The notes beneath the pieces were generated by a model. It did no database searches. It was not told the DNA's origin and saw nothing but the letters and a program-made list of their open reading frames with translations. The position numbers and the translations under genes were made by a program. A stretch of DNA of 64,000 nt from Gemmatimonadota bacterium (lineage in GTDB: Bacteria; JBHIER01; G020348925), in assembly GCA_020348925.1 (NCBI GenBank), contig CP070758.1:3363688-3427687 (forward strand). The letters run 5' to 3'. The first letter of the stretch is position 1, and every line of letters starts with the position of its first letter. Shown here one piece after another: positions 1 through 64,000 of this stretch.

Positions 1-1323
1 ACCGGCGCGCAGGATGTCTTCAACATTTTAAACCTCTACCACAGAAACGGATATGTCTTAGCGAAAATCGACGACATCGATTTCGACGAAGGGACCGGAA
101 TCGTAACCGTCGTCATCGAGGAGGGTCGAATTTCCAATTTCGACATCTCCGGCAACCGTCGCACCAGAGAGCACGTCATCCTGCGGGAGTTCCCCCTTCA
201 ATCCGGACAGGTGTTTAATCTCAATAGGGCCAACAGGGGTATCAATAACATCTACAGCACCGGATTATTCGACAGAGTCCACCTGAATATTGAAAAATCG
301 GGGGATTCAACGAGCGTCTGTCTCGATGTGGTAGAGAAAAAGTTCGACCTCTTGAGGCTCGGAACCCGATACGATCGCGAATATGAGACCGAGGGGTTCA
401 TTGAGTTTCATGACGACAATCTTTTCGGATACGGCGGCAAGTTCAATCTTCACCTCCAGTACGGGCAGCGGCGGCAGCGGTATGAGATCAATCTCAGGGC
501 CGACCGGTTCTTCAGGACATATCTCACCTACCGTGGCTCGGCATACCACAGAAGACGCGAACAATATTACTACGGCTCAGACAATGTTCGACGCACCGAG
601 TACAGGGAACGGCGATGGGGCACACGATTTGCCATCGGGCAACAGATTTTTCGACTCGGCACGGTCTCTGTGGAGGGGCGAGCGGAGGAGGTGAAACTGA
701 GGACGAATTCGGAGAAAGGCCCTCAAGAAAACATCCAGATCAGGAGCCTCATATTCCGATCCGCCGTCGATAACCTGGACAGATATCCTTTCCCGGTTTC
801 TGGAAATTACTCCCATCTTTTCCTCGAGCTCGCCGACGACATCCTGGGAGGAACGGCGTCCTACGTCAAGTTTTTCGGCACCCTCGAGTCGTACGCCACC
901 TTCTTTTCAAGACACACGCTCCACCCTAAATTCAGCTTCGGCTCCATGGACCTCATCACACCCTTTTCGGAACGCTTCAAGGTCGGCGGCAACCGTATTT
1001 ACAACGAATATCCCGGCGAAGAGTACACGGTCAGGTTGTACGGATTTCACGATGAAGAGTTCGTAGGGCGCCAGCTGTTGTGGGCAAATATCGAATACCG
1101 CTACAAAACGCCTTGGTTCTCCTGGCTTGATCTGTACCTCTCAGGCCGATACGATGTGGGTTACCTGTGGCAGGAGGCCGAAACCTTCCGGAGCGACAGG
1201 ATCAAGGAGGCCTGGGGCGTAGGACTGGCCGTCGAGACACCTGTCGGGCCGGCGGAGGTCAACTACGGTCGCTCCAAGAAGGGCGAGGACCGGGTCTATT
1301 TCTCCTTCGGCTACTGGTACTGA
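1..1323 (+). CDS. Omp85/BamA-TamA family outer-membrane protein (POTRA + beta-barrel), 5'-truncated by the window edge; possibly patatin-fused PlpD-like
   Basis: Frame open from base 1 (…LYHRNGYVLAKI…VIEEGRISNFDISGNRRTREHVILREF…IYSTGLFDRV = POTRA). Barrel has RLYGF, GVGLAVETPVGP and a C-terminal aromatic YFSFGYWY. Confidence 0.85.
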   Translation, partial: TGAQDVFNILNLYHRNGYVLAKIDDIDFDEGTGIVTVVIEEGRISNFDISGNRRTREHVILREFPLQSGQVFNLNRANRGINNIYSTGLFDRVHLNIEKSGDSTSVCLDVVEKKFDLLRLGTRYDREYETEGFIEFHDDNLFGYGGKFNLHLQYGQRRQRYEINLRADRFFRTYLTYRGSAYHRRREQYYYGSDNVRRTEYRERRWGTRFAIGQQIFRLGTVSVEGRAEEVKLRTNSEKGPQENIQIRSLIFRSAVDNLDRYPFPVSGNYSHLFLELADDILGGTASYVKFFGTLESYATFFSRHTLHPKFSFGSMDLITPFSERFKVGGNRIYNEYPGEEYTVRLYGFHDEEFVGRQLLWANIEYRYKTPWFSWLDLYLSGRYDVGYLWQEAETFRSDRIKEAWGVGLAVETPVGPAEVNYGRSKKGEDRVYFSFGYWY

Positions 1324-1433
1324 GTTCCCCCCCTGCCTTTTCCGCACAATTCCTTCGACTCACAGCGCAACGCTATTCACCCAGTCTCATTGGAGCCGGA
1401 CGGACGAAGTCAACGTTCATATCCTTTTTGTAG

Positions 1434-1462
1434 TTGCCTTTCCCGGAGTGATTGTGTATATT
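1434..1462 (+). promoter_or_regulatory. sigma70-type promoter of tyrS
   Basis: TTGCCT-17 nt-TATATT about 60 nt upstream of the ATG. Confidence 0.5.
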
Positions 1463-1523
1463 CGAAAGCTCTTATGGACGCAGGAGATATGTCACAGAGT
1501 GAAGCACAGGAAAGGGATCAAGG

Positions 1524-2753
1524 ATGAAATCGGTCGAAGAACAATTTAAAGTCCTCATGCGCGGTGTGGACTACGGCGATGATGTCACCAAGCGCAACAT
1601 GGAGGAAGAATTACGGGACAGACTGAAGGCGGACCGGCCTCTGAAGGTTTACCTGGGTGTCGATCCCACCAGCCCGGATCTCCACCTGGGCCACATCGTG
1701 CCCATTCAGAAGCTGAAGCAGTTTCAGGATCTGGGGCACGAGATCACTTTTCTCATCGGGGATTTCACCGGCAGGGTCGGCGATCCCTCGGGTCAATCCA
1801 AGACACGCCCGATGCTCACCGATGAGGAGCTGAAGGTCAACGCCAAGACGTATACCGACCAGGTCTTCAGGATTCTCGACGAGAGGAGAACCCGGGTCGA
1901 ATTCAACAGTACCTGGCTCAGCAAGCTCACCTTTGAGGATGTTATCAAGCTGGCCTCCAGCTTCACTGTGGCCCAATTCCTGGAGCGGGATTACTTCAGG
2001 CGGCGATTCGACAAGGGGGAGGCCATCCATCTCCAGGAGTTTCTGTACTGCCTCATGCAGGGGTACGACGCCATTCAGCTCGAGACCGACGTCCAGATCG
2101 GCGGAGTCGACCAGCTGTTCAATCTCCTCATCGGCCGGGAGCTGCAGCGGGCTGTGGGTCAGAAGCCACAGATCGCCATCACGCTGCCGCTCCTCGTCGG
2201 CACCGACGGGACCATGAAGATGTCCAAGAGTTACGGCAACGCCATCGGCCTGTGGGAGCAACCCGGGGAGATGTACGGCAAGGTTATGAGTATCCCCGAT
2301 CATATCATGATCAACTACTTCACCCTGCTGACGGACATGCCGCTGGAGGAGATCGAGGCCATTGAGAAAGACCTGGGGTCGGAAAAACTTCATCCCAGAG
2401 ACGCCAAAATGCGGTTGGCCCGGGAGATTGTGGCCAAATTCCAGGGGGAAGACAAGGTGGCGGAGGCTGAGGAGGCCTTTGTCAGTGTCTTCCAGAAGCG
2501 GGAGCTGCCCGAGGACATGCCACAGGTGGCTGTCCCCAGGGAGTGGGTGGAGGGGGGCGTGAACGTCATAGAGCTCGTCATGGAGACGAACCAGGTGCCC
2601 AGCACCAGCGAGGCGAGACGGCTCATCCAGCAGGGCGGCCTGAAGATCGACGGGGAGAAGGTCGCATCCATAGACGAGACCGTCAAACCGTCGGATGGCA
2701 CCGTCATCAGGATGGGCAAGAGGCGCTTCGCCCAGGTGCGAGTCAAGGAATGA
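1524..2753 (+). CDS. tyrS: tyrosine--tRNA ligase
   Basis: GVDPTSPDLHLGH (HIGH), GGVDQLFN, KMSKS and a C-terminal S4 domain (STSEARRLIQQGG). Confidence 0.98.
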   Translation: MKSVEEQFKVLMRGVDYGDDVTKRNMEEELRDRLKADRPLKVYLGVDPTSPDLHLGHIVPIQKLKQFQDLGHEITFLIGDFTGRVGDPSGQSKTRPMLTDEELKVNAKTYTDQVFRILDERRTRVEFNSTWLSKLTFEDVIKLASSFTVAQFLERDYFRRRFDKGEAIHLQEFLYCLMQGYDAIQLETDVQIGGVDQLFNLLIGRELQRAVGQKPQIAITLPLLVGTDGTMKMSKSYGNAIGLWEQPGEMYGKVMSIPDHIMINYFTLLTDMPLEEIEAIEKDLGSEKLHPRDAKMRLAREIVAKFQGEDKVAEAEEAFVSVFQKRELPEDMPQVAVPREWVEGGVNVIELVMETNQVPSTSEARRLIQQGGLKIDGEKVASIDETVKPSDGTVIRMGKRRFAQVRVKE

Positions 2754-3137
2754 TGAATCATTTAGGGGAATTCACGTTTTAGGAGATCAGTGACCCATAA
2801 AGGGTGCGGTCGCGAAGGCTCTTTTGAACGGGTGTCTCCGGGGCTCAGCGGCTTGTTTCAGTTGATGTCAATCGTCGTTCCCACATAGAATCAGATCCAC
2901 CCCGCAATTCGCTTGTGTCGACTGTTCGCTTCTTACCTTCACCACTTTTATCGCAATCTTTTCGATCACTGCCCATTCACCATTCAAGATCCGATCGCCC
3001 AGCGCATCCAAACCAAATATCTCCCTCTCACAGCCCGTTCTGCCTGTCCTGATCATAATATCGGGGCCTGTCCGGCCCCAGCCTCGGGAAGTGAGAGAAG
3101 GAGTGGATTTAAGAAATAGGATGTGTCCCCCTTTTTA

Positions 3138-4562
3138 CTATTTCAGAAACACCATCTGCTTTGTCTCACTCACGGTACCGGACTTCAAATGGTAAAAATA
3201 GACGCCGCTCGGAAGCTCGGCTCCTGACTCATCCCTGCCATCCCAGGTTACCCTATAGTAGCCCGGCTCCTTGAGCCCTTCCACCAACGTCCGAACCTCC
3301 TGGCCGAGAAGATTGTAAATCTTCAGAGTTGTGTGAATGGACGATCTGTCATCTGCTATCTGATATTCAATTGCTGTCGTGGAATTAAACGGATTTGGGT
3401 AGTTCTGGGCGAGGAGACAGGTTTGGGGCAGCTCCGTGATCCCGAATTCTTCGACCGAGGTTGCCGCTTTCCAGAAAGCCGTCAGACCACCTGAGGAGGG
3501 AACATAGAGGGTACGATCGGCGATGATGGGCTGATACCAATGACCCCTCGAATCGTCGAAAAAGATCGAATCCCCTGTAGCGAGATCGAATCCCCAGAGT
3601 TGTTGCACATTCCACCAGGTCGTCACATAGACAATGCCGTTGGCGATACTCGGGGGATAAATTCCATCCACATCGAGGACTTGATGCCAGAGATAAACAC
3701 CCGTAGCTTTATCAAGGACATACACCGCCGAATTTGTATCCGCGGTTTCTAACACCGTGAAGCAGAAATAGTCATCGGCAACGGCCGCGGTCCCACCGTT
3801 GTAAAAGGGCAACTGTCCGTCCAGAATTTCATACGTCCACTCAATCTGACCGTCACTTTTTCTGAACGCCCGGATCGTTCTGGAACCGTCTTCCGCATAC
3901 ACATACTGGTTGTCCACGGACATGATCAGCCCACCCCTGAAACTAGCCTGCCATTTGATCTCACCGGTGAATTTATTGAGAGCGTAGCCGCGGGTGTACA
4001 CATTAGAATCGTCCACTGCAGGGGTGTACTGTCCTGAAACCGGAAAGGACCAGACAGTCGAGCCGTCTGCCACGTCGAGGCAATAGAGACTGTCCTTGAT
4101 GATGTACACCCGATCGCCATCTGGGATAGGGTTGCGGGTGTACAAACTGCCGATGGGCTTAAACCATACTTCCTCTCCTGTTTCCCGATTCAGGGCAAAG
4201 AGGCCTGTGCCACCCTGCCCACCGCACAGCACGAGGGAGTTGACGAAGGCCGGGGCACATCCGATGGAGCCACCTGCACTGTCAACTTTAAAGGACCACA
4301 GCAAGGTGTCGTTCTGGGGATCAATGGCGTGAACGGTGTTCCCTTGACCGAACAATAACATACCATCGTCAGACGTGAGCCATGTTCCTCCGGGTGCATT
4401 ATCGAACGTTTTCGATTCGAAGGGGGGAGCCAGTTCCGTCTCATTTTCGGCCCAGGCGGTCTGTTCTCTGCACCCGTTTACCATGGGCCAATCATACTGG
4501 CCGAAGACCTGACCTGACACGCACAGGAGCGCGACCGGAAAAAGCAGGACTTTCACGTTCAT
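3138..4562 (-). CDS. secreted PQQ-like (BamB-type) beta-propeller protein with C-terminal T9SS type A/FlgD-Ig sorting domain
   Basis: Signal peptide; repeated ALD..TG..W blades; C-terminal QNYPNPFN…KIYNLLGQEVRTLV…WDGRDESG…SGVYFY. Confidence 0.85.
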   Translation of the reverse strand: MNVKVLLFPVALLCVSGQVFGQYDWPMVNGCREQTAWAENETELAPPFESKTFDNAPGGTWLTSDDGMLLFGQGNTVHAIDPQNDTLLWSFKVDSAGGSIGCAPAFVNSLVLCGGQGGTGLFALNRETGEEVWFKPIGSLYTRNPIPDGDRVYIIKDSLYCLDVADGSTVWSFPVSGQYTPAVDDSNVYTRGYALNKFTGEIKWQASFRGGLIMSVDNQYVYAEDGSRTIRAFRKSDGQIEWTYEILDGQLPFYNGGTAAVADDYFCFTVLETADTNSAVYVLDKATGVYLWHQVLDVDGIYPPSIANGIVYVTTWWNVQQLWGFDLATGDSIFFDDSRGHWYQPIIADRTLYVPSSGGLTAFWKAATSVEEFGITELPQTCLLAQNYPNPFNSTTAIEYQIADDRSSIHTTLKIYNLLGQEVRTLVEGLKEPGYYRVTWDGRDESGAELPSGVYFYHLKSGTVSETKQMVFLK

Positions 4563-4959
4563 CTCTACCTCCGCAGGAAAAGGGTTAATGGTTGCCTATC
4601 TGGATCGGTTCGTAACGAATAATGTTCCGCTCCTTGTATTGTGATGAAGCGCCTTCTTTACATTTTGAAGGACTGGCCTTAATCTGAAAAATCGTACATC
4701 AAAGAGGTGACCTCCATTAGACATTCAACCTCCTCCCTCATGTATTCTTTATATCAGGGAGTTAAAAAATAGTCCTGAGTACGATTTCTGGTAACAAAGA
4801 ACGAGAAACCTCTATCTGTCAACGTAGAATATTGTTGAAAAATAGACTTATGTCAAGAAATTTTAAGAATATTTTTATGTTGAGACTCGAAGGATCATGA
4901 GATGGCCTTTGGATCAGCACCCAAGGATCTTTCTGTTTCTTGAGCATAGAAAATTCTCG

Positions 4960-4992
4960 TCTCCTTTTTTCAAAGGGGGACCACGGGGAATT
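4960..4992. repeat. CCCCCTTT..AAAGGGGG..AGGGGG-type palindromic repeat; related copies near 23048-23075 and 48941-48984
   Basis: ctcctttttt-caaagggggaccacggggaatt; ccccttatcaaagggggctggaggg; ctcccttacaaagggggacatagaggga. Confidence 0.5.
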
Positions 4993-5119
4993 GGATTATT
5001 TGAACATCTCGGAAATTCTACGATTTTCGAGATGTATGAGGGGATTGGGGGAAAGTTGGAGTTTGGAGGAGGGAGTAGGAAGAACCGAATCCTTCGTTAC
5101 CGGGGAACGGAGGTGAGAG

Positions 5120-5232
5120 TGCCCTGAAACATGAGCCGCTGGAGCGTCCGGCGAGCGTAGAGTCGTTTTTTCCGAGTCTGAGTCCCAGAAAATCGGGGAC
5201 GAGTTTGGAAAAAACAACGCCGTGAGCCGATG
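5120..5232. repeat. dispersed MITE/REP-like structured element, partial copy 1 (homologous to 48594-48783)
   Basis: Shared colinear blocks gccctgaa..tgagccg, cgttttttccg.gtctga.tccc, gggga.gagtttggaaaaaac, gtgagccg.tg. Confidence 0.8.
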
Positions 5233-5338
5233 CAGGAAACTTTTCGACGTTCCTTTTAACAGCCTGATTCAACACTTTTGTCTCAACACCATAGATTTGG
5301 GCAAGGTCGGCGTCCAGAATCACCTTCTGGCCACGGAT
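5231..5338 (-). pseudogene. ORF6N (KilA-N-like) DNA-binding domain fragment
   Basis: [35 protein letters not shown] is the ORF6N N-terminus. In-frame TAA just upstream; homology stops at the repeat at 5232. Confidence 0.8.
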
Positions 5339-5905
5339 TTAAAAAATCATTAAGGCCTTATTCGGATCGGACCAAATTAAGCATGCAATTGTTCGGTCAA
5401 AAAGTAGCCTGTCCCCTTTTCTTTTTCGCAATTAATGTGCTCCCATTCGCAAATATTTAATTTTGAAGGGTCGACCCTCGTAGAATTGGTTGCAAGGAGT
5501 GTCCCCGAATGACATACTTCTTTTTTGCTCTTTCATACTCACTCAAGAATGGTAAAAAAAACCTTGCCAACTCTCTTTAAACCTCATATTTTCGAAGAGC
5601 GAAAACGTATGATGTTCTCAGTCAGGATTTTGGAAGGAGGTGATGCTGTTCGATTCGTCAGACACCTTTGCTTTTCTTGCTAATAAGACTAAAAATAAAT
5701 AGTATGTTATATTCCTTTGAAATTTTTATTTAATGCGAACGGGTCTATGGTAATTTTCCCAGCGGTATATTGATTTCACTGGATTCCCGCTAACGCGGGA
5801 ATGACTTTCTTTGATATGAGAGAAAAAGGTGACTGTACTTTTTTTCCTCTTCTCGACAACGACTTCACAACAAAGAATTCTTAGATGAGTAACAAGGAGG
5901 ATACA

Positions 5906-7222
5906 ATGCATAGGAGGAGCTTCCCTTATCGGCACATTATCTTAACAGTTATAATTGTAGCCTGTCTTTCTTCACTGACCCACGCGCAGATCACTTTTAC
6001 CGAACACGTCATTACAACCGGCTACACCAACGCATCCTACGTCCACGCCGCCGACTTGGACAAGGACGATGACTTAGACATTCTGGGCGCCTCACGCGGC
6101 CTGGGATATCAAAGCTGGTGGGAGAACGACGGACACCAGAACTTTACAGAGCATGTTTTATCAGACAGTTTTCCTGGCTCGAACTGTATATTGGCGGTGG
6201 ATTTAGATACGGACGGAGATGAGGACATCTTGGCTTCGAGCAGTACCGCTAATTTCATAAAGTGGTGGGAAAACGACGGCACCGCAAGGTTCACGGCTCA
6301 CGTCATCACGGATGGGTATTCAATGGTAATAGGTGTCTTCGCTATCGACATGGATAATGACGGCGATATCGATGTCATCGGGGCCTCTCAAGGTCACGGC
6401 GCCATTCGCTGGTGGAAAAACGACGGAAACCAGAACTTCACCGAGCATTCCATCACGGAAACCGTCAGCTCCCCCTACGACGTTTTTGCCTGTGATCTCG
6501 ACGGGGATGATGACATTGATGTCATCGGATCAAGCCAGAACACGGATACCCATGTCTGGTGGGAAAACGACGGCAGCGAGAGTTTTACCGAGCATCTCTT
6601 CACCACAAATTACGGCTCCTGTAACTTTTTCGAAGCTGCGGATGTGGATGGCGACGATCTGCTGGATATCGTTGGTGCATCCTTCGGCTCTGGTGGCGTG
6701 GCCTGGTGGCACAATGAGGGAAACAGGACCTTCACCCAAAAGACAATCTCCGAGACGTTCTTCTCGGCCCCAAAGGTGCAGGCCGTCGACATGGACGGTG
6801 ATGGTGATACAGATATTGTAGGCGTATCCTACAGTATGTCTACTGTTGTCTGGTGGGAGAACGACGGAGATGAGAATTTCACTCAACATACGATTTCAAA
6901 TACCCTTGGTGGTCCCTGGCATCTCTTCGCAACCGACATTGACGGTGACGATGATATCGATGTGCTGGTCAGCGGGTTTCAATCCAATCGGATTGTATGG
7001 TTCGAAAACAGTGCCTCAAGCCGGACGAGAGGGGATACCAATGGAGATGGGGCCGTCGATCTTCTGGATATCATCACAGCCGTAAACCATATCTTGGACA
7101 CTTCGATCCTCGAGGGGGATGACCTGTGGGCGGCCGATTGCAACGACGACGGGGAAATCGATCTCCTCGATCTCATAGGTATTGTGAATGTGATTCTGGG
7201 GATCGGCGAGTGTGTACCTTGA
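5906..7222 (+). CDS. secreted FG-GAP/VCBS repeat beta-propeller protein with C-terminal dockerin type I domain
   Basis: AGGAGG RBS before ATG 5906; signal peptide; 7 repeats of D.D.DGD.DI….WWENDG..F..H; tail GDTNGDGAVDLLDI…ADCNDDGEIDLLDL. Confidence 0.88.
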   Translation: MHRRSFPYRHIILTVIIVACLSSLTHAQITFTEHVITTGYTNASYVHAADLDKDDDLDILGASRGLGYQSWWENDGHQNFTEHVLSDSFPGSNCILAVDLDTDGDEDILASSSTANFIKWWENDGTARFTAHVITDGYSMVIGVFAIDMDNDGDIDVIGASQGHGAIRWWKNDGNQNFTEHSITETVSSPYDVFACDLDGDDDIDVIGSSQNTDTHVWWENDGSESFTEHLFTTNYGSCNFFEAADVDGDDLLDIVGASFGSGGVAWWHNEGNRTFTQKTISETFFSAPKVQAVDMDGDGDTDIVGVSYSMSTVVWWENDGDENFTQHTISNTLGGPWHLFATDIDGDDDIDVLVSGFQSNRIVWFENSASSRTRGDTNGDGAVDLLDIITAVNHILDTSILEGDDLWAADCNDDGEIDLLDLIGIVNVILGIGECVP

Positions 7223-7344
7223 TGTTTATCAATTTCAGATATGTAATGACTTGGTGAGGGTAAAATCTTTATGATACAGAGATTTCTGTTTCAAACACAC
7301 CATCCATCTTACAACATACACATCACCGGATAGCTTAAATGCTT

Positions 7345-7893
7345 GCTTCCAACGAAGCATAACATTTTACAGTTTTCGCACTCCATTCTATTCGCACTGT
7401 TTACCCTTCCTGCTTCAACAAACAGCGTCACGAGTCAATCGGCCCGGAGCTGCCCAATTACACCGTCTCCGGTACAGTCTTTCACAGCATCACCCACGAA
7501 CCGCTTCCCGGCGCACAGGTGACGATCGAAGACCTGAGTGCGACCACCGACAGCCTCCGCCGGTACGCCGTTTTCCACGTCCCCGGAGGGGAAAGCCACG
7601 CCGTCACCGTTTCCAAGGTACACTTTGAAACCTTCGAAACATATCTCACAATGGGTTATGCGGATCTCGACTCCTTCGATTTTGTCCTGGGTAAAATACT
7701 CAGCTTCAGCGATCTGTTTCAGGGACCGACAGGTGAATCCAAGGGGCTGGCCTGGATCGGTGACATCACCTGGTCCAGCGACGGGCTCCGAAAAAGAATG
7801 TACGTGCACGACGGAGCGCTGGAGTGGATGAGCTCCTTCGACGCGCCGGGCTCCTTCCCCCCAGGGAGAAATACACCACCCCCTATGGTTTAA
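7345..7893 (+). pseudogene. degraded lipoprotein with carboxypeptidase-regulatory-like (Cna-B type) domain
   Basis: Frame 1 from ~7410 reads SCFNKQ…YTVSGTVFHSITHEPLPGAQVTIEDLSATTDS. A hydrophobic leader (ILQFSHSILFALFTL) lies in another frame; no intact start. Confidence 0.5.
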
Positions 7894-8223
7894 TGGCCAC
7901 GCAGGAAGGCGAAAACAGATATCTCTGGTATCGGTCGGCTTCGACAATATTTTCTGATGTCTGACCCTATAAGAGGAATATAATTACATGAACGCTAAAA
8001 TCAACGTTCTTTATTTATCTCTTCTTCCCCCCTCGTCTTCACCCTGTAAAGTATTGTTCGGCCTGACTGTTCGACCCTCCGTTTTCGCCTCAGCGAAACT
8101 TACACAATCGTCCCCTCATCTAATGAGCATATTTAGCAGAGCTACGCTTTACATTGCAGATTACGATCAGCCGAGTACGCTCAGTTGATTTCTGTGAGCT
8201 GATTACGATGAAAGGAGGGCAAC

Positions 8224-8502
8224 ATGTTCTCTGGTGCAGGTATAGGCGCCGGATTTGCCATAGGAATTGCTGCAGGAATGGTTGCAGGTCGAAAAAAGGC
8301 CGGTGACGATCTTCGAAAATTTACAGAAACAAACAATATCACCATCAGGGACGGGCACGGCGAGTGGATGCTCATCGACGATTTTCTCACCCAAGCCCTC
8401 GGCGCCCACGCCGGCGGAGATAAAAAGATCCAGGTCATAATCTGTGTACTGCTTGGTATCCTCGCCCTTCTCGGCGTGGTATTCTTTATCATGAGGTCGT
8501 GA
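8224..8502 (+). CDS. small two-TM membrane protein, hypothetical
   Basis: GGAGG RBS; two Gly-rich hydrophobic segments. Confidence 0.65.
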   Translation: MFSGAGIGAGFAIGIAAGMVAGRKKAGDDLRKFTETNNITIRDGHGEWMLIDDFLTQALGAHAGGDKKIQVIICVLLGILALLGVVFFIMRS

Positions 8503-8679
8503 ACCAGCCCTTTCTTGTTCCCGGATGCGCGGACAGAGTCTCTGTATGCTCGTCCTCGATCTCTTTAAGCCGTGATATAGATCCCAAACCGCACAGCTCA
8601 GGGTGACATGTTGATTTCACACAATCAAAGATCAAAGATACGACCCCGTATACTGTTCTCCTCCGCTCCTCTGCATCCC

Positions 8680-8740
8680 TGCTCCCATGCTCCTTGCGAC
8701 CCTCGGACATCTGAAGATCAAACATCAAAGATGCGACCCC
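8680..8740 (+). repeat. 61-bp direct repeat, left copy (right copy 10281-10341)
   Basis: tgctcccatgctccttgcgaccctcggacatctgaagatcaaacatcaaagatgcgacccc is identical at both positions. Confidence 0.92.
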
Positions 8741-8835
8741 GTATACTGCGATCCTGTCTGCTATACTACCTCCCAAAAAAATATTTTGCAAAAAGTAGCC
8801 GATCACCTTATTGCACTCTTTGCTCCTGAACTGAT

Positions 8836-9024
8836 TTAGAATTTCGGTTTCAAACCAGCTTGCTTGCATAATTCATTGGCAGTAATTCTGTCTATCGTTC
8901 GTTGTCTTTTTATGGGTATTGTCCTGATGTCATTTGTATAAATGGAATGATTTCCACCTTCACGCAGAAAGAAAAAGCCGTTTTCCTCAAAATACCTTAT
9001 TAGGTCACTACGTTTTATGGACAT
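8836..9024 (-). CDS. hicA: HicA family toxin (mRNA interferase)
   Basis: 62 aa basic protein, LIRYFEENGFFFLREGGNHSIY…IPIKR…LCKQAGL. Confidence 0.9.
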   Translation of the reverse strand: MSIKRSDLIRYFEENGFFFLREGGNHSIYTNDIRTIPIKRQRTIDRITANELCKQAGLKPKF

Positions 9025-9025
9025 A

Positions 9026-9244
9026 CTATAACTCGATAGGTACCTGTTCTAAAAGTGCCCCACCAACCGGGATCTCTTTTTCTTGTTCTCGATAGGCTTT
9101 TATCATTTCTGACAATGCATCCTTCAACATTGCCCTACATTCCTCCAGGGATGCACCCTCAGTAATAACCTCCGGCCATTCAACCAATTGTCCCATGTAG
9201 CCGGAATCTACTTTCGTGTATTTTGCAGTGTAATGGCTCAACAT
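9026..9244 (-). CDS. hicB: HicB family antitoxin (short form, no DNA-binding domain)
   Basis: YMGQLVEWPEVITEGASLEECRAMLKDAL…EIP; directly upstream of hicA. Confidence 0.9.
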   Translation of the reverse strand: MLSHYTAKYTKVDSGYMGQLVEWPEVITEGASLEECRAMLKDALSEMIKAYREQEKEIPVGGALLEQVPIEL

Positions 9245-9571
9245 TGATTCACTCCTTATTTTTCACCACATTGCGAATGATTCTATTCAACACTCTCAAT
9301 TTGCACAAAAAGTGAAGAATTGTCAAGACAAGAATTATTCTTATTTTATCCTTTTTTTGTCCTCTACTGTTCGTATTCCGTATTCTGCATTTCCTCTACC
9401 GTATTCCGTGCTCAGTCTCCCGTATTTTTTCAACTTAAAATAATCGAATTATTTCTCGGCGGTCAAACCTAAAGTGGACATGACAGGAAGCACGAGTAAG
9501 TTTCCCTTTTCGAAAGCCTGTCCTGAGCATGGTCTGAGGAGGAGATTGGGTGGGATCGAAAACCTCAAAAT

Positions 9572-9715
9572 CTATTTTCTGATGTCTGACCCTTTAAGAT
9601 TGGCTGTTTTCTTATCTGAGGAAAATGTCACAAAATCCATATCGGAAGTAAATTCCTCAACCTCGATGATCGAATTCAGGATATCTGAAACATAATCTCT
9701 CAGATCTTTTCTCAT
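9572..9715 (-). pseudogene. truncated HEPN/DUF86 (HepT-like) toxin
   Basis: ATGA-coupled to the MNT gene. MRKDLRDYVSDILNSIIEVEEFTSDMDFVTFSSDKKTAN is a DUF86 N-terminus; the ORF stops after 47 aa and lacks the RX4H motif. Confidence 0.8.
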
Positions 9716-10005
9716 GCAGTGATGACCTCTTCAAGAATATACTGCCCTATGAAAGGCTTCAAAGCCTTCTTAGAAACAAGATCAACTTTTCTTTTAAGTT
9801 GCAGTTCAAGATATTCCTCAAGTTCCATAAATTTGAAGAATCCGATAGGTTTCTCAAATTCTACAAGAATGTCAATATCGCTTGTCTCCATCTCTTCTTC
9901 CCGAACGAAGGAGCCAAACAGACCAATCTCACGCACATTGAACCGGGCTTTAAGTTCAGGCTTTAATGCGTCCAGCTTTCGAAGAATTTTTTCTCTCATA
10001 CTCAT
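9712..10005 (-). CDS. minimal nucleotidyltransferase (MNT/MntA-type antitoxin)
   Basis: IGLFGSFVREE…SDIDILVEF…L…KVDLVSK. Confidence 0.9.
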   Translation of the reverse strand: MSMREKILRKLDALKPELKARFNVREIGLFGSFVREEEMETSDIDILVEFEKPIGFFKFMELEEYLELQLKRKVDLVSKKALKPFIGQYILEEVITA

Positions 10006-10280
10006 AATTTCATCAACCTGTCCTGGATTCAAACCATATTACTTTCAAATAATACTTTTATACCACAATTTGCGAAAAAATAACCGCTGTGTCAAGAGGG
10101 GATACGTCTACTCAACATCTGCTCGTGAAAACGGACACCCATCTCCCTTTCATAGCGAGAAACATAGTATGTTTCGGGTCAAACCCTATCCAAGCCTCCT
10201 GTTTCCTCCTTTGTATCGTTCACATTCACGCTTCAACTCATATACTCTTTCACCCTTTCTCCTCCACCCCTCTGCACCTC

Positions 10281-10341
10281 TGCTCCCATGCTCCTTGCGA
10301 CCCTCGGACATCTGAAGATCAAACATCAAAGATGCGACCCC
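10281..10341 (+). repeat. 61-bp direct repeat, right copy
   Basis: Identical to 8680-8740. Confidence 0.92.
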
Positions 10342-10477
10342 ATTGTGGACGATCGCCGAAGGAGCAACGGACTGAAAAAACGATCCCGGCTTTTTTCATA
10401 AGATATTTGGGTTCAATCTATTGTGAGAATAATCAATAAGTTGATCCCATTTTTTATTTGTACCAATTTCGATCTAT

Positions 10478-10577
10478 NNNNNNNNNNNNNNNNNNNNNNN
10501 NNNNNNNNNNNNNNNNNNNNNNNNNNNNNNNNNNNNNNNNNNNNNNNNNNNNNNNNNNNNNNNNNNNNNNNNNNNNN
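10478..10577. other. assembly gap (100 N)
   Basis: Run of N. Confidence 1.
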
Positions 10578-12392
10578 CCGCCAGGTATTGTTCCAACCGT
10601 AGTCGTAGTTTTGGAACACGGCGCCGATCAGCGAAACGTACCGGGTATATTTTCCGGGCTTGGTCCACTTGTAGCCGCCGCCGAGATGACCGTTGATCAC
10701 ATCCGTGCGCCACATGAAACCCATGTCGTTCAAATCGAAATTGGGGTGAATAACTCCCAGTGAACTGTTGAAGATTACATTTCCCTTCTGCTTATTCACA
10801 AGGATACGACCTCCATAACCAGAGAGAGATGTGGCCGAACTGTCGACGCTCACGTGGGAAGCGTCCGGTCTCTGGAAATAGTGCCCCGAGCTTTCCTGCA
10901 GGGAAAGCATCCGCTCCTTGCTCCCGCGGACATGCGTCAAGCCCACCCAACTGGATATGACCCATCTTCTTTCAGAATCCAGAAATGTCCAACCGTCAAG
11001 ACCAAAGGTTCTCGCACCGCTGTTGAATTCATCTCTCAGTCGGTCGTCCCGAAACATCCGTGTTGTAAAGGTAGAAATAAAGCCCAGGCCTTGTTTCCCC
11101 TCGTCTATCTCTTTCTGAGCACGGGCCACCCCATAATAGGTGAGAGGCTCCACCTCCGCCCGAAATGTGTGACCTGAGATGTCGAGTTTGGCCTCTCCAC
11201 GACCAGTCAAGGCGTGGAGTGTACCAATATTCCAGTTGTTGCCGATCTTTCCAGTCAGTTTGGTCGCCCCGAGAATCTGGGTTCCCTCTGGAATCTGAGC
11301 CCAATCATGATCGGGAAGACTTCCCTGAGGACATCGGCCAATGCGTCTGCTGTAAAAGAAATTCGGACCACCCCAGTTAAAACTCCAGTGGCTACGTGAG
11401 CCCCCGTATCCGAATTCAAAGATCGAGGAGCCTTCGATGAAGAAAGGTCGCTTCTCGCTGTAAAAGGTCTCCACATCACCCAGATTGATGACCGCCGGAT
11501 CGACCTCAACCTGCCCGAAATCGGGATTCACCGTGGCATCCAGGATCAGATTATTTCCCAGACCAATCTTAAAATCGGCCCCCATGTCAGGTGGATATCT
11601 CGAGCCGTCGTTGAAGGGATCATCAGGCTCGGCAGGAACATATTCCGCTTTCAGTCGAGTGTACGGCAATATTTCCACCTGGCGGGCGGGGTGAATATTC
11701 TCAATGCCAACCAGATCGACGAAACGGGAGACGAATCCGCTGCCGTCCTTCGGCGTATAGACGACGTAAGCATGTTCATTTTTCCTTTCGATACATCGCC
11801 GGAAATTGATTCCCCACAAATATCTGTCCCTCTTTTGGAAACGGAGCTGAGAATAGGGGATGCGCATCTCGGCCGTCCAGCCCTTGTTGTCAATATTGAC
11901 TTTCCCCTGCCACACGCCGTCCCATGAATCGTCACTCCATTCGTCGTTGTACAAAATCCCGTCGTCGCAGGTCCCAGCGGCATTCAATCCGAAATAAAAG
12001 CCGCTGCGCCGATCGTAGTAGGGATCGATATAGAACCGAAAAAAGTCGGCACTGGGCCATTGGTCACGGCGGCCCAGCCGGGCAATTATGGAGTCCGGCG
12101 CGGAATCGTACATCCTGGCCCCAACGTAGAGGGCATCATCGTCATAGGCGACCCGCACCTCTGTCCTCTCTGTCGGTTCCGAGCCTTCATCAGGATCCCG
12201 CTGGATAAAATCGCAAATTTCAGATCCGTTGTTCCAGACGGTCTCCGACAGGATGCCGTCAACGACCACCGGCTCTTCCAGGCGGATGGCATGCACTTCA
12301 ACATCCTTCGCATCGTTCGCGGAAAGCATTTCAGAAAAGATCATGCTCAACACAGCGAACGTCAGAAGAAAAGAGAATATCACGCGCTTCAT
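10578..12392 (-). CDS. CBM9-like/DUF5916 outer-membrane protein; 3' end lost in the gap
   Basis: Signal peptide; VDGILSE..W, YDDDALYVG, W.AEMRIPYSQLRF, TVNPDFGQVEVD, EKRPFFIEG, FYSRRIGR. Confidence 0.85.
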
Positions 12393-12772
12393 AACAGCCT
12401 CCATTTTTTAAAAGATCTCGTGTGACATTTGCCTTTTAGACGGTTCGATGCAGAAGGATGGTTGCGGACAGTTAAATCAGAGGTTGAAATCATCGACAAA
12501 AGGAGTATTTTACTCGATGAACGGAAGGTTTCTCGCAATGAGAGAAAGAACCGTTCCACCGAAATCTTGGGTTGGTTGAGACGAAAATTGGATTTTCAAA
12601 CGGGAATTGACGGTGCGGAAACGAAAACACGATCGATCCTTGTAACACGAACGAACTGACCGCTTATGGCTTTTCGAATTCTGGACTCTTCAACTGTTTA
12701 ACTCTGTTTTCCTCAATTTGTATTCTTGAGTCCTTGGTTATCGGAGATAAAACGAGTATGGTGCCCTCCTAT

Positions 12773-14311
12773 TTAAGATATATTTGATCTTTCAGCCAAC
12801 GATCGATTCAGCACTTCAGTTGTTGCACTCTGAGGTTCTCTGAGTACGCCAGATCGCTTTAAATGAACCAGATACTTGCTCAGATTGTCTGGATCCCACG
12901 ATTGATATCCACGCACGACTCGGTTGACAACAACTAATGCCTGCCAGGAACGGGGCAGGAGAACTCTGAGGATTATTTCCAGCGGGAACAGCAGTGCTCT
13001 CACGACCGGTTCCCAAGGCGGTATGAACCTTTTCATAAGTAGAGGCAACCTCACCATCCAGCAATGCACGAATCTATTAACCTGAACGACCCGACTGACT
13101 AAATTGGGACGCAAATGCTCCAGCACAAAGTTCATCCTCTTTACCTGATCTGGTGAGAACCTCAGACCCTCGGGATTGCATTGCCAGTAGCTCATAGTGT
13201 TGCGTCTGACGATGTCATTCAAAGATACATTTTCATTAATCTTAGGCGCAGCTCCCGGTTTCGGTTCCCACCATATCACCTTCCCATTTGAGTCCTTTAT
13301 TTCCTGGAGATCGGTCCAGTGATAGCGGGTGAAGGTATAGTTAAACGAATCTTGGCAGGCGAGCTGTCCATGAACCAGCGGCAATCCAAACCCCATGTCA
13401 ATCGGTGTATCCATGATGCTGTAATCGTCGGGGATCCCGGCATCAGGACGACCACAGTTGTCCTGTTCAAGAGAAAAGGGCCACGTAGCAATGTAATCGA
13501 GCGCCTGTTGTTTTCTCAACTCTACATCCTGCTCTGTTACTCCCTCCATTTCCGGCAGATTGGCCGGAGTTAAAGGAAGATTCTTGGAATTCCCCTTGCC
13601 GGCCAGTTCCATGAGTTTAATAATGAGCTCAGGGAATGGATGAACCAATCCCATGAAATGACCAAACTCATGAGTAAGATGGTTGTTGCCAAACACCAAA
13701 TGACCGTCCATGTAAAACGGCCAGTCTCTCTATTGTCCCGGCATGAGGACATGGTTTGAGGTTACATCGGAGCATGCCTGCAGTGAAGGGTGATCAGGAT
13801 CCTTCCCCCATCTGAAGAGAAGTATCACGCTGTCCCGGTACGGGCTGTCCGGGGATTCCGCAGCACGCTGATTGAAAAACTCTTCCGTGCTCTGTGCATC
13901 AGTTGGCTCGTCCCAGCATTCCCTTTCATGCAAGAATGTATTCTTCTCAAGTGTGTAGGTGATGCAGTCATCATCGAGGCCGAAACGAGCGCCAGAGCAA
14001 AGCAATTGCAGATTTGCCAATTTGATCCAATCCTTGATGTAGTTATCCCATGGGTATTTATGCTTCAGAGGGTTCCTCAGGTAAGGCTCGGCAGGGATCA
14101 CCTGACCGTTTTCGATCTTTCCTAATGCCTGTGATCCATCATCTCTGGCCGTGAGCACAGCAGTAACTCGAAGCAGTTTGTAAATCCAGGGCGGCTTGCA
14201 AAAGAAACGGACCGTGTGGGATGAGGAGTATATTTTATCCATAGCGCTGTTATGCGCAGTCCACTGCTCCTGGATCAACTGCGACAGCTCTGTCATTCTA
14301 TTCGAATTCAT
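12773..14311 (-). pseudogene. metzincin (M43/pappalysin-like) zinc metalloprotease interrupted by one in-frame TAG at 13730-13732
   Basis: ORFs 13730-14311 and 12773-13711 share a frame: …VLMPGQ*RDWPFYMDGH…HEFGHFMGLVH…NTMSYW (Met-turn)…FSPDQVKRM. Confidence 0.7.
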
Positions 14312-14464
14312 GGGATTCTCCTCAGGTTCCTAGCCTATCTATTTTACTCAAAAATCACCAGCTTCAATCATCATGTATGCGATGACGCCGCGATAACATT
14401 AACAAATTTCTGCAGCAAGACCTCCATTTGAATTTAATTATGGGTTTCAATCTCTTCGCCCACA

Positions 14465-14493
14465 ATAATAGTATGTAAAAACACCTGTGTCAA
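14465..14493 (-). promoter_or_regulatory. sigma70 promoter upstream of the metalloprotease gene
   Basis: TTGACA-17 nt-TATTAT on the minus strand. Confidence 0.6.
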
Positions 14494-14657
14494 GGCAATT
14501 CTTTGGAATTTTTGAACTTACAAGAAATTGTCAATTTGATTTTTGAGGATTATTGGCTAAGAGGCACCGTCCGAGGCGTACCATATATGATATGTATATG
14601 AAAAGATTAAAAGGAATGCTTCAAAACATTCTGCACTTCGCCCAAAAAGGAGAGATG

Positions 14658-15065
14658 TCACTCCTGTGAAGCGCCCAGAAAGCGATTTATCGCATTCAAA
14701 GTAGCCAGGCCGACAGCTTTCTGGGTGTCTTCCTGAATAAAGGCCGTGCCGATGAATTGTTGGCTTCCCCGTGGTCGAATAAGATCTAAAAAAACTGTCA
14801 CATACGATGTCGTCCCTTTCAAAGATGGAACTACGTCTTCCACGTACCATGAACCATAATTCGGGAAAAACTTCCTCACCGCATTCAAGGTGGCAACAGC
14901 AACCAGCCTCAACAAACTCCTGGGAGCACGAGGACCGGAGGCCTCTCCTGTTATTTCGTTACCCTGGTATGAGAGCCTGACCTTAACGGAAATGTGATCT
15001 ATGCCCTCATCCTTCTGACTACGGATATCGTAGCCCATCCATTCAATTCTGGAGCTTGACGTCAT
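14658..15065 (-). CDS. hypothetical protein resembling the LeuA allosteric/dimerisation fold
   Basis: Internal duplication V.L….G.A….LVAVATLNAV / GTA…D..KAVGLATLNAINR. Confidence 0.6.
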   Translation of the reverse strand: MTSSSRIEWMGYDIRSQKDEGIDHISVKVRLSYQGNEITGEASGPRAPRSLLRLVAVATLNAVRKFFPNYGSWYVEDVVPSLKGTTSYVTVFLDLIRPRGSQQFIGTAFIQEDTQKAVGLATLNAINRFLGASQE

Positions 15066-15150
15066 GAAATCATCTCTCTCAACGACATTGATTGTTTCGT
15101 GGCTGTCTCTTCCAAAGCCGAGCGATTTATAAAATCAATTCGCTTGATTT

Positions 15151-15260
15151 GTCATTCCGAATCCCGAATCAAGTTCGGGACAGGCTCCGCATAGCGCGAT
15201 GAAGAACCCCACTCACATGTTAAGAGATTCCTCACCCACAACGCGTTCTCAGAATGACAG
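15151..15260. repeat. GTCATTCC…GAATGAC palindromic REP/RPE-like element; related copies at 5780-5805, 17047-17150, 26353-26380 and 51565-51672
   Basis: gtcattccga…tcccgaatcaagttcggga…gagattcctc…agaatgac. Confidence 0.65.
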
Positions 15261-15315
15261 TTACATCAAAATGTTTGCTTACAATCGTTCATTGTTGGTT
15301 CTTTTTACTCTCCAA

Positions 15316-16410
15316 TCACAGTTTCAATTTCATCTGGAGATCGGTGTATTTACAGATATTATTCGCATCGTCATATCCGCATACCACATCTTTGCCATAT
15401 TTCTTCGCACCAAACAGCAAAGCCTTGTCGGCCGCTTTGTAGAGTTTTTCGAGACTGGGAATCGGCGAAGGGTACGTTGCAACGCCTACAGATACTGTCA
15501 ATGGCACCTGTTGCTCCTCTGTCTCGAGCTCAATCGGTTCACTCCTGACCTTTTTTCTCAAACGCTCACCAAGTTCGAGAGCTTCCCGATGGCCGACACC
15601 GGGCAGGACCACGCCATATTCATCTCCGCCGACTCTCCCCTTGATATCACTTGCCCGGAAAGAGTCCTTGATCATTTCAGCTATGGCTCTCAAAGCGTTA
15701 TCACCATCAACATGTAAATATCTATCATTGAAAGCCTTGAAATCATCAACATCTATAAGCATGAGGGATAATGACCGTGGGGAAATGCGTCTCTCTCCTT
15801 TTTCCCCTCTTTCCCCGAACGATACTATCTGTTCCTCCAACAGGTGATTGAAGCACAATTTATTGTTAAGTCCTGTAAGACCGTCCAGATGGGATACAAA
15901 TTCAGCCTCCTTCATCTCGATGATTCGACTGACCAGAGCCTTGACGAACATACCCAATATCTGTGGTTGAGGAATGAAGTAAAATGCACCATTATGAATT
16001 GCTTCAATCGCTTCATCCTGAAGCATTCGGTCGGTGAAGACGATGACCTGGGCATGAGGATGAACTTTTTTAATTCTCCTGAGGAGATCCATACCGGTGG
16101 CTTTTTTAGGTTGGGCGTATTGATCCGCCGGTATCTCAAGATCAAGCAAGACCGCATGCTGCCGATGACATTCCCACCAGAGAATATAATCCAAGGCAGA
16201 CCTTGCCGTTCGTATATAAAGTTTTCGCGTAACTTTTTTGGTGCTCTCATCAGTCTGAATTTCGATCTTCCCTTCGAACTCCTGGGACTTGACAACCTCT
16301 CCAGAGTTGTCGCCGGTTTCCGGAGGTTTTCCCTCAAACAAGTCCACCAGGTACTCTCTCACCCCCCCATCCTTTTGAATTATGAGTAAATTGTACTCGA
16401 ATTCCGTCAT
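15316..16410 (-). CDS. diguanylate cyclase with degenerate N-terminal receiver domain
   Basis: DGLTGLNN, DVDDFKAFND, RASD I-site, GGDEY; REC-like VLLDLEIP…VIVFT…GAFYFIPQP. Confidence 0.88.
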   Translation of the reverse strand: MTEFEYNLLIIQKDGGVREYLVDLFEGKPPETGDNSGEVVKSQEFEGKIEIQTDESTKKVTRKLYIRTARSALDYILWWECHRQHAVLLDLEIPADQYAQPKKATGMDLLRRIKKVHPHAQVIVFTDRMLQDEAIEAIHNGAFYFIPQPQILGMFVKALVSRIIEMKEAEFVSHLDGLTGLNNKLCFNHLLEEQIVSFGERGEKGERRISPRSLSLMLIDVDDFKAFNDRYLHVDGDNALRAIAEMIKDSFRASDIKGRVGGDEYGVVLPGVGHREALELGERLRKKVRSEPIELETEEQQVPLTVSVGVATYPSPIPSLEKLYKAADKALLFGAKKYGKDVVCGYDDANNICKYTDLQMKLKL

Positions 16411-17257
16411 TGTATCCTTTTGCACACGGGATATTCGGGTAATCCTTCTTGCGCCATTAGAAACTTAAGGTGTTCGGCTCGATCAATATTCTCTGCAGTG
16501 CCTATTGCTTGGAAAACCGACTTTCTTCCGGTCTGCTTCTTCATGGACAAACGCTCTTACACAAAACACCGAAGCCCTGAGCTTTCCACAAGTCACACGA
16601 ACATAATATGGCATTCCCAAATTTCATTTCAAAGAAAAATTGCCGCCACAATAAAAAATCAAAGATCGCACAAGCACATCATACCATACAACAAACCCGC
16701 AAGAAACGTACCCAGAGGACTCCCTTGAGTTCAATTCTCCTTAATACTCACAGAAGTGTCTTTTTCAGGATAAGCCGCTAAAAGTTCAATCCTCTCGAAG
16801 TGCAACAAATACAACCACCTCATATTCTCTCTCGTTTTAATGAAAGGATTTACCCCACCCAGAGGAGGGCAACTTACGCCTGGGGTATTTCCTCAATTTT
16901 GGGGCATGTGACCGGAACATGTCAGGCAAAATAGGGTTCCCTGCCACAGTCGTATAGTCTCAGAGATTTGCGGGGACACTCCATGTGCTTTCCCCATTCA
17001 ACGTTTTATCCGTGAGTCCGGTCTCAAAGGTCAGTTTGACCGAACCTGTCGTTGCGAGCGGTGGCATACAATCCGGTGTGAGGTGTTACAAAGCAAGAGA
17101 TTAGCCCGTGAAGCTTATCCCGTAATTGCTTGCGGGACTTGAAATGACAGATACCACTTTGAAGTGTCACTGGCAAAGAAAACCTCTGTCATCAAGGCCC
17201 GCCATGAAAGCGCTCATAATGAGAGACCGGCTTTTTCGAGTCCATCCATAAAATATC

Positions 17258-17303
17258 TTGCCCATTCACCTTCGTCCCATTATATTTCGCACTTGCGAAA
17301 TAT
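17258..17303 (+). promoter_or_regulatory. sigma70 promoter with overlapping perfect inverted repeat (putative MarR operator)
   Basis: TTGCCC-17 nt-TATATT; ATATTTCGCA-CT-TGCGAAATAT at 17282-17303. Confidence 0.7.
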
Positions 17304-17391
17304 TCGCATAAACGAATTATTGTGGTTGAAAAGATTGTTTCTACAAATCAATATCTTTCTTCAACACCGTTCTTGAGGGGAGGAGTACGTC

Positions 17392-19563
17392 ATGCATTTT
17401 CATAACGCCCGCGGAGTGTTCACAGTGAAGCACAGATTCTTTCCAAGATATGTGTCATTCATCGTTGCTCTTTTCGTATTCACGACGGCCACCTTTGCCC
17501 AGGACTTCGGGACCGTCAGGGGCAGGATCCATGACGCTCATACCGGAGATCCGCTGCCTAACGCCAATGTGGTTCTGGGCGGTACAAAACAGGGAGCCGT
17601 GTCGGGCGCACAGGGCCTGTTCACCATCAATCGGGTGCCTCCAGGAGAATACCGGCTCCAGGCGACCTACGTCGGCTATGAAGCGGACGTAAGGACGATC
17701 ACCGTCACCTCGGATGAGGATGTTTTCGTTCACTTCGACCTGCGGGAGGATTTCTTCCAAATCCAGGAAATTGTCGTCACGGCAACCCGGACCGACAAGC
17801 TGATGGAGGACGTTCCGGTCGTCACCGAGATCGTCACCCGGGCGGAAATCGAGGAGAAGGGGGCCGAGGACCTGTCCGAAGTTCTCGAGGATCGCCCGGG
17901 AATTGCTATCGAATCTGGCACCACCGGCAACCGGTTTCTCTATATGAATGGAGTCGACAGCCGGAGAATTCTGGTGCTGGTCGATAACGTTCCCCTCTCA
18001 GGTAAACTGAACAACCGCGTTCAACTCAATGTGATCGATGCCGACAAAATAGATCATGTGGAAATCGTCAAGGGCCCCGGCTCGGCCTTGTACGGAAGCG
18101 ATGCCATGGGCGGCGTGATCAATATCATTACCAAAGACTATGGCCAACACCTGATAATCGAGACGAACGGCAGGGCCGGCAGCAACGACCTGTACAGCGG
18201 CAACCTCTCCGTTTCCGGTGGGAAAAAAGATCTCAACTACCTTCTCAATATCGACCATTTCAGGGAGGGCTTCGACCAGGGTGCCTCGGAGATCGAAATA
18301 GAAAAGACCCTCTCCAGCAGTGTGAACGGGAAGGCCAGGTACACGCATCCTGATATCGGCAACCTGGAAGTTCGGGGCGAATACAGGCAGGATGAACAGA
18401 CGTCGGAATCGGCCTTTATGGGAGGCATCAGCGACAATAGAGTCAACATCGAAAACGTCAATTCGAGCTTCGTCTGGAATAGGGCTGTTTCGGGCCGACT
18501 GCAGCTTCAACTGACCGGCTACTATGCCGACAATTTTCGAACATACGAATCCCTCCAACAGGGCTCTGCCTCCCTTGACACCACCACAGACGAGCTCTAT
18601 GGGTTCAAATCGGACTTCGCAGCCATCCCGCTTGAGAAGGTCAAGGTCGATTTCGGATTCGACTTGTCCAGCAACGACTATGAGAATGAACGCTTGCCAG
18701 GCGTGCAAAGCCGGCAGCAAACCGGTGCCTTCACCCAGGTCGAGACCGACATGATCCGCAACCTCACCCTAACATTTGGCGGCAGATATGATAAGATCAC
18801 CGATATCGAGGGATACTTCAGCCCCCGAATGAGCGCCATGTATACTTTTTCCTCGGGATTGAAACTGAGAGGTTCTTACGGCGCCGGTTTCCGCGCACCA
18901 TCATTCATAGAGTTATACAGCGATTTCCCCATTCCCATTCCTGGAATGCCCCTGAGAGTGGTCGGAAACCCCGATCTCAAACCCGAAAAGTCCCTCGGCG
19001 GCAACCTGGGGTTTGAGTATAGGTGGAACTCCCTGCTCCTCGTCAACGCCACTGCTTTTCACAACAAATTCAAGGACATGATCGTGGATTACGAATCCGG
19101 GCCCATGACCTACAGTTATCTGAATGTGGAAAGTGCCACATTCAAGGGTACGGAATTACAGGCCCGTCTCTACCTGCTGCCCAACTTCACCACGACGCTG
19201 TCCTACAATTTCACCGACATCGCCCAGAAAGAGGAGGACGTCGCTTTCTCAAAGATCTCGCCGCACACCGCCTCGCTGAGGATCGTCTATGGTCTGCTGA
19301 AAAATCGCCTGAAATTCTCCTTGCGGAATCAATGGTTCAGCGAGCGGGACATTTTGGCGGTCTCCGGGCATTCCGGAAATCTCTCCAGAGTGAAAAAAGA
19401 TGCTCACAATGAGATCGATATGACCTTATCTTATACGGCGAATGAATACCTGAGGCTGAGACTTGGAGCAACGAACCTCACCGATCACACGGACAAGGAT
19501 TACGGCCCGTACGTGGGCAGAAGATTTTTCTTCGGTTTTCAAACCACATTTCAAAAAGATTGA
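17392..19563 (+). CDS. TonB-dependent receptor (CirA/FepA/HmuR-like) with N-terminal carboxypeptidase-like domain
   Basis: EIVVTATRT, VEIVKGPGSALYGSDAMGGVINIIT, GFRAPSF.ELY, GNPDLKPE, GATNLTD..GRRFFFG. Confidence 0.92.
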   Translation: MHFHNARGVFTVKHRFFPRYVSFIVALFVFTTATFAQDFGTVRGRIHDAHTGDPLPNANVVLGGTKQGAVSGAQGLFTINRVPPGEYRLQATYVGYEADVRTITVTSDEDVFVHFDLREDFFQIQEIVVTATRTDKLMEDVPVVTEIVTRAEIEEKGAEDLSEVLEDRPGIAIESGTTGNRFLYMNGVDSRRILVLVDNVPLSGKLNNRVQLNVIDADKIDHVEIVKGPGSALYGSDAMGGVINIITKDYGQHLIIETNGRAGSNDLYSGNLSVSGGKKDLNYLLNIDHFREGFDQGASEIEIEKTLSSSVNGKARYTHPDIGNLEVRGEYRQDEQTSESAFMGGISDNRVNIENVNSSFVWNRAVSGRLQLQLTGYYADNFRTYESLQQGSASLDTTTDELYGFKSDFAAIPLEKVKVDFGFDLSSNDYENERLPGVQSRQQTGAFTQVETDMIRNLTLTFGGRYDKITDIEGYFSPRMSAMYTFSSGLKLRGSYGAGFRAPSFIELYSDFPIPIPGMPLRVVGNPDLKPEKSLGGNLGFEYRWNSLLLVNATAFHNKFKDMIVDYESGPMTYSYLNVESATFKGTELQARLYLLPNFTTTLSYNFTDIAQKEEDVAFSKISPHTASLRIVYGLLKNRLKFSLRNQWFSERDILAVSGHSGNLSRVKKDAHNEIDMTLSYTANEYLRLRLGATNLTDHTDKDYGPYVGRRFFFGFQTTFQKD

Positions 19564-19572
19564 GAGACCGAA

Positions 19573-20019
19573 ATGAAAGAGGCCAAAAAATTGGCGGAAC
19601 TGACGCCAAAAATTATGAATGCCTTTCACGATCTCGGGCGCCACCACCCTTCAGGCGCAAAGCTCTCGATGCGGCAATATCAGACGTTGATCATCCTCAA
19701 GGCGAGTGGCTCCTTAACCCTTTCCCAACTCTGTAAGAAACTGAACCTGGCCCCATCAACCGGAACCGAACTGGTGAACAGAATGATTACGGCCGGCTAC
19801 ATCCAGAAAGAACACGAGCAACCGGATCAGAGACAGGTGCTCCTATCCGTTTCTCCCAAGGGACTGGAACTCATGGAGAAGAGAAAGGAGGAAACAACGG
19901 ACATGTTCTCGAAGTTTTTATCGAAGCTTTCGTCGGACGAGGATCGAAAAAATTTTGTTTCCTGTTTCGAGCAAATTTGGAATCTTCTCCGGAGTCACCA
20001 ACCGAAAAATTCGGAATAG
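19573..20019 (+). CDS. MarR family transcriptional regulator (HsmR-like)
   Basis: LSMRQYQTL…LSQLCKKLNLAPSTGTELVNRM…GYI…DQRQV.LS.SPKG. Confidence 0.92.
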   Translation: MKEAKKLAELTPKIMNAFHDLGRHHPSGAKLSMRQYQTLIILKASGSLTLSQLCKKLNLAPSTGTELVNRMITAGYIQKEHEQPDQRQVLLSVSPKGLELMEKRKEETTDMFSKFLSKLSSDEDRKNFVSCFEQIWNLLRSHQPKNSE

Positions 20020-20141
20020 CTTATCGGGGCACTCAACACTATCTATACGGGGAATTATTCCCGGACCATGATCATTCGCCACAGAGGCGCGGCTCTCCCC
20101 CTTGAACTTTTATAAATCCTGTGTAACAGGGAAGTGAAGAT

Positions 20142-20522
20142 ATGAATCCAACACTGGTGACTGGGACACGCATCGTCGTTGTCGCCCTGATTTTCTACTC
20201 CATCGGCATTCTGACTGAACAGCGAAAACATCGGATCACTATTCTGGTATTGACTGCTCTGACCATCGGCATCATCACGGATATCACCGCGACGGCTTTT
20301 ATGATTGTCGGTTCGCCGAATTCTCCCTTCACCCTCCACGGTTTTTTGGGTTATTCCGCACTGGCCGCCATGCTGATCGATACAATCTCGATGTGGCGCT
20401 TCCGCTTGAAGAGGGGCGGGAACACTTCCGTCACAAAACACCTCCACCTCTATTCGAGGTACGCCTATATCTGGTGGGTCGTTGCCTTTGTATCAGGCGG
20501 TCTGCTTGTTTTCTTGAAATAA
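20142..20522 (+). CDS. HsmA/TIGR03987-like four-TM membrane protein (putative heme binding)
   Basis: ALIFYSIG, DITATAFM, LHGFLG..AL..ML, HLYS..AYIWW…SG match the HsmA family pattern as I recall it. Confidence 0.7.
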   Translation: MNPTLVTGTRIVVVALIFYSIGILTEQRKHRITILVLTALTIGIITDITATAFMIVGSPNSPFTLHGFLGYSALAAMLIDTISMWRFRLKRGGNTSVTKHLHLYSRYAYIWWVVAFVSGGLLVFLK

Positions 20523-20711
20523 CCCATTTCAAGAAGGAGGAAACCGATCTGCCCCCGGATTCCTGACCAAAATCCTCCATGAATGACAGTCCCACATTTC
20601 TTTATCTTTTCAACTTTAAAAACTTTTTGACGCTCCGACTTTTTTTTTAACTTTTTCACAAAATACGTGTCTATATCATTGAACGGTTCACATGTGACCA
20701 GGAGGGCGGAT

Positions 20712-21263
20712 TTGCCAGACGATCATGAGCTCATGATGGCGGTACGGGACGGCGACCTGGACAGGTTGGGTCCTTTGTTCGAGAAACACAACAGGCATCT
20801 GTACAACTTTTTCTTCAGACAGACTAGGGATCCGCACACGAGCGAGGATCTCGTTCAGGATGTCTTCCATAAAATATTGAGATACCGCCACACATACAGA
20901 GGGGAGAGCAAATTCACCACGTGGATGTTCTCGATCGCCCACAATTCGAAAATCGATTATTATCGGAAGAACAAACATCAGGGCGACCAAATAGAGTTGT
21001 CCGAATCACTGGTGAGTAGTGACCCCACACCGGAGGACACATCCCTTCAAAAGGACGAGAAGGCTCTCCTGATGAAGGCGCTGCGGATGCTATCGGAGGA
21101 AAAGCGAGAGGTGTTATTGTTGAGCCGGTTCCAGAACATGAAGTACGAAGAAATTGCGAAAATCCTGGGCTGCAAGGTGGGCACGATTAAGGCCCGCGTC
21201 CACTGGGCCCTCAAAGATTTAACGAATGCATACCATAAACTTGCGGGGAGTGATGCATCATGA
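20712..21263 (+). CDS. ECF sigma-70 family RNA polymerase sigma factor
   Basis: D.ELM..V..GD, EDLVQDVF, KFTTWMFSIAHN, YEEIAKILG..VGTIKARVH; AGGAGG RBS before TTG 20712. Confidence 0.93.
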   Translation: MPDDHELMMAVRDGDLDRLGPLFEKHNRHLYNFFFRQTRDPHTSEDLVQDVFHKILRYRHTYRGESKFTTWMFSIAHNSKIDYYRKNKHQGDQIELSESLVSSDPTPEDTSLQKDEKALLMKALRMLSEEKREVLLLSRFQNMKYEEIAKILGCKVGTIKARVHWALKDLTNAYHKLAGSDAS

Positions 21264-22066
21264 CGTGTGAGAACATTCAAGAGCGGATCATCGATTATGT
21301 ATTGGGTGCGGTGGAGGCTGCCGAAAAGAGGACTGTCAAGGACCATCTGGCCGAATGCGAAACCTGTCGGCTTCAGCTCGAGCGGATGGAAATCGTGTGG
21401 AGGGGATTGAACCGCCTGCCCGAGAGCGAGCCGTCACCGGCCCTGCGAAGCCGTTTTTACGCCATGCTGGAGAGTGAAAAACACAGGGAACCGCACAAGA
21501 TCCCCTTGTCCGGGCGTATCGAGGGTTTCATCGCATCTCTCTGGCCGAAACGACCCGCACTCCAACTGGCGTATGCGCTGGTCCTTTTGATCGTGGGTCT
21601 GTTCATCGGCGGTCGGGTCCAGGTGTGGGAACATGGTAACGGTGAGATGGCTGCCCTCCGCCAGGAAATCTCAGAGATGCGGCAGATGGTCTCCGTGTCG
21701 CTGATGAATCAGACTTCCTCGGGGGAGCGCTTGCGGGGCATTCAGTACACAGAGCAGATCAAACATCCTACAGGGCCATTGTTGCAAGTCCTTCTCGGCA
21801 CATTGAACTCCGATCCCAATGTCAACGTCCGTCTGGCCGCGGTGGACGCCCTCTTCGCCTTCAGTGACCGACCCGGGATTCGGGAGGCACTTATTGCATC
21901 GCTGTCACAACAGACCTCACCACTGGTTCAGATATCCCTTATCGATCTCCTCGTGGAGATTCGAGAACGGCGGTCGCTGGAAGCACTGAGAGACCTCATT
22001 GGGAATCAGCAGGTCGATCCGACCGTCAAGGAGTATGCCGAGAAACGGATCAACGAGCTTATTTGA
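21260..22066 (+). CDS. anti-sigma factor (zf-HC2 zinc finger, TM, HEAT repeats)
   Basis: C…HLAECETC; one TM; D.NVNVRLAAVDAL HEAT motif; ATGA overlap with the sigma gene. Confidence 0.88.
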   Translation: MTCENIQERIIDYVLGAVEAAEKRTVKDHLAECETCRLQLERMEIVWRGLNRLPESEPSPALRSRFYAMLESEKHREPHKIPLSGRIEGFIASLWPKRPALQLAYALVLLIVGLFIGGRVQVWEHGNGEMAALRQEISEMRQMVSVSLMNQTSSGERLRGIQYTEQIKHPTGPLLQVLLGTLNSDPNVNVRLAAVDALFAFSDRPGIREALIASLSQQTSPLVQISLIDLLVEIRERRSLEALRDLIGNQQVDPTVKEYAEKRINELI

Positions 22067-22079
22067 CGGGAGGTGTACG

Positions 22080-22937
22080 ATGATTAAAACACTGTTTGCT
22101 GTCGCTGCGATCTTCGTTCTCTTCATCCTCGGGATCATCCATGCCGACGTGGAAAAGACCGAAGTGATCGAGAAAACGTATCAGTTCAAGGATACCCAGG
22201 CCGAGAACCTCCTCATCGTCGACAACGTCTGGGGTGACATTCGTGTGACCGGTTACAACGGAGATAATATTCGTGTCAAGGCGGCGAGATCCATTTCGGC
22301 TCGCACCGAGAGAATCTTGGCAGAAATCGAAGAGGAGGTCTACCTGGACATCACAGAAAAAGACGATATGATCGAACTGTATGTGGATGGACCCTTCCGG
22401 GATTACGACGGCAGCTCCCGGCGCAGGGGCAAGCGGCGTCACATCCATTACGAAGCTCGTTATGATTTCGAGATTGAGGTACCCCGGGGGACGTGGGTGG
22501 AACTGAGTACGGTGAACGATGGGGAGATCCTCGTTCGGGATATCGATGGGGATTACGATGTCCACAACGTCAACGGCGGCATAGAAATGGAGAGAATCGG
22601 TGGGTCCGGAGAGGTGTATGCGGTCAACGGGGATGTGACCGTCGACTTCGTGAAGAACCCGTCGAAGAACAGCCGGTTCGGTTCCCTCAACGGGGACGTT
22701 CGCCTCCACTTCCTGCCGAAGTTATCCGCTGACTTCTATTTGAAAACCTTTAACGGTGAGATCTACTCCGATTTCCCTGTATCGTATCTGCCCATACAAT
22801 CGGAGACGAGCTCGTCGAAAAATGGAAGCAGGTATGTCTACAAGGTCAATCGTGAAACAGCGGTCAGGGCAGGTGATGGCGGGCCGGAAATCGAGCTGGA
22901 CGGATTCAACGGGGATATGTTTATCCTGAAAAAGTAG
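22080..22937 (+). CDS. DUF4097 family beta-strand repeat protein (exported)
   Basis: Signal peptide; repeated T/S-VNGGI/GDV units. Confidence 0.85.
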   Translation: MIKTLFAVAAIFVLFILGIIHADVEKTEVIEKTYQFKDTQAENLLIVDNVWGDIRVTGYNGDNIRVKAARSISARTERILAEIEEEVYLDITEKDDMIELYVDGPFRDYDGSSRRRGKRRHIHYEARYDFEIEVPRGTWVELSTVNDGEILVRDIDGDYDVHNVNGGIEMERIGGSGEVYAVNGDVTVDFVKNPSKNSRFGSLNGDVRLHFLPKLSADFYLKTFNGEIYSDFPVSYLPIQSETSSSKNGSRYVYKVNRETAVRAGDGGPEIELDGFNGDMFILKK

Positions 22938-23214
22938 TAGCTATATATCGCAACTGATGCTACTGATTTTGAATGAAAATTGTAAATTCAAAAATGAAAA
23001 ACTTTTCACCCGTGTTTCCCCTTATCACTGGGGAATTCATGCACGTTCCCCCTTATCAAAGGGGGCTGGAGGGCGTTATCATCATTGAAGATTTTCATTC
23101 GCGGTCTACCAAATCTAAAACCGCCTTGAATGAAAATAGTTCACAACCTTTTTGGAAACGACTTGTCCATAGTGATGAGATGAAAAAAAGAAAGAGCAAA
23201 AAAAGGAGGTTATT

Positions 23215-24051
23215 ATGATTCGAAAAGCATCCCTCGTCATCGTTCTGTCCCTCTTCACCGGATTGGGGTGGGTGTATACTCAAGAAGAGGCGCTCGATCG
23301 CATTAATGTCAAATTGACGGATCCTTCGAAGCCCGTGTATGTGGAATTGAGTCTGGTGAACGGAGGCATCACGGTGACGGGCTACGAAGGAGTGGAGGTG
23401 ATTGTCGAGGCGAAGACCAGGACCCGCAAACTTTCGGAGGGAAAAGACCGGGGCAAGAAGACGAAAGGCATGTTCCGCATTCCTGTGTATTCGACCTCTC
23501 TTGAGGTGGAAGAACACAACAACAGAATAGAGATCTCGACAGCTTCCTATAAAAGGACCATCGATGTGGAGTTGAAGGTCCCGGTGAACACGTCGCTCAA
23601 TCTACATTGCGTCAATCATGGAGATATTTACGTGGAGAACGTGACGGGCGACCTCGACGTAAACAATACGAACGGAAAAGTCACGCTGCGAAGCATATCC
23701 GGTTCCGTGGTCGCCCATGCCTTGAATAAAGACGTGGTCGTCACCTTTGAGGCGGTGGATTCAGAGAATCCCATGTCTTTCAGCAGCTTGAACGGTGACA
23801 TCGATGTCACGTTTCCCAAGAACCTGAAATGCAACGTCAAGATCAAGAACGATATGGGCGATGTTTACAGTGATTTTGAAATCACGCGCAGCGAGAGGCC
23901 TGCCGAAACATTCGAGGAGAATGACCGGGGGCACGACGGGAAGTACCGGGTTCGGGTTGAGCGGACGTTCTACGGTACCATCAACGGGGGCGGACCGGAG
24001 TATTCGTTTAAAAACTTTAACGGCGATATCATGATCCGCAGGGTCAAATAG
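23215..24051 (+). CDS. DUF4097 family beta-strand repeat protein (exported), paralog
   Basis: Signal peptide; LVNGGI, NTNGKV, SLNGDI, NFNGDI. Confidence 0.85.
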   Translation: MIRKASLVIVLSLFTGLGWVYTQEEALDRINVKLTDPSKPVYVELSLVNGGITVTGYEGVEVIVEAKTRTRKLSEGKDRGKKTKGMFRIPVYSTSLEVEEHNNRIEISTASYKRTIDVELKVPVNTSLNLHCVNHGDIYVENVTGDLDVNNTNGKVTLRSISGSVVAHALNKDVVVTFEAVDSENPMSFSSLNGDIDVTFPKNLKCNVKIKNDMGDVYSDFEITRSERPAETFEENDRGHDGKYRVRVERTFYGTINGGGPEYSFKNFNGDIMIRRVK

Positions 24052-24073
24052 CATCCTGCAGTCGCATCGAATT

Positions 24074-24109
24074 GAAAAAGGGTTCCTAATATATCCGGAA
24101 CCCTTTTTC
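24074..24109. terminator. bidirectional rho-independent terminator
   Basis: GAAAAAGGGTTCC-loop-GGAACCCTTTTTC between convergent genes. Confidence 0.8.
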
Positions 24110-24324
24110 TTTGAACGTATGTACGATTAAGCCCCAAGAACAATCCGCTTGGCGATCTTCGTACTCCTTTCTTCTGCTTCCTTTCCTCAGTTCTCTTGCA
24201 TCTCTGTGTTATTGCCCCTTTCATATTCGATACTTATGGACTCCTTGACTTTTCGACTTTTTGACTTATAATATTTATTTTTTAAACCTAACTCCGAACA
24301 TATGACACTCTGTTTTACCGTATA

Positions 24325-25137
24325 TCACTTTACGTTAGCATGAAACACCGAATACGTAAAAAAAGCATAGTAATCCGGGCAGTTTAAAATGAAGTCAGGT
24401 GACTCCGGCAGACAGAGACGCTCATATTCAGCCCAATCCTCCTCCGATACTTCTTGTTGTTTCTCGCCCCAGAGCATTTGAAAGAACAGAATCAAAGCAT
24501 GGCGAATATCGTCACGCAGAGGAGCGTGCACATCGTCTACGAAGGTTTGAACTGTTGGCTCATCAAAATCCGCTTCGCAAAACCAACCCAGTGCACGGAG
24601 AAAGTTCGTCTCCGGTTTTTTTCCCGTGACTATGGGGATCAGCGCCGAGCAGGTGGCGTTCAACCGTGCTTCCAACAGGGAATATCCCGGCAGCAGCATT
24701 TGCGAAGACCAGGCCAGAATGGCCACAGTACCCCCGGGCTTGACCACCCGAGCAAGCTCTTTCAACACCGACAGGGATCTTTCCTCGATAGGATATCCCA
24801 CACAGTCCGAACTCCAGGCACAGTCGAAGGTGTTATCATCAAAAGGCAGATTCCTCACGTCTCCTTTCTGAAAATTAATCCGTTCGGACAGTCCTGCTTT
24901 TCTCACAATATCTTTCGCGCACAGGATAAACTCCGGGGAAATATCCAGACCCGTGACATGCCCCCTTGAACCCACTACCTCGGCAAGTAGTAATGCCTGC
25001 TGGCCGATTCCGCATCCCGCATCGAGGCCATGACTTCCGGGGGGAAATTTCAACGTCTGGATTACCTCCCGGAGAATTGGTTCTCGCAAAGGATGCGTCT
25101 CTTGTAACTGCTTTATGTATGTATCCGTATCAGTCAT
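24325..25137 (-). CDS. class I SAM-dependent methyltransferase (UbiE-like)
   Basis: LDAGCGIG, VTGLDIS, GDVRNLPFDDNTFD, ELARVVKPGG. Confidence 0.9.
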   Translation of the reverse strand: MTDTDTYIKQLQETHPLREPILREVIQTLKFPPGSHGLDAGCGIGQQALLLAEVVGSRGHVTGLDISPEFILCAKDIVRKAGLSERINFQKGDVRNLPFDDNTFDCAWSSDCVGYPIEERSLSVLKELARVVKPGGTVAILAWSSQMLLPGYSLLEARLNATCSALIPIVTGKKPETNFLRALGWFCEADFDEPTVQTFVDDVHAPLRDDIRHALILFFQMLWGEKQQEVSEEDWAEYERLCLPESPDFILNCPDYYAFFTYSVFHANVK

Positions 25138-25465
25138 TTTCCATTCTCTCCACCTTAAATATGACAGGTCGAAACCAGTCTGTGCAGCCGGTTATGAGAG
25201 TACCACGTTGTTTGATACCCCTCACATGGGCACCATAAGCAATAGTCATGATATCTTTTCGTATGTCCGCCCAGGCCCAGTCGCAAAATTTCTGAGGAAC
25301 TTTTTGGAAATCAGCTTCGGATTCGAGTATAAATTCCTGACCATCATAAAAACATTCACAGAACCCAGTGTTTTTGTATTCATCCTCTAAATATTCTTCA
25401 ATCAAATCATGGTTTACAGTTCGTTTAAGAACGGTGATTTTACATTTGGGTAGTCTGGTAGACAT
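25130..25465 (-). CDS. TIGR04076 family protein
   Basis: CKITVLKR…C..F..GQEF…P..FCDWAW.DI…CTDWFRPVIFKVER. Confidence 0.8.
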   Translation of the reverse strand: MSTRLPKCKITVLKRTVNHDLIEEYLEDEYKNTGFCECFYDGQEFILESEADFQKVPQKFCDWAWADIRKDIMTIAYGAHVRGIKQRGTLITGCTDWFRPVIFKVERMEND

Positions 25466-25527
25466 TTTAAGGTGCTCCTTATGACAATAATTTGATACAA
25501 GCACAATGTAAGCTCCTTTTATTGGCG

Positions 25528-26247
25528 CTATTTTCCCGCCTTCACAAGAGATGCAAATCGTTGAAGAATCTTCGCCGCATGCGGAGTCTCAACCACTCCA
25601 GATCGCAACGATGATATATCCAATCCCTCCGCTTTCAGCCCCAGAGATTGCTCATTAATGTAGGATCGCATAATGGCCGCCTCGAATTCGGGGTGAAACT
25701 GGACACCCCAGGCACATTCGCCGACCCGAATGGCGTGATGCGGCTCAAATGCATTGCTTGCTAATATCAGGGCACCAGGAGGCAAGCGCAGAACCGTCTG
25801 CGTGTGTGTGACGTGACCAAGAAACTCTCTCGGTAAGATGCTTATGAGCTCATCGCCTGCCCCTTTGTCTTCGATCTCAATTCGAACGGTCCCGATCTCC
25901 CTGCCTCTGGGATGGTTTCCAACATGACCGCCCATGGCGTATGCCAGCAACTGATGACCGTAGCACAGCCCGAGAAAGGGAGTCCCACGCTCAATTATTC
26001 CCCGTATCCATCCGGCAAGTTCTTCGCTCCACGGCTCGCGATCAGTGACCATGGCGTGGGATCCGGTAACAACAACCCCGCAGAACGAGTCGTCGGTTGG
26101 CAAAGACTCATTTCTAAACACTGCTAAGACACGGACCGCGTCCTTCGATAATCCCATACCCCGGATAGTCCAATCTTCAAAATCGCCGAAAGCTCGGGCC
26201 GTAGCTTCAAAAGTTGTTCCAGCCTTGATAATCAGGATAGGCTTCAT
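25528..26247 (-). CDS. class I glutamine amidotransferase (GMP-synthase-like, YfeJ type)
   Basis: VVTGS, LGLCYGHQ, GVQFHPE catalytic triad. Confidence 0.92.
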   Translation of the reverse strand: MKPILIIKAGTTFEATARAFGDFEDWTIRGMGLSKDAVRVLAVFRNESLPTDDSFCGVVVTGSHAMVTDREPWSEELAGWIRGIIERGTPFLGLCYGHQLLAYAMGGHVGNHPRGREIGTVRIEIEDKGAGDELISILPREFLGHVTHTQTVLRLPPGALILASNAFEPHHAIRVGECAWGVQFHPEFEAAIMRSYINEQSLGLKAEGLDISSLRSGVVETPHAAKILQRFASLVKAGK

Positions 26248-26447
26248 ACGTTTTCAGGTTCATACACTTGTGAAGATATATACCGTTGATTCGATGTCGA
26301 TAAATCTTTTCAAAAAACTACTCTCTTGTCACTCCTGCCGAGACTTCTGTATGTCATTCCGGTCGCATTCCCAGAATCCACAATTCAGCAACAACCCACC
26401 TTACCGGTTGGAGACGCCTGATGCGCGGGCGTAACATTCACTACCAT

Positions 26448-28604
26448 TCAATCAATGTCCATACCCAACGTGCTCACTAAAAATGCCAACACATCCGCCG
26501 CCTCCTCGATCCGCATCGTCGTAGGCTTACCCAGGCCATGTCCGGCCTTAGTCTGAATGCGAATGAGAACAGGGGCAGAGCCCGCATGCGCTGCCTGCAA
26601 TGCCGCAGCGTATTTGAAGCTGTGGGCCGGCACCACACGATCATCGTGATCCGATGTCGTAACCAGCGTCGCCGGATACGTTGTATCAGGTTTCAGATTG
26701 TGAAGAGGTGAATAGTCGTACAACGCCTTGAATTCTTCCGGATTGTCGGGTGAACCGTAATCTGATACCCAGGCCCAGCCGATGGTGAATTTGTGAAACC
26801 GCAACATATCCATTACGCCGACATCAGGCAGACACGCACCGAATAAGTCAGGTCTCTGGTTCATACACGCCCCCACGAGCGTTCCCCCATTACTGGCACC
26901 GGAAATGGCCAACTTCTGCCTTGACGTGTACTTATTATTGATCAGCCACTCGGCTGCGGCTATGAAATCATCAAAGCAGTTCTGCTTCTTCAATAGCATC
27001 CCGGCTTCGTGCCACTCCTGGCCGTACTCGCCGCCACCGCGAATATTCGCCACCGCATAGACACCACCCATCTCCATCCACACTATTCGGTTCACTCTGA
27101 AGTACGGCGTCAGTGAGATGTTAAAGCCGCCGTAGCCATAAAGCATCGTAGGATTTTGACCGTTCAGTTCCAAGCCCTTTTTGTGGGTGATAAACATGGG
27201 CACCCTTGTCCCATCCATACTTGAAAAGAAAACCTGTTTTGTTTCATAATCCTCGGGGTTGAAATCGACCTTCGGGCGACGGAACAGTTCGTTTCTTCCT
27301 TTCTTAAAGTCATATCGATAGACCGTCCCCGGATCTGTATAGCTGTTGAATCTATAAAATGCCTCGTCATCCTTCCGCGTGCCCTCGAACCCATAAGCTG
27401 TTCCCAATCCGGGAAGGCCAAGTTCGTTAACGAACCGACCTTTGAGGTCGAACAATTTGACTTGCGTCCGGGCGTCCTTCAAATACAATACGATGAACTT
27501 ATCGCCTACAACATGTACCTCATCTATCGTCTCCTGGGCTTGAGGAACGATCTCACGCCAATTCGACGGATCCGGTTTTCGTATATCAATGGCAATCACC
27601 CTTCCCCGTGGTGCTCCATAATCGGTCTTAAACCAGAGGATCGGTCCGTCATTATCGAGGAACAGAAACTCGGCTTCGAACGCATTGATCAACTCCACAA
27701 CCTCCGCTACTTCCTCTTGAAGATCTTTATAGAATACGAGGTTCTTTTCTTCGCTACTCCTATAAATTTCAATGACCAAATAACGACCGTCGCTGGTGAC
27801 CGTACCTCCGAAACCCCACTCCTTCTGATCCGGACGATGATATACGAGAACATCCTCCGCCTGCGGTGTCCCCAATTGGTGATAGTACAGTTTGTTGTAA
27901 TAGTTTACCTCCTGAAGTTTCGTCGCCTCGTCGGGCTCATCGTATCGGCTGTAGAAGAATCCGTTATTGTCCTTCGTCCATGAAACTTCGGAGAACTTGA
28001 TCCATTTGATATGATCACTCAGATCCTCACCCGTCCCGACATCTCGAACATACCATTCCTGCCAATCCGACCCAGCCGTCGATAGACCGTAGGCCATCAA
28101 TCGTCCGTCACCAGTAACCACCCACCCGGTGAGAGCAATCGTACCATCCTGGGACAATATGTTTGGATCAAGCAGAACTCTTGGTTCCTCGTCAAGAGAC
28201 GTCATCGTGTAGATCGTATACTGATTCTGCAGTCCATCCTTTTTTTCAAAGAAGTAACGATTTCCATGCTTCCGGGGCGGGTCGTACTTCTCGTAGTTCC
28301 ACAATTCCGTCAGGCGTTCTTTGATGTGCGGACGTTCCGGAATCTGTTCCAGGTATTCGAACGTTAGGCGATTCTGGGCCTCGATCCACTCCCGTGTCTC
28401 CGGTGAACCGGGATCTTCCAGCCAGCGGTACGGATCTGGTACCATGACGCCGTGATACCCATCGACAACGTCATCTTTGTGTGTTTTCGGATAAACAATC
28501 GGCTCTTTATCTTTCAGAATATTTGAAAGTGGACTTACTGTTATTGAGAATAAGCCGAAACTAATGATCAAAAGAAGAATGAAGCTTTTTTGCCACGCCA
28601 TCAT
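26448..28604 (-). CDS. prolyl oligopeptidase (S9A), exported
   Basis: DPYRWLED, YGYGGF, RGGGEYG, GASNGG, DDRV, AGHG. Confidence 0.96.
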   Translation of the reverse strand: MMAWQKSFILLLIISFGLFSITVSPLSNILKDKEPIVYPKTHKDDVVDGYHGVMVPDPYRWLEDPGSPETREWIEAQNRLTFEYLEQIPERPHIKERLTELWNYEKYDPPRKHGNRYFFEKKDGLQNQYTIYTMTSLDEEPRVLLDPNILSQDGTIALTGWVVTGDGRLMAYGLSTAGSDWQEWYVRDVGTGEDLSDHIKWIKFSEVSWTKDNNGFFYSRYDEPDEATKLQEVNYYNKLYYHQLGTPQAEDVLVYHRPDQKEWGFGGTVTSDGRYLVIEIYRSSEEKNLVFYKDLQEEVAEVVELINAFEAEFLFLDNDGPILWFKTDYGAPRGRVIAIDIRKPDPSNWREIVPQAQETIDEVHVVGDKFIVLYLKDARTQVKLFDLKGRFVNELGLPGLGTAYGFEGTRKDDEAFYRFNSYTDPGTVYRYDFKKGRNELFRRPKVDFNPEDYETKQVFFSSMDGTRVPMFITHKKGLELNGQNPTMLYGYGGFNISLTPYFRVNRIVWMEMGGVYAVANIRGGGEYGQEWHEAGMLLKKQNCFDDFIAAAEWLINNKYTSRQKLAISGASNGGTLVGACMNQRPDLFGACLPDVGVMDMLRFHKFTIGWAWVSDYGSPDNPEEFKALYDYSPLHNLKPDTTYPATLVTTSDHDDRVVPAHSFKYAAALQAAHAGSAPVLIRIQTKAGHGLGKPTTMRIEEAADVLAFLVSTLGMDID

Positions 28605-28727
28605 GAACACCTCCTCAAAAAAGGTGGAACCTATTCGTCATATTTTTATCGAGTATAAGACAGAATATGATGCACAGGCTTGAAAATATCAACATGTAAT
28701 AATTCACCCTGGATGAATTCAATTTGC

Positions 28728-29726
28728 CTATCTGCTTGGAACGACGCAGCGAAAGCCCACATCCTCGTAACGATCCCAGGGCGGATTCTGATGGCGGACG
28801 GTGCACGTTGTCCAGGCTTTGCCCTCTCCATCGTACCACGCCCCTCCCCGCATTGAGCGGAAGGTCCCCGAATTCGGCCCTGCAGGGTTTTTGTAAGGAG
28901 AAATCTCATAATATTTCTCATCATACCAGTCCACCACCCACTCCCAGACATTCCCGACCATATCCAATACGCCATAGGGACTGGCTCCGTCAGGATAGCT
29001 CCCTACCGGGGAAGTGAAGGCATACCCATCGTCATAGTCAGGATCTCTCCACCGTTCGACAGGACATCGAGAATCACAGAAGTTCAATCGACTTCCGTCG
29101 AAACTATTTCCCCAGGGATACATCCGCCCGTCGGTACATCGCGCTGCTTTTTCCCACTCGGCCTCTGTCGGCAATCTTCCTCCGGCCCATGTGCAATAAG
29201 CCGCGGCGTCATCCCAGCTCACTTGTACGACAGGGTGATCGTCCTCCGCTACCGGCCCTGGACCGTGTGGGTGCATCCAGTCGGCACCTTCCACCCTGGG
29301 CCATTCCGACTCCTTTGGCCCCGCTCTCCACGGTTTTCCCCAACCATCTCTTTCCGCTGTCGTCATGTAACCAGTAGCCTCCGTAAATCTACGGAACATG
29401 GCCACCGTCACTTCGGTCCGATCTATCCAGTAGCCATCCAGGTAAACCGTATGCCTTGGTCGTTCATTTCGAAAAACATGCAATGCCAGATCGCCATCCC
29501 CCAGACTACCACTCCAGCGAATCCATCTCAAGCCACCGCTGCCCATCTTGAACTCCCCCGCCGGAACGTAGACCAAGGTCATATCGTCGGTGGGACGGAT
29601 GTGCGTATCGTAAATGACGACTTCCTGAAATGCGGTTTCCAAAATAAAACTTTTACCGAACAATATGCATCCGACAATTATCGCACCTGATAGCGCTATC
29701 AATGTAAGCATTTTATGTTTCATCAT
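28728..29726 (-). CDS. formylglycine-generating enzyme (SUMF1/FGE-sulfatase) domain protein
   Basis: HPVVQVSWDDA, RLPTEAEWEKAAR, DMVGNVWEW, RGGAW, GFRC. Confidence 0.92.
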   Translation of the reverse strand: MMKHKMLTLIALSGAIIVGCILFGKSFILETAFQEVVIYDTHIRPTDDMTLVYVPAGEFKMGSGGLRWIRWSGSLGDGDLALHVFRNERPRHTVYLDGYWIDRTEVTVAMFRRFTEATGYMTTAERDGWGKPWRAGPKESEWPRVEGADWMHPHGPGPVAEDDHPVVQVSWDDAAAYCTWAGGRLPTEAEWEKAARCTDGRMYPWGNSFDGSRLNFCDSRCPVERWRDPDYDDGYAFTSPVGSYPDGASPYGVLDMVGNVWEWVVDWYDEKYYEISPYKNPAGPNSGTFRSMRGGAWYDGEGKAWTTCTVRHQNPPWDRYEDVGFRCVVPSR

Positions 29727-30202
29727 GGCATGAATTCGTTTCTTGTTAACCACAGCTCCTCAATGCGGTACATGTGAAAGTGGTCGTGCATGAGAATGTG
29801 ACGGAGCATAATATAGGGTGTGTATTCGATGTACTCAATATGCTTCGCTTTTCTTGTCCACTGCTCTTTCTCAAAAGTATGAATGACATCTAATAATTCG
29901 GCTCTCAATGTTGAGAATCTATTCAGTTCTGATATTAAATCCAAATTCATTAGGTTGTCATCAGGAAACGTTTTACCAGGTATATACGGTTCTATGACAG
30001 GTTCTTCTTCATCCAAGAACAATCTGAAACGATCGATGAGCATCGGTTGAGCAGCAACTATATGACAAGCGTGCTCATGAATCGACCACTTCCCTGGTAT
30101 TCTTTTTCTCTTCAATAGCTCTGTGGGAATTGAATGAATGAGGTTTTCCAAGATTTTCGGTGAATGCTCCAAATCGTGCATAATCTCATTTATGTCATTC
30201 AT
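29723..30202 (-). CDS. DinB family protein
   Basis: PGKWSIHEHACHI…HILMHDHFH. Confidence 0.85.
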   Translation of the reverse strand: MNDINEIMHDLEHSPKILENLIHSIPTELLKRKRIPGKWSIHEHACHIVAAQPMLIDRFRLFLDEEEPVIEPYIPGKTFPDDNLMNLDLISELNRFSTLRAELLDVIHTFEKEQWTRKAKHIEYIEYTPYIMLRHILMHDHFHMYRIEELWLTRNEFMP

Positions 30203-30328
30203 TGAAATCCTCCGTCGTCTGAAAAGTTTTTTATGCGTGGGGGGAAAATACATACGGGATTGAAGTTGCACAACAGAGAACAAAAGATGAATGAATTCAC
30301 AATTCACATCCCTTCACTCTATGTATTC

Positions 30329-31966
30329 TTACTTATGAATCTGTCTCTTTCGCCCTATCACAGCGAATAGAATCAAGAGAACAGTAATGCCTAAATAGTA
30401 TAAAGGAATACCAGACCGGACCGAAGCCTCGGTCGAACCTATATAATTGAGAAATTTCACTGCTTTAAATGCACCCAAATACCATACAATGAAATACACC
30501 ATTTCGAAAAGCCGACCCCCGTTTGTCCAGACACCGAGAGTCAGAGCGAGCGAGGGCACAAAGAGAATACCCACGGCCCAAGCGCCGAGATGATTCCATT
30601 GACCGACAAAAAGCCAACGCAGCCCGTTCCCGCTGGTAGCGATAACGGTTACCAGCACCCCCGCCAGCCAGATCGCGGGGAGCTGACGGCGCACCAGACG
30701 GGCCGTGGAAAATACAATCTGTTGTGTCTGATACCGTTTTTCGTAATTGCCCATGGACGACCAGAGAAAGATCGGCCAGATCCAGGCAGCGGGGATCAAC
30801 CATCGGCGACAGACCTCAAGCGGGCTGGCCAGGTTGGCTATGATCAGACCGACGGTCACCATATACCACCACCATTTCCGTCCTCTCGCTATCAGGAGGA
30901 ATTCAGTCAGAACCATGTTCCAAAAACGGCCGTGCATACTTTTTTCATCCAAAGGCGTCAGTTGCACGTCTACATTGGGAACATGAGATGAAACCAATTC
31001 ATTCGTTACCAGGAGAGTCGCTTCAAAGTCCGTCTCTTGCTTTCTCCGTTTCCGTTTGGGCTTTTTTCGTCTCTTCCGCAACCGAAGGTGCCGGCGAGCG
31101 GGATCGAAGCGATCAAAGGGAAGTGCTGCGGCCAGAACAATCGCCACCGCCAGGCCAAACCACATCAAACGCTCCAGGATTATGTCTGCAGTCCAAACCA
31201 AGCCATCCCAGACAAAGCGAACAACCTCGCGACCGCCAGTCGGCTCGAACAGATCGGTTGTGCCCTGGTTGATGTCAACACCTTTGGATTCCAACAACTC
31301 TCGAATGTCCACCATTGTCCTCGATATGCCGGAAAAATCATTGGAAGGAACAAGTGTCTCCGGAGACAGAAAAGGCTGGGCAATGTACCATGTAAAGAGG
31401 CAGAGATAAACCGCCTGGCCGATGCCTCTGCGCAGCAGAGGCAACGTTTCGAAAAGAACCGCCACGGCTGACACGATGGCCAGGGTCGGAAATCCTATGA
31501 ACCAGATCGGTGCAATCAGTGCCCACAGATCAATGTTCGTATCTTCGGCCCGGACAATCTGCATGATGAGGGCCATCACGGTCAGAATAACGAGAATCGA
31601 AGTCAACACGGCCAGATTGCTCAACCACTTCCCAAACACATAAACCGGCTTCCTGATCGGTGTGGTGGCAATAATCTGCCCCACACGCGTCTCGTAATCC
31701 CGGTTGACGGCGTTTCTGATGAGATAAAAACCGATGAGAACAAGAAGCGTGGAAACCACCACCCCAAAAACCGTCCCCACCCAGGCCGAGTTGTAGACTC
31801 CCCGCTGACCGCCAACAACAAAAGCATTGTAAAGTGCATCGATGGGGGGCACCATGGCATAGCCGGCATACACGGTCACCCCCAGCACGATCAAAAAGCT
31901 GTAACGCCGGACACGTTCCAGAAAATCGGCCCGCATCAAATGATAGACGCTGAGAACGATCCTCAC
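30329..31966 (-). CDS. ABC transporter permease (paralog 2)
   Basis: Multi-TM; ADFLERVRR, RGVYNSAWVG, GKWLSN, FDRFDP; GTGA overlap with the upstream permease. Confidence 0.8.
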   Translation of the reverse strand: MRIVLSVYHLMRADFLERVRRYSFLIVLGVTVYAGYAMVPPIDALYNAFVVGGQRGVYNSAWVGTVFGVVVSTLLVLIGFYLIRNAVNRDYETRVGQIIATTPIRKPVYVFGKWLSNLAVLTSILVILTVMALIMQIVRAEDTNIDLWALIAPIWFIGFPTLAIVSAVAVLFETLPLLRRGIGQAVYLCLFTWYIAQPFLSPETLVPSNDFSGISRTMVDIRELLESKGVDINQGTTDLFEPTGGREVVRFVWDGLVWTADIILERLMWFGLAVAIVLAAALPFDRFDPARRHLRLRKRRKKPKRKRRKQETDFEATLLVTNELVSSHVPNVDVQLTPLDEKSMHGRFWNMVLTEFLLIARGRKWWWYMVTVGLIIANLASPLEVCRRWLIPAAWIWPIFLWSSMGNYEKRYQTQQIVFSTARLVRRQLPAIWLAGVLVTVIATSGNGLRWLFVGQWNHLGAWAVGILFVPSLALTLGVWTNGGRLFEMVYFIVWYLGAFKAVKFLNYIGSTEASVRSGIPLYYLGITVLLILFAVIGRKRQIHK

Positions 31967-33606
31967 CTCTGCAACTCCTTCCACCTTCCAACCACTGCCA
32001 CGACGTACAAAAGGAGACTCAGCCCCAGGCAGACAAAAGGAATCTCCCAGCTTACATCTTCGAGGGCCAAGCCTTTAAAATCCATGCCCCCGGCAAGGTT
32101 GAAGGTCCCATACCACAAAATCAGATAGATAACTTCAAACATGCGGGGCGTATTGCTCCAGGTTCCCAAGGCCAAGGCAAGGGACGGAATGAACACGGCT
32201 CCCAGCAACACGGCAACCAGTTGGCCCGTTTCACCCCTTATTACAAGACCGAGAGCTACTCCGGTCCCTAACAGGAGAGCGAAAAACACTCCAACCAGCC
32301 AGGTCGCAGCAAGCTGGCGGCGTAGGGGATGGGAAGCGGAAAAGATCAGTTTGTACGTAAAATGGTGTGTCTCCCTCGCGCCCATCATCGACCAGACCTT
32401 CAGAGGCCAGAGCCACGAGAAAAACAGGATCATCAGTGAAACTTCGGGCTTGGTTGCAGCGCCGCCGACGACAAAAGCCACAACGCCAGCGTACCACCAC
32501 CATGCGTGTCCCCTGAGCGCCAGACGCAATTCCGCCAACAACACAGTGCCAAAACGCCAGTATCCCTTTCGATCATTCAACGGCCTCAGGTCGGCTACCG
32601 GAACCTCGATCAGGTCCTTACCGGACAGGGCTGGATCTCTCCGTTCAGGTAGTTCCACCGTACGTTTGGACAGTCCAAAGACCTTGAGTCTTTGACCCAC
32701 ACCATGGCCCGACTTATCGCGCCTGCGGGCGGGGTCGAAGCGATCAAAGGGCAGCACGGCAGTGAGAGCGAGAACCATGGCTATCCCGAACCACATCAGA
32801 CGTTCAACAAATATTCGAGGCGTCCAGACGATGCCTTCCCATCGAAAGATTATGGGATCAGCCGTAAACTTTTCAGCACCAATGCTTAAACTTCCTCCGT
32901 AATCCGGATCAATCTTGAGTAATTCCCGCTGCATACTGGCAATCGGCCGGGACATTCCGTAAAAGTCACAGGAAGGTTGAGACATTCCATTGGCATCCGT
33001 CGTCCCGGCAATAAAGAGCGGCAGCATGGCCATGTACAAAAAAAAGTACGCCACGTTTCCAAAACTACCGCTCAAAAAAGGAACACTTTCAAACAACACG
33101 CCCATCGCAGCCACACTAGCCAATACGGGCAAACCCATAAGCCAGATCGGCGCCACCAGTGACCACAAGTCAATGTGCCTGTCCTCCCCCCGGAAGAGCT
33201 GCATCCCCAGCGCCGTTACTGTTAAAATGAAGAGAATTAGGGATAATACTGCCAAATTACTCAACCACTTTCCCAGAACATAGACAGGTTTGCTCGTCGG
33301 CGTGCCGGCAATTATGCGACCCACCCCTGTTTTACGATCCCGTCTCACCGCATTATTGATCAGGTAAAAAGTGATCAGTGGAGAAAGTGTTGCGCTCATC
33401 GCTCCAAACATGGTACCGACCCACGGCGAGTTGTAGACACCTCTCGCGTTCCCCAGCGTGAGGGTCTGATAATTGGCATCTCTTGGCGGTACGAAGAAAT
33501 AGCCCATAAAGAGGGTCATTATCACCACGACCAAAAAGCTGAAACTCCGGACACGCTCTTGAAAATCGGACCGCATGAAATGGTACATACTCCGAAGGAC
33601 GATCAT
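31963..33606 (-). CDS. ABC transporter permease (paralog 1)
   Basis: Same motifs as paralog 2; ATGA-coupled to the ATPase. Confidence 0.8.
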   Translation of the reverse strand: MIVLRSMYHFMRSDFQERVRSFSFLVVVIMTLFMGYFFVPPRDANYQTLTLGNARGVYNSPWVGTMFGAMSATLSPLITFYLINNAVRRDRKTGVGRIIAGTPTSKPVYVLGKWLSNLAVLSLILFILTVTALGMQLFRGEDRHIDLWSLVAPIWLMGLPVLASVAAMGVLFESVPFLSGSFGNVAYFFLYMAMLPLFIAGTTDANGMSQPSCDFYGMSRPIASMQRELLKIDPDYGGSLSIGAEKFTADPIIFRWEGIVWTPRIFVERLMWFGIAMVLALTAVLPFDRFDPARRRDKSGHGVGQRLKVFGLSKRTVELPERRDPALSGKDLIEVPVADLRPLNDRKGYWRFGTVLLAELRLALRGHAWWWYAGVVAFVVGGAATKPEVSLMILFFSWLWPLKVWSMMGARETHHFTYKLIFSASHPLRRQLAATWLVGVFFALLLGTGVALGLVIRGETGQLVAVLLGAVFIPSLALALGTWSNTPRMFEVIYLILWYGTFNLAGGMDFKGLALEDVSWEIPFVCLGLSLLLYVVAVVGRWKELQR

Positions 33607-34505
33607 TGTTCTCGCATCTCCGAATTTTGAGCCGCACCCTGTGTCGAAGAAATGGAATAGAGATAGGCATCCTCCAATGTCGGCGGGACACCTTGAGCCG
33701 CATCTGCGGGCTGAGCGTCGGCAACGATGCGAACGTGCACGCCGTCACTGCGCCGGGCGGTGCTGCTGATCAGATATTGCTGGCGGAACGATGTCAACTC
33801 GTGGCTGGAGATCGTACACATCCATACTTTGCCTTCTACCGCTTGCAACAACTGCTCAGGCGCGGCGTGCTGCAGCAGATGCCCTTTACGAATGAGCGCG
33901 ATTTCGGTTGCTGTGGCCTCCACATCGGAAACGATATGGGTGGAAAGGATAACGATGCGTTCGCCGGACAGATCGGAGAGGAGGTTCCGAAAACGGACGC
34001 GCCCCTCAGGATCAAGACCGGTGGTCGGTTCGTCGACGACGAGAAGTTGCGGGTCGTTGAGAAGGGCCTGGGCGATGCCCACCCGCTGTTTCATACCACC
34101 CGAGTAACCGCCCAGGGGGCGCTTGCAGACGTCGGTGAGATTGACCAATTGCAGCAGCTCGTCGATCCGTCGACGCGCCGCTTTGCCGCTCACACCTTTG
34201 ATGGCCGCCAGGTATTGCAGAAATTCGACTGCGTTGAGGTTGGGGTAAATACCAAAATCCTGCGGAAGATAACCGAGCACTGCGCGCAGCGTATTGGGTA
34301 ACCGGGCAGTATCCTTTCCATTCCAGGTGACCCGGCCTTCCGTGGGTTTGGTAACGGTCGCCAGAATGTTCATCAGCGTCGTCTTGCCCGCGCCATTCGG
34401 ACCCAGTAAGCCCAATATACCCGGTCGCAACTCCAGGCTGAAATTGCGCAGTCCCCAGACATTACCTTTGTACCTTTTACCCACATTGTCAATGACGAGT
34501 TTCAT
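33603..34505 (-). CDS. ABC transporter ATP-binding protein (ABC-2 exporter)
   Basis: GPNGAGKTT, YSGGMKQR, VVDEP, STH. Confidence 0.95.
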   Translation of the reverse strand: MKLVIDNVGKRYKGNVWGLRNFSLELRPGILGLLGPNGAGKTTLMNILATVTKPTEGRVTWNGKDTARLPNTLRAVLGYLPQDFGIYPNLNAVEFLQYLAAIKGVSGKAARRRIDELLQLVNLTDVCKRPLGGYSGGMKQRVGIAQALLNDPQLLVVDEPTTGLDPEGRVRFRNLLSDLSGERIVILSTHIVSDVEATATEIALIRKGHLLQHAAPEQLLQAVEGKVWMCTISSHELTSFRQQYLISSTARRSDGVHVRIVADAQPADAAQGVPPTLEDAYLYSISSTQGAAQNSEMREQ

Positions 34506-34876
34506 AGGTTCACCTCTTTTCGTCAGTCTCGAAAATCAAACCGTGCCCTAAAGTGTTTCTGCTGGATTATGCACCACACAAGTGCATTCCACGGTGTAGT
34601 TTTCCCCGTTGGAAAAAGATTCCACAGGGTTCGTACAAGGGCAGAGAGACACCCATATGATCGAAAAACAATACACCGTGAAATGTATCCCTAAAAATAA
34701 TTGTCAGATTCTATGGCGAAATTTGAGCCTAATGGAATCATGTATATTCTCTGCATCATGTTGTTCTTTGCACATATGATGGAACGGACTCTTCTTGGCA
34801 AGCAAGAAGTACGCCGCTGGGAAGAACAGTCTCGTTGCATTTGTCAGGCACTATGAAAGTGATAAATCATAAAATT

Positions 34877-35773
34877 TTATTTTTTAATTTCAAAGGGTTC
34901 CAGATGAACGACGACATCCAATACGTTGGGACCTTTTCCGATAAGTTCGCTTTTTACTTCTTCCGAAATGTTATGGCCCAAGCGAACAGAAACTTCCGCA
35001 TCAACTAAAATATGAAGATCGACGTGTAAATTAGACCCAAACTTTCGAGTTCTTATGGCATGTACCCCCTTCACACCATGAACATTTTTTGCTATTTTCT
35101 TTATAATATGATGATCTTTCGTTGAGGCCCCGCGATCGATAAGTTCCGATAATGACGGCCTGACAATATCCCAAGAGACTTTCAAAATAAAAATGGAAAT
35201 TATTAGTGCTCCTATATGGTCAACAAAGGCCCATTTTGCATTCGTCGCAGAAGCTGCGACAGCAATGAGCGCTGGTACTGAACTTAAAGCATCCGATCGA
35301 TGATGCCATGCATTGGCAACAACAGCAGAAGATTTCACTCGATAACCTATTTTAACTGTCCACCGATACAATATTTCCTTACTCACGATAGAAAGCGATG
35401 GACCTAAGATTGCGATCCAAGCCGTTTGTCCTATATGATCATCGCGAATAGTGGTAAGAGATTTATATCCTAATACAAAAGCGACAATGAGGAGAGCAAG
35501 TCCAATTACGGCAGTGATCAATGCTTCAATTCGTCGATGTCCATAGGGATGATCCTCATCCGGTGGCGCGGACCAATACTTCACTCCGAAGAGAACCGCA
35601 AAATCAGTAGATATGTCCGATATGCTGTGCACTGCATCTGCGATAACTGCTTGACTGGAGCCTAAAAAGCCAACGATAAATTTTACCATCGCCAGACCCA
35701 GATTGACGACTATACCGATCCATGTTACTCTCCTAATCTGGGTAACATTGTCACTGTTTTTCTTTGACTCCAT
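34877..35773 (-). CDS. cation diffusion facilitator family transporter (FieF-like)
   Basis: ADAVHSISD, HPYGH.R.E, NAWHHRSD, VVVHLEP. Confidence 0.93.
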   Translation of the reverse strand: MESKKNSDNVTQIRRVTWIGIVVNLGLAMVKFIVGFLGSSQAVIADAVHSISDISTDFAVLFGVKYWSAPPDEDHPYGHRRIEALITAVIGLALLIVAFVLGYKSLTTIRDDHIGQTAWIAILGPSLSIVSKEILYRWTVKIGYRVKSSAVVANAWHHRSDALSSVPALIAVAASATNAKWAFVDHIGALIISIFILKVSWDIVRPSLSELIDRGASTKDHHIIKKIAKNVHGVKGVHAIRTRKFGSNLHVDLHILVDAEVSVRLGHNISEEVKSELIGKGPNVLDVVVHLEPFEIKK

Positions 35774-36263
35774 CTTATCTCGAACATTCTCCCACAATGC
35801 GGTTCGTCTCATTTAAATGTCAGGACTGTCTATAGCAATTGAGAATAAAACCATTTCAGACCGATGTCTTATCGTTCCTAATTTATAATCAAATGTACAA
35901 GCCAACCACACTTATTATGAAATGCCAACAGTAGTATTATACATTAGGCAAAGCGATATACTGTGATATCCCATTTTTTACTGTTTTTCTCAAAATTATT
36001 CCGTGTCACATACACTCTCCATGACATCAAGGGCAATAAGTACCTTCTCTACTTGGTTCATGTCCCATCTGAATAAACAGCTTTCCCCGGCTCGAGAATT
36101 TTTTATGCACTTTAGAATTTGGAGAGAACAGTTTGCCACGCGCTTCTTTCCTTTTTCTGGAAATCTCCTGAATTTTATCCGTGACAACCTTTTCAATAAA
36201 AAGTACGTTCCTCAACTCTCTCAGTGGCGCTCGATCTGAGAATAGAACTACGAACGAATGTAC

Positions 36264-36857
36264 TCAAAAGTCTCTCCCGAGTTGATATGCTCTTGCCAGA
36301 TTTTTCAAGCGAACCGCCTCATCATGTTCAACCATCCCACCGAGAATCTCCATATCGGCCGCCTTCACGCCCACGCCAAGCAAGCGATCATTGAGCATGA
36401 TCTGTCTCATGCTTTCTGCGATCCCGGTCTCCTCAAGATGCTCCACCGTGTGTCCTGCCGAACAGAGAACCAGAGCTTTCTCAATTTGTATCTTCGAAAT
36501 GAGATGCTCGCCGTTTTCATAATAGTACGCATACCCATATGCCCAGACTCGATCGAACCACCCTTTCAGTTTAGCCGGACAATCGCTCCACCAGACGGGA
36601 TATACAAAGACCAAAGCATCTGCTCTGTCGATTTTATCCTGCTCTCTCTTGACGTCTTGGGGAACTTGTGCATCGACATCCAAGGACGACTCACGAGTAT
36701 ATTGATCCAGATCCATATCGGTAACGAAATTCATTTCGTAGAGATCGCAGATTTCAAAGGTATGATTTGCGTCCCGTAATCCTTGGGTGAATACCTCGAG
36801 CACTTCCCATGTAAAAGATTTTTTGCTGGGATGGGCGAAAACAATATAGATATGCAT
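36264..36857 (-). CDS. NAD(P)H-dependent oxidoreductase (flavodoxin-like, MdaB/KefF family)
   Basis: AHPSKKSF, DLYEMNF, YPVWWSDCPAKLKGWFDRV. Confidence 0.9.
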   Translation of the reverse strand: MHIYIVFAHPSKKSFTWEVLEVFTQGLRDANHTFEICDLYEMNFVTDMDLDQYTRESSLDVDAQVPQDVKREQDKIDRADALVFVYPVWWSDCPAKLKGWFDRVWAYGYAYYYENGEHLISKIQIEKALVLCSAGHTVEHLEETGIAESMRQIMLNDRLLGVGVKAADMEILGGMVEHDEAVRLKNLARAYQLGRDF

Positions 36858-37102
36858 GGCGATTTCTCCCTTTTGATAGTGAGCAGAAGGAAGACTCTTG
36901 GGGACAAAATAGATGCCAATCGCGTATCCAGAGACGGTTTGACTCTGAGGTCGCAGAAAAACCATTACAGAAGAACAAACTTTTAGACACACCTTTGTGG
37001 CAATAGTTTCTCGGTCGAAAGGCGTGGCAAATCCTTGTCATGCCACGAAGAACGGACACTGTCTAACAGGAACTCAGGATATGTTGTGGAGACGCGAACC
37101 TC

Positions 37103-37645
37103 TTATCGAATATCTATGTATATATTGGGCTTATTTGTTTTTTTTATGAGACCACACCAGTTTTCCGGAAGTTCCTCTATGCCGGCAACTTTTTTAAATT
37201 TATCAAGTGCTAATGGAACAACTTCAAATTTAGCCTCGGTAAGAAGTCTCCCCTTTTCGTCCCGGGCTTCAGTTCGTACCAACGCAAAATCCACATGAGT
37301 CCCCTCCTTCTCAATCCATCCTGAGAGTGAGAGGAGCTTCCCCTCATGGGCAGGCCGAACATATTTTATGTTCGCGGAGCGAAGTATCCAGAACACCTTC
37401 ATCTCGCTCCGTAAAACAGTCGGAGTCCAAAATGCCATGCAATCGAGAGCGGTGTAGATCGCTCCTCCATGAGTGATGCCGGGAAATCCGATCATGTAAT
37501 TCGTGGGATTAAAAGTACCTATGAGGCGATCGTCATTATCCGGGTCCCGTTCAATTTCAATCTTCAATCCGTTGGGATTCTCGTGCCCGCACCCGAAGCA
37601 CACATTTTCCGGCAATAGAACTTTGTTCAATGTTTCATCTGCCAT
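37103..37645 (-). CDS. PaaI family (hotdog-fold) thioesterase
   Basis: CFGCG.ENP.GL, GFPGITHGG.I.TALD. Confidence 0.85.
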   Translation of the reverse strand: MADETLNKVLLPENVCFGCGHENPNGLKIEIERDPDNDDRLIGTFNPTNYMIGFPGITHGGAIYTALDCMAFWTPTVLRSEMKVFWILRSANIKYVRPAHEGKLLSLSGWIEKEGTHVDFALVRTEARDEKGRLLTEAKFEVVPLALDKFKKVAGIEELPENWCGLIKKTNKPNIYIDIR

Positions 37646-37812
37646 AATCTCTCGTAGTCTCAAAATTAGCTATGATAATTGGTATAAGGAGACAACATAA
37701 CATTTCTTATTTCGCTCGGCGATCATTCACTCTGCTTCTCAAACGGTCACTGGTTCAAAGCACATTAGGAAACGCATTACCCAGATTCAATTGATCGTGA
37801 AAGGATTCTTCC

Positions 37813-39498
37813 TCAAGATGCTACCCTCGCAAGTTTCATGATAGCACGTCGCAGGCGCCGATGTTTGTCGAATAACCTTACAAAGTCGGATTCGCGGGGT
37901 CCGCCCTTCGCTCTGACGATCTTTACGAGCGCACGCTTCTTCTCAGGTTTCCAGCCGGAGAGTCCCGGCAATGTCAGGACGAGGGGGCTCCAACGTTCCC
38001 ACGCCAGACGCTCACCAGCCGACCAATTCCGCAGGGTCCTGACTCCCAGAAGTTTCGCCGCCTCGCGCGACAGCGTCCGCACCCCCTTCTCCCGGTCGGA
38101 CCCGAAACGCTCCGCCAACAGGCGGGAGATTTTCAGGCCGAGCTCTCCAATGGATATCTTCGCCAGGACATCCTGCCTTGTCTTGTCGAGATAAAGGAAC
38201 ATAGGTTCGGAGGAGAGCTTCTGCAGGGTCGCCAGGCTGGAGCGATGCCGGGGATTCCGGCGCAAGCACCGCAGCTCAGATCGAAGTATCCGGCGCACCT
38301 CCGGATCCTCGGGGCGGAAGCCGAGTTTATAGTAGAACCACCAGGCTCCGGACACGAGACCTTCTTTGTTGTCGTGTCCGAGCTGATATGGATCGATGGA
38401 GAAGGCAGTCGAACCAAAGAGGTGTCGCGCCATGGCCAGCACGCGCCCGAAGATTCGGGCGGCTTCGGCCCCCCGGTACGTCTCGAAGACGTTGTAGGCG
38501 ATCTCCGAGGAGCTGAACAGGGAGCTGGCGAGCACGTACCCGATAGGCACGCCGTTCTTTATGGTCAAAAAGCCGTAAACCGTCTCCAGGAGCAAACGCC
38601 GTTCAGGAATCTGACCGATACAGGCGAACTGGAGGCCCTGCCCGCAATCGACCAGCCTGACGTCGTTCATGTCACCGTAGGCGAAGGCGTCGAGGTCCCG
38701 GGCACGGGTGATCATGGCTTCCACAGCTGCATCGACCAATCGCTGACCTTCACCGGGTGAGAGAAAACGCACCCGAAGCGGTGGCCTTCGGATCTCCTGC
38801 CTCAGATTGGGTCGCGTCCGTGACAGAGGTTTGCTCTGATAGATGACAGGCATCCCGGGCAGTTTCGCACCTGTGCGTGTCGGCGTGCCCGGACCTGGGG
38901 CGAGCCGCATGAGGATGTCGAGATCCTCGTAAAGCTTCTCCCGGCTGAAGGAGCTTGCCCTCAGGGCCGCGAAGCGGCGGATCAGGAAGGCCGCGTCCGT
39001 TTCGCCGGGACCCTTCAAACGGTCGAGCCATTCCCTCGGTGAAAAGCTCAAACTGTCGAGAGAAGGATACTCGGAGTAGGGCAGAAGCATGACCAGCATA
39101 TCGACCAGCTTTTGTTTGTTGGTGAACTCGGTCCAGTCGATGGTGAGGTTATCCGGGAACCGTTTGGCGAGCCAACAGGCCGTGGGCCAGAAGAAGCGGT
39201 AGTAAATGTCTGTGCCGACGATGCCCGTATCGGCCAGCTCTCGACGACGTAGGCGCAGGTCGCTACGCCTGGCAAACACAGCAAGCATGCGCTCCACATG
39301 TTCGAGAACAAACTTATTGTCAGGGTAAGCCTGCAGGAAAGAGAGTAACTCGTGGAGACGATAGACTTCCTTGGCTTTGTCCAACCGTTGGCGTTCGAGC
39401 TTTCCCAAGAGATCCAGCTTCCGCGTGGCGGCTCCGCAGCCGTAAGAATTCTTCATCTTCTCAAGCTGTCTCAAAAGGGTTGCTGCTTTCACTCCCAT
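37813..39498 (-). CDS. hypothetical protein, basic, with a predicted divergent GNAT-like segment
   Basis: 561-aa ORF with GGAGG RBS and TTGACA-17-TATATT promoter (39627-39655); NGVPIGY…YRG.EAAR…FYYKLGF. Confidence 0.75.
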   Translation of the reverse strand: MGVKAATLLRQLEKMKNSYGCGAATRKLDLLGKLERQRLDKAKEVYRLHELLSFLQAYPDNKFVLEHVERMLAVFARRSDLRLRRRELADTGIVGTDIYYRFFWPTACWLAKRFPDNLTIDWTEFTNKQKLVDMLVMLLPYSEYPSLDSLSFSPREWLDRLKGPGETDAAFLIRRFAALRASSFSREKLYEDLDILMRLAPGPGTPTRTGAKLPGMPVIYQSKPLSRTRPNLRQEIRRPPLRVRFLSPGEGQRLVDAAVEAMITRARDLDAFAYGDMNDVRLVDCGQGLQFACIGQIPERRLLLETVYGFLTIKNGVPIGYVLASSLFSSSEIAYNVFETYRGAEAARIFGRVLAMARHLFGSTAFSIDPYQLGHDNKEGLVSGAWWFYYKLGFRPEDPEVRRILRSELRCLRRNPRHRSSLATLQKLSSEPMFLYLDKTRQDVLAKISIGELGLKISRLLAERFGSDREKGVRTLSREAAKLLGVRTLRNWSAGERLAWERWSPLVLTLPGLSGWKPEKKRALVKIVRAKGGPRESDFVRLFDKHRRLRRAIMKLARVAS

Positions 39499-39750
39499 GA
39501 CAAGTCACTTCCTCCACCGTGCGTCTCTCTGTATGGTATTTGTCAGTCTGATGGGTGATTCCCAAATTCCAAAATTATAACGGTTCTAAAACCGTTATAA
39601 TTTCTATTCAGGAGTCTATTAAAGACAATATATGGCTTACCAGAAATCCTGTCAAGTCATTTTCCATATGCACATTGGCCGGGGATTTCCTTGACAATCT
39701 TCAATCTTTCTCAGTCCAACCGCTACAGCAGAAAGGAGAACATGGGACTG

Positions 39751-41459
39751 CTATCGAATATCTAATATCTTCATTATTTCAGGGGTGCGTTTGACCCCGC
39801 TTGCCTCCGGGACACACTCGCTGATGCCCAGAATCACGTTTACAATACCCAATACATCAAGGACATCAATGTCGCCGTTCCCGTCACAGTCTGCCCGGTC
39901 AAGGGCATCTCCGACCAAAGGATCCCTTTCCAGGACATGACGAACCACGGCCAGCACGTCCAGGACATCGATGGCTCCGTCATTGTTGACATCGCCCCTT
40001 CTCTCCTCGGGCATTCCGGCAATGGACACCGACAATGCATTCGACCACTCACTCTCATTACCGTTACCGTCTTTTGCCCTTACTTTCATCTCGTATAACC
40101 CCGCTTCACTCCATATGTGCAGCGCGTTCACCTGAGCTCCCGAAGCATACGGTCCCAGCCAGCCGCTGTCGGTTCCGTCGCCCCAGTCGAAGAGATAGTA
40201 AACATCATCACCTTCAGGATCCCCCGTGCTGCTGGTGTACATATACTCCGTATCTATCCCGCCGGAGGATGATCCGTCCGGTGTCCCAGGTGTATCAGGT
40301 GCCTGATTCTCCGGAGTAGTACCGGCGTCTCGAACACATCGGACGTAGTTGTAAATGCGAACGGCGTCGCCCTGAGGACCGTGGCCGGTGGAGTAGTCAG
40401 CCGGATCGCCGGCCTTGGGATCGCTTCGCTGGGCGCCGGCGCCGTGCACGTCCTGCCACTGTCCGTTCATGTAGCCCATGGCCCGGCCGAAAGCGACGTA
40501 AGCCGCATTCCCGCCTTCCTGTCCCGTGCGGGTACTGGCTTGGGTCGTACCGGTCCAATAGCATGGATAATCCGTTTGTCCGGCTTCGTTAATAATCAAG
40601 GTGACATTAAATACCGGATCGATGGCAGCCGAACTTGTGGTTGACGGTGACCGGGTATAATCGACAATACTCTGCAGTTGCTTGGCATTGGGCAGACGCC
40701 AATCGTTATAGCCGGCCAGTATTAAGCTCTCAGCATAATTGAGGGCTTCCTGCCAGTTATAACCATGTTCGTCGTCTGCTTTCTGCCACATCAGTCCCGT
40801 GGCCCTATCTGTGACGGTCCCGTCGCCGTTATCTAAGAAGTCGTTCTGACCGTAACCGGAGTTGCCCCGCACATAGCGCACGAACTGCTCCATCTCTCCG
40901 CCACCGGGAAACTCCCTGCCGTAACCCTTGATCCGCCCGTCGGCGAAGTTGACGCCGAAAGTCGTCGCACTGCCGCCCATGGTCGTCGAGACGTATTCCG
41001 TGCTCGACCAGTACTGGGCGTCGATGATCCGCTCTCCGGGCCGCTGGGATCGGTGCCGCTGAACAGGATCAGCAAGTACAGCTCCTTGATGGACGGCAGC
41101 CGCCAGTCGGTATACCCGGCCAGGCTGAATGTCGAGGCTCCAGCCACGGCTTCACTGAAAATCACTTTCTCTCCCGGAGTCTTCTGCCACATCAGGCCGG
41201 TATTGAGGTCCGTCACGGTGCCGTCGCCGTTATCCTGATAGGACGGTTGCGTCCCATAGTACTGGGCATCCTGCCCATAGAAGGACTGTCCTGACTGAGG
41301 GCAGACCATCTCGGTAATCGTGTTATAGCATGCACCTTGATCGGTATCGACGATGAGATACTCTTCGGCCCAGACCTTCTGTGATTGGAAACATGTGGGG
41401 GGATTGCCCAAGAGAATAACTACTCCGGTGAGTAGTACGTGAAAAAGCTTTCCTTTCAT
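39751..41459 (-). pseudogene. secreted DUF1566 (Lcl) x2 + PKD + dockerin protein, frameshifted near 41030-41040
   Basis: Two DNGDGTVTD..TGLMWQK…DWRLP units; YYLFDWGDGT (PKD); GDVNNDG..D..D dockerin. Frame switches between FSGTDPSGP and ERIIDAQYWSST. Confidence 0.85.
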
Positions 41460-41878
41460 GTTTTTATCCTTTTTTGAATTTCGTCACTGTCGCATCACAT
41501 TTCCTGCTCATCTTCTAAGACGTCGCACGCCAAAAAACCTTATTGCGAGCAAGCCGGAAGCAGGCATTTCGTACCTTTTCCCGATGCTGCTCAACCAAAG
41601 TTTTGAAGGCGCCCACCTGACCCGCCTTGATGTTTTCCAGTAATTCTTGTTCTTCCATAGATTGTCCAGTTATACCTCATGCAAAGAAAACGGGCCGTGA
41701 AATATTGCGAATGAAAAATACCAATCAAAGGAACATCATTTTAATGACAATATCCGTCTCCAACAATATAAACTTAAAAAGCGGGTATACCAGAACGATA
41801 TTATTATTGAGGTTTTGGAATAGAAAGAGAGAAGCTACTTCATTTTGTAAAAATGAAGAATAGGACTATGAATCGAAA

Positions 41879-44533
41879 TCAATGATCCCAGGTCCAGCTT
41901 ATCCCAACAGAGGGCAGCAGGCGAAACCAGTATTCGGGCTCTTCGACCAGAATATAGCCTTTTCTTGAATTCCAATACCAATTATAATCAAAGTTTCTCA
42001 CATTGCCGTGGTCGTAGAGATTGATAAACGTCAGAAAAGCCGATATGCGTCCCTTGGAGGTGTAGAAATGGCGATTGATTTTCAGGTCCAGGCGGTGGTA
42101 GGAGGGATAGGTGGCACCGTTAAAATCTTCGGTGGTCTCATAATAGACAGTACTGCCGTCCGGCAGCTGCTCCGATTTGATAACCCGTGAGGTATAGGGC
42201 CAGCCCGTGTGGTACTGCCACGAGAGGTTGAAATGCCAGTTTCGATTTGGCCTGAAGTTGAGATCAAAGTAAATGGTGTGACACTGATCGTATTTCCCGG
42301 GATATTCACCGGCATCCTCCGTGTACACAATTCCCTCAAACTCCAGACTTTCGATATCCTCCACCACCTTCGCCAGTCCATAACTGGCCCACCATGACCA
42401 TTTTCCGCCGCGGTCGTATTTCAGATAGGTCTCTATCCCTTTCGCCCGCGCGTTTTTTACGTTAAGCCTGAAGCGATCGTACTGCAGCTCGGGGAAGAAT
42501 TCGATGTCATTCGACCAGTTTCTGAAATCCGGACGGAGGTCGGACAAACGTTTATGGTAACCCTCCAACCGGAGATGTAGTCCGTTTTTGAAAAGATGCT
42601 CGAAGCCCGAAACCCAGTGTTCGGCGAGAGAGGCTGGATGGAATGAATCTTCTCCCTCTTCAACGCGGATCTGGTGAATGCCCTCGCTCTGATAAAAATA
42701 TCCCCACCCCCCCCGCAGGAACGTCCCTTCTCCCAGAGCATATACGATATTAAAACGCGGACTGTAAAATAGGTCGTCGGCATATGACGTCCGGTCGTAC
42801 CGCAGACCGAGCTCCGCCGTCAGGGGAGAAAATTTGCTGACCCGAGGGGCCACATATGCGCTGATTCTGCTCCCTGAAGGATGAATATCTACACTGGTCA
42901 CATCTTCGCTATCCAACGAAGCATCACGGTACAGGTACTTCACACTGTCATAGTCGTAGTCACCATTGAGCCCTTTCAGATCGAAACCCCACTTCAAGAC
43001 CAACCGATCTGAGATCCCCAGATTCCAATCCTGCTTCAGACCGAACACGTTAAAGTGCCTCTCGTCCAACACGGTAAAATCCAGGTCGGAATTATCTCCA
43101 AGATAACCTATCCCCTCCCTACGGCTCGTCATCCTGGTGTATGATCCAACGGTCCGCACAAACAGGTTCTTGTTCGGAACAGACACTAACGTCAGCCATG
43201 CGAAGGTATTGTCGTACGACGTGTCATCAACATCATCATCGTCTTCCGTAAAACTCACTCTATCGCCGGCATGAAGCAGATTGGCCGAAAGGGTGTGTAT
43301 ATCGCTCAGCCGATATTCCGTCTTGCCCAGGATGTCATAGTACGTCGGGCTGGGTTGGTTCTCCTCACCCATGAGATCCAGGACAATATCGAGATATCCC
43401 CTCCGGGCCGAGAAGAGCCACGCCCCCCGGTTATTGCTGAAGGTCCCCTCAGACATCGCTCGCGCGTTCATGAAGCTGATACCCAGGGCGCTTCTTCTAC
43501 GTCCTTCCGTTGCCCTTTTCAACTTCATATTGAAGACACCGCTCATCCGATCGCCGTATTCGGCCGTGAAGCTGCCGGTCAAAAGATCGATACCCTCAAC
43601 TGCTTCCACATCGACGATACTGAGAGCTCCCCCCTCGATATCTTTCAGATGAAAAGGCTCATAGAGCTCCAAACCGTCGATAAGAACCAGAACCTGATCG
43701 TGCTCCCCGCCGCGAACGGTAAATTTCGCCGAGAAGTCGCTGGATGAAATACCTGGAAGCCGCGCAATGGCCCGATAGGTATCCTCACCCCAAGCCATGA
43801 TCTGAATATCCTCATGGGTTAAGGTTTGCCGGGAAGGAGGGACATTTCCCATTATTGTAAACTGGCTTGGAGTGACTACGATCTCGTTCAACGAGATGAT
43901 ATCCGGTTCCAATTCAACAGTAATTTCTATTTCGTCTTTCTTGAAAAGAACGATAGTATCGATTTGTTGGCTTTTATACCCGATGTATGAAAACCGCAAC
44001 GAGTACACTCCATGACGCAGAAAAGGGATAGTGAAATACCCATCCGGATCTGTCGTTCCCCCTTTGCTTGTTCCTAAAACGAGTATGTTCGCTCCAATAA
44101 GCGGTTCTCCCGTGGCACCATCGAGTACTCGTCCCGTTATGGTTCCCTCTTTCGGAAACGTTTTTTCGTAAGCAGGTTCGATGACCATCCGGCCGTCATC
44201 CAAAACGGACAACTCTGTCCTTGTCATGTCGAGAAGGCGAAGCAATACATTGAAGATGATCTCGTTTTCCTCTCTCAGATATACTTTGGTATCTGAGGGA
44301 ATCTGACTTCTGTCGTAATAGAATTGAACCTCTCCTTTCTCGGCTAACATATGCAACGCTTGTTCGAAAGAGATGTTATCGAAATCAAAAGAAGCTTTCT
44401 TCAAGAGTGATTCCAGAATCTTCCGGTTATCGTGTCGGTTTCCATACGAGTGCGATTCCTGAGAGGAAATTGATGTATGAACAATGACCAGCAAGAATAA
44501 AGTAACACAAAGAGCAGCAACATCTTTTTTCAT
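41879..44533 (-). CDS. TonB-dependent receptor with N-terminal STN-like and carboxypeptidase-like domains
   Basis: Signal peptide; STN-like LHMLAEKGEVQFYYD; ITGRVLDGATGEPLIGANI; VRGG..DQ.L…DG..LYEPFH; F.AEYGDRMSGV. Confidence 0.9.
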   Translation of the reverse strand: MKKDVAALCVTLFLLVIVHTSISSQESHSYGNRHDNRKILESLLKKASFDFDNISFEQALHMLAEKGEVQFYYDRSQIPSDTKVYLREENEIIFNVLLRLLDMTRTELSVLDDGRMVIEPAYEKTFPKEGTITGRVLDGATGEPLIGANILVLGTSKGGTTDPDGYFTIPFLRHGVYSLRFSYIGYKSQQIDTIVLFKKDEIEITVELEPDIISLNEIVVTPSQFTIMGNVPPSRQTLTHEDIQIMAWGEDTYRAIARLPGISSSDFSAKFTVRGGEHDQVLVLIDGLELYEPFHLKDIEGGALSIVDVEAVEGIDLLTGSFTAEYGDRMSGVFNMKLKRATEGRRRSALGISFMNARAMSEGTFSNNRGAWLFSARRGYLDIVLDLMGEENQPSPTYYDILGKTEYRLSDIHTLSANLLHAGDRVSFTEDDDDVDDTSYDNTFAWLTLVSVPNKNLFVRTVGSYTRMTSRREGIGYLGDNSDLDFTVLDERHFNVFGLKQDWNLGISDRLVLKWGFDLKGLNGDYDYDSVKYLYRDASLDSEDVTSVDIHPSGSRISAYVAPRVSKFSPLTAELGLRYDRTSYADDLFYSPRFNIVYALGEGTFLRGGWGYFYQSEGIHQIRVEEGEDSFHPASLAEHWVSGFEHLFKNGLHLRLEGYHKRLSDLRPDFRNWSNDIEFFPELQYDRFRLNVKNARAKGIETYLKYDRGGKWSWWASYGLAKVVEDIESLEFEGIVYTEDAGEYPGKYDQCHTIYFDLNFRPNRNWHFNLSWQYHTGWPYTSRVIKSEQLPDGSTVYYETTEDFNGATYPSYHRLDLKINRHFYTSKGRISAFLTFINLYDHGNVRNFDYNWYWNSRKGYILVEEPEYWFRLLPSVGISWTWDH

Positions 44534-44764
44534 GAGAACCTCGCTGAATCGGATACAACGTCCAAACCGTACGTGTGAACGAATTAGATCCTTTGACAGC
44601 ACTTTTGGGGGAATGGTTTCATCCCGGTGGGAATGGAACCGGAAAGAATTGTTGCCAAAGGGTGTAAGGTTTCTCCTGTTCGACCGACTAAATGGTGAGT
44701 AAAAAAACGAGATTTTACTCGGTTCCATTTCCACAGGAGTTTTGAGAATGAGGAGGTGGTTATA

Positions 44765-45892
44765 ATGAAGTTGGCGTTTCTTGTTACGTTGCTGTTTGCC
44801 GTGGGGGCATTGGCTATTGCCATCGAGCGCCCCAAAAACAGTACCAATCCAAAGGCCATCGGTTTGACTGCGGAATATGACAATTTGCGTACGGCTACTT
44901 TCGCCGGTGGATGTTTTTGGTGTGTGGAAGCCGATTTCGAAAAAGTAGAGGGTGTGGTTGAGGTTATATCCGGCTATACAGGGGGAAACAAGGACAACCC
45001 GACTTACGAGGAGGTCTCAGCGGGAGAGACCGGTCATGTGGAGGCGATTCAGGTTCTCTACGATCCACAAAAAGTTTCGTATAGGCAACTCCTCGATGTC
45101 TTCTGGCAGCATGTTGATCCGACCGATCCGGGCGGGCAATTCGTCGATAGAGGGGAACAGTACCGGAGCGTCATCTTCTACCACGACGAGGACCAGAAGC
45201 GTCTGGCCGAGGAAACCAAAATGGAGCTGACACAATCAGGCCGTTTCGACAAAACCATTGTTACTGAAATAGTGAAGTTTACCGAGTTTTACAGGGCCGA
45301 GGATTATCACCAGGACTACTACAAGACGAACGGACTTCGTTACAAATTTTACAGGTGGAATTCCGGACGCGATCAATTTTTAAAGAAGGTCTGGGGTGAT
45401 GACAAATCGGAGGCCGCGCTCCTTTCGAACACAACCGGATATTCGAAACCGAGTGACGAAATTTTACGCGAAAAGCTCACACTCTTACAGTACAAGGTGA
45501 CCCAGCGCGACGGGACAGAACCTGCCTTTCATAATGAATACTGGGACAACGGAGAGGAAGGAATCTATGTGGACGTGGTCTCGGGTGAACCGATTTTCAG
45601 TTCACTGGACAAATATGAATCCGGTAGCGGCTGGCCCAGTTTCACCCAGCCCCTGGAGCCTGGAAACATTGTGCAGAAGGAGGACCGAAAACTTTTCGCT
45701 GTTCGTACCGAGGTGCGCAGCAAACACGGCGATTCCCACCTCGGACATGTATTTCCAGATGGTCCGCCGCCCACGGGTCTGAGGTACTGTCTCAACTCAG
45801 CCGCCCTTCGATTCATTCCCGCGGAGGACCTTGAGCGGGAGGGCTATGGTGAGTACGCCCACCTCTTTTCGACAGAAATGGTTTTAGACTAA
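44765..45892 (+). CDS. msrAB: exported bifunctional peptide methionine sulfoxide reductase MsrA/MsrB
   Basis: [45 protein letters not shown]; signal peptide. Confidence 0.96.
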
Positions 45893-46298
45893 CAATGTGA
45901 TCTTCCTTCGATCTCTTGACGATAGGGGCATATCTTTTTCTTGCACCGGCACTACTACTTTCTGTTCTTCAACTTGAGACGACAACTTTGCTAAAGGGAT
46001 ATGCCCCTTTTTTTACTTCTGATGTAAGATTGAAATCAATTGCCTTTGATCTCCGGATTGCCTATATTGTACGCCCTACTCGACCAGTTATAACGACTGT
46101 GAGCGAGACATCACACTTTTATAACGCAAAAGATTGGAGCATCATCCGCGTGACGGAAAGGCTTAATCGAAGGAGTCGGCTTTTGAAAACTCGTCTGCAG
46201 CGATTTTCAATTAGTTGAAACTTTATCGAGCGGAATATTGTCTTGGTACTGTTAATAAAGAGTCTTCAAACAATAATTGACTGAAAGGAGGTCGCAGA

Positions 46299-48395
46299 AT
46301 GAAGATGTTGGTCTTACCGTTTGTTACCGTGTGTGTGCTGTTTTGCTCGATTACGGGCTATGCTCAGAATCCGTTTTTCAGTGATTACGATACGCCCTTC
46401 GGTGTCCCTCCCTTTGAGAAAATTCAGGAAGAACACTATATGCCCGCTTTCAAGGAAGGGATCAAGCAGGGGGAGGCGGAAATTCAGGCCATCGTCGATA
46501 ACCCCGAGGCACCGACTTTTGAGAACACTATCGAAGCGCTGGAACGATCGGGTGTGTTGTTGTCTAAAGTTCAGTTGGTCTTCTACAACCTACTGGGCGC
46601 CCACACCAATGATACATTGCAGGAGATTGCCCAGGAAGCATCCCCCATGTTTTCAAAGTACAGGGATGATATTCTCCTCAACGAGGATCTGTTTCAGAGA
46701 GTGAAAGCTGTCTATGTGCAGAAGGATAGACTGAATCTCACAAAGGAGCAGAAGAAACTTCTCGATAAGTATTACAAGGATTTTGTCAGGGGAGGCGCCA
46801 ATCTCGACGAGGAGAAAAAGGCTCAGCTGCGAGAGATCAATGAAGAGTTGTCCCTGCTGTCACTGCAGTTCGGTGATAACGTTCTCAAGGAGGACAATGA
46901 CTTTTACATTGTTCTCGAACGTGAAGAGGATCTGGTCGGTCTGCCCGAAAACGTCATCAGCGCCGCTGCCGAAGCGGCTACGGAGCGTGGCCATGAGGGC
47001 CAATGGGTCATTACCCTGCATAAACCGAGCTGGATCCCCTTTCTTCAGTATTCCGGGAGGCGCGATCTTCGGGAGAAAATATACAAGGGGTACATTAACC
47101 GCGGCGACAACGACAACGAATACGATAACAAAGAAATAGCGTCCAGAATGGCTGCCCTGCGGGTGAAGCGGATCAAGCTGTTGGGATATAAGACCCATGC
47201 CCATTATATTCTGGAAGAGTACATGGCCAAAGAGCCCGAAAATGTCTACAAACTCCTGGATCAGCTCTGGAAACCGGCCCTGGCGAAGGCCAAGCAAGAG
47301 GCAGCCGAGTTTCAACAGATGATTTACGATGAAGGGGACGATTTCAAGCTCGAATCGTGGGACTGGTGGTACTACGCCGAGAAAGTGAAGAAGGCCAAAT
47401 ATGACCTGGATGAGGAGATGACCAGGCCGTATTTCAAGTTGGAGAATGTCATCGACGGTGTCGTGACGCTGTCGAACAAGCTGTTCGGTATCACCCTAAC
47501 AGAGTTGCAGGACATGCCAAAGTATCACGAAGACGTGAAAGTCTTCGAAGTCAAGAACCAAGATGGGTTTCATGTGGGCATTCTGTACACAGACTATTTC
47601 CCCCGCGCCAGCAAGCGCGGCGGGGCATGGATGAGCAATTACAGGGAACAGATGAAAATCGGCGGGACGGATATCAGGCCCATCATTTGCAATGTGGGTA
47701 ATTTCTCCAAGCCGACGGCCGACAATCCATCCCTGTTGAGTCTCGACGAAGTGACGACGCTCTTCCACGAGTTCGGGCACGCCCTCCATGGCATGCTCTC
47801 CGAGTGCACCTACGAAAGACTGTCCGGTACCAATGTTCCCAGGGATTTTGTCAAGCTTCCATCACAGATTATGGAAAACTGGGCCTTCGAACCGGAGATG
47901 CTAAAAATCTACGCCAGACACTACAAGACAGGAGAACCCATGCCCGAGGAGTTGATCGAGAAGATCGACAAAGCCGGCAAATTCAATCAGGGCTTCAAAA
48001 CCGTCGAATACTTGGCGGCGTCCTTTCTTGATATGGACTGGCATACCCTGACCGAACCCGAAGAGCTGGACCCGATCGAATTTGAGAATGAGACCTTCAA
48101 GAGAATAGGTTTGATCCCGGAAATTATCTCTCGATATAGAAGTCCTTACTTCAGACATATCTTCTCCGGCGGATATTCATCGGGATATTACAGTTACATT
48201 TGGGCCGAGGTGCTGGACGCCGATGCCTTCCAGGCTTTTGTGGAAAAAGGCCTCTTTGACCGAGAGACCGGCATGGCCTTCAGAAAGCATATCCTGTCCA
48301 AGGGCGGGACTGAGGATCCCATGGAACTCTACGTCCGCTTCCGCGGGACCGAACCCAAGATCGAACCGTTACTGGAGAAAAGAGGACTCAACTAA
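46299..48395 (+). CDS. dcp: M3 family peptidyl-dipeptidase Dcp (exported); third Zn ligand appears as Lys
   Basis: NPFF..Y.TPFGVPPF, KRGGAWM, FHEFGHALH, DFVKLPSQ, HIFSGGYSSGYYSY.WAEVLDADAF. Confidence 0.92.
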   Translation: MKMLVLPFVTVCVLFCSITGYAQNPFFSDYDTPFGVPPFEKIQEEHYMPAFKEGIKQGEAEIQAIVDNPEAPTFENTIEALERSGVLLSKVQLVFYNLLGAHTNDTLQEIAQEASPMFSKYRDDILLNEDLFQRVKAVYVQKDRLNLTKEQKKLLDKYYKDFVRGGANLDEEKKAQLREINEELSLLSLQFGDNVLKEDNDFYIVLEREEDLVGLPENVISAAAEAATERGHEGQWVITLHKPSWIPFLQYSGRRDLREKIYKGYINRGDNDNEYDNKEIASRMAALRVKRIKLLGYKTHAHYILEEYMAKEPENVYKLLDQLWKPALAKAKQEAAEFQQMIYDEGDDFKLESWDWWYYAEKVKKAKYDLDEEMTRPYFKLENVIDGVVTLSNKLFGITLTELQDMPKYHEDVKVFEVKNQDGFHVGILYTDYFPRASKRGGAWMSNYREQMKIGGTDIRPIICNVGNFSKPTADNPSLLSLDEVTTLFHEFGHALHGMLSECTYERLSGTNVPRDFVKLPSQIMENWAFEPEMLKIYARHYKTGEPMPEELIEKIDKAGKFNQGFKTVEYLAASFLDMDWHTLTEPEELDPIEFENETFKRIGLIPEIISRYRSPYFRHIFSGGYSSGYYSYIWAEVLDADAFQAFVEKGLFDRETGMAFRKHILSKGGTEDPMELYVRFRGTEPKIEPLLEKRGLN

Positions 48396-48436
48396 GATAA
48401 AAAGTCTCTGGACTCAATTTCATCTGATATATATCG

Positions 48437-48460
48437 GGGCAGGAGGTCAACTCCTGCCCT
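48437..48460 (+). terminator. hairpin downstream of dcp (possible terminator)
   Basis: GGGCAGGAG-gtcaa-CTCCTGCCC; no U-tract. Confidence 0.4.
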
Positions 48461-48593
48461 GCTCATTTCACGAGTACTCACGAGAATGTTTGGACTTCAA
48501 AGAACCTAACTCAAAGCATATCATACAGAATTACATATTTTTTGTATCCAGGAATCAAAAAAATATATTATCGTAATGTATTGGCTCTTCAAT

Positions 48594-48783
48594 GCCCTGA
48601 AGCCTGAGCCGTTAGACCGAAAGGCGAACACAGCGGCCGTTTTTTCCGTGTCTGAATCCCTCGCCTTAGCGGGGGATGAGTTTGGAAAAAACAGCGCAGT
48701 GAGCCGTTGACGGTCTCGGCGAAGGCTTTGGGTTGGTCTTTCTTTTTGCTTCTTTTTCTTTGGCCAGAAAAGAAAAAGAAGAG
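48594..48783. repeat. dispersed MITE/REP-like structured element, longer copy 2
   Basis: Homologous to 5120-5232, plus terminal hairpin TTCTTTTTCTTT-GGCCAGA-AAAGAAAAAGAA. Confidence 0.8.
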
Positions 48784-49052
48784 GAATACTATTTTCCCCC
48801 CGCATCTGATGTAAATAATATACATGTTTTGAATATCAACTCTGTTTATCCTTTCAATCGCTCAAGCGATTCAGGAGCCGGGAAATCACCAAAACGAATG
48901 CTTGAAAGCACACTACATTCTTGCGACGGGCCAAAAAGAAAAATCCCTCCTCTCCTCCCTTACAAAGGGGGACATAGAGGGACTCAATCTAAAAAAATAA
49001 TTCCTAGGGTCTTTCTATCAGGAAGTTGCTTGTCCCTAATGTATGTGCAGTT

Positions 49053-49601
49053 TTATTTCAAAACAGTCAGAAAAAGAAACGTGGCGCTACCCATTTTTAT
49101 CTGTGTACCGTTTCGGAGGATTTGGCCTTCCTCAGATATCTCATTTCCATTGACATTCACACTTCCCTCTCGAGGGAAGATGTGAAAACACCCATTCCTG
49201 AACACAACAGCGCTGTGCTCCGGCCGCACTGTTTCGAAATCATCCACTTTGAAATCCGCCCTTTTACTGTTCCCAAGTATGGTCACAGGCCTGTTGATAT
49301 GCATGAAGGCAGGGATTTTCCGTATTTTTTTCACTATCTGGGCTGCATCAACGAGGGCAAGCACACTGAAGCTTTCAAAGGGATTAAAGGGTTCGCCTTC
49401 AAGCTCAACAAAGGGTATGTCTACAGTCTCGATGGTAGCTTCTTTCTCTCCCTCAGAGCCTACCTTCGTCAATTGCAGGATTCCCGGGGATTCCACCTCT
49501 CCCTTGTGGACCCTCGTGACATTTGGGTCCTCATCACTGCCTCCCTTTTCCTCATGTACCCATTTGAGTGTGTCATCTTGTCCCATAATTTTCTCCTTCA
49601 T
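49053..49601 (-). CDS. FHA domain protein (degenerate)
   Basis: TILGNS…V.PEH…V.VNG…LRNG..I.MG fits the FHA fold; AGGAG RBS. Confidence 0.75.
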   Translation of the reverse strand: MKEKIMGQDDTLKWVHEEKGGSDEDPNVTRVHKGEVESPGILQLTKVGSEGEKEATIETVDIPFVELEGEPFNPFESFSVLALVDAAQIVKKIRKIPAFMHINRPVTILGNSKRADFKVDDFETVRPEHSAVVFRNGCFHIFPREGSVNVNGNEISEEGQILRNGTQIKMGSATFLFLTVLK

Positions 49602-49613
49602 GAATCGCCATTA

Positions 49614-51230
49614 TTATCTGCTAACCATTGTCTGTTCAAACTCTCTCTTCACTTGATCGCTTTCTCTGTAAACGATACGTATGCCATCCTTCCCACCCAA
49701 ATCTATAACGTCTCCGTCCTGCAAGGGGAACGTGCCATCTATTTTTTTCCCTCCGATCCAAGTTCCGTTCATACTTCCCAGATCCTCGATGGCAAACCTC
49801 TCCCCCTCACTCACAAATATCCTGGCATGGCCGTCTCTTTCTTGGCTTGCCCTGGAAACATATTCATTCCTCGTCCAGAGGTACACGACTCCCTTTTTGC
49901 GAAAAGAGGCTCGCTCTTTCGACTTTTTGGCAATAATCAATTCATCGAGAACCTCAACACCCTCGTGCACGAGAGGAACCGAACTCTTCAGACAGTCTAT
50001 TTGAAGTAAAACATCCGGTGCATTCCTAGCCACCTGTGTCATCTGACCGGATCGGGAATCAAAGTAATGCACAATGGTGGGATATTCCGATGGGTATTCG
50101 AGCTCACAGTCCTCGGTGTCACTGCTTTCTATCATTTCCGCAATCTGTTTCATCCAGCCTTCTTTCTCTTCCCTTTCCTTTCTTATCTTTTTTCTCGATC
50201 TCTCTATATAAATGATGATAAGCACAAGGAGCACGACTACAAGCGATCCAAGGACGATCAACTGTTGCCTCGTCAAGCTCTCATACCACGGTTTTTGAGG
50301 CGGCATAACTCTCTCCGCGACTGGCGGAGCCACCACAATCGGAGCACCGGTGGGATTAAAGAGAAATTCCTTTGTGGACTTGGCAGTGAGGTTTCCATAA
50401 GTCAGAGAAAGGCTCGCTTTATACGTGGAAGGCTCCTTCGCAAAATCGAAACTTATCATGTACTGGTTCTTCAATTGATCTAAGACCCCCTGATACAGCT
50501 CCGGGATTCTTTCAGGTTCCGGTGTCGTGGCAAAATCTCCTCCGCTCACTTGGGCAATCCCCTGGAGATAGGCACTGTCAATATCATGGCCGAAGCCTAA
50601 GGTGAAAACAGGAACAGAAGCACCTGTGGCCATGTCCACAGCATCCTTTGCCACGCGCTCGCTTCCTTCGTCCTTCCCGTCCGTAAGGAGAATGACGGCC
50701 GTCCTGGTAGTCGGCGCATCTTTTCCTTTTTTGAGAGCCTCATATGTGGCGTCATAGAGGTGGGTCCACTCTTCGACAGGTCTCAAGGCCTCAACCTGAG
50801 TTCTCACGATATACCTCTCCTGAGTGAAGTCGGTCATGAACCGAACCGCTGTCCCAAAACTCATGAGAACCACAAAATCTTTCTTTTCCAGTTGATCCAA
50901 AAAGATGGAAATGGCTTTTTGGGTTTCCTCAAAAGGCCTGCCGCGCATGCTTCCGCTAACATCCACTCCCAGAATGATGGATAAAGGCTCCTCAACGGTG
51001 GACGCAGGTTCTAACGCAAAATCTTCAATTTTTTCTCCTCCGATAAAAAGCACAAAATTTTCTTCGGAAAGACCTTTTATCGGTCTGCCGGCATCATCGA
51101 CCGCCGATATATATAACGCTGCCTTATTCTCTTCAACCGCCTCGCCCTTCAAAATAGCCACTGAAACATCGGCCGAAGCTATACAGACCGAGCACAGGAA
51201 AAATAAGAAGACAAAGCCCGCTTTTCTCAT
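49614..51230 (-). CDS. VWA domain - TM - FHA domain protein
   Basis: Signal peptide; MIDAS DVSGSM…T.LYDA…LLTDG; single TM; HARI…IEDLGSMNGTWI. Confidence 0.88.
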   Translation of the reverse strand: MRKAGFVFLFFLCSVCIASADVSVAILKGEAVEENKAALYISAVDDAGRPIKGLSEENFVLFIGGEKIEDFALEPASTVEEPLSIILGVDVSGSMRGRPFEETQKAISIFLDQLEKKDFVVLMSFGTAVRFMTDFTQERYIVRTQVEALRPVEEWTHLYDATYEALKKGKDAPTTRTAVILLTDGKDEGSERVAKDAVDMATGASVPVFTLGFGHDIDSAYLQGIAQVSGGDFATTPEPERIPELYQGVLDQLKNQYMISFDFAKEPSTYKASLSLTYGNLTAKSTKEFLFNPTGAPIVVAPPVAERVMPPQKPWYESLTRQQLIVLGSLVVVLLVLIIIYIERSRKKIRKEREEKEGWMKQIAEMIESSDTEDCELEYPSEYPTIVHYFDSRSGQMTQVARNAPDVLLQIDCLKSSVPLVHEGVEVLDELIIAKKSKERASFRKKGVVYLWTRNEYVSRASQERDGHARIFVSEGERFAIEDLGSMNGTWIGGKKIDGTFPLQDGDVIDLGGKDGIRIVYRESDQVKREFEQTMVSR

Positions 51231-51370
51231 ATGCTACCTCCTTGGATTGCCAATGCGATCAAGACCTCCTCCGCGAGGACGAAAAAGATTTTACGATTAG
51301 AGCGACATTGAACACCAATGTTGAACGTGCTTCGGCTAATCTCACAGACTTTATATCAAAACTGTTATGT

Positions 51371-51386
51371 TGCGAAATTTGTGCCA
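51371..51386 (-). promoter_or_regulatory. sigma54-type -24/-12 promoter for the VWA-FHA operon
   Basis: TGGCACAAATTTCGCA (GG-N10-GC). Confidence 0.6.
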
Positions 51387-51564
51387 AGAGATTTGGCCTG
51401 ACTCTCTTTACCTGATATATCTTTGAAGCACAATAAATTATCACAAAAAATCTTTTCCCAGAAAAAAAGTGCAGACAGAGGAAAATAGGAGAACGTGTGC
51501 AATTTACCCGTTCAGAAAGTGAGTCTTCCAGTTAAGAAACGATTGACCTGTTTGTTCATGAGCA

Positions 51565-51672
51565 GTCATTCCGGGTTTATCCCGGAATCTCCTGAATTGA
51601 GATTCCGTTGCCCTGCTTGAGGAGATTCCGTCACGGATTTTCCCCTGTATTCTATAACGGGGCCGGAATGAC
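51565..51672. repeat. GTCATTCC…GGAATGAC palindromic element
   Basis: gtcattccgg…ccggaatct…gagattccg…gccggaatgac. Confidence 0.7.
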
Positions 51673-51868
51673 ATTTCATAAAGAAAGTACGTTAGATCCC
51701 AAAAAATACCATACTTTGTATGGAGCAAAGATTGGGTGATTTCATCCAGTCTTCCTGATATGGAATGGTACATCCTTTTATTTATGAAGGTCAATTTATA
51801 TAATTTTACACCATAACCCTAATAAATACAGACAACTAAATCAATATTACTTTTAACACTTCATCTTC

Positions 51869-51884
51869 TGGCATGAAAATCGCA
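51869..51884 (+). promoter_or_regulatory. sigma54-type -24/-12 promoter for the 834-aa gene
   Basis: TGGCATGAAAATCGCA (GG-N10-GC), 80 nt before the ATG. Confidence 0.55.
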
Positions 51885-51963
51885 CTTCGTGTAAGATGTG
51901 ACATTGATGTCTTGTGTCACATGACTAAGGATTTTTGTGGAATTTTAATAGGAGAACAGTACA

Positions 51964-54468
51964 ATGAGAACAGGAATGTTGCCAGCTCTCGTCGGAATAA
52001 TAATCCTCATATGCGGTGGTTTTCTGACAGGGATCTCGGCTGATGAGCTGATGAGCCAGGGGAGTCAGTTGACTGTTCCCTGGGATGAGTTTAAAAAATT
52101 GGTGAATCTCGATGAAGACGAGATCGTGCTTTCTTTGGAGACGTACCAAAAACTGGTGGCACAGACCGGCGTAAAAACAACACCACCTCACACAGTGAGG
52201 CAGGGGAATGTGGTTCTGACCCGCGCCGAATTCAAAAAGTTGATTGACGGGATGAGGCTTCCTGCCGATCCTCAGACGCAACCCCCCTTTGATTATCTCA
52301 TAACCAAGGCGATATACTCCGGAAAAATGGCGGAGGACAATACGGCCTTCGTCGGGATATTCACCGTCCACGTCCTGAAACAGGGCGCCTATTTAAGAAT
52401 ACCGCTTCTTCCGCAGAGTATCGCTCTGGAAGACATACGAATGGACGGCAAAGAGGCGCTGGTGATCAGCGAGAACGGATATCACCACGTGATCCTGTCG
52501 CGTGCCGGTGAATACGAAGTGACGGCTTCATTCTCCCTGAAAACCTCACTGGACAAAGGTCCCCACAAGATCGATCTGGCCATTCAGCAGACGCCCATTA
52601 CGCTTCTGAAACTGGAGCTGCCCTTGAAGGATATTGATGTGGAGATCCCTCAGGCTCAACAAGTCGCAAGCAGCACAAGGGGCAATACCACGACTGTTTC
52701 CGCAGTCATCACGCCGGGCCGGACTGTAAGTATCCGCTGGCGAAAGAAGGTGGCCATCACCGAGAAGATCCCGCCCAAACTCTACAGTGAGGTCTATCAT
52801 CTCATCTCCATCGATGACGATGCGCTCAAGATCAATTCGGATATCAATTACACCATCCTTCACAGCGAGGTCGACGCTGTCCAGCTGGCCATCCCGGACA
52901 ATACCAATGTGCTCACCGTAACGGGCGAAGGCGTGGGCGAGTGGCAGGAGACCGAACAGGAGGGGCAACGCCTGATCCTGATCCCGTTCACGTATGGGAA
53001 GAAGGGATCCGTGACGGTGCGAGTCACTTCTGAGATTCCACTGTCAGCGACCGGGTTGGCGAACGTCTTTTCCGGGATACGGGCGCTGGAAACGGTTCGT
53101 GAAACTGGATTCATCGGCATCGAGCTCAATACCAGCGCCGAGGTGCTCGTGACGGAGAGCGTGGGATTGGAGCCGATTGCGACGCCGAAACTTCCAGCCC
53201 AGCTGATCAATAAGTCCGCCAAACCCCTCATTATGGGATTCAAATATCTCAAGCATCCGTTCAGTCTGGTGCTTGATATCAAGAAGCACGAAAAAATCGC
53301 CGTACCGGTGGCCACCATCAACTCCGCCAACATTGTCACCCTCTTTACCGAGGACGGAAAGGTGGTCCATCGTTTGGTGTATCAGGTACGAAACAGCGCC
53401 AAGCAGTTTCTGGAGATCCAGGTTCCTGAAAAAGCGGACGTCTGGAGCGTCTTCGTCGGTAACGAGCCTGTCGAGTCGTCCCTCAATTCTCACGGGAAGC
53501 TGTTAGTGCCCCTTATCCGCTCCCGCTCGGTGAACAACCGTCTGGACACCTTCCCCGTCGAGGTCATCTACTGTCTGGTGGAGGACAGATTTACCTGGTC
53601 GGGCTCCCGGGCATCGGCGCTCCCGGCCGTAGATCTGTTGATCAGTCAGCTCATGTGGTCCGTGTATCTGCCCAACGACTATTCGTACATCTATTTCAGG
53701 AGTACCCTGGAGAAGGAGGAGATCATCCGCGGATTAAACGTTTTTAAAGGCGCACAGAGGCAGTACAACGAGAGAGCCATGAAGGAGCTTTCCGACTTGG
53801 ACGCTGTGGAATCAGACGAAATGTACTGGGACAAGCTCAGGGGAGCGTACAAGGGAAAGGAGTACAAGAGCCGGTTCAGAAATGTTCCGCTCCAGGAGGA
53901 GCAGCTCTCCAGCCAGGTTCAGACCGAGCTCGAATTCAGCGGACGCCTCGAGGGCCTCGCCCAGCAGGAGCCCCAGGCGGCCGTCTCCGGAGGTGTAGGC
54001 ATACTGCCCATACAGATACAGATCCCAACCGGTGGACAGGTCTACAGGTTTGCCAAAACCATCGTCAAGACCGAAGATCCCCTCACCATGAGTGTCGTCT
54101 ACGCACAAAACTGGATCTTAGGGACGATCAAGTGGGTCGTAATTGTGCTCATTGTCTTGATACTCATTATAATGAGAAAAACAGTCATCAGGATCTTTCG
54201 GTGGTTCAAAGACGGGTTCAGTAACGTGGAGAAATGGTATAAAAAGCATGACAGTACCTTTGAAAAAATATCCAAATCCAAAATGACGCCCTTCGTCCTG
54301 TTCGGACTCTTCATCGTATTCTGGTCCATTTCAAAGTTGCTCACACTCCTCGTCTTCTTCCTTTTCTGGATGAGTGTCGTGTATCACATCATTCTCTACA
54401 GGGAGAGAAGGGCTGAGAGGAGATCAAAGATTGAAGAGCAGGATCAAGATCAATCGACTACACTTTAG
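51964..54468 (+). CDS. large exported beta-rich hypothetical protein with C-terminal TM segments
   Basis: AGGAG RBS; signal peptide; 834-aa ORF; three hydrophobic helices near the C-terminus. Confidence 0.85.
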   Translation: MRTGMLPALVGIIILICGGFLTGISADELMSQGSQLTVPWDEFKKLVNLDEDEIVLSLETYQKLVAQTGVKTTPPHTVRQGNVVLTRAEFKKLIDGMRLPADPQTQPPFDYLITKAIYSGKMAEDNTAFVGIFTVHVLKQGAYLRIPLLPQSIALEDIRMDGKEALVISENGYHHVILSRAGEYEVTASFSLKTSLDKGPHKIDLAIQQTPITLLKLELPLKDIDVEIPQAQQVASSTRGNTTTVSAVITPGRTVSIRWRKKVAITEKIPPKLYSEVYHLISIDDDALKINSDINYTILHSEVDAVQLAIPDNTNVLTVTGEGVGEWQETEQEGQRLILIPFTYGKKGSVTVRVTSEIPLSATGLANVFSGIRALETVRETGFIGIELNTSAEVLVTESVGLEPIATPKLPAQLINKSAKPLIMGFKYLKHPFSLVLDIKKHEKIAVPVATINSANIVTLFTEDGKVVHRLVYQVRNSAKQFLEIQVPEKADVWSVFVGNEPVESSLNSHGKLLVPLIRSRSVNNRLDTFPVEVIYCLVEDRFTWSGSRASALPAVDLLISQLMWSVYLPNDYSYIYFRSTLEKEEIIRGLNVFKGAQRQYNERAMKELSDLDAVESDEMYWDKLRGAYKGKEYKSRFRNVPLQEEQLSSQVQTELEFSGRLEGLAQQEPQAAVSGGVGILPIQIQIPTGGQVYRFAKTIVKTEDPLTMSVVYAQNWILGTIKWVVIVLIVLILIIMRKTVIRIFRWFKDGFSNVEKWYKKHDSTFEKISKSKMTPFVLFGLFIVFWSISKLLTLLVFFLFWMSVVYHIILYRERRAERRSKIEEQDQDQSTTL

Positions 54469-55052
54469 TCCGCAAAGATGCTGGCTATTTTAGTGCATGG
54501 TTTTCAATTCCCTATCCTGAGGACATTAATAATACTTTTACCCATACTGGTTCCCCTCATTTTCCTGTACTCCCCTGCACTCTTGCACCCCTGCTCCTCT
54601 GAAATATTCAGTGTCAACCGATCAAAATTAGAGCTTCAGGGGCTCTTGCTGGCTTTGTTCGTATTAATGCGGGTCGTAGAACCAGTCCTCCTCAATGTCT
54701 TTGACCGGCTTTCCCCAGAGATCTGGCTCAATCGTCTCTTCAGGTTTTGGTATCGGCACTAAAAATATCTGGTCCTTCTTGTAGATATCTCCCCCGAGCT
54801 GTGGCATGACTTTCTTGGGCATAGAGAATCAGGGAGGATAATTGAGAAGGGATGTCTAAATGTTTAGCGTTTGTGGTGTGCTTTTCGTTCGGAAAAAAGA
54901 GTAGGGTATTACAAATTTAAATGTGTAAAAGAATAATAATCAATAGTAATGAATATCAAAGATAACCAACACTCTGGAATTTCAGCAAAAAGTAATGATT
55001 TCACCCAAGAATTACAGAAATCCATCACTCCCAGCATTGAACTTGGGAGCAT

Positions 55053-57566
55053 TTATTTTTTATAACTCAGACGATACGACTCGGGCTTGCCAAAACACTC
55101 CGGATGGAGATAGGTGCCTCTCTGCTCCGGGGACTTGTCCTCTTCAACCTGAATACGATTGGCCTCTGCATAAGCGTCCTGGCGAATACCTGTCACCTGC
55201 CATGACACCTCCAATCCAGAATGACCGCCTGCGATCTGAAACCGGTTGCTTTGGATTTTCTCGGCAACATACACAGGTGCATATCCGCCGATGCAGGTCA
55301 ACTGATAGCGGAAATCCTTGTTCAAGGCACCAAACCAATCGGGCAGCTCCACCCAGGCTTCACCGGACTCATCCAGAGCTACATTGCCGTTGTAAATATT
55401 CATCATGTCCGGGCTTTCCACAAAGGAGTGGTAAAGGAATTTATTCTCCGGGTCCAAAGGATGGTCGATTTTGAATGAACCGGCAGGCTTACTGAGAATA
55501 CCCTGAACTTGGAGAACGTCAGACACAAAACAGTTCTTGACAGTCAAAAATTCTTTGATTAAGGCATTCCCATCGGGATCGGCATGAAAGTAATAGTCCC
55601 CACCATTACGCTCACGAATAGCGATCCCAACTTCAGGATTGATGTCAATATATTTTCCCAATCCAATGGGAATTTCTATACCGGCTTCATAGGTTTCAAG
55701 CCCTTTGTGTTTTGAGGTGCCATCGGAATAAAAACTTGTAACAGTATCACCCTCGTCACTGACGACATGCAGATCGCCGTTCACTTCCACATCACCATCA
55801 AAAACTCCGGCGGCATCGTTCTCGGTTTCAGCTTTACCGTAGACTGCCAGTATTTTGTCAGTACCCAGATCTTTTCTGCCAAATCCGGCAATGGTTTCCT
55901 CGCTGTCGTTGACCAGTTTTATGCCCTTACCATCTTGCCCCCTTAATATGACATCCTCATAAAAGCTTTCGGGTTTGTAGTGAAAAGACGAATCCTGATT
56001 GAATATATGAGCAGGTCCACCTGCCGAATCAAAAACAGAAATACCTTCCTCGTTAATGATAGTACCTGTTTTTCCCGCCTCGTCTGTAATGAAGAGCCAA
56101 CCATCGATTTTCAAACGTTCTTTAATGAGATTGTATTCTTCAGGATGATTGAAATAAGCTAAGATTTCTCCCTGCGCATTTTCAATAACAACCAAGTGGT
56201 CTGTGGAAATAATACCACTTTCTTCATCATATTCCCAGCCGCACTCATGACCCTCTGCGGTATCGGAGGGCAAGGTTCTGCATTTTACAAATTTATCACC
56301 TGACCAGACGAGGAATTGTTCAGACTGCGGATCTTCCGGTACGTTATCTATTTTAAGTTTACCAGTTTCCTCTATGAGTACATCACCTTCAAACTCAGCC
56401 GCTACATCCAATCCATAAGCGTAAAGTCCTGTGCCAAAATCCGAAGATGCATACACGCCCACGCCATCTATTGATTCCCCCCTGACACCAACACCATTCT
56501 CTGAATCTGAAACGCCTAAAACGCCAACGTCATCGGTTGATTCCCCCTGTACACCAACACTTTTCGTTGACTTGCCAAGAACGCCAACGTCATCGGTTGA
56601 TAAACCATAAACAGCGGTACCATAGGGTGAAGAGCCAAAAACGGCTGTGGATTCGTCTGATTCTCCATAAACACCGGTACCAGTCTCTGATTTGCCATAA
56701 ACGCCTATGGATTCGCTTGAATGCCCCCATCCCATTACACCTACCCCTTCCCTTGAGTCACCAAAAACGCCCATGCCATCTTCCGATTCCCCCTGTACAC
56801 CATTATTAGTCCTTGATTTACCAAAAACGCCCCCGCCACTTATTGATTCCCCCCTAACACCTATATTTATCGATGAAACACCCCAAACGCCCGCGTCATC
56901 GCCTGAACTCCCAAATACACCGACATTAGTCGATGAAAAGCCAGCAACAGCTACTCCGACTGCGGAGTAACCGTAGATCGCCCTGTCTTCATTTGAAGTA
57001 AGCTCATGAAGTGCGTCAATACTATTACTTTTCATGGATTGTGTTCCACTCGTATCACCAAGAATGACTTCCAGGCCTCCTTCGAAGTATCCTTTGCCCT
57101 TATGAGTCACATCCCCATTCTGACTCAGAATGTGTGTCTGCTCGCCCAGGCTATCACGAATTGCAAAACTCTGGCCAGCCTCCGGCTCAACAATGGTCGA
57201 TAATGCATTTAAACTGTAAGGAGAAGAAGTCAGAGCGTAACGGGGTGTGAGTTCCTCTTCTCCTTCAACTTCTATGCCCAGCCAGTAGGGCTTGTCAAAG
57301 GGCAGGTTCAAGGGTTTTCCTCTGCCCAGAATCACATGAAACAGACCGTCCGTTATCTCGACCTCCCGGATTTCTTCCCAGAGTGCTGTGCCTTCCTCCT
57401 CCACATCGTACAGCCTGAAAGCTATGATGACTGTACCGTCGGCCACAGGATTGCCGGCATCATCTTTGAGCATCCCCTGATAACTCATGGTCTGAGGAAT
57501 CTGTGCCCAAGCGAATCCAGCCAGGAGAATACAAATTATACCGGTACATAGGATTCGACGTAACAT
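55053..57566 (-). CDS. secreted surface/fibre-like protein with GV(Y/F)G.S repeats and conserved C-terminal FKIDHPLDP domain
   Basis: QIPQTMSYQG N-domain; about 20 ~10-aa GVxGxS repeats; GSFKIDHPLDPENKFLYHSFVESPDMMNIYNG. Confidence 0.85.
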   Translation of the reverse strand: MLRRILCTGIICILLAGFAWAQIPQTMSYQGMLKDDAGNPVADGTVIIAFRLYDVEEEGTALWEEIREVEITDGLFHVILGRGKPLNLPFDKPYWLGIEVEGEEELTPRYALTSSPYSLNALSTIVEPEAGQSFAIRDSLGEQTHILSQNGDVTHKGKGYFEGGLEVILGDTSGTQSMKSNSIDALHELTSNEDRAIYGYSAVGVAVAGFSSTNVGVFGSSGDDAGVWGVSSINIGVRGESISGGGVFGKSRTNNGVQGESEDGMGVFGDSREGVGVMGWGHSSESIGVYGKSETGTGVYGESDESTAVFGSSPYGTAVYGLSTDDVGVLGKSTKSVGVQGESTDDVGVLGVSDSENGVGVRGESIDGVGVYASSDFGTGLYAYGLDVAAEFEGDVLIEETGKLKIDNVPEDPQSEQFLVWSGDKFVKCRTLPSDTAEGHECGWEYDEESGIISTDHLVVIENAQGEILAYFNHPEEYNLIKERLKIDGWLFITDEAGKTGTIINEEGISVFDSAGGPAHIFNQDSSFHYKPESFYEDVILRGQDGKGIKLVNDSEETIAGFGRKDLGTDKILAVYGKAETENDAAGVFDGDVEVNGDLHVVSDEGDTVTSFYSDGTSKHKGLETYEAGIEIPIGLGKYIDINPEVGIAIRERNGGDYYFHADPDGNALIKEFLTVKNCFVSDVLQVQGILSKPAGSFKIDHPLDPENKFLYHSFVESPDMMNIYNGNVALDESGEAWVELPDWFGALNKDFRYQLTCIGGYAPVYVAEKIQSNRFQIAGGHSGLEVSWQVTGIRQDAYAEANRIQVEEDKSPEQRGTYLHPECFGKPESYRLSYKK

Positions 57567-58123
57567 TTTATCCCTCCTTTCCTGCCCTGATGAAATCAGG
57601 GATAAAGGTGATTAGTCTGCTGCTTATGAAAGTCAACTAAGATTTTATGAACTAATCTTGGTTAAAACGGATATTGACAAAGTCGAGTAGCATCACCTCC
57701 TATTGAGATCCTAAACTCTCCACAAGGGCAATAATAGTGAACTCGGAACAGCAAATCAAGAGTTTTTCGCCCATTTCTGCAAGTAATAAAAATTGTACAA
57801 GAATTTAGACTTTTTGTTACCTGATCATTTCCGACATGTCGGAATATATCGGAAAATAAAAAAGCCAAACCACCTAAATTGGAGTAGTTCAGCGTACAAA
57901 TCAGACGTTTTTTAAGAAACCTACAAATGTTGAATATCAAAGATATTCTTCACTGTCCAATTTTTTAAAAAAGTCAATATTTCCCCCAACAATCACAGAA
58001 ATAGATTTTGGCTATAACCGGCTGCCATTAGGGTACTGATTTAATAACGTTCGTCGTTTGTCAGATGAACACGGGTTTGTGTTTTCATATTTACTGAGAT
58101 ACAATTTCATATAGTGAAATCCT

Positions 58124-58223
58124 NNNNNNNNNNNNNNNNNNNNNNNNNNNNNNNNNNNNNNNNNNNNNNNNNNNNNNNNNNNNNNNNNNNNNNNNNNNNN
58201 NNNNNNNNNNNNNNNNNNNNNNN
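58124..58223. other. assembly gap (100 N)
   Basis: Run of N. Confidence 1.
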
Positions 58224-58389
58224 CTGCTTCGGCCACTGGGTGGCCTTTGCGTTGGTGGCCATTTTCCGACCGAGGCTTTTTGAATCGTGGTGGTTACTGG
58301 ACTATTTTTTAACGGCCCTTGTCATTTCCTGGCTGGGTGCATTTCAGTGGGTTGTGATGTGCTGGCTGATGCAGAAGACGGAGAAGTGA
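58224..58389 (+). CDS. 3' fragment of a small membrane protein (5' end in the gap)
   Basis: C.GHWVAFALV…hydrophobic segments to a TGA stop. Confidence 0.5.
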
Positions 58390-58517
58390 AGAATTGTCAC
58401 GAGAAATCATCCTTCCGAACGGGGGGATAATTCGAAGTGAAAACCCATTGAACTTCCTCACTGGCCCGATCAACCAAATACCCTGAATTGAAAATTTTGG
58501 AATAGTACAATTTCCCC

Positions 58518-58546
58518 TTGACAGAGGGCCGGTGTTTTGTTATACT
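58518..58546 (+). promoter_or_regulatory. sigma70 promoter of the lpoB operon
   Basis: TTGACA-17 nt-TATACT with extended TG. Confidence 0.75.
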
Positions 58547-58635
58547 CAGTCTGAACGTGTCCAAGAATTCGGCTGGCGAGGAAATGAGAAAGGACACAGA
58601 GTGGTGCGTTTGACCATATTCAGAAAGGAGAGAAG

Positions 58636-59232
58636 ATGAAAAGGATAGCCTTGTTGGTTCTTGTTGTCGGATTGCTCTTCGCCTGCGGTTCGCAGAGGGT
58701 GGTGACGCGTCTCGACACCGATACCGTAACTGACCTGAGCGGCAACTGGAACGATACCGACGCCCGGTTGGTAGCCGAGGAGATGATTGCCGATTGCCTC
58801 TCCCGACCGTGGCTGATCGATTATGTCGAAGCGAAGGGGAAGAAACCTGTGGTGACGGTCGGCACGATCAGAAACAAGAGCTCCGAGCACATCGATACGG
58901 AGACTTTCACGACGGATTTTGAACGCGAACTCTTGAACTCGGGGAAGGTGAAATTCGTGGCCAGCAAAATTCAACGGGACGATGTCCGAGAAGAGCGCTA
59001 CGATCAACAGGAGTTCGCTTCTGATGAGACAGTCAAGCGCTTTCGCGAGGAGACGGGCGCGGATTTCCTGCTCCTGGGGGCCATTAAGTCGATTATCGAT
59101 CAAATTGAAGGGGAGAAGGTGAAATTCTATCAGACGGATCTCGAATTGATCGATATCGAGAACAACGAAAAAGCCTGGATCGGAACCAAGAAGATCAAGA
59201 AAGGGATTTCCCAGGGAGAATGGAAGCGGTAG
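58636..59232 (+). CDS. lpoB: penicillin-binding protein activator LpoB family lipoprotein
   Basis: Lipobox LFAC; DLSG.WNDTD; I.NKSSEHID; GADF.L.G.I; YQ.DLEL. Confidence 0.85.
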   Translation: MKRIALLVLVVGLLFACGSQRVVTRLDTDTVTDLSGNWNDTDARLVAEEMIADCLSRPWLIDYVEAKGKKPVVTVGTIRNKSSEHIDTETFTTDFERELLNSGKVKFVASKIQRDDVREERYDQQEFASDETVKRFREETGADFLLLGAIKSIIDQIEGEKVKFYQTDLELIDIENNEKAWIGTKKIKKGISQGEWKR

Positions 59233-59239
59233 GTCCAAC

Positions 59240-60649
59240 GTGCGACATCCATACAGGCAACGAACCCGTCTGTGGTGGTTTCTTGCTCTCCTCGTTTTCC
59301 TCGGATGCAGTTTCCTGGCCACCCGCAAAGGATTCTATGAACCCATAACCGCGGATCTCCAGTCCGGGAAATACGAGTCTGCGGTCCAAAAAATAGAAGC
59401 AGCCAAAGACTCGAAAAAATTTGCCGAGAAAGATCGGTTTCTCTATTTCATCGATTCCGGTCTGGCCCATTTCTACGCCTCCCAATACGACATCAGCAAC
59501 ACGAAGCTCACCCTGGCCGAGAATGCGGCAGAGGAACTCTTCACCAAGAGCGTCTCCCGCACGGCGGCCTCACTCCTTCTGAACGATAACGTTTTGGAAT
59601 ACCCCGGTGAGGACTACGAAGTGCTCTATACTAATCTCTTTAAAGCCCTCAACTATTTAGAGTTAAAAAAATTCGATGATGCTTTTGTTGAGATTCGACG
59701 GGCAAATTTGAAACTCGAGCTCCTCGAGCAGAAGTACGCCGTGGCCGCTGAAAAACTCCAGCGCTCTTCTCCTGACGATGCGGAGGAGGTACGTTTGAAG
59801 TACGATGTCAAGAAGGTCAGATTCCACAATGATGCCTTTGCCCGGTACATGAGCATGCACATGTATGCTGCCGACGGGATGTTGGACGATGCCCGGATCG
59901 ACTACGACTGGCTCCACGATGCTTTTGTCTCCCAGTCCCACGTGTACAGCTTTCCTGTGCCTGATGTGAAATACACCTCCACCGGGAAGGCCATCCTCAG
60001 CGTGGTTGCCATGGCCGGTTTGTCCCCTGTGAAAGAAGCTTTGAACCTCCGGATTCGGACGGACAAGGATCTCGATCTCGTCCAGGTGTTGTACGACGGA
60101 CCGGGAAGAGGGGATGAGGAATACGGTCACTTTCCGTTACAGGTTTCGGAGGATTACTATTTCAAGTTCGCCATTCCGGTTATTGCCTCGCGACCATCGT
60201 TCATCGATCGAATCCGAATTCTCGTTGACGGAGAGCCTGCGGGTGAACTGGGACTCCTGGAGGACGTGGGAAAGGTGGCCCAAGAGACCTTTGAGGCCAA
60301 GAAATCACTCATCTATGTTCGCTCCGTGGCAAGAGCCGTCGCAAAGGGACTGGCAGCCCACGAGCTGAAAGAGGAAGCGGATAAAAAGACGGAGAACAAA
60401 TTGGCCCGCTGGTTGAAAAAAGCCGCCATCGATGTCGGCACGGACATCATCGAGAACGCCGACCTGCGCTGTTCGCGCCTGCTGCCAGGTCGCATCCTCA
60501 TCGGCGATTTCGAGATCGAGCCGGGGACCTACACAATCTCTGTGGAGTTTCTTGACCAAACTGGGGCTCCGCTTCACCGTTCGGACTACCCTCACTTCCC
60601 CGTGAAAAGAGGGGCTTTCAACCTCATTAAGTCTTTCTCTTTGAATTAG
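59240..60649 (+). CDS. COG3014 family lipoprotein (TPR-like)
   Basis: Lipobox FLGC; LLNDN..EY.GEDYE; DDA.VEIRR; ADLRC.RLLP; follows lpoB. Confidence 0.8.
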   Translation: MRHPYRQRTRLWWFLALLVFLGCSFLATRKGFYEPITADLQSGKYESAVQKIEAAKDSKKFAEKDRFLYFIDSGLAHFYASQYDISNTKLTLAENAAEELFTKSVSRTAASLLLNDNVLEYPGEDYEVLYTNLFKALNYLELKKFDDAFVEIRRANLKLELLEQKYAVAAEKLQRSSPDDAEEVRLKYDVKKVRFHNDAFARYMSMHMYAADGMLDDARIDYDWLHDAFVSQSHVYSFPVPDVKYTSTGKAILSVVAMAGLSPVKEALNLRIRTDKDLDLVQVLYDGPGRGDEEYGHFPLQVSEDYYFKFAIPVIASRPSFIDRIRILVDGEPAGELGLLEDVGKVAQETFEAKKSLIYVRSVARAVAKGLAAHELKEEADKKTENKLARWLKKAAIDVGTDIIENADLRCSRLLPGRILIGDFEIEPGTYTISVEFLDQTGAPLHRSDYPHFPVKRGAFNLIKSFSLN

Positions 60650-60836
60650 CGAAGGAAGACGAGACGTTTCTAAGATAAGGGCGTACTTCTTTTCTCATAG
60701 AGATGAGGGTCGTATCGGAGAAGATACAAAGGTTTGCCTTACGACACCATGATCGTTGCGAGGGTCCAGGATTCCGTGAAAAAAAATGATTCCTCAGGAA
60801 AACTGTTTTGCATTACGGAAAAAAATAAAAAAGATT

Positions 60837-63728
60837 ATGATCAAATTTCGATACCTTTCTGCTGTCCTGTGCCTGAGTATAGTCATATCAACCGAAACAA
60901 CTGCTCAGCTTGGAGTTCCACCCGGACTCGCATGGCGGACAATGGAAACCGAACATTTTTTCGTTCATTACCCGACGACGCATGCTGCGCTTGCACAGAA
61001 AGTCGCCTTGAAAGCCGAAGGAGTACACGCCCTGTGCACTTCCGTCTTAAGACATGTTCCCTCGGAAAAAACACATATTGTGCTCAGTGATTACAGTGAC
61101 GTATTATTCGGTGCCACCACGTTCGTGTTCTACAATGCCATATACCTTTCACCCACCCAGTGCACATTAGGCATCGGTCATTACGATGATTTTTTAAGTT
61201 TTGTCCTTCTCCATGAATACTGCCATGTCATCGATATGGATATGATTGGCGGCATTCCAGAGATCATCCGAACACTCCTGGGACGACTCTACACTCCGAA
61301 CATGCTTTGTCCAATCTGGATGATCGAGGGCTTCGCAACATTTTTCGAAACGGAACTGACAAATGGCGGACGAGGTATCGATCCCCTCTACGATATGTAC
61401 CTCCGAATGGCCTTTCTGGAAAATAAGGTTCATCATCTCGATCAAAACGGTCCTTACGTAGATACATGGCCGGGAGGAGTGACGCCATATCTTTACGGAG
61501 AATCATTGTATCGGTATATGGCGAAAGAGGATATTGATAAAATTGTTCGCTTTCGCCAGGCCAACAGTGAAAAATTGTGGCCGTTTTCTTTTGAAGGAAA
61601 TCTCTCGTATTATTGGGATGGCTCGATTCAAAGGAAATACGAGCACTGGAAACTTGATCTGCATCAAAAATACGAACGTCAAAAAAGAGAGATTGAGCGG
61701 AAAGGCATAACATCTGTCGAACAGTTGACCAACGTCGGATACGATACGTGGGGACTTGAATGGACCCGGGATGACAAAGAAATCCTGTTCTTCAATAGCA
61801 CCTATGATGCCCACGCATACATTAAAAGTGTCGATGTCCAGTCAAAAGTTGTGAAAACGATGGCTCCGGTAAACGGCCATCTTCCACAACTTTCTTTGGA
61901 TTCTCAGGGGCGGAATTTATATTTCTCGCAATTTGAAATGTACGATAAAAATGCGCTCTACTCGGATGTCTATTGCTTGGAAATGAAGACGAAAAAAGTC
62001 CGTCGCATGACGAAGAAGCACCGTGCCTTTCATCCCAGCGTTGACAGGTTCGGCAACATGGTGTATATAGTTCAGAAACGTGGGCAGACGAATCTCTGTT
62101 TACAAAAAGAAGGGGATGAAGAAGTTGTGTTGATAGAGGGCGCTGATGAGACGTACTTCTTTGCTCCACAATTTTCACCGGAAGGGAATGCGGTTGCGCT
62201 CCCCGTCTGGCAGAGGGGTGGATTGATGGATCTCTGGATATATCAATTTGAGGACAGTTCATTCTTCTCCTTGTGCGAAGATGAAGCGTGGGATATCACG
62301 CCATCCTGGTCACCCGACGGGAGATTTATTCTGTTTTCATCGGATAGAACAGGCGTCTTCAACATTTTTGCCTATCATATTCGCGATGGTGCATTTTTCC
62401 AAATTACGAACGTCGTGGGCGGAGCGTTTTACCCTCGAGTTTCTCATGACGGACAAAAAATTGCCTTCGTCGGTTACCATTCGAATGGATTTGATGTCTC
62501 CGTGATGGACATGCCGGATATTGAAAATCTAACCTCTTTTCGTCTCGAGGACAATGGTGCTCACAAGGGAGATCATTTCGTATACGGTTATAAAAAGAGT
62601 TCATCCGCCTTCATAAAGAATACTTCAATACCAACGATTCTCACTCCTGGTGTCCCAGTGAGGAAATACAACCCGCTTCAAACACTTTTCAAGCCAATTC
62701 GCTTTCCGTTTTTATCTGTCGATGATACGAGCGGTGTTTTGGGAATATTTCTGTTGGGGAAAGATGTGTTGAATCAACATTTTTACACGGTCCTCGCTTC
62801 GTACAGTCTCGGGCACAAGCGTCCGATATACAGCATTGATTATCTCAACTCGCAGTGGTACCCCAATGTCTTATTCCATGCTGAGGATCTCATACTGCCC
62901 CGTGACCTGGATGCTCCGTTGAGAAATGATGACAGCGAATTTTATTGGGAACGCGTTCAAAAGTACGCCATCGGTATTGAATTGCCATTTGTAAAAATTG
63001 ACCGGAAATTTTCTGTCCAAGCAGGACTTGGTCTGTCAAAATATACGGATGCTGAAGGAGAATTTCCGTCGGAAAACAGTCCCTATTTTCAGGGACAATT
63101 GGGTTATTCCTACGGCACTCTTAGATATTCAAGTGCTCGTCGATACCCACGATACATAAGTTATGAAGAGGGTATCTCTGTTGAGACCGGATTCGAACGA
63201 TATGACAAAGCGCTCTCAAGCGATCATACCTTTTCTCTGGGAAAACTGTCGATTCAGAAATATATTCGAGTGCCTGGTACCCGGCATCATGTCCTCTTTA
63301 CAGGGTTCGGTGTCCACTCGACCGATATTCAAAACACAAGAAATTCATTATCGATTTTGTCCAAATCCATCAGAGGATTTGTGGATGTCGACTGGCGAAA
63401 AAGAGCCTATGAGAGTACGCTAGAATATCGCGTGCAACTCATGAATGTCGAAAGGGGCTATGGAACGTGGCCCGTTTATCTGAGACAAATCCATAGTTCA
63501 CTGTTTACAGACTATCTATACTATTTTGATACACAGAGAACTGCGAACGAATTGGCTTCATCTGGAATCGAGCTCTCTGTTGATTTCCTGGTGGGGTACT
63601 TGATCCCAGTGACGCTATCCTTCGGTTACGCGCACCCCTGGAAAGGAGACGACAGCTTCTTTCATTCAAGAGTGTACTGGAACGTCAACCTCAGTCTGGG
63701 AGGTCTGTCTCATGCGTCTTCACGATGA
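60837..63728 (+). CDS. Omp85-family protein with N-terminal zinc-metallopeptidase-like domain and PD40/TolB propeller
   Basis: W.T.ETEHF.VHY; HEYCH…WMIEG.AT; P.WSPDG repeats; C-terminal barrel strands (IRGF, LEYR, S.G.EL). Confidence 0.8.
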   Translation: MIKFRYLSAVLCLSIVISTETTAQLGVPPGLAWRTMETEHFFVHYPTTHAALAQKVALKAEGVHALCTSVLRHVPSEKTHIVLSDYSDVLFGATTFVFYNAIYLSPTQCTLGIGHYDDFLSFVLLHEYCHVIDMDMIGGIPEIIRTLLGRLYTPNMLCPIWMIEGFATFFETELTNGGRGIDPLYDMYLRMAFLENKVHHLDQNGPYVDTWPGGVTPYLYGESLYRYMAKEDIDKIVRFRQANSEKLWPFSFEGNLSYYWDGSIQRKYEHWKLDLHQKYERQKREIERKGITSVEQLTNVGYDTWGLEWTRDDKEILFFNSTYDAHAYIKSVDVQSKVVKTMAPVNGHLPQLSLDSQGRNLYFSQFEMYDKNALYSDVYCLEMKTKKVRRMTKKHRAFHPSVDRFGNMVYIVQKRGQTNLCLQKEGDEEVVLIEGADETYFFAPQFSPEGNAVALPVWQRGGLMDLWIYQFEDSSFFSLCEDEAWDITPSWSPDGRFILFSSDRTGVFNIFAYHIRDGAFFQITNVVGGAFYPRVSHDGQKIAFVGYHSNGFDVSVMDMPDIENLTSFRLEDNGAHKGDHFVYGYKKSSSAFIKNTSIPTILTPGVPVRKYNPLQTLFKPIRFPFLSVDDTSGVLGIFLLGKDVLNQHFYTVLASYSLGHKRPIYSIDYLNSQWYPNVLFHAEDLILPRDLDAPLRNDDSEFYWERVQKYAIGIELPFVKIDRKFSVQAGLGLSKYTDAEGEFPSENSPYFQGQLGYSYGTLRYSSARRYPRYISYEEGISVETGFERYDKALSSDHTFSLGKLSIQKYIRVPGTRHHVLFTGFGVHSTDIQNTRNSLSILSKSIRGFVDVDWRKRAYESTLEYRVQLMNVERGYGTWPVYLRQIHSSLFTDYLYYFDTQRTANELASSGIELSVDFLVGYLIPVTLSFGYAHPWKGDDSFFHSRVYWNVNLSLGGLSHASSR

Positions 63729-64000
63729 TATGTGCAGAGGGTCCGACCGGACGAACAGAAAATGTTTCGTCGCGTGAATTTGTGAGTACAGAGTTCCGTT
63801 TCTTCGGAGTGATTTTCAGCATGGACGGCGCGAAGGCGTGGCCTCAGGAAAGAGAAAAAGAAGCAACAAGAGGGGATTAAGCCTTGATACAACACGATTC
63901 ACAGGAGAGAAAAGGAAAAATCGCCACACGGCATCTTGTAGCGGTTGCTTTCTTTGTGGCATTGACGGCAGTTGGGGCGAAAATAGAGATACCTCTGCCG

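Follow-up and report, generated by a model that had tools for sequence, protein, structure and literature searches.

A TonB receptor operon with its own MarR regulator and a distant HsmA relative in a sediment bacterium of the Gemmatimonadota: a probable heme-salvage module

We have analyzed a three-gene operon of a sediment bacterium (Gemmatimonadota; GTDB JBHIER01; G020348925), which most likely represents a previously undescribed type of regulated heme-salvage module. In our judgement it probably serves the salvage of exogenous heme, or of a closely related tetrapyrrole, in an organism that apparently does not make tetrapyrroles. The operon is located in a 64-kb stretch of DNA (GCA_020348925.1, contig CP070758.1, positions 3,363,688-3,427,687), here called the window, and ORF calling placed its genes in the following order on the + strand: a gene for a TonB-dependent receptor (TBDR) of the outer membrane (17392-19563; 723 aa, with a signal peptide and an N-terminal CarboxypepD_reg domain), a MarR-family regulator gene starting 9 nt after it (19573-20019; 148 aa), and a gene for a 126-aa HsmA-like inner-membrane protein with four predicted transmembrane helices and homology to TIGR03987 (20142-20522). 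A weak terminator-like hairpin with a T-rich tail (20494-20518, + strand; six pairs followed by TTTTCTTGAA), which is a consensus match only, coincides with the end of the last gene. No Rfam family was matched anywhere in the 64-kb window. The three co-oriented genes of the original prediction, as well as its promoter and both operator sites, proved to be real (open reading frames and domain profile matches agree), and their coordinates were right to within 1-2 nt.

The operon is preceded by a sigma-70-type promoter (17258-17286, + strand), composed of a -35 box TTGCCC (17258-17263), a 17-nt spacer and a -10 box TATATT (17281-17286). Taken alone, this combination is not above chance (five such sites in a 4-kb scan vs 3.6 in shuffled sequences). 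A perfect palindrome covering the -10 box and start had been predicted, and this was borne out: the arms ATATTTCGCA (17282-17291) and TGCGAAATAT (17294-17303) are 100% complementary and 2 nt apart (10+2+10). The resulting putative operator site 1 (17282-17303; ATATTTCGCA-CT-TGCGAAATAT), whose core TTCG-N6-CGAA lies at 17286-17299, extends over the -10 box and the predicted start of transcription (near 17293-17296). The palindrome occurs once in the window even with three mismatches allowed, and in none of 100 shuffles, while its 16-nt core has a single perfect copy in the 5.04-Mb genome. The second, degenerate site expected next to it was likewise found (putative operator site 2, TTCGCATAAACGAA, 17303-17316), 17 nt after site 1 as measured from start to start. 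The genome contains this double site only once; when two mismatches are tolerated, three other places match, vs two for a reversed control pattern.

The core motif TTCG-N6-CGAA, which is new here, travels with this MarR subfamily. At least one perfect copy is present within 200 nt upstream of the receptor gene in all 13 TBDR-first promoters (window included), nine of which contain two copies. The 17-nt spacing of the double site is kept in six of them (the window, L005, L013, L085, L088 and L094), and in L012, L007 and L097 the two sites are wider apart, with one placed upstream of the -35 box. Of the 15 loci that begin with the MarR gene, nine have the motif 35-93 nt upstream of this gene. 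In 22 promoter regions that were aligned (about 17 distinct ones), the layout TTGnnn-17-TATATttcg is constant. The promoter windows (6.6 kb) contain 30 copies of the motif, as opposed to two in 168 kb of these loci outside the windows and 20 in 762 kb of unrelated loci with HsmA-like genes. This co-inheritance with the MarR gene provides strong comparative evidence for a putative autoregulated repressor operator, and we infer that the MarR protein of the operon binds both sites. Control by MarR rather than by Fur, as originally proposed, finds support, with Fur-type control not evident and the operator motif tracking the MarR gene.

Alternatively, the palindromes might be the targets of a different, global regulator that responds to iron, heme or redox state; the conservation of the first half-site, which is always fused to the -10 box (TATATttcg), may in part be that of the promoter. 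Such a regulator seems very unlikely to us, since the motif also follows the MarR gene into receptor-less loci (e.g. L089 and L104-L110) and the double site is absent elsewhere in the genome, unlike the sites of a global regulon. Moreover, a palindrome of 20-22 bp suits a MarR dimer, and HsmR, too, has a 22-mer pseudo-palindrome as its operator (PMC12541388).

The regulator matched the MarR profile PF01047 with 44.2 bits over residues 31-89, above the gathering cut-off of 24.6. The ligands of MarR-family proteins are very diverse; in HsmR heme is bound by His50 on helix 2. In the subfamily studied here H25 is conserved in 27 of 29 members and C54 in 29 of 29, and H19 is found in 30 of 30, although the last position lies inside the search pattern. 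The view that an hsmRA-like pair has been joined to an importer is not supported, because within the MarR family the regulator has no specific relationship to HsmR: of 58 MarR structures with a match at E <= 0.01, HsmR (PDB 8ZA5; 8za5_A) ranks sixth with 31.2 bits, vs 37.1 bits for the top hit 4xrf, and PefR is absent from these 58. The PDB codes for HsmR are those of PMC12541388. That the MarR protein of the operon might sense heme is conjecture on our part. No orthologue of it was found in the single other genome examined from the same GTDB phylum. A 116-aa protein encoded next to the MarR gene in L098 and L099 was considered as HsmA-like and rejected, as it is a single-pass coiled-coil protein.

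The receptor contains the Pfam domains PF00593 (TonB_dep_Rec_b-barrel), PF07715 (Plug) and PF13715 (CarboxypepD_reg), and it has no close paralogue in the genome. Its substrate is likely to be heme or a related tetrapyrrole, as judged from profile similarity and gene context. The predicted role in heme uptake draws support from this context and from the best match among 35 NCBIfam families, which is TonB-hemin (TIGR01785; 197.9 bits), but the score remains below the cut-off of 316.85 and TonB-B12 is close behind (178.6 bits, full length). The best solved relative by sequence is the colicin I receptor CirA, with heme receptors matching through the plug domain only. Heme receptors are marked by a FRAP and an NPNL box that enclose a His, and by another His in the plug. 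The translation of the receptor gene includes FRAP and NPDL, the stretch between which is free of His, and no His pair typical of heme receptors is invariant across 22 related receptors; the His positions of HemR, ShuA and HasR are named in a review (PMC12094164).

These features would also suit the import of a compound other than heme (a corrinoid, another porphyrin, a siderophore or a metal complex), with the MarR protein, from a family so varied in its ligands, sensing that compound or stress, and the small protein acting as a general redox or membrane protein; a tetrapyrrole auxotroph would need corrinoids too. Such a reading seems to us rather unlikely. The sole cobalamin riboswitch of the genome (RF00174, 114 bits) lies in front of another receptor gene, the product of which matches TonB-B12 best (149.2 bits), and a BtuB-type test of the window receptor revealed no cobalamin riboswitch in its leader. 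Heme is the best-supported substrate because of the HmuY- and HmuQ/IsdG-like neighbours in orthologous loci, where receptors of 39-45% identity are followed by HmuY-like genes. Genes of the HmuY family (PF14064) lie 3' of the orthologous receptor in L007, L012, L103 and L113, and they flank a related receptor beside an HsmA-like gene in eight Bacteroidota loci. In L093 and L100 the receptor is followed by an ABM protein whose best match is the heme-degrading HmuQ (61.5 and 53.2 bits, respectively; cut-off 130). HmuY is found neither in the operon of the window nor anywhere in the genome, and the operon lacks an HmuQ-like gene. Furthermore, the only known relatives of the third gene product are the heme-binding HsmA proteins, which also speaks for heme.

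As predicted, the 126-aa protein is genuinely homologous to the HsmA family: its match to TIGR03987 (E 5.5e-12, 45.8 bits) aligns positions 2-117 of the 120-position model with residues 6-121, and both its size and its full-length homology fit this family (approximately 120-130 aa, multi-pass membrane proteins). Membership of TIGR03987, on the other hand, could not be upheld, as the score is below the curated cut-off of 78.2, which places the protein outside the family as NCBI defines it. All 25 members of its clade match the model at E <= 0.001 (best E 9.2e-15), and five further genomes that carry such a gene gave matches of 37.7-54.1 bits; the true TIGR03987 members found reach 80.8 (P0267) and 91.0 bits (P0270). 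On these profile scores the protein is a distant HsmA relative, belonging to a separate (sister) clade of Bacteroidota and allied phyla. The clade is rare, being carried by none of 200 other sampled Bacteroidota genomes.

Three residues, H66, M54 and M77, are invariant in the HsmA-like alignment and constitute candidate heme ligands. Of the two His residues proposed at the outset, H66 held up well, since it is invariant even when the two TIGR03987 members above the cut-off are included in the alignment, whereas conservation of H102 is confined to the clade of the 126-aa protein. The AF2 model (pLDDT 90.7) predicts four helices (residues 3-29, 34-57, 65-91 and 99-125). In a Foldseek search of the PDB with this model the best hit was cytochrome oxidase subunit III (E 0.026), and a wide structure search (VIA) returned tied four-helix bundles, including cytochrome b561, Dcytb and CcmF, with Z of 11.7-12.7, a range common for helical bundles. 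A profile of the HsmA-like proteins gave no matches to PDB sequences at E <= 10. The label "repeat protein" given by one source was not confirmed, as BLASTP produced no alignment between the N- and C-terminal halves. HsmA of Clostridioides difficile is reported to bind and sequester heme in three papers (PMC10368836, PMC12541388, PMC8212768), the last of which states that the heme-binding mode of HsmA itself is unknown.

Analysis of gene order revealed that the TBDR-MarR pair forms the conserved core, to which only some loci add the HsmA-like gene as an accessory. The predicted synteny of the three genes stands in part: at least 11 loci share this order and strand (the window, L005, L007, L012, L013, L085, L086, L087, L092, L093 and L094), down to 55% MarR identity, but the HsmA-like gene accompanies only 6 of 29 MarR loci, and this MarR was identified in 4 of 80 HsmA-like loci. 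We found no description of the TBDR + MarR + HsmA-like arrangement in the open-access literature searched. The 126-aa gene could be a mere neighbour, with its own promoter in the gap behind the MarR gene and a function unrelated to the receptor and regulator. Several observations fit this: 65 of the 80 HsmA-like loci have no receptor nearby and display varied contexts (e.g. SpoU/YceI/LexA or MBL/ROK), the MarR loci L100, L090, L091 and L103 lack an HsmA-like gene, and the gap between the two genes varies from 10 to approximately 250 nt. We nonetheless think it quite unlikely in view of the recurrent order and strand, and of the five Bacteroidota loci (L041, L060, L061, L077 and L081) in which the HsmA-like gene directly follows HmuY-TBDR-HmuY. 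In the window, the gap of 122 nt contains neither a terminator-like site nor a stable fold (fold z +1.27). In L042 and L049 the HsmA-like gene is downstream of HmuY-TBDR with a longer gap (L045 was not resolved).

The genome, a single 5.04-Mb contig (96.3% complete), yielded no match to ALAD (HemB), porphobilinogen deaminase (HemC) or ferrochelatase, and the bacterium is apparently unable to make its own heme and other tetrapyrroles. The same genome encodes a CcsA-type cytochrome c assembly protein and seven frames with 4-11 CxxCH motifs (c-type cytochromes). The sequencing runs identified as containing this organism were sediment-metagenome DNA. Among carriers of HsmA-like genes, ALAD was detected in 14 of 56 genomes, and the control PGK in 46 of 50; ALAD is present in 160 of 200 sampled Bacteroidota genomes, and in 31 of 150 Bacteroidales (the order of G002). 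ALAD is also missing from all 12 genomes tested in which an HsmA-like gene is linked to a receptor, which adds little, because most Bacteroidales (119 of 150 sampled) do without it. We also considered the HsmA-like clade as a marker of ALAD-negative genomes, an idea that was rejected, since the depletion is explained by taxonomy.

Taking heme salvage as the preferred reading, the operon might work as follows. A dimer of the operon-encoded MarR repressor would bind the two adjacent TTCG-N6-CGAA palindromes over the -10 box and transcription start, blocking RNA polymerase and thereby regulating its own synthesis. A ligand, most likely heme, would alter its affinity for DNA; as the signal by which a cytoplasmic sensor controls an importer, heme could act either as inducer or as co-repressor. 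Once expressed, the receptor would carry heme across the outer membrane, and the 126-aa protein, in the inner membrane, would bind it near the periplasmic face, with His66, Met54 and Met77 as candidate ligands, and either hold it safely (as HsmA does) or pass it on. We infer the identity of heme as receptor substrate and MarR ligand, as well as its handling by the small protein.

A bolder extension, which we regard as unlikely, is that the 126-aa protein provides the missing inner-membrane step in heme-auxotrophic Bacteroidota and allied phyla. As a four-helix heme acceptor or permease replacing an ABC importer, it would take heme from the receptor through the periplasm-facing His66 and Met54 and deliver it both for the maturation of cytochrome c and into the cytoplasm, where MarR would sense it via H19, H25 and C54. 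The protein would then be the bacterial equivalent of the HRG-1-type heme permeases, small four-helix membrane proteins of animals which move heme by means of conserved His residues. HRG-1 is a functional precedent for a small heme handler with four transmembrane helices; it is eukaryotic, and the likeness is functional only, with no sequence relation claimed.

Both the crossing of the inner membrane by heme and the regulation of its uptake are poorly understood in heme-auxotrophic Bacteroidota and their relatives, and a review of Porphyromonas gingivalis calls them hypothetical (PMC12094164). In this respect, the present analysis offers a new MarR subfamily with a sharply defined putative operator (TTCG-N6-CGAA on the -10 box) and a heme-type receptor presumably under its control, a diderm clade of the HsmA superfamily tied to uptake genes instead of detoxification, and a set of invariant His and Met residues for mutation. 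It also suggests that an uncultured sediment lineage may depend on external heme, which bears on its cultivation.

Three known bacterial systems invite comparison. The heme-released MarR repressor PefR of Streptococcus agalactiae represents an established mechanism, mentioned in PMC12541388, although PefR controls efflux and not uptake. With the Hmu system of Porphyromonas and Bacteroides (the hemophore-like protein HmuY, the receptor HmuR and HmuSTUV) the operon shares the Bacteroidota-type CarboxypepD_reg N-terminus of the receptor, HmuY-family genes beside orthologous and related receptors, and hosts without heme synthesis (PMC12094164, PMC10434189). In contrast to Hmu, the window has neither HmuY nor HmuSTUV, the hmu operon as described does not include an HsmA-like protein, and a MarR protein with its own operator takes the place of the hmu regulators named in these papers, CdhR and SigCH.

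To conclude, HsmRA of C. difficile is among the closest parallels. There, too, a MarR gene is directly upstream of a gene for a multi-helix membrane protein of approximately 125-130 aa from the same superfamily, the two clades have an invariant His in common (H66 here), and the operator is likewise of the palindrome type (about 22 bp). Unlike HsmRA, the present operon resides in a diderm host and begins with an outer-membrane receptor, its small protein falls below the family cut-off and into a separate clade, and its MarR is not an HsmR orthologue. The operator also differs in sequence and sits on the -10/+1 region, i.e. in the position of a repressor site, whereas HsmR is described as activating hsmRA on heme binding (PMC10368836). 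The purpose of the system described here is likely to be the salvage of heme and not its detoxification.

The three genes lie in the same orientation on the plus strand, beginning with one for a TonB-dependent receptor (TBDR) of 723 aa (17392-19563; signal peptide, CarboxypepD_reg, plug and barrel). Nine nucleotides further on begins the gene of a 148-aa MarR-family regulator (19573-20019; PF01047, 44.2 bits) and, after a gap of 122 nt, that of a 126-aa protein (20142-20522), which matches TIGR03987 ("HsmA family protein") over its full length. A terminator scan detected no terminator-like site in this gap, whose fold is not unusual (z +1.27). The genes on both sides look unrelated to the operon. 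Upstream, on the opposite strand, a GGDEF response regulator is encoded. Downstream, a separate unit (20667-24051) begins with the gene of an ECF sigma factor (20667-21263), followed by that of an anti-sigma factor carrying zf-HC2 and HEAT repeats (21260-22066) and by two genes for beta-rich proteins (21999-22937 and 23215-24051), one of which has DUF4097. The adjacency of this ECF unit is not kept in the other collected loci.

A consensus scan revealed a promoter-like sequence, TTGCCC-17-TATATT (17258-17286), upstream of the TBDR gene. The original prediction had placed a perfect palindrome at this promoter with a second site overlapping it, and both were confirmed: site 1 (ATATTTCGCA-CT-TGCGAAATAT, 17282-17303) had no counterpart in 100 shuffled controls and has a core that is unique within the 5.04-Mb genome, while the related site 2 occupies 17303-17316. 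For comparison, loci were gathered in two ways, via the 126-aa protein (80, from genomes) and via the MarR regulator (29, from metagenomes). All 13 receptor-first operons with upstream DNA available (the present one included) have the 14-nt core TTCG-N6-CGAA no more than 200 nt ahead of the receptor gene; nine of these carry two such sites, with an equal spacing of 17 nt in six cases. Where no receptor gene precedes the MarR gene, the motif was found 35-93 nt upstream of the latter in 9 of 15 loci, and some of the six negative ones have less than 200 nt of upstream DNA. Over the same loci, there were 30 occurrences in 6.6 kb of promoter windows versus 2 in the remaining 168 kb; the background in 76 loci with an HsmA-like gene and without this MarR subfamily was 20 in 762 kb. 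Some loci are nearly identical to each other (L013/L094; L105/106/107/112; L108/109); the distinct promoters number about 17. The motif tracks the regulator gene across differing gene orders, a classical signature of an autoregulated repressor. All aligned promoters conform to TTGnnn-17-TATATttcg, with the first half-site merged with the -10 box, and the position of the operator on -10/+1 argues for repression by occlusion. The double site has no other copy in the genome (3 matches with two mismatches, versus 2 for a control pattern), hence the regulon of this MarR is probably this operon alone. The operator and its MarR very probably form, with the three genes, one autoregulated repressor unit.

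By sequence, the regulator is an ordinary MarR. The proposal that it is HsmR-like was not upheld: HsmR of Clostridioides difficile (PDB 8ZA5) scored 31.2 bits and ranked only sixth among 58 MarR structures, so orthology is not supported. C. difficile HsmR is represented by PDB entries 8ZA5, 8ZDE and 9VG2 (PMC12541388). Within the subfamily, C54 is kept in 29/29 members and H25 in 27/29; H19 is kept in 30/30, a circular count, since this residue lies within the peptide pattern used for the locus search. H19, H25 and C54 should be regarded strictly as candidate ligand-binding residues. Heme may also be the ligand of this MarR, in the role of either inducer or co-repressor.

The top family of the receptor is TonB-hemin, below the cut-off and 19 bits above TonB-B12. 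In L007, L012 and L103, an HmuY-family gene stands between the MarR gene and an orthologous receptor gene upstream (39-45% identity); the same pair follows a partial receptor (30% over the last 66 residues) in L113. More distant receptors and HmuY-like genes occur near the HsmA-like gene in 8 Bacteroidota loci, and in five of these (L041, L060, L061, L077 and L081) a receptor with HmuY-like genes on both sides directly precedes it. The next gene in L093 and L100 encodes a 106-aa ABM protein that matches heme-degrading oxygenases of the HmuQ and IsdG types best, again with scores below the cut-offs. All heme-family scores fall below curated thresholds, and genome searches found neither HmuY nor an HmuQ-like gene in the host. 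No diagnostic heme-receptor His pair was evident among related receptors; the closest solved relative is CirA, and heme receptors match in the plug only. There is no close paralogue of the receptor in the genome (next best, 28% identity). Cobalamin uptake appears to be served by another locus, outside the window (L124, G000:C1:612891-616235). There, the single RF00174 cobalamin riboswitch of the genome (114 bits, minus strand) is followed by an ORF of 180 aa, which has no family match, and by the gene of a 751-aa TBDR with TonB-B12 as its best family. An Rfam search of the window itself gave no match. Judged from this context, heme is a reasonably likely substrate of the receptor.

The predicted HsmA-family membership of the 126-aa protein holds as homology (E 5.5e-12 against NCBIfam TIGR03987, full-length), but the score of 45.8 bits is below the cut-off of 78.2; Pfam gave no match. 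A 90%-clustered collection contains 559 relatives, nearly all of 125-127 aa, assigned, where the source gives names, to KSB1, Zixibacteria, Marinilabiliales and similar groups. The closest named proteins are labelled candidate division KSB1, and the GTDB phylum of the host is represented in the collection by one other species genome. All 25 sampled clade members matched TIGR03987, every scored one below the cut-off. When 1.84 billion representatives were searched with a profile, 369 proteins were obtained at E <= 0.001, and among 24 of these scanned against TIGR03987, 2 exceeded the cut-off, 18 matched below it and 4 did not match. In an alignment joining the clade with TIGR03987 members, H66, M54, M77, G43, W112 and G119 (plus M1 and L74) are invariant and D47 nearly so. 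With respect to the two His ligands originally proposed, H66 is therefore common to both groups, whereas H102 is kept in the clade of the present protein only. We are highly confident that this protein belongs to the HsmA superfamily. Its AF2 model is a confident four-helix bundle (pLDDT 90.7), and fold searches returned generic helical bundles and nothing else. By the positive-inside rule, we would place the basic loops 26-33 and 86-101 on the cytoplasmic side, in which case H66 and M54 would lie close to the periplasmic face, and H102 close to the cytoplasmic one. On a conservative reading the protein may sequester or handle heme at the periplasmic face; a bolder one would make it a heme permease.

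The HsmA-like gene mostly occurs apart from receptor genes, which weakens the heme reading: a receptor gene lies within 6 kb of it in only 15/80 loci, and this MarR in 4/80. The HsmA-like gene is found downstream of the MarR gene in 6 of the 29 metagenome loci and is clearly missing from several complete ones; receptor and MarR together make up the conserved core. Other contexts recur, for example SpoU-HsmA-like-YceI-LexA in Zixibacteria and Ignavibacteriales. The order SpoU methylase, HsmA-like, YceI was seen in L014, L018, L023, L025, L026, L033 and L066 (and L032), with LexA and GYD-domain genes close by in L018, L025, L032 and L033. YceI-cytochrome b561 pairs exist in E. coli, and the YceI-type contexts hint that the family may have a redox role. 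Convergent with the HsmA-like gene are CcsA/ResB cytochrome c biogenesis genes (L061, L081) or a cytochrome c554/b561/multiheme cluster (L031, L060, L067), and in L098 CcmF is directly followed by the MarR orthologue. In the MarR-first loci L105-L110, a stretch of more than 4 kb that lies about 500-5000 nt behind the MarR gene is nearly devoid of ORFs of at least 100 aa and is conserved between loci; it may be non-coding, for example an rRNA operon.

In the host genome (a single contig, 5.04 Mb, 96.3% complete), searches for ALAD (PF00490), porphobilinogen deaminase (PF01379) and ferrochelatase (PF00762) were all negative, while the control searches gave matches in 8-11 of 14 reference genomes. 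The genome nonetheless contains a CcsA-type cytochrome c assembly gene (C1:842854-843459, 157.9 bits), and seven of its frames carry 4-11 CxxCH motifs, a pattern shared, among the controls, by B. thetaiotaomicron. The organism is probably a tetrapyrrole auxotroph, and one of this type must import heme, which forms part of the contextual case for heme as the substrate of the present receptor. We rejected the HsmA-like clade as a marker of ALAD-less genomes: ALAD was found in 14/56 carriers (PGK in 46/50), but Bacteroidales in general have it in only 31/150, and the depletion is thus explained by taxonomy. In one carrier (G246, with locus L059), the ALAD sequence is in three fragments, with internal TAG and TAA codons (C19:274297-275240), and looks like a decaying heme-synthesis gene.

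The components of this system have known counterparts: the MarR and HsmA pair in HsmRA of C. difficile, the Hmu receptors of Bacteroidota, and PefR as a heme-responsive MarR. Papers on Slam-dependent hemophores of Acinetobacter also use the name HsmA, apparently for a different protein, which may cause confusion in text searches. The arrangement reported here was not described in the open-access literature searched. It combines known parts (a receptor gene in first position, a distinct MarR subfamily whose double operator is defined and sits on the -10 box, and a diderm HsmA clade) in an apparent heme auxotroph.
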